Assembly (NCBI GenBank): GCA_049999805.1
Contig: JBNGIO010006150.1
Location: forward strand, 155,055-175,054
Origin: Folioceros fuciformis
Taxonomy: Eukaryota
Direction of reading: 5' to 3'
Length of the DNA: 20,000 nucleotides
The translations under genes were made by a program, and so were the position numbers. The notes below the pieces were generated by a model, which did no database searches, was not told where the DNA came from, and worked only from the letters and a program-made list of their open reading frames with translations. Positions 1 through 20,000 of this stretch are shown one piece after another; the first letter of the stretch is position 1; the number at the start of each line of letters is the position of its first letter.

Positions 1-368
1 AAACGACCCCCGGCCTGGTCGTCAGTCAAAAGTCCATAACCAAGTCCAAACCTACAACAAAGAGTTCGCTGTCGATGCGACGGGCCCTGTCCCCAAGTTT
101 GGCGCATCGCTCTGACGACTGCGCTCCAGCTCTAGTTGCCATCTGGTCAGTTCGGTGCCGCCTTGAAGCGCAAACTGGCAGTCTCATCTCTCAAACTGTT
201 CAAATGCGATATCGGTTCTAACACTGCGACTCCTACCCTGACATCTACGACGGCAGATTCGGAAGGCTGCACGCCTCCTAAACAGAAGTCTTCAATTGCA
301 TGCAGAACGAAGAGCACGCCTCAATACAAACTACAAGAGCACGGGACGACATAGTAACATGCGCTTAC

Positions 369-663
369 CAATACAACGGCAGTGGTCGCAGTGCGGACGT
401 AGAGAATCTCGCAATGCGCCTTCCTCAATAATTAGCAAGGAAATTCTGGAGCCGCTGGAATCCTCTGAAAGGCCTACTGACCACGCTGGCATGCCTTCGA
501 TGTTGTAGAGCTCCGGCTCTGCGCATTCCTCCAGAAATCTCCGAATGTTGTCCCTGAAGGGACCATAGTAATCGGCCGGACATCCTGGATCTCCAAAGGT
601 GTGAAAGCCAAACAACCTGTCTCCCCTCCTCCGCTTTCTGGTGCGATCAGCTGTCAAATACAT
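369..663 (-). CDS. First coding exon of a PHD-finger protein of the MALE STERILITY 1 / MALE MEIOCYTE DEATH 1 family; the gene continues beyond the left window edge
   Basis: The ATG at 663 has an in-frame TGA upstream (675-673). The translation MYLTADRTRKRRRGDRLFGFHTFGDPGCPADYYGPFRDNIRRFLEECAE...IEGMPAW...HCDHCRCIG matches the characteristic N-terminus of the MS1/MMD1 family (F-x-T-F-G-D-P-G-x-P, G-P-F-R-D-N-I-R-x-F-L, C-D-H-C-R-C-x-G). A phase-1 donor G|GTAAGC lies at 369/368. No matching downstream exon was found in 1-368. Confidence 0.85.
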
Positions 664-1710
664 GCTGTTGCTTCAACGCATGAAGTGCTGCACAGCTCCA
701 GACCTCAGCAATCGCCTGCCCCAAGGTTCGGACCCCTGTGCTGGCAAGGACGTGGTTGATTGAGGTGAAATTGCTTTGAACAAGTTCCACTGGAGGTTCA
801 GAGGATCAGGGAGCTCAACATTGTTCTTCCACTGAGCTGAATAGCCTTTTCTTGAAACCAAGAACCTGGAGTCATCACAGGTCCCCACGGACAGAAGAGA
901 GGTAGCACAGATCGGGACCGCTCAAGGCCATTTGTCTTCACAGCGGCGCACATGAGCATCAAGATGATGTGCCGACGAGTACCTGGTGCAGGATGGACAT
1001 AGCGGCAATGTGAAGGGGTTCCAGTTCGTAAGTTTGCGATTGCAGGCAACCACTTTGGCTGTTCTCAATGCACTCCACCTCTCTGACGTTCATTTTGCAT
1101 CCTCCCAGGACTTGTTCCGGGGGGAATTCCCGCACACAACCGCGAGCTGCCAGCGTGAATGCGACTTGTTCACAGCTCCACGAGCCTCCTTGAAAACGCG
1201 GCCTTCTCAAGATCTAATTGGCTGCGATTCCCGCAATCCTCCATGACCAGGCAAAGCTCAAGCGTGGAAGTCACTGGAAAACGCCGGAAAGAATGAAAAC
1301 CACCTCCTGACCTCTCCCAGCTCCCGACAAGGGCCCTCTTCGCTGGAGGAGCTGGCGGCCGCGGAGCGGTTGGTGTGCAGTGCTCGCGGGGAGACAAGGA
1401 TTTGCAAGGACATTCGGTGAGCCTCGTAGGAATCCTGTGGGAGAAAGAAGCTGAGGCAACAGGCAGGTGGGGGAGAACGCAAGGGCCCCCCGGGAGGCCG
1501 CAAGATCTGAGCGCGAAAATGACACCAGCACCCAAGACCGCACCCGCACGCACGCACAGCGACGGGAGGAGGGAAGTATGGAGCTCGAGCTCGGAGGGGC
1601 AGACACTTTGAAGTCTTGCAGATCACGGCAGTAGATCGTCGGTGAGCTTGCAAGACGGACGACGACGGAAGAAGCGCATCGTCGCTTGCTGCTGCTGCTC
1701 GCCAAACAGA

Positions 1711-1785
1711 AAGAGGGGCGAGGAGAGAGAGAGGGAGAGAGAGAAGCGGGAAGCGGGGAACAGGGGGAAAGGAAGGGTGCGGGTG
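1711..1785. repeat. Purine-rich (GA)n low-complexity tract, read as (CT)n on the minus strand; likely promoter or 5' UTR element of the MS1/MMD1-like gene
   Basis: The sequence aagaggggcgaggagagagagagggagagagagaagcggg is directly visible. CT-rich tracts are common near plant transcription starts, so the assignment is inference. Confidence 0.5.
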
Positions 1786-3353
1786 GCGAAACTGGCGAAA
1801 CTGTGCCCCCGTCCACACAGCAGATTGAACTGTGACAAGAAAATGGATGCAGTTGGGTACCGATTCGTGGGAGAGGGAGAAATGGTGATTGCATGTAGGT
1901 GTGTACGCAGACCGTTTCTGTCAAGCAACTGGAACAGGTGGTACATCTCAACGGTGACAGGTATTAGCACATTTGACCAGATGTGACTCTGACCTAACCG
2001 GACTTCACATTATGATCGATTAGGTGGGATGGTTCCTTCCGAAGTGACCAAGAAGGGATGGCCGGAAACATGGGAAAACACCCTCCTCCGTTTCTGCTGC
2101 ACCTGGTACCAACAGGAGGACCAGTATCACTTCTCGGTACATGTCTCGTCTCCTGCTGCAGCTAGTCTGTATCACATTTTTTCGTTTCAGCCTGCACATC
2201 ACATGGTCCGCCCAGTTCACTACATGTATGGAATACTCTCTTGTTCGTTGTCCCTCACTCAATCAATCAATTTGTTGCCCTGATTATTTACAAAGAACAA
2301 GGTGGCAATGCATACCTACTTGCTGGAGAATGCTTACCATTGCAGGAGACTACTTGGGCACCTCCTTCATTTCACAGCACAAGTCATGTCTGTGTATGTG
2401 CTTACCATTGCAGCAGACTGCTCTGAGGACGATCTCCATCTTTCATGGTACTTGCCATGTCTTTCTGCGGTCCTTGAATGTGCCTCTGCTGACTCCACTG
2501 GACTTTTGTAGGTTTCCAGTCCAAGGATGCTGCTCAGAGTGAGTGATGAGGTTTACCTTGCTTTGCCTTGTATTACTGGGACATTCCACCACAAGCATGT
2601 CTCGGAGAATTAGCATAGATTTGCTCATGTTCACCTGGCTGCAAGGGACGTAAGTTGCAGACGTTCTGGTCCTCGAGGTTGGGATTAACCGACTCTGGAT
2701 TTCCATGGTGGTGACGTGTTGGGCGGTCTCATGCCGTGGTAGGGACGACCCTCCTTGTTGCAGGGTCGTCTGCTGTGAGTGGGCTACATCTTGGAAAACG
2801 AGCGAGTGAGTGTGAGGAAGAAGCTGCTGCCGAATCGTGGGACCATGCAGCGTCGCTCGTTGATGGCCTGTTTAAGGATTTGTAGCAGAGTAGGATGTCC
2901 TTGAGCTCCAGCTCCCAGAGAAGGACGAGAATGAGAAGATGAATTCTCTAGACCAAGACGCCTGCCTTTCATGTTGAGGCCCTGGTGTCTGCCATGCACA
3001 TGTAGCTCGATGAGACACAAAAGCATCCATGACGATGCACTGTTTCTGATGCCGGAAAGCAAACTCGATAATTCATGAAACCTACCTACAGCGTGCGTGT
3101 CGATCCTACTTGCCTGGATGCCGGTTCCTTATTCTCGCAAATGCTTTCTCTGCGTCCGGTTTTACAAGCCAAATGCGGTCCGTAACAGGAGAGCTGGAGC
3201 TAATTCCATTCCTGCCAACATCGGCAGATCCGCTGGCGTGCGAAAGATGCTACGAGAAGGGAAGACGGTGTCCCCGAGGATGGGCAGTTTGGGGTGGAGG
3301 TGGATCAGCGCAGCGAGGCCCTGACCTGGCGAACTGGGACAGCCAAGGGGTGC

Positions 3354-5324
3354 ATGGCGCTACGACTGCAGCGCCCGCCAGACAGTTTGGTGTTTCACGA
3401 CCCAGGCAGCGTGGTGATCAACCGACAACGTGCACGGGTGGATGCTTTCAAGCCACACTCTGCGCTGTCCACGCTAGAGAGACTAGGGCACACCTGCAAG
3501 GTTCCAGCTTCTGCTGGAGGAACTGCAAAGTTGCTTGAAAGGGACGTGCATGTGGAAAGGCAGGAGACCTTGGACCTCTTGGTGCAGCAAGGAGGTGGTG
3601 ATGTTCACACGGGTGTGCTGTACCGGGTGCTCAAGAGGTGCATGGCACACAAGGATCTAGCTCTTGGTAGGCTTGTGCATGCTCTTGCAGTCAGGAGTGG
3701 GTACGAGTCGGATGCGTTCCTTGCTAATCACGTCATCGGCATGTATGCCTCTCACAATCTGCTGGAGGAGGCAAGGCAGGTCTTCTTCAAGGTGGCTGAG
3801 CCTAATGCGCACATGTGGTGTTCCATCATTCTGGCCCATGTTCGGCAGGGACAGGCCGGTGAGGCCATCCATCTGTACAGGCTTATGAGGAAGACGGACG
3901 TGAAGGCAGACAATCATGTGTATGTTGCAGTTCTGACCGCGTGTGCCAGTGCAGAGGATCTGGTTTCGGGCAAGGAGGTGCATGCTGACATTCTGGCCAG
4001 TGCCGTAAGGACGGACATCTTTGTTGGCAGCAGCTTGGTGAACATGTATGCGAAATGCGGAAGCTTGGGGGATGCCCGCAGCGTATTTGATTCACTGCCG
4101 ACGAGGACAGTGGTTATATGGAATGCCATGTTGGCTGGCTATACGCAGCAGGGGTTGGGTCAGGAATCCTTGGCTCTGTATGCACGCATGCAAGAGGAGG
4201 GCATGGCTCCAGCTGATCATGTCACGTTTGTGTGCCTCCTGAACGCGTGCGCCAGCGTGGGAGCACTGGGCAACGGGAAGCAGCTCCATGCTCAGGTGCG
4301 TGAACGAGGGTTGGAAGCTCATGTTTCTGTGGGCAGCAGCCTGGTGGACATGTATGCAAAATGCGGGAGCTTGGAGGATGCTCGTGCAGTGTTCGACAGG
4401 CTGCCTGTCAGAACAGTGGTGACATGGAATGCTCTGCTCAATGGGTATGCCGGGCACAGCTGTGCTGCCATGGCCATGGAGTGCTTCGAAGAAATGCGTG
4501 GGCAAGGGGTCCAGCCAGACGGCATAACCTTCATCCATCTCCTCGTGGCGTGCAGTCATGCAGGCTTGGTGGCAGAGGGCCAACGGTATTTCAGGATGAT
4601 GGTGGAGGAGCATGGCATTGTGCCCACAGACTACCACTGCACTTGCATGGTAGATTTTCTTGGGCGGTCAGGATTCCTGGACGAGGCTGAATCCATCCTT
4701 CACACCATCCCACATGACATGGTAGGTTGGACATCTCTTCTGAGTGCCTGCAAAACCCAGGGTGATGCAGGCCGTGCACGTCGATGTTTCGACCATATTG
4801 TGGCATTGGAGCCCGAAAAGGCCAGTGCCTACGTCCTCCTGGGCACCATGTATGCAAATGCTGGCAGGCAACTCGATGTGGTGGAGGTGGAAAGCCTGAG
4901 GAGGTCGGCGGGTGCTTGGAAGAAACCTGCAAAGGCATGCATCGAAGTGCAGAACAAGGTGCACGAGTTCAGGGTTGGAGAAGACAGATCCGACTTATCC
5001 TCCAAACTCAGGAGCGTGGCTACAAGGTTGAAGGAGGAAGGAGGCCATGTCCCTCAAACGGAGCTGGTGCTAAAATCCGTGACTGAGCAGGAGAAGGAGG
5101 ATGCCTTGTGTGGACATGCAGAGAAACTTGCCTTGGCTTATGGCCTTCTCAACACCCCACATGGCACAACTTTGCTTGTTACCAAAAATCTTCGAATGTG
5201 CGGTGACTGCCACAGTAGCACCAAGATCATGTCCCGCCTTGAAAGGAGAGAGATCATTGTCAGAGATGCACACCGGGTGCATCATTTCCTCGACGGATTT
5301 TGTTCATGTGGTGATCGTCACTGA
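3354..5324 (+). CDS. PLS-class pentatricopeptide repeat protein with E1, E2 and a DYW:KP (DRH-type) domain; candidate U-to-C organellar RNA editing factor
   Basis: Intronless ORF, 656 aa from the first in-frame ATG (3354); the frame is open from 3204. Eleven PPR motifs L-S-P-L-S-P-L-S-P2-L2-S2 span 3609-4718, followed by E1 (MVGWTSLLSACKTQG) and E2 (ASAYVLLGTMYANAG). Then come WKKPAKACIEV (KPAxA, 4923), HAEKLA (5115), CGDCH (5199) and the C-terminus CSCGDRH* (DRH and stop at 5313-5324). Confidence 0.95.
   Translation: MALRLQRPPDSLVFHDPGSVVINRQRARVDAFKPHSALSTLERLGHTCKVPASAGGTAKLLERDVHVERQETLDLLVQQGGGDVHTGVLYRVLKRCMAHKDLALGRLVHALAVRSGYESDAFLANHVIGMYASHNLLEEARQVFFKVAEPNAHMWCSIILAHVRQGQAGEAIHLYRLMRKTDVKADNHVYVAVLTACASAEDLVSGKEVHADILASAVRTDIFVGSSLVNMYAKCGSLGDARSVFDSLPTRTVVIWNAMLAGYTQQGLGQESLALYARMQEEGMAPADHVTFVCLLNACASVGALGNGKQLHAQVRERGLEAHVSVGSSLVDMYAKCGSLEDARAVFDRLPVRTVVTWNALLNGYAGHSCAAMAMECFEEMRGQGVQPDGITFIHLLVACSHAGLVAEGQRYFRMMVEEHGIVPTDYHCTCMVDFLGRSGFLDEAESILHTIPHDMVGWTSLLSACKTQGDAGRARRCFDHIVALEPEKASAYVLLGTMYANAGRQLDVVEVESLRRSAGAWKKPAKACIEVQNKVHEFRVGEDRSDLSSKLRSVATRLKEEGGHVPQTELVLKSVTEQEKEDALCGHAEKLALAYGLLNTPHGTTLLVTKNLRMCGDCHSSTKIMSRLERREIIVRDAHRVHHFLDGFCSCGDRH
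4014..4445 (+). repeat. Internal 306-bp-period similarity between successive S-P PPR units within the DYW gene
   Basis: DIFVGSSLVNMYAKCGSLGDARSVFDSLPTRTVVIWNAML (from 4014) aligns with HVSVGSSLVDMYAKCGSLEDARAVFDRLPVRTVVTWNALL (from 4320). The similarity is also visible at the nucleotide level. Confidence 0.75.
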
Positions 5325-5917
5325 CCCTCAATTTTCCTTCACCTCCTCCATCGCTGAGCCCTCATTCCCCCTCCCAGCTACCTGTCTCAGGTGGACCCAT
5401 TTTTTCCCCGGCTAAGTGCTGTCAATCCTCCGGGGGTATCATACGCTGCTTAACAAAACGGCTTTCAACACACTGTACCTATTCGAGAAGGATAACAGTC
5501 ATTTTATTAACACGACGAGGAATAAAATCAATTCTGTTTCAAATGAATTTCTGGATTCGAGTAAATGCGATTAGGGAAATTTGCATGCAACACTTCTAGA
5601 CACCCAACCCAAAGTTCACTGAGCTTGCACTTCGACCTTCTGGACCCTTACTCTCTCTTCGCGTTCGCGTATTCGAAGAGCGGCTTCACACCGCGGAGCA
5701 GGCGGTTTTGCTGTGCAGATAGTTTATTCACACCGTCGACATGCCTGGAGTAGTGGAGTTAAATAATGCGTCTGTTAGTCCTGGTTAATTTTACGAGTCG
5801 AGAACGGTAGGCAGCGATCCCGGCTGGATACACAGGCGCTCGGTCCGTCATCGTTTTTTTGAATGGGACCGTGTTGAGCAGAGGTGGAGTGCGCCCTTGC
5901 TTTACAGCCAGAGCACG

Positions 5918-8900
5918 ATGGAAGGAGGAAGTCCTGGCAACGAAGATCTCTGGCAAGAGCTGAGGAACCATATTGCCGTGCTAGCCGTCGTTGATCAGGT
6001 AGGACTGGAAAAGACCACGAGGACGAGCTCAAAAGTGTTGATTTGTGCATGGCATCTGTCGGCTTGGTTGCAATGAGCTTGTTTGACAGAGAATTAAGAT
6101 GTGAATGAACCAGTTTCTTTATCCAGGCTTCCAAGGCCCAAGCTTTGCAGTTGCTGTCAGTGTTCTTCTCGCGTGTCACAGCAAAAATTGCCGAGTCCGT
6201 AAACGGCTCCACTCAAGGATTAGAGACGCTGATGAGCCTGTGGACGGAAGATGTTCTGCTACTCCATGACTGGCTGCGTCGGGAGCTGGGAGAGCAGACG
6301 GAGTTCCTCGACTTGGTATGTTGTGAAGAAGATGCAGCTGGAGGGGACTCACTTGAGGTTCAAGTTGTCAGTGAGCTTAGGGTTCATGGTGCGGGGCTGC
6401 GGGTGTCGAATGCGAGTCTAACAGCAGGGACGTTGCGCTGTTGCATACGTATTCTTCCTCTGATTGAGTGCTTCGACACTGGTTTGAGTGCCGACTGTGC
6501 GCTGATACTGAAGACGCTTCTGCAGAAGCTGTGCTCACCTGCCAGGATTCGGGAAATTTTCCAACGTGCTCTGGGGAATGGAATAGTGCATGGGAAGCAC
6601 TCTCCGTATATTCGTTCCTTGCTGTATTCGGAGAATATCAGTGTTTTTGAGAGCCGGGATGGACGGGAGGATGTGTGGTGCCGACAAAGGAGCTGGCAAG
6701 AGTGTTCTTCGTTTCAGGAGGTCAAGATCAACTGTCACGCGTTTGACGTCAATGGGGATTGCGGCCAAAGCGCGGGGAATTTAGAGCTCTTGAACCGTTT
6801 GGACAATCAGTTGGATGTCATATGTGCCATGCTTGAGGTCGGTGTCGTTTCCCACTGCTTTTTTCCCGTAGGATTACTACGCTGGCTGCGTTCCTTTCTG
6901 CTAGAGGTTGTAAATGTCCACTGAGGTCTGCTGTTTCGTCTTTCAGGTGTACATGGATGAACTACTAGTAAGTCCTTACTTATTTGAGGTCTTTCTTGAA
7001 GGCCAAGGCGATGAAGGAAGCGGTGGATATGCTTTTGGCAGCCAGATGGAAATAGTGCTTGAAGCGTCTTACCTCCATGCCCTTCTGTCATTTCTTCGGA
7101 AGAAGGTTGAACCAGGTGGCGCATCTCTGTCAAATGAAGATGACAAGCTCACTCGACTTACTTGTGTGACATTACCTGCTAGTGTTCTATTGTTGGACAT
7201 GGTATCTGCGGATGGAGCTCCCAGTTTGCTTCTTACACACATTGCAAACCTTGTGACTGGATCACTACAAAGATTGCATCCGCATGGCAGTCCTGTCTCA
7301 AGGTCTGATCAGCTGAGAGACAAGCCTGTAAATATCACGGAAACCAAAACGCAGGGGTTGGTTGGTTCCAATGAGTTATTTCAGTTCATGCATGTTGCTG
7401 ATCCAGTTAGGGGATCATTGTCGGGTGAAGACACTGATGGCTCATGCAAGCAGAGAAGATTTGGAGACATCTTATCTCCCCGCGTAAACTTGGGACTGTC
7501 TTTGTCAGTCCTCGAAACTGCTGTTCAGTTGTTTACTAAGGTCTTCAATTCAGCATCAGTGGCAAGTCCAACGGATTGCCGCAACACTGATATCCACCCA
7601 GGGCCCAGTAGTTTCTTTGCTGCCCGCTTGCACGAGCACATGGCTTTGGGAAGGTTCTTGAGTACCAATGTAGGTGTGGCAGTCGATCGCGTGTTTTCAA
7701 GTTCTGTTGGTATTTTTACAGACGCTAAAGAGTGTGACAGCGGATGCTGTTGGGGAGAGTGTTCTGCGTCCAGTATAGAGAAGACTTCTCAGCTGTGCAG
7801 CTTGTGTCGAGATCACTCACGGGAGAACCAACATCAAGAAGCTAATATGTGCTGCAGATTGACAGAATTGCGTGACGGTGGTAAGCAACAAGAGTATGAC
7901 GCTGTGGCTAGTCAGGACTTAGGCGAAGGTGTCATGCATTCGGATGGCCAGGAAACCTTGAAAAACTCAGAGGAGTTGGCCTGTGCTGTCCTGCGTTTGA
8001 TCAGCGGTGCTCTGAATCGGATATCAGCCGAGATGTGTGAGGTCAAGCAAGTCTCCGTAACAAGAAGCCAACCGGATGTGGAAGTTTTAGTGGAGATTCG
8101 CAGCATCTCCGATTGCATCTCGTCAGTCTTTCAGCGTTGTATTCAATGTCTGAAAGTAGATGATCTAGCAGGACAAGAATGTATTGCGGGCACGTGGGAA
8201 GAAACCAAATCACTGCAGTTCAAGGAAACAATCCAGTGCACTTTGAATGTTTTTTCTAAGATCATCCAGATAGAGACTCAACGAGGGGTTGGTGGTCAAT
8301 TATTGATGGAGTACATACATGTACAGAGGTCCTTGGGAGATCTGTTACGTGGGGAAGTTGGTGAACTTAGAGAAAACCATTCTTCTCAAACTGAAGCTGC
8401 CGACAAATTCTGCAGGGATGGCTGCTCACCCATATCAACCACAGCAGACACCGAAACTACGGGAAGCGTTCCATTGGCATCAGTGTTCCCTAGGGCATCG
8501 ACTCTGAAGATTTTTATGAAACTGAAGCAAGGAGTAAATCATAGCTCTTCAAAGCCAGGACAAAGTGGCAGGTTTGCCTCTAGCATACCCCGCTTCCGCC
8601 ACGGAATTTCCTGGATCTGGATTTGTGAGCTGTCATATCTTTAACGTTGATGTTTTCGCCTTGCGCAGCACATACTCAAATAAGAAGAGAGCTCCGGAAG
8701 GCAGCACTTTGGGTAGCGGCGAGGGGGCACCTGCCAAGCAGTTGAAAGAGTGCAAGGGGGTGGGAAATTCTTTTGTTCAGGCTTGCATTGCAATGGATAA
8801 GTTCTGCGATGGAGATACTTTTAATGATATAAACGACTTCGTAGTTTGTAAGGAGGGCCGTGACTATGTTAAATATAAGAAACAACGGCAAAAGATTATG

Positions 8901-8993
8901 AAACGCAACCGAACTCGCAACTTTATGAGACGGCAAGAAGAAAGGAGGGAGCTACTTGCACAGTTGGCCCTTATCTCTGAAATGGAACAGTAG
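5918..8993 (+). CDS. Uncharacterised protein of about 913 aa, 4 exons: join(5918..5998,6127..6837,6947..8571,8669..8993)
   Basis: Three long ORFs and a short first exon are joined in frame by GT..AG introns of 128, 109 and 97 nt, giving 2742 nt (914 codons including the stop). The C-terminus is basic (DINDFVVCKEGRDYVKYKKQRQKIMKRNRTRNFMRR). No domain was recognised with confidence, and the first exon is the least certain part. Confidence 0.75.
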
Positions 8994-9136
8994 TAGTTGG
9001 ATGCACAATGACGGGCTGGGAATCAGAGCAGAAATCTTCTGGGCGTAAAATTTTCTTTGCACCAAGCGGGCAGTTTGTGTATCCACTCCTGTAGGTGATC
9101 CCATGTTTTTGATGCCCATGTTCTGCTCGAACCAAG

Positions 9137-10150
9137 CTAGAGCTCAAGCCTTTCAGCATATAAGGTTAGCCCCATTTTCAGTGAGTCCAGGCTAAACCCA
9201 CCTGCAACTTGCACACTGATCACTCCAAGCTCCGAGATCTGCAAGTCAAACAAAAGTCTTAAGGCAAAGGCCCATCTGGACATGTTTCGTCATGATTTGG
9301 CCATCAAATCTGTGAGGGAGACTTAATGTAACTGCGTGCTTAGTGCAGACAGACTCATGGGGCCACTTACTTCCTGGATGTTTTTCTGCTCGTCATCGAA
9401 GAAAAGGAAAGAGTTGAGTGGGAGCTTGGTCTTCTCAGAGATGGCCATGAAGTGTTCGAGCTTCGAAGGTGCGGGGAACATCTCCTGCTCCATGACCACT
9501 GATGTTAGGATAAAGAACATGGTTCGCAAATAAATTTGTCAGAATTACGGTTTCAGTTTCCAGCCGAGAACAACATCAAGGTCTTGCATGAACCACCACA
9601 CCTTCACTACAAAATGGTGACTTATGTTGAGCTTGCTGAGGAAAGCACTGGCAGTTTCTGGTGTTGGAGTTCGAGATGCGACTGCTAGGGGTATGTTGCT
9701 AGCTGTAAGTGCATGGAGAAGGCAGGGTACCTGTGGGAACAGAACTGGATTATAGTCCAGACTCCGAAACTGACTGTCGGATCCAACAGGCCACATCAGT
9801 AACAAGACACATGACCAACCAAGCCTCAAGTGTCGCAAATGCACATACCAATAGAAGGGCCAGACAGTGTGATCCAGATCCAACACTACAAGGGATGGAA
9901 GGACTGCTGCCTGATGAAGAACCTCCGCAGCCCTTTCGATGCACCTTGCTCCTTCAATTGCAGCCAAAGCCTCCCAAGGACCATTAAGACGAGAAGACGG
10001 TTCCACACACTGGGCTACGACGTGCTTTGGACGAAGAAAGCGCAGCCTGCGTATATCAGCTCTGTGCCATCTGCTGGCTGCAAATGGAAGCCTTGTCGCA
10101 TCCAACGAATTATGCAATACGGAGGCCGGTACTGGCAAAGGGCTGGCCAT
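9137..10150 (-). CDS. MDP1: Magnesium-dependent phosphatase 1 (HAD-superfamily) homolog, 4 exons: complement(join(9137..9238,9371..9484,9602..9773,9849..10150)); alternative start at 10186
   Basis: HAD motif I LVVLDLDHTVWPFYC, motif II LAVASRTPTP, motif III K in SKLEHF, motif IV FLFFDDEQKNI, and the final exon ISELGVISVQVAGGFSLDSLKMGL. All junctions are GT..AG and in frame, giving 229 aa from ATG 10150. Confidence 0.88.
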
Positions 10151-10414
10151 GTCCTGGAGACGAAAATGGATGCCAAAGGTCCCCATAAGCCTTCCAGATC
10201 AACAGTTCCTACGTCACCCCAGACTCAGTTCGGACAGAAGAAAAACTAGCGTCTATAGGAAGGACACAAGGTTAGGGATGGGCTGCAAATTGGCCGTCTA
10301 CTTGATCCAAGTATAACAGCCCTCACCATTTATAAAAGACCCATGTCACTTACAACACACCTCAAGTTTTGGATGAAGGCATTCCCTCCTTACAAAGACC
10401 ATAGCCCGCTTAGA

Positions 10415-10446
10415 TGCACAAACAGCACTTACGTGCTGCTTGTGCA
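10415..10446. repeat. 14-bp inverted repeat (1 mismatch, 4-nt loop) in the divergent MDP1/ARM intergenic region
   Basis: tgcacaaacagcac-ttac-gtgctgcttgtgca. Confidence 0.6.
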
Positions 10447-10923
10447 CCTTTGCAAAGAGCGCCCATGTACCAAAGTAAGGTAGTGGAGCCTATGGAGGAT
10501 GGAGGAGGAGGGGGCTGCAAAAGGGAGATTGTACCACTCTATCTATCGAGTATGTATGTAGGAGGAGTGAACAGGATTTAGATAACGTGACAGAAAAGTA
10601 AGCGTGAATGGACAACAGGAAAAGGGATGGTTAAGCCAAGCGGAGAATTAGGGAACGGCCCCGCGCGCCTCGCTTGCAGCCGGTTCTCCCGCCGCGCCTT
10701 CTCCCTCGCAAATTCACGACACTCGAAATTTGAGCGGCAAGCGAGACGAGGTGAGGCGAGGCGACTGTGGCCCGCTTTATCATTTCCAGCCTGCACAATG
10801 CAAGCCAGGCAATCGCTCGACCGCAATCTCACAATCTTGGTGCAACATCCCGGCAGTTGAGCAACATCCAGCACTCCCCCAATCCACCACACAGCATCGC
10901 GCCTTGAAGAAGTCTGGCGGAAC

Positions 10924-13900
10924 ATGGATGTGTCTTTGGATTGCTCTTGGAGCCACCGGGGACAGTCGGCAGATCTGGCCCCTCGCAGCCTGCTCGCGCT
11001 GCGGGGAGTGGCGGCCGCCACCAGGGACAATCGGGAGCAGTACCGGGCCAGCAGGATGTCCGGGATCGAATCCGCAGCCAGCATGTTTCTTCGATCCGGC
11101 AGCTTGGCATCCCCGGAAGCAGGCCCCGCTCCCGGCCTCCCCTACGACTCCAAGTGGGGCTATGCACCGCAGCACTGCTCCAGCTGCGACCTTGGAGCGG
11201 GCGATCTCCACAGCATGCTTAGGCCCGACGGGGAGCAGACCAGAGCAGGAGCGGACTCTTGGGGGGATGGAGGTGTAGGGTGCGGGAGCGGGGAGGCCGG
11301 GTTCACAGCCAAATTGCAAGCGCACGGGCAGGGTTTGCGGGAGGGGGAGGTGAATGGCGTCGTGGCGGGGCAGGATTTTCCAGCTCCCGGGAGCCGGGCC
11401 GCAGGCTACGGCACGTCGGCGCTGGTGCATGAGGCGGAGACGGCGAGATCATACACAGTCCAGGACCTGATCGCGGCGCTGCAAATGGGGGGGAGCAGGT
11501 CCAAGATGGAGGCGGCCATAACTGTCAGGTCGCTGGCGGCGTCGCACAACATGCATCAGGTGGCCTTCATCTCCGCTGGAGGGATCCGGCCTCTGGTGGA
11601 TTTGCTGAGCTACGAGGCCGGGGAGACGCACTGGCCTCCGGAAATGCGGGAGAAGGCCACCATAACTGTGCGGGCTGAGGCTGCCTTGGCGCTGGCAAGT
11701 CTGTCGGTGAGCAACGACGACAATAAGGGAGCAATTGGCGCCGCAGGGGCGATTCCTGTGTTGTGTGACCTAATTCAGTAAGCACGCCATCGCCCACATT
11801 GCTTTCTTGCTTTGCAGAGCGGAACAGAGGGGGAGGACTGATCATCCCAGACAACATTGTAATGAAGATGTAAGGGGGAAAAGAAAAGAAAGCACCAGTA
11901 GTGGAGAGGCAGGCCTGCACGAGTCTTTCGTCTCTCCAGTCCGTCCTAGTGTAACACTGAAGTATAAAACTCACTGATCTTCGCAAAGGTTCGATGAGGA
12001 AAGTTACAACGCAGCATTGGCAAGCTACCAGAAGCAGGAAATGGCACCTTTCTTGGTCCTGGCCAGAGATGCTGGCGCTGGGGCGCTCTCATGCCTGGCC
12101 AGGAACGAGAACAACAAGGAGGCTATCATCGCAGCCCAGGCTGTTCCTGCTCTTGTGCGCATGGTCGACCGGGGAACAAGCTTTGGCAGGTACCCACTTC
12201 CTCAGTCTTGTCACTGCTCGCTGCAGCATTTCCTATTTATATATTCCCTCAAGTGTGTTGATTCAGGGAGTTCGCGATTTGAGTACGCTGCTTTTCCGTC
12301 TCATAGCTAGCTCCTTGTTGCTTGTCCCCCCTCCCCATGGTGCAGGGCGGCTGCTGCCAATGTTCTCGCTAAACTGGCAACAGGAAGCAATGCTCAGAAC
12401 AAGTTGCTGCTGGGAAAGGAGGGTGCTATATCAGCTATCCTTAGGCTGTTGAAGGATGGGTCTCCCAAAGCTCGAGAAACTGGAGCTGAAGCTCTGTTTA
12501 ATCTGGCTATGCATCCGTGGAACAAGTCCAAGATTATACAGGAGGGGGGGATGGCTAGCCTGCTGAGAATGGTTGAAGGAGGGTCACAGCCAGAGAAAGA
12601 TGCCGCAACCGTAGCCTTGAAAATATTGCGATCTTCCGTGGGGGCTCCTGCCAATCCTCGGCCATTGACAGGGCCGAGGTGCAGCAGGCGCTCGGAAGGG
12701 ATCACTATGCGAGAAAATGAGCTCGAAACGTCGAAGTTTGACAGCATTCAGCAGAGCCGGGACCTTTTCAAAGACCTCAATGAACATCCACAGAGCAGCA
12801 CTGAAAAGAGTTGTGTCTCAAACTGTGGAGGAAGCATTTCGGTGCTCAAGGCGTTCAGTGGATTGGGTGCGACAACTCCGATGCAATCGGAGCTGACGTC
12901 GTCACTAGCGCCGCACCTAACTGGCCAGCCTTCCATGCAGGCAGACGCAGCCATCAATTTCACTAAAGCAGCCCCCCAAAGTGTGCAAAGCAGGAAGAAG
13001 CTGAAAACCTCGCACTCTGACGTTGGCGGAGGTTCGTGTAGAGTCGGTGACCAAGTTGCTGCAAAGGTAGAGTCTGTACAGATGCTCTATGCTGAAGATC
13101 GAGGGAATAGAATCTCGTCCAGCAGCTGCTGGGAGAGAAGTGGGCAGGTGTTTCAGGGCTCTACTCTTCAAGAGGCGCCACAAGCAAGGTTGAGGCCGTC
13201 TAGGCAAGGAGTAGATGGGGCAACTCAGCCTGTTGCTGGAGGAATATTTGCCCTTGTAAATGCTCTGTCGTCACTGAACCCAGGGGCTCAGGAATTTGCT
13301 GCGTTGGCCTTGATGCTGCTTGCCTCTCAAGGAGGCTACGAAGTTAAGACTGCTATAGCAGATGCAGGGGCGATTGAACCGCTAATTTTTATGGTTGGCA
13401 GCTCCAGTTCTCCTCTAATTAGGGAATCCGCTGCCGCAGCCATTGCGAAACTGGTTTCATGTCACCCAGGAAACAGAGCTGCAGTGGTTAGAGCGGGTGG
13501 GGTGAAGGCAATGGTGGACATGGCTAAGTGGTCGTCCACACTTGTTGATGGACCGTCTGGAGGTGGTAATTTGGGGGCGAGAACCCAAGCAGCAGCCATA
13601 GTCGCAGTGCTCAACATTTCAGAGGTCCTCGACAATCACAGCATGGGGATGGGTCTAAGGGACGCTCTACCATGCCTAGCACAGATGTTGGAGAGTGAAA
13701 ACGTGGACGAGATAACAGCTGGTGTTGCTGGCCTTCAAATACTAGGCGTTTCGCTAGGCATTGAACCAGCCCCCATAATGGAAAGGGAATGTGGGACAGA
13801 AGAAGACTGTTTTGAGTTCAAGAAGTTTGATTTTGTTGCAATCGAGATGGTCACCGCACTGCTAGATGTGATGAGGGGAAGCTCTGCGGAAGCAAAAGAG

Positions 13901-16220
13901 TCGGCCACGGAAGCTCTGGCAGGACTGGCAGCAAGACTTTCGAATGACGGGCCTGAGAATGGTGGGAGAATGCCCGAGACTTGGAGAAAGTATGGGATCG
14001 ATGCATTACTACTACTGCTGAGAAGGGCACCCCTTACAGCCTCTCTGAAGGAAATAGTTGCGGGAACGATAGCTTGCGTAGTGGCAAGCCCGGTTCTCTG
14101 TGTTTATTTGTGTGAGTCCGCGCTAGTTCCTGATCTTATGAGGTAACAATTGTCATCTGGCCCGGCGTCACGATTGGATCGTTGCGTCACATGGTCTTGG
14201 TTTGCTGTCGTACGGTAGTAAAAATTCTGACTACTCGAATCCATGCGCAGGCTTATACAGGAAGGACCCACGTTGGCGACTCGAATACTTGCAGCAGCGG
14301 CAGTTGCAAATTTGGGTAGCAGGAAAAAGACACTTGATGCGGTCTCCGATTCTGACATTGCTCTATTGTTGAGAATCATCGGAGGGCAGTTTGAACTACC
14401 TGAACCCACTGCCAATACAGGTGGAGTGGACGACGTCTGTTTCCTTCAGCCTTTCTCCAATTCAGAGACTCAACCATCCCTGAACAGTCAGTTCCAGCAA
14501 CGTTCTATGCCCCATATGCTCTTGTGCGAGCACGCATCGGCTATACTAGTCTATGCAGCTCTCTCGGGAGAGAACAGGAAGCAAGCAATGATTGAATTGG
14601 GAGCTGCTCCTATCCTCGTGAGAGTACTCCAAAGCTGTATTTCTACAGCAGAAAGCTGCCTGCACCCGACCTTCTTCCAAGGTGTGAGGCCGATAGTTCC
14701 TCAAGCAACTCAAGAGTTCGCCTTGATGGGGCTCATTTTGTTGGCTGACAAAAGTACAGAGACCATGGAGAAGATTGTAAAAGCTGGAGGCATTCCGGTG
14801 CTCGTGAGGTTACTGGGAGCGACTGGTGGCAGGGGCAAACTTGGTGCGAGCTGGAGTGAGGTAACATCCAGTCATGCTTCTCTGCTCTTGTTCCAAAGTC
14901 GTATTTGCTGATTGATCACTGTCCCCATCCTGGTGCATGCACATGTGCACAGATGGCAGCTGCAGCACTGTTGACAATGGCTGGTTGCGAGGCTGCCAGG
15001 GAAGAGATTATTAGCGTCGGGGGCATTTCGTCGTTGGTGCAGGTTCTGAAAGGCGAGGGGGGCTCATCGATTCTTTCCCTGACAGGATTGGCAGCGATGG
15101 CTCAGCTTTTGGGCGTGTTAGCGTTGAAGAGCCACGAGGCCAAGCTTCATATGGCAAAAGCTGGGGCTGTTAGGTGCTTGGTGGAGATCCTCGTCGGTGG
15201 GAATTGTCTTGCCTGGGCAGCAGACGGAGAATGCGGTCCAAGGGAAGGGCCCGGTTTACTAGCCTTGGCCCAGGAAGCGGCGGCTGCAGCTTTGGCCACT
15301 GTTGTCCTCGACTGCCCTGAAAATGCAGAGGCTGCAGTAGAAGCTGGTTCCATCGGACCCCTTGTACGCATGCTGGGAGTTCCATCTTCTCCTCCCAAAG
15401 CATCCGGAGGCATCCTTGAGCTAGCACCAGAGAGTGAACGCGGAGACAGTGGGGCGAGCTTGGCAAACACAGGAGTCGCCCAAGATACCACAGCTCTCAA
15501 AATTTTGTCGCCGCCAGACTCTGACAGACGACCACCGAAATTAACGACAGGCCACGACGACAACGTACGCGGAAGCAGAGTCGGGGGCTCCTTGGCAGCC
15601 ATGGCTGCTCTGGGCAACATGATATCTTGCTTGCCGCAGTGCAGGCGAGAAATTATAGACGCAGGAGGCTTGGCAAAGCTGATCGGCCTTTTACACTCCA
15701 AAGCCGGTGTGCTGTTAAAGGCTCAAGGTGACGGGGAAAGTATTGCGCATGCTCCGGAAGGTCAGATAACGTGTCCTACCAAGCTGCAAGAAAGTGCAGC
15801 GCTGGTCCTTGGATTGCTTGCGGAGGGTGACCCCAAAGTGCAGGAAACCATCGGATCGACGGGAGTTATTCCTACATTGATTGAGCTCTCAGCCATCTCG
15901 AAAAATGACGGTTTTGCTGCACGTAAGTTTGCGTGTCTGTCCATTTTCTTGTCCTTCACAGCTCTGCTCTGCATTTTGGATTGTCTGATTCACCACCAAG
16001 TGTACATCAGGAGCTCTGTTGAGAGTTGGCAAGGACCACGAACAGAACCACAAGAGGATCAAAGAGGCTGCCATGGTATGTATTCTTCACGTTTTAGCAC
16101 TTACGCCCAGAAACTTGTTGCATGGGGGAAAAACTCAAAAACGAACTTCGACTAATTTCAACCAACCCACTATCTTCAATGCAGAACCAAGGGTCACATG
16201 AGGTGAAAGGAATGGAGTGA
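10924..16220 (+). CDS. Large armadillo (ARM) repeat protein of about 1510 aa, 7 exons: join(10924..11777,11989..12189,12346..14142,14251..14860,14953..15922,16011..16075,16185..16220)
   Basis: Repeated ARM signatures include NKGAIGAAGAIPVLCDLI, NKEAIIAAQAVPALVRMV, NKLLLGKEGAISAILRLLKDGSPKARETGAEALFNLA, KTAIADAGAIEPLIFMV, KIVKAGGIPVLVRLL and QETIGSTGVIPTLIEL. Six GT..AG introns (211, 156, 108, 92, 88, 109 nt) preserve the frame, giving 4533 nt. Confidence 0.85.
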
Positions 16221-17132
16221 GCACTGCGTATCATGCCTGCTACAGTCGGCCACTTTGGGAGGTACATGCACCATACATACTTTCCGACCCCTCGGGGTTC
16301 GGATGTTACTAGATCAAATTCTGATGGCTCTAACGGCTTACATTGAACCAGGTCACTCGTGTATTGAATCGGCGGACCTGGAACGTATCCCAGAAATTTG
16401 CACCTCGTGAGGTCCGTTTCTGAGCATCGGTCCGTGTGCCCACTGCGACTTTTAGTACGACGGTGTTTTGAAGTGCTGCCAGTTCATGCTTTCCAGACGT
16501 GTTTCTTGCACCTGGTTATAGTCCAGGATTTCCAAATTTTGCAGGACCTCCAACAGGACGACTCTGCAGTGCAACAAGGCACCGACCGAGCTAGCATCGG
16601 ACGGGAATTTTGTAGGAAGGACACACAGCAGCCAAGCCATAGCATATCAGCCCACCCCTGCCAACCTCAGGGCCCAAATCTATCCTCCGTCACACAAGCT
16701 GCGACGGCAGACTGGTGCACCTAATGGCTGCATGAGAAATTGTGTGACTGCATCCTTGACACCTGAGACAAGAAGAGGCCAATACTCTCCCCACATCTCA
16801 GCCTTCGCAGTTTTCATTTCCTTCCAAGGACATGGCAGCTGGCCATTCTCGTTCTCTGATACCGGGACGGCTGCGTGCAATACTTGGAAAATGCATCGCT
16901 ATTATTTTTATAGCGTTCACTCACATCTCCAAACCATTCCGACAGCAAGACTCCCGGATGCGCTTCAAAAAACCCTTTTCACCCAGACGGAAAGATTCCA
17001 AGACGACAGATATGCAGAACCAAGCAATTGAAGGCAAGTTTTCACAAATGTATATTGGAGCAGGACCTCAGACCTAGGTAACACACTTGTGCATTGCTGC
17101 AACTCGTAGGGCCCGATGAGAGATTCTCAATG

Positions 17133-17745
17133 CGGCACTCAGCCTTGTTTCTTCATTTCAGAAAGAACTTGTTTCAAAAATTGCATGAATCTCTTCACTC
17201 TAGAGGGGTTATGTCATCTGCTTCCGTGGCCCAATTTCTTTCCTCTTTGCCTGCATCTTCTGTGCCTCGTTCCACATCTGGGCACTGGCACTGGTGTCTG
17301 TGTTTGACATCAAGGGATAAGCTACAAGATCTTTTCAATTCAGCTCACAGCTGAAGTGGCACCATGGAGTCCCAGCTCCAAAGCCGTGTGTGCCAAACTG
17401 ACTCATCAGCCAGTAAAAGCATTGCCCTCACCACAGCCAGTGTCGTGTTAAGCTGGCCAGCACGTCCCAGGGTGTCCACCATGCATGCCTAGAATTTTGC
17501 AGTCAGGGACATGTGTCTGTCTCTCATCGCCTCGAACTACTCTTGCCCCTCCTTCACTAGTCCCGCATGACTGCAGCCTGCAAGCGCAGCCAGGAAAGCC
17601 AAGCTGTCTAGCTGTCTTCCACATAGTTTCATTCTGTGCAGCAAGTGGAAAACCGTGTTCTGATCTCCTTGACGGGGGTATCCGTTGATTAGTGCAGTGC
17701 AGCCCACGATGTCACTTTCAGGGCAATGAATCAACTACCTGTTGT
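17133..17745 (-). pseudogene. Degenerate PLS-class PPR fragment (P2-L2-S2-E1-E2 plus the start of a DYW/E+ region)
   Basis: P2/L2 reads DIVGCTALINGYPRQG...DSLAFLAALAGCSHAGLVKEGQE*, with a stop where Tyr is expected. After a frameshift, S2 reads ACMVDTLGRAGQLNTT...ADESVWHT. An E2-like VAYPLMSNTDTSASAQMWNEAQKMQAKRKEIG follows, then SEEIHAI / LKQVLSEMKKQG*VP, with further stops and frameshifts. Confidence 0.8.
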
Positions 17746-18147
17746 GTATCAACCTGTCCTATCAGAGCTGGAAGCCTCACAGAAATTTGAGCGGATCACC
17801 TTGAGAACCGTGTATACTAATGTATACTAATCAAGGTTTACTTACGTCAGGAACACCGCGCTGAAGTTCCTTTCTTCTAGTCCTATTAGACTTCTTATCC
17901 GTCCTGGGGTCCATCCCTCCCGACGTGAGGGTCAGCGGCCATCGATGGAGTCAAATCGTGCTCTCCAGACCGTATCAATGACAATCGCATGTCGGTAGTG
18001 AAAACTCTAAACCACCACTAAACCCAAATCAAGCACACGCAAAAACCTTTACCTCCCAGGAGAGGGTTTCTCGACACGGGAGACCCCTACAACGATCACT
18101 TCAAGGGGAAGGAACTCTCGACGTGAAGGACCCGGATTCTAACTCCC

Positions 18148-19987
18148 TTATAGACCGATATCCTCAGGCAAAGCGGTCTCCAGAAGGTGCAAGCTGCGAA
18201 CACATAAAGGAGGCTTAAGCATAAGTATTACAAGGGAGAAAAATAAAAGAACCTGAGACACCGGAAGAAGGGTTGATCTCAGAAGGCGTGGAGGCAAGCA
18301 GGCAACCTGAAGGCCATCAGTGCCATCCCGACAAAGACAGCCGCAACTGCTTGGCGATGCCCTGCATACTCCAGAGCTAGGGGCATCATCTCATGTAAGG
18401 TGAGGAAGGCCATGATGCCACCGACTGTTTGATTCAGGACAGCCAGGACAACTGTCACAAAAAATGTATGGGATACATGATGTAACGTTGTTTGCAAATT
18501 ACAACTCATCACCCTCACCGGCTGCTAGTAGCCCCTCTAACACCTCAGGCGACAAGCTGCTTGGAAATAGCAACGCTGCACAAGTATTCGGGTGACGTAA
18601 GAACAAGCTCCGGCGCCCACCAGGCGTGACCAAGATGGACCTTTCAAAGACTTTTACCAACAATAACCACCCCAAGAGGTTCAGCAACGCCAGAGATTGC
18701 TGCCAGGCGGAAAGCTGTCCACTTGCTACAAAAAAATGACGGGGACACAACCACATGAGATAAGAAAAAATATGAAATCATTTCACGCGCTGTGACCTGT
18801 AACGTACCTTCGAGTAGCAAAATATACAGGGAGAGCAACGGCCACACCCTGTGCAATCCAAGGTCAGCAAATTCAGAAAGGCCCGCTGCCTAGTGCAAAC
18901 GACATAGTAGCCATGTTACAGTAAATATCCATCCGGTGACCCACAGCAACTCACCTCCGGAACATTGTGCAATGCAATAGCTAATGCCAAACTGACACCA
19001 ACCCGCAGACCCTACAGGGTACATGTCGGCTCTCATAAGTAACGAGAACAAGTGTGAACAGCACGACCAAAGGAAACTTGCCTGTCTACTACAAAATTCA
19101 ACACTCTTCTCCGGCGAGCTGCAGAACGTGGTGCACCTTGAGCGATCCAAGAAAAACAGCCATTCCTTCCGGGAAATTGTGAAGGCCGATACCTGGAAAA
19201 ATAGGATCAAGAACGTAGTGCAGCTGGACGGAGAAAAGGTACTAGGAAATGTTGTTGTGACAGACGATCACGGTCGAAAACAGTAGGGCAGTACGATACC
19301 AATGGCTGTGACGATGCCACTGAAGTAAACTTGTCTCCTTCGCTTATTCATCTCAAGGATTTCTTTGTTGTCCGTTTTCTTGCCGCCATTACTTTCCTGT
19401 GTGTGTCGGATAAGAGAATGTGCAGTCACTAAGTCACCCGGAACGATATTGGTCCTAGACATTCCCGACGACCTTCACCAAAAAGCATATTTAGATCAAG
19501 ACCTTAAATTTCAACACGGCGCTTTAGCGTGGGAATAACAAGAACTACCTTCACCCGCTTGACCGCTGCGGAAGCCGGAACAAAGGAGGGGTCCGGAATA
19601 AGAGCAACAACCCCTGCAAAGAATATCACTCCCGCAAAGAACTGCATCCTTCACAAAAAATTGCACAAAGCACGACCATCAACATAGCACGGATAGGCTG
19701 GAACTAGGTTCTGTGGATGGAAACATCCACAGTGCAACACTACTACTAGCCGATGTGAAGAAAAAACGCCGGCTTGCTCACATGGAGAAGAAAACGCTTT
19801 CCAAAGGCAGTGGAACATCGGTATCTCAACAGCCAGACGATGGCCTCTACGCAGGAGCTGCAAAAGAGCGAAGGAAACGAGAAGGGCGCCTCACCCAAAC
19901 ATTGGCTCGCCCAAACCCGATTGCATTGATAGCATTGTGCATGAGATCGTTGAAGGACAGCGTGAGCATCAACCCAGCTGCCAAGCC
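18148..19987 (-). CDS. ZTP29: ZIP-family (ZupT/GufA-type) zinc transporter, ZTP29-like, with the 5' end outside the window: complement(join(18148..18193,18307..18424,18519..18575,18658..18725,18808..18848,18955..19011,19137..19192,19300..19396,19549..19641,19895..19987))
   Basis: The spliced product reads GLAAGLMLTLSFNDLMHNAINAIGFGRANVWFFAGVIFF...RRQVYFSGIVTAIGIGLHNFPEGMAVFLGSLKGLRVGVSLALAIALHNVPEGVAVALPVYFATRSKWTAFRLAAISGVAEPLGVVIV...GGIMAFLTLHEMMPLALEYAG...SLHLLETALPEDIGL*. It has twin HNxPE metal-binding motifs, and all nine introns are GT..AG and phase-consistent. Confidence 0.93.
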
Positions 19988-20000
19988 CTGAGCAGAAGCA

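What the first reader, a model, noticed from the sequence alone, without database searches (positions are those of the whole stretch)
4917..5324. DYW:KP / DRH-type domain: candidate reverse (U-to-C) RNA editing enzyme
Seen in sequence: the PG box is replaced by KPAKACIEV, the zinc-binding motif is HAEKLA rather than HSE, and CxxC (CGDCH) and the catalytic Glu are intact. The usual SHP segment is missing (FRVGEDRSDLSSKL), and the protein ends in DRH instead of DYW. Established: DYW:KP variants (KPAxA; GRP, DRH or DYW endings) are restricted to plants with U-to-C editing (hornworts, some lycophytes, ferns), the DRH subtype is reported from hornworts, and designer DYW:KP proteins can perform U-to-C editing heterologously. 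Inference: this is an intact native U-to-C editor. The class is already known, but its chemistry and the targets of native members are largely unresolved.
Basis: partly seen in the sequence, partly recalled or inferred. Interest (0 to 1): 0.85.

Follow-up and report, generated by a model that had tools for sequence, protein, structure and literature searches.

The report
Hornwort-type DYW:KP (DRH) PPR editing factor gene

Summary
ORF 3294-5324 (+; first ATG 3354) encodes a PLS-class PPR protein. Its last 133 residues (nt 4923-5321) carry every DYW:KP mark: KPAKA box, 3-4-residue deletion at the xHP site, HAE, Lys88, Met92, CxxC and a DRH end.

Classification holds without those marks. With the diagnostic columns removed, the domain sits in a 45-row clade holding all 40 KP-like rows and no PG row (SH-aLRT 85). 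A KP profile beats a PG profile by 65.7 bits. The domain matches 43 of 43 columns conserved in KP-like domains.

The nearest named relatives are from the hornwort Nothoceros. A transcript assembly with spliced neighbouring genes holds identical contigs over parts of the gene.

U-to-C activity is inferred, not shown. By early 2025 no native KP protein had a known activity. Only GRP-type and fern-type designer proteins edited; the DRH-based design is not among them. Residues that tune direction in designer KP6 point both ways here.

Verdict: a real, intact new member of a known kind. Interest is modest.

The parts
3354..5324 (+). Intron-free coding sequence of the PPR-DYW:KP protein (656 aa from the first ATG; the frame is open from 3294)
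   Evidence: ORF list and translation; first Met at aa 21 = nt 3354; the start codon is inferred, not shown
3354..3608 (+). N-terminal non-PPR extension (aa 21-105), presumed organelle presequence; poorly conserved
   Evidence: No Pfam motif here. Of the differences to related species listed, 13 of 15 in aa 24-86 change the residue. Targeting was not tested
3609..4718 (+). PLS-type PPR tract: L1-S1-P1-L1-S1-P1-L1-S1-P2-L2-S2 (aa 106-475)
   Evidence: Pfam PPR 2.2e-40, PPR_2 8.1e-38; motif boundaries set by hand from the numbered sequence
4719..4922 (+). E1 (aa 476-509) and E2 (aa 510-543) PPR-like motifs
   Evidence: Pfam E_motif PF20431, 2.3e-07, aa 493-550; boundaries set by hand
4923..5321 (+). 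DYW:KP deaminase-like domain, 133 aa (aa 544-676)
   Evidence: PF14432 8.5e-38; KP profile 236.9 bits against PG profile 171.2 bits; AF2 model pLDDT 89.8, TM 0.86 to 9kfx_A
4923..4937 (+). KPAKA box (domain positions 1-5), in place of the xPGxS 'PG box'
   Evidence: Positions 3 and 5 are A/A here and in 93%/88% of KP-like rows, against G/S in 100%/88% of PG rows
4968..5009 (+). Segment with the 3-4-residue deletion (xHP missing)
   Evidence: 4-residue gap against 9kfx and 7o4e in the HMMER alignments; this segment is 13 residues here against 17 in PG rows
5115..5123 (+). HAE: zinc-binding His608, KP-typical Ala609, catalytic Glu610 (domain positions 65-67)
   Evidence: Ala at position 66 in 98% of KP-like rows against Ser in 100% of PG rows
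5184..5186 (+). Lys631 = Lys88 of the DYW:KP numbering, the proposed nucleophile and nitrogen donor
   Evidence: Position 88 counting the K of KPA as 1. Lys88 is essential for U-to-C editing in designer KP2, KP3 and KP6 (PMC11845758)
5196..5210 (+). Met92 followed by CGDC (CxxC zinc ligands, aa 636-639)
   Evidence: 'V95 corresponds to M92 in DYW:KP domains' (PMC9478123)
5271..5321 (+). C-terminal H..HH..CSCGDRH segment ending in the DRH triplet (5313-5321)
   Evidence: H134, C143 and others are invariant in alignment A1. That this segment forms the second zinc site is recalled from the DYW:PG structures, not tested here

Best explanation
Window 3354-5324 (+) is an intact, intron-free nuclear gene of a plant, most probably a hornwort. 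It encodes a PLS-class pentatricopeptide-repeat protein of the DYW:KP class, DRH-ending type.

Proposed working (inferred from the family):
1. The N-terminal extension sends the protein into plastids or mitochondria.
2. The 11 PLS motifs plus E1 and E2 bind a specific stretch of about 13 nt of an organellar transcript, one motif per nucleotide. This places a uridine about 4 nt downstream of the S2 motif in the active site of the C-terminal domain.
3. The domain converts that U to C using the zinc site (His608, Cys636, Cys639), Glu610 and Lys631 (Lys88).
4. [quoted passage not shown]

Shown here: the gene is intact, it belongs to the class, every known catalytic residue is present, the deaminase fold is predicted with confidence, related species hold a counterpart, and cover by a transcript assembly is consistent with expression.

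Inferred: organelle targeting, the RNA target, the direction of editing and the chemistry.
For: Sequence marks: KPAKA box, HAE, CxxC, Lys88, Met92, DRH end and a 133-aa length with the xHP deletion. These are the three 'conspicuous differences' that Hayes et al. name for KP domains plus the Lys88 of Ichinose et al..

Profiles: a KP profile (39 rows, window left out) scores 236.9 bits and a PG profile (148 rows) 171.2 bits. The difference of +65.7 compares with a median of +65.3 for KP members and a maximum of -19.8 for PG members.

Tree: 147 DYW domains, 110 of 187 columns kept, with the KP/PG box, the indel segment, the x of HxE and the last three residues removed. All 40 KP-like rows lie in a 45-row clade (SH-aLRT 85) with 0 of 50 PG rows. 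The window lies in a 23-row subclade (SH-aLRT 93) with all 13 DRH and all 4 GRP rows.

Conservation: the window matches 43 of 43 columns that are at least 90% conserved in 42 KP-like rows, and has the KP state at 7 of 7 class-discriminating columns. Positions 5, 84, 85, 86 and 119 among these were not used to define the classes.

Fold: AF2 mean pLDDT 89.8. The best PDB matches are the DYW:PG structures 9kfx_A (TM 0.86), 7o4e (0.74) and 7w86 (0.72).

Lineage: the closest named relatives (65-79% identity) are EukProt proteins of the hornwort Nothoceros aenigmaticus, one of them ending in DRH. DRH and GRP are described as the two hornwort subgroups (PMC9478123).

Expression: run X1 holds contigs identical to the window that skip GT..AG introns of neighbouring genes (6838-6946 and 18194-18306), so it contains mRNA. 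It also holds an identical 879-nt contig over 4355-5233, and it shows cover and none of the listed differences at the 33 places listed between 3147 and 3938.

Related species: runs X2, X3 and X7 (three other organisms) hold contigs about 92-93% identical over 3105-4001, 4381-4909 and 5033-5345. Among the listed differences in aa 106-663, 9 of 16 are synonymous, including both in the DYW domain.

Function of the class: designer KP2, KP3 and KP6 edit U to C in E. coli and human cells, and need HAE, CxxC and Lys88 to do so.
Against: - No native DYW:KP protein had a demonstrated activity as of PMC11845758 (Feb 2025). None of the titles and abstracts listed in my three searches reports one.
- Only three of the seven designer proteins edited: KP2, KP3 and KP6. 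KP1, 'mainly based on DRH', is not among them. The DRH type therefore has no direct support, not even from a designer protein.
- KP6 also edits C to U. In bacteria the designer reaction stalls at a crosslink, so the native chemistry is unresolved.
- Residues that shift KP6 towards U-to-C are mostly present here (C6, E47, A116, V119; not T17). So are all three that shift KP6 towards C-to-U (G64, V113, H133). Direction cannot be read from the sequence.
- Lys88 is conserved in PG domains too, so it does not discriminate.
- The gene has no intron, so the identical X1 contigs could come from DNA carried over into the RNA sample.
- The N-terminal 85 residues look unconstrained (13 of 15 listed differences are non-synonymous). 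Start codon and targeting are uncertain.
- The differences analysed are 31 from the 40 rows shown out of 635 in the tool's table, chosen by the tool.
Confidence: 0.7

Rival explanations
1. It is a genuine DYW:KP protein, but in vivo it deaminates C to U, or works in both directions, as designer KP6 does.
For: KP6 edits C to U in human cells and in vitro. The window carries G64, V113 and H133, the three states that turned KP6 into a C-to-U-only enzyme. All residues of the canonical zinc-dependent deamination are present.
Against: The same three residues are the consensus of 133-aa KP domains, the consensus towards which the KP6 mutants were made. The window also carries 4 of the 5 U-to-C-favouring states. 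KP2 and KP3, the hornwort-type designers, showed U-to-C and no C-to-U editing in E. coli. The class occurs only in lineages with U-to-C editing.
Confidence: 0.12
2. It binds RNA but is not itself an editing enzyme. On this reading DRH-type domains are inactive alone, need a partner, or serve another role such as RNA stabilisation or recruitment.
For: The DRH-based designer KP1 is not among the three designers that edited. No DRH-type activity is reported in the passages and listings I saw.
Against: Every catalytic and zinc-binding residue is kept, and the window matches 43 of 43 conserved KP columns. That is not expected of a domain that has lost catalysis. Four of the seven designers failed, including non-DRH ones, and the authors blame site preference and design.
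Confidence: 0.1
3. It is a recently duplicated, dispensable or decaying paralogue with no function of its own.
For: PPR genes in these lineages multiply by dispersed duplication of intron-free copies (PMC13386178). A decayed PPR fragment lies in the same window. The N-terminal region changes freely. No close full-length orthologue was found in the protein collections; the best full-length identity is 62%.
Against: The frame is open for 676 codons with no defect. Conserved columns match 43 of 43. Counterpart contigs at about 92-93% identity occur in runs of three other organisms. Among listed differences in the PPR and DYW part, 9 of 16 are synonymous. Identical contigs occur in a transcript assembly.
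Confidence: 0.05

Closest known systems
Hornwort DYW:KP proteins of the DRH subgroup (Gerke et al. 2020, as cited in PMC9478123; the original paper is not held)
   Same: KPAxA box, HAE, xHP deletion, 133-aa domain and DRH terminus on a PLS-E1-E2 tract. Clusters with the other DRH-ending domains. The nearest named relatives are hornwort proteins.
   Different: The exact protein is not among about 15 billion catalogued sequences. The best relative is 80% identical in the domain and 62% over the full length. The PPR tract is short, with 11 PLS motifs. In my tree the DRH-ending rows are not one clade separate from the GRP rows (7 changes).
Designer U-to-C editors KP2 and KP3 (hornwort GRP consensus), KP6 (fern consensus), and KP1 (DRH consensus) (PMC9478123, PMC11845758, PMC11332814)
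   Same: Same domain class and numbering: A66, K88, M92, CxxC. The window carries the 133-aa KP consensus residue at 7 of the 8 positions named in the KP6 tuning study.
   Different: This is a native sequence, not a consensus. It ends in DRH, whereas the active hornwort-type designers are GRP type. KP1, the DRH design, is not reported among the active ones. At the position after 'ST' behind the CxxCH motif the window keeps Lys, where the four GRP-ending relatives have T, E, E and Q. The paper says GRP proteins replace a conserved lysine by glutamate; that this is the same position is my reading.
Canonical DYW:PG C-to-U editing factors (OTP86 7o4e/7o4f, DYW1 7w86, synthetic PPR-DYW 9kfx)
   Same: Same fold (TM 0.72-0.86), the same HxE...CxxC zinc site, the conserved active-site lysine and the C-terminal H/CSC segment, with 39-53% identity.
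   Different: KPAKA instead of xPGxS. Ala instead of Ser in HxE. A 4-residue gap at the SHP site. L84/L85/V86/V119 instead of I/R/I/F. DRH instead of DYW. The PG profile scores 65.7 bits below the KP profile.

Membership tests
DYW:KP domain PPR proteins | DYW-type deaminase domain (Pfam PF14432) with an HxE(x)nCxxC signature | tested here: met
   PF14432 E 8.5e-38; HAE at aa 608-610 and CGDC at aa 636-639; confident model matching the DYW crystal structures
DYW:KP domain PPR proteins | KP(A)xA box in place of the PG box | tested here: met
   KPAKA at aa 544-548; A3 and A5 against G3 and S5 in PG rows
DYW:KP domain PPR proteins | Ala (or Cys) instead of Ser between the zinc His and the catalytic Glu | tested here: met
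   HAE; the feature is named in PMC11332814 and PMC11845758
DYW:KP domain PPR proteins | 3-4-residue deletion removing xHP; domain of 132-133 aa | tested here: met
   4-residue gap against 9kfx and 7o4e; 133 aa from the K of KP to the end
DYW:KP domain PPR proteins | Lys88 in the active site (needed for U-to-C editing in designers) and Met92 | tested here: met
   K631 is position 88 and M635 is position 92. Lys88 is shared with PG domains, so it is necessary but not discriminating
DYW:KP domain PPR proteins | Groups with KP and not PG domains when the rest of the domain is compared | tested here: met
   Tree without the diagnostic columns: KP clade of 45 rows, SH-aLRT 85, no PG row; KP profile 65.7 bits above the PG profile
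DYW:KP domain PPR proteins | Domain fused behind a PLS tract ending P2-L2-S2-E1-E2 | tested here: met
   Pfam PPR, PPR_2 and E_motif; motif map made by hand, without the dedicated PPR motif models
DYW:KP domain PPR proteins | Occurs in a hornwort, lycophyte or fern | tested here: inconclusive
The nearest named relatives are from the hornwort Nothoceros aenigmaticus. Short GT..AG introns and a very large PPR family in the runs fit a hornwort but prove nothing
DYW:KP domain PPR proteins | Site-specific U-to-C editing of an organellar transcript | not testable with these tools
   No organelle genome or editome of the organism is at hand; needs an assay or a knockout
DRH subgroup of hornwort DYW:KP | Protein ends in D-R-H | tested here: met
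   GDRH then stop; 12 further DRH-ending domains among the 245 compared
DRH subgroup of hornwort DYW:KP | Forms a subgroup distinct from GRP proteins | tested here: inconclusive
   The window lies with all 13 DRH and all 4 GRP rows in one 23-row clade (SH-aLRT 93). GRP rows are one group (SH-aLRT 94), but the DRH label needs 7 changes on this 110-column tree
Canonical DYW:PG C-to-U editing factors | PG box, HSE, SHP segment and a DYW terminus | tested here: not met
   KPAKA, HAE, a gap at SHP and a DRH end; the PG profile scores lower

The most novel reading that the evidence does not exclude
DRH-type native proteins such as this one may behave differently from the GRP-type and fern-type designer enzymes. 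They might need a partner or a translated target, complete turnover to free cytidine where the designers stall at a crosslink, or work in both directions. That would explain why the DRH consensus design is not among the active ones. A compact native protein like this (11 PLS motifs) would then be a good object for working out the real U-to-C chemistry.
Probability: 0.15. Interest if true: 0.6.

Novelty: new member of a known kind. Interest (0 to 1): 0.25.

Why it matters
U-to-C RNA editing is the only pyrimidine amination known on RNA, and its native chemistry is unsolved. Open points include the nitrogen donor, how the crosslink is released and whether the enzyme is consumed. By 2025 no natural DYW:KP protein had been characterised.

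This gene is an intact and apparently expressed native example with a short PPR tract, so it could be used for such work. It is, however, one of a large family already catalogued in hornworts. One review quotes over 1400 PPR proteins in hornworts. The sequence itself adds nothing that was not already known about the class.

Tried and rejected
- Whole-genome search: no genome is held for this window, so paralogue counts and organelle targets could not be obtained.
- Earlier scan notes: none for this genome and none for similar sequences.
- Orthologues: a search among shorter proteins with words drawn from the whole protein listed 120 of 960 hits. Only the 8000 candidates sharing most words were scored. 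It found no fragment above 73% identity, so no orthologue sequences were available for a proper dN/dS. Among the proteins collected up to then, the best full-length identity is 62%.
- RNA evidence: no listed holder is on record as RNA. That X1 contains mRNA is my deduction from its spliced contigs. Parts of the gene without X1 cover (about 4004-4094 and 5282) are no evidence of anything. The very high depth at 4003-4669 in all four runs, with 'goes back' joints, comes from many PPR paralogues sharing the S1-motif sequence. It is not expression of this gene.
- Reading the editing direction from the KP6 tuning positions: both the U-to-C-favouring and the C-to-U-favouring states are present, so the approach was dropped.
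- Papers: Gerke et al. 2020 and Gutmann et al. 2020, which define DRH/GRP and DYW:KP, are not held. Their content is cited only through passages of PMC9478123. Supplementary figures were not seen: the DRH/GRP trees and KP alignments of PMC9478123 and Figs S1-S2 of PMC11845758. They could bear on the numbering and on KP1.
- Neighbour ORFs: Pfam on seven ORFs or exons gave only Acid_PPase and Arm hits. A ZIP-transporter reading of the minus-strand gene at 17.8-20 kb was not confirmed.
Full report
**Observation.** The window holds one long open frame at 3294-5324 on the + strand (676 codons; first ATG at 3354) with no interruption.
- KPAKACIEV at nt 4923-4949
- FRVGEDRSDLSSKL at 4968-5009
- HAEKLA at 5115-5132
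- CGDCH at 5199-5213
- GDRH at 5310-5321, followed by TGA

Pfam finds PPR repeats (2.2e-40), an E motif (2.3e-07) and the DYW deaminase domain (8.5e-38 at aa 584-674). Alignments to the only solved DYW structures, all of the PG type, show a 4-residue gap where they carry S-H-P, and about 40-50% identity elsewhere.

**Anatomy.** From the numbered sequence I set the motif boundaries by hand:
- aa 21-105: non-PPR extension
- aa 106-475: L1-S1-P1-L1-S1-P1-L1-S1-P2-L2-S2
- aa 476-509: E1
- aa 510-543: E2
- aa 544-676: DYW domain, 133 residues

Counting the K of KPA as position 1, the lysine of KNLRMC is position 88, the alanine of HAE is 66, and the methionine before CxxC is 92. This agrees with the numbering of the designer KP proteins: Lys88, 'V95 corresponds to M92', F133 as the last residue.

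**Is it KP rather than PG?** I collected 265 DYW proteins from two searches. Of these, 245 gave a complete domain. By motif they split as follows:

| Group | Rows |
|---|---|
| KP-like, DRH end (window included) | 13 |
| KP-like, GRP end | 4 |
| KP-like, other end | 23 |
| Mixed | 57 |
| PG | 148 |

1. Tree. It used all 97 non-PG rows and 50 of the 148 PG rows (every third). The box, the indel segment, the x of HxE and the last three residues were removed, leaving 110 of 187 columns. All 40 KP-like rows fall in a 45-row clade (SH-aLRT 85) with no PG row. The five extra rows are KP variants with HVE or HCE or a longer insert. The window lies in a 23-row subclade (SH-aLRT 93) with every DRH and GRP row. 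It is a quick search on few columns, so deeper forks are unresolved, and the DRH label is not one clade.
2. Profiles. A KP profile built without the window scores it 236.9 bits and a PG profile 171.2 bits. The difference of +65.7 equals the median for KP members and lies far from the PG maximum of -19.8.
3. Conservation. The window matches 43 of 43 columns that are at least 90% conserved in KP-like rows, and has the KP residue at all 7 discriminating columns, including 84, 85, 86 and 119.

**Fold.** With a 54-row alignment, AlphaFold2 gives mean pLDDT 89.8 and pTM 0.82 for aa 530-676. Foldseek against the PDB puts six DYW:PG chains first (9kfx_A TM 0.86, 7o4e and 7o4f 0.73-0.74, 7w86 0.72). 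Bacterial deaminases follow at TM of about 0.5. No KP-type chain appears among the sequence matches or the top fold matches.

**Organism and relatives.**
- The best relatives (60-80% identical in the domain, at most 62% over the full length) are unnamed assemblies.
- Two relatives are EukProt proteins of the hornwort Nothoceros aenigmaticus, one ending in CSCGDRH.
- The exact protein is not among about 15 billion catalogued sequences.
- PMC9478123 states that DRH and GRP are the two hornwort subgroups. [quoted passage not shown]
- A hornwort origin is therefore likely but inferred.

**Expression and conservation.**
- Run X1 holds contigs identical to the window that skip canonical GT..AG introns of two neighbouring genes, so it contains mRNA of the same strain.
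- X1 also holds an identical 879-nt contig over 4355-5233. At the 33 places listed between 3147 and 3938 it shows cover and none of the listed differences.
- The gene has no intron, so DNA carry-over cannot be excluded.
- Runs of three other organisms hold contigs about 92-93% identical over most of the gene.
- Of the differences the tool listed (40 of 635 rows), those in aa 24-86 are 13 non-synonymous to 2 synonymous. Those in aa 106-663 are 7 to 9, and both in the DYW domain are synonymous. This is a small sample chosen by the tool. It is a weak sign of constraint on the PPR and DYW part and of none on the N-terminus.

**How it most likely works.** By family, the PPR tract binds an organellar transcript and the domain converts a U about four nucleotides downstream to C.
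- Designer KP2, KP3 and KP6 do this in E. coli and human cells. They lose the activity with HAA, AxxA or Lys88 mutations.
- Hayes et al. propose that the lysine attacks C4 of uracil to form a Schiff base, and that the zinc-bound hydroxide and the glutamate help release cytidine. In bacteria the reaction stalls at the crosslink.

All residues this model needs are present here.

**What weakens the inference.**
- Natural KP activity was unknown in 2025.
- My searches list no paper reporting a native KP enzyme or knockout, judged by titles and abstracts only.
- The DRH-based designer KP1 is not among the three active ones.
- KP6 is bidirectional.
- The window carries 4 of the 5 U-to-C-favouring KP6 substitutions and also all 3 C-to-U-favouring ones.

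**Verdict.** U-to-C editing is the best-supported function (about 0.7) but is inferred. This is a new member of a known, large family. It is of practical use as a native test object but is not surprising.

Noticed in passing
window 17420-17722 (-), within 17345-17734: A decayed PPR fragment (P2-L2-S2-E1-like, 34% identical to aa 371-472 of the main protein) with two in-frame stop codons. An identical 615-nt X1 contig covers it (17124-17738), so it may be transcribed, perhaps as part of a neighbour's untranslated region.
   Followed up: partly
window 6124-8567 (+): A gene with one 109-nt GT..AG intron (6838-6946), shown by a spliced 2909-nt X1 contig. The product has only a sub-threshold match to DUF7812 (E 6.9e-05, 22.1 bits against a cut-off of 27).
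   Followed up: partly
window about 10900-15921 (+): A large armadillo-repeat gene. A 4140-nt contig of a related species (X3) aligns in four blocks (11619-12185, 12342-14140, 14249-14858, 14951-15921), which gives three introns. Pfam finds Arm repeats in three ORFs.
   Followed up: partly
window 17843-20000 (-): A multi-exon gene with at least nine short introns (84-253 nt, GT..AG read on the minus strand), spliced in contigs of all four runs. Exon translations look like a membrane metal transporter to the eye, but Pfam gave no hit on the two single exons tried.
   Followed up: partly
window 9545-10186 (-): An ORF with an Acid_PPase domain (PF12689, E 5.8e-14). X1 word depth in this region is 63 (bin 9339-10005).
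   Followed up: no
window 4003-4669: Summed contig depth of 1,700-18,000 in all four runs, with many 'goes back' joints and loose ends around 4328-4384. This is the conserved S1-motif sequence shared by a very large number of PPR paralogues in these organisms.
   Followed up: no
window 3354-3608: The N-terminal extension differs from the related species mostly by residue-changing substitutions (13 of 15 listed). Either the presequence evolves fast or the true start lies further downstream; the next ATG is at 3642, inside the first PPR motif.
   Followed up: partly
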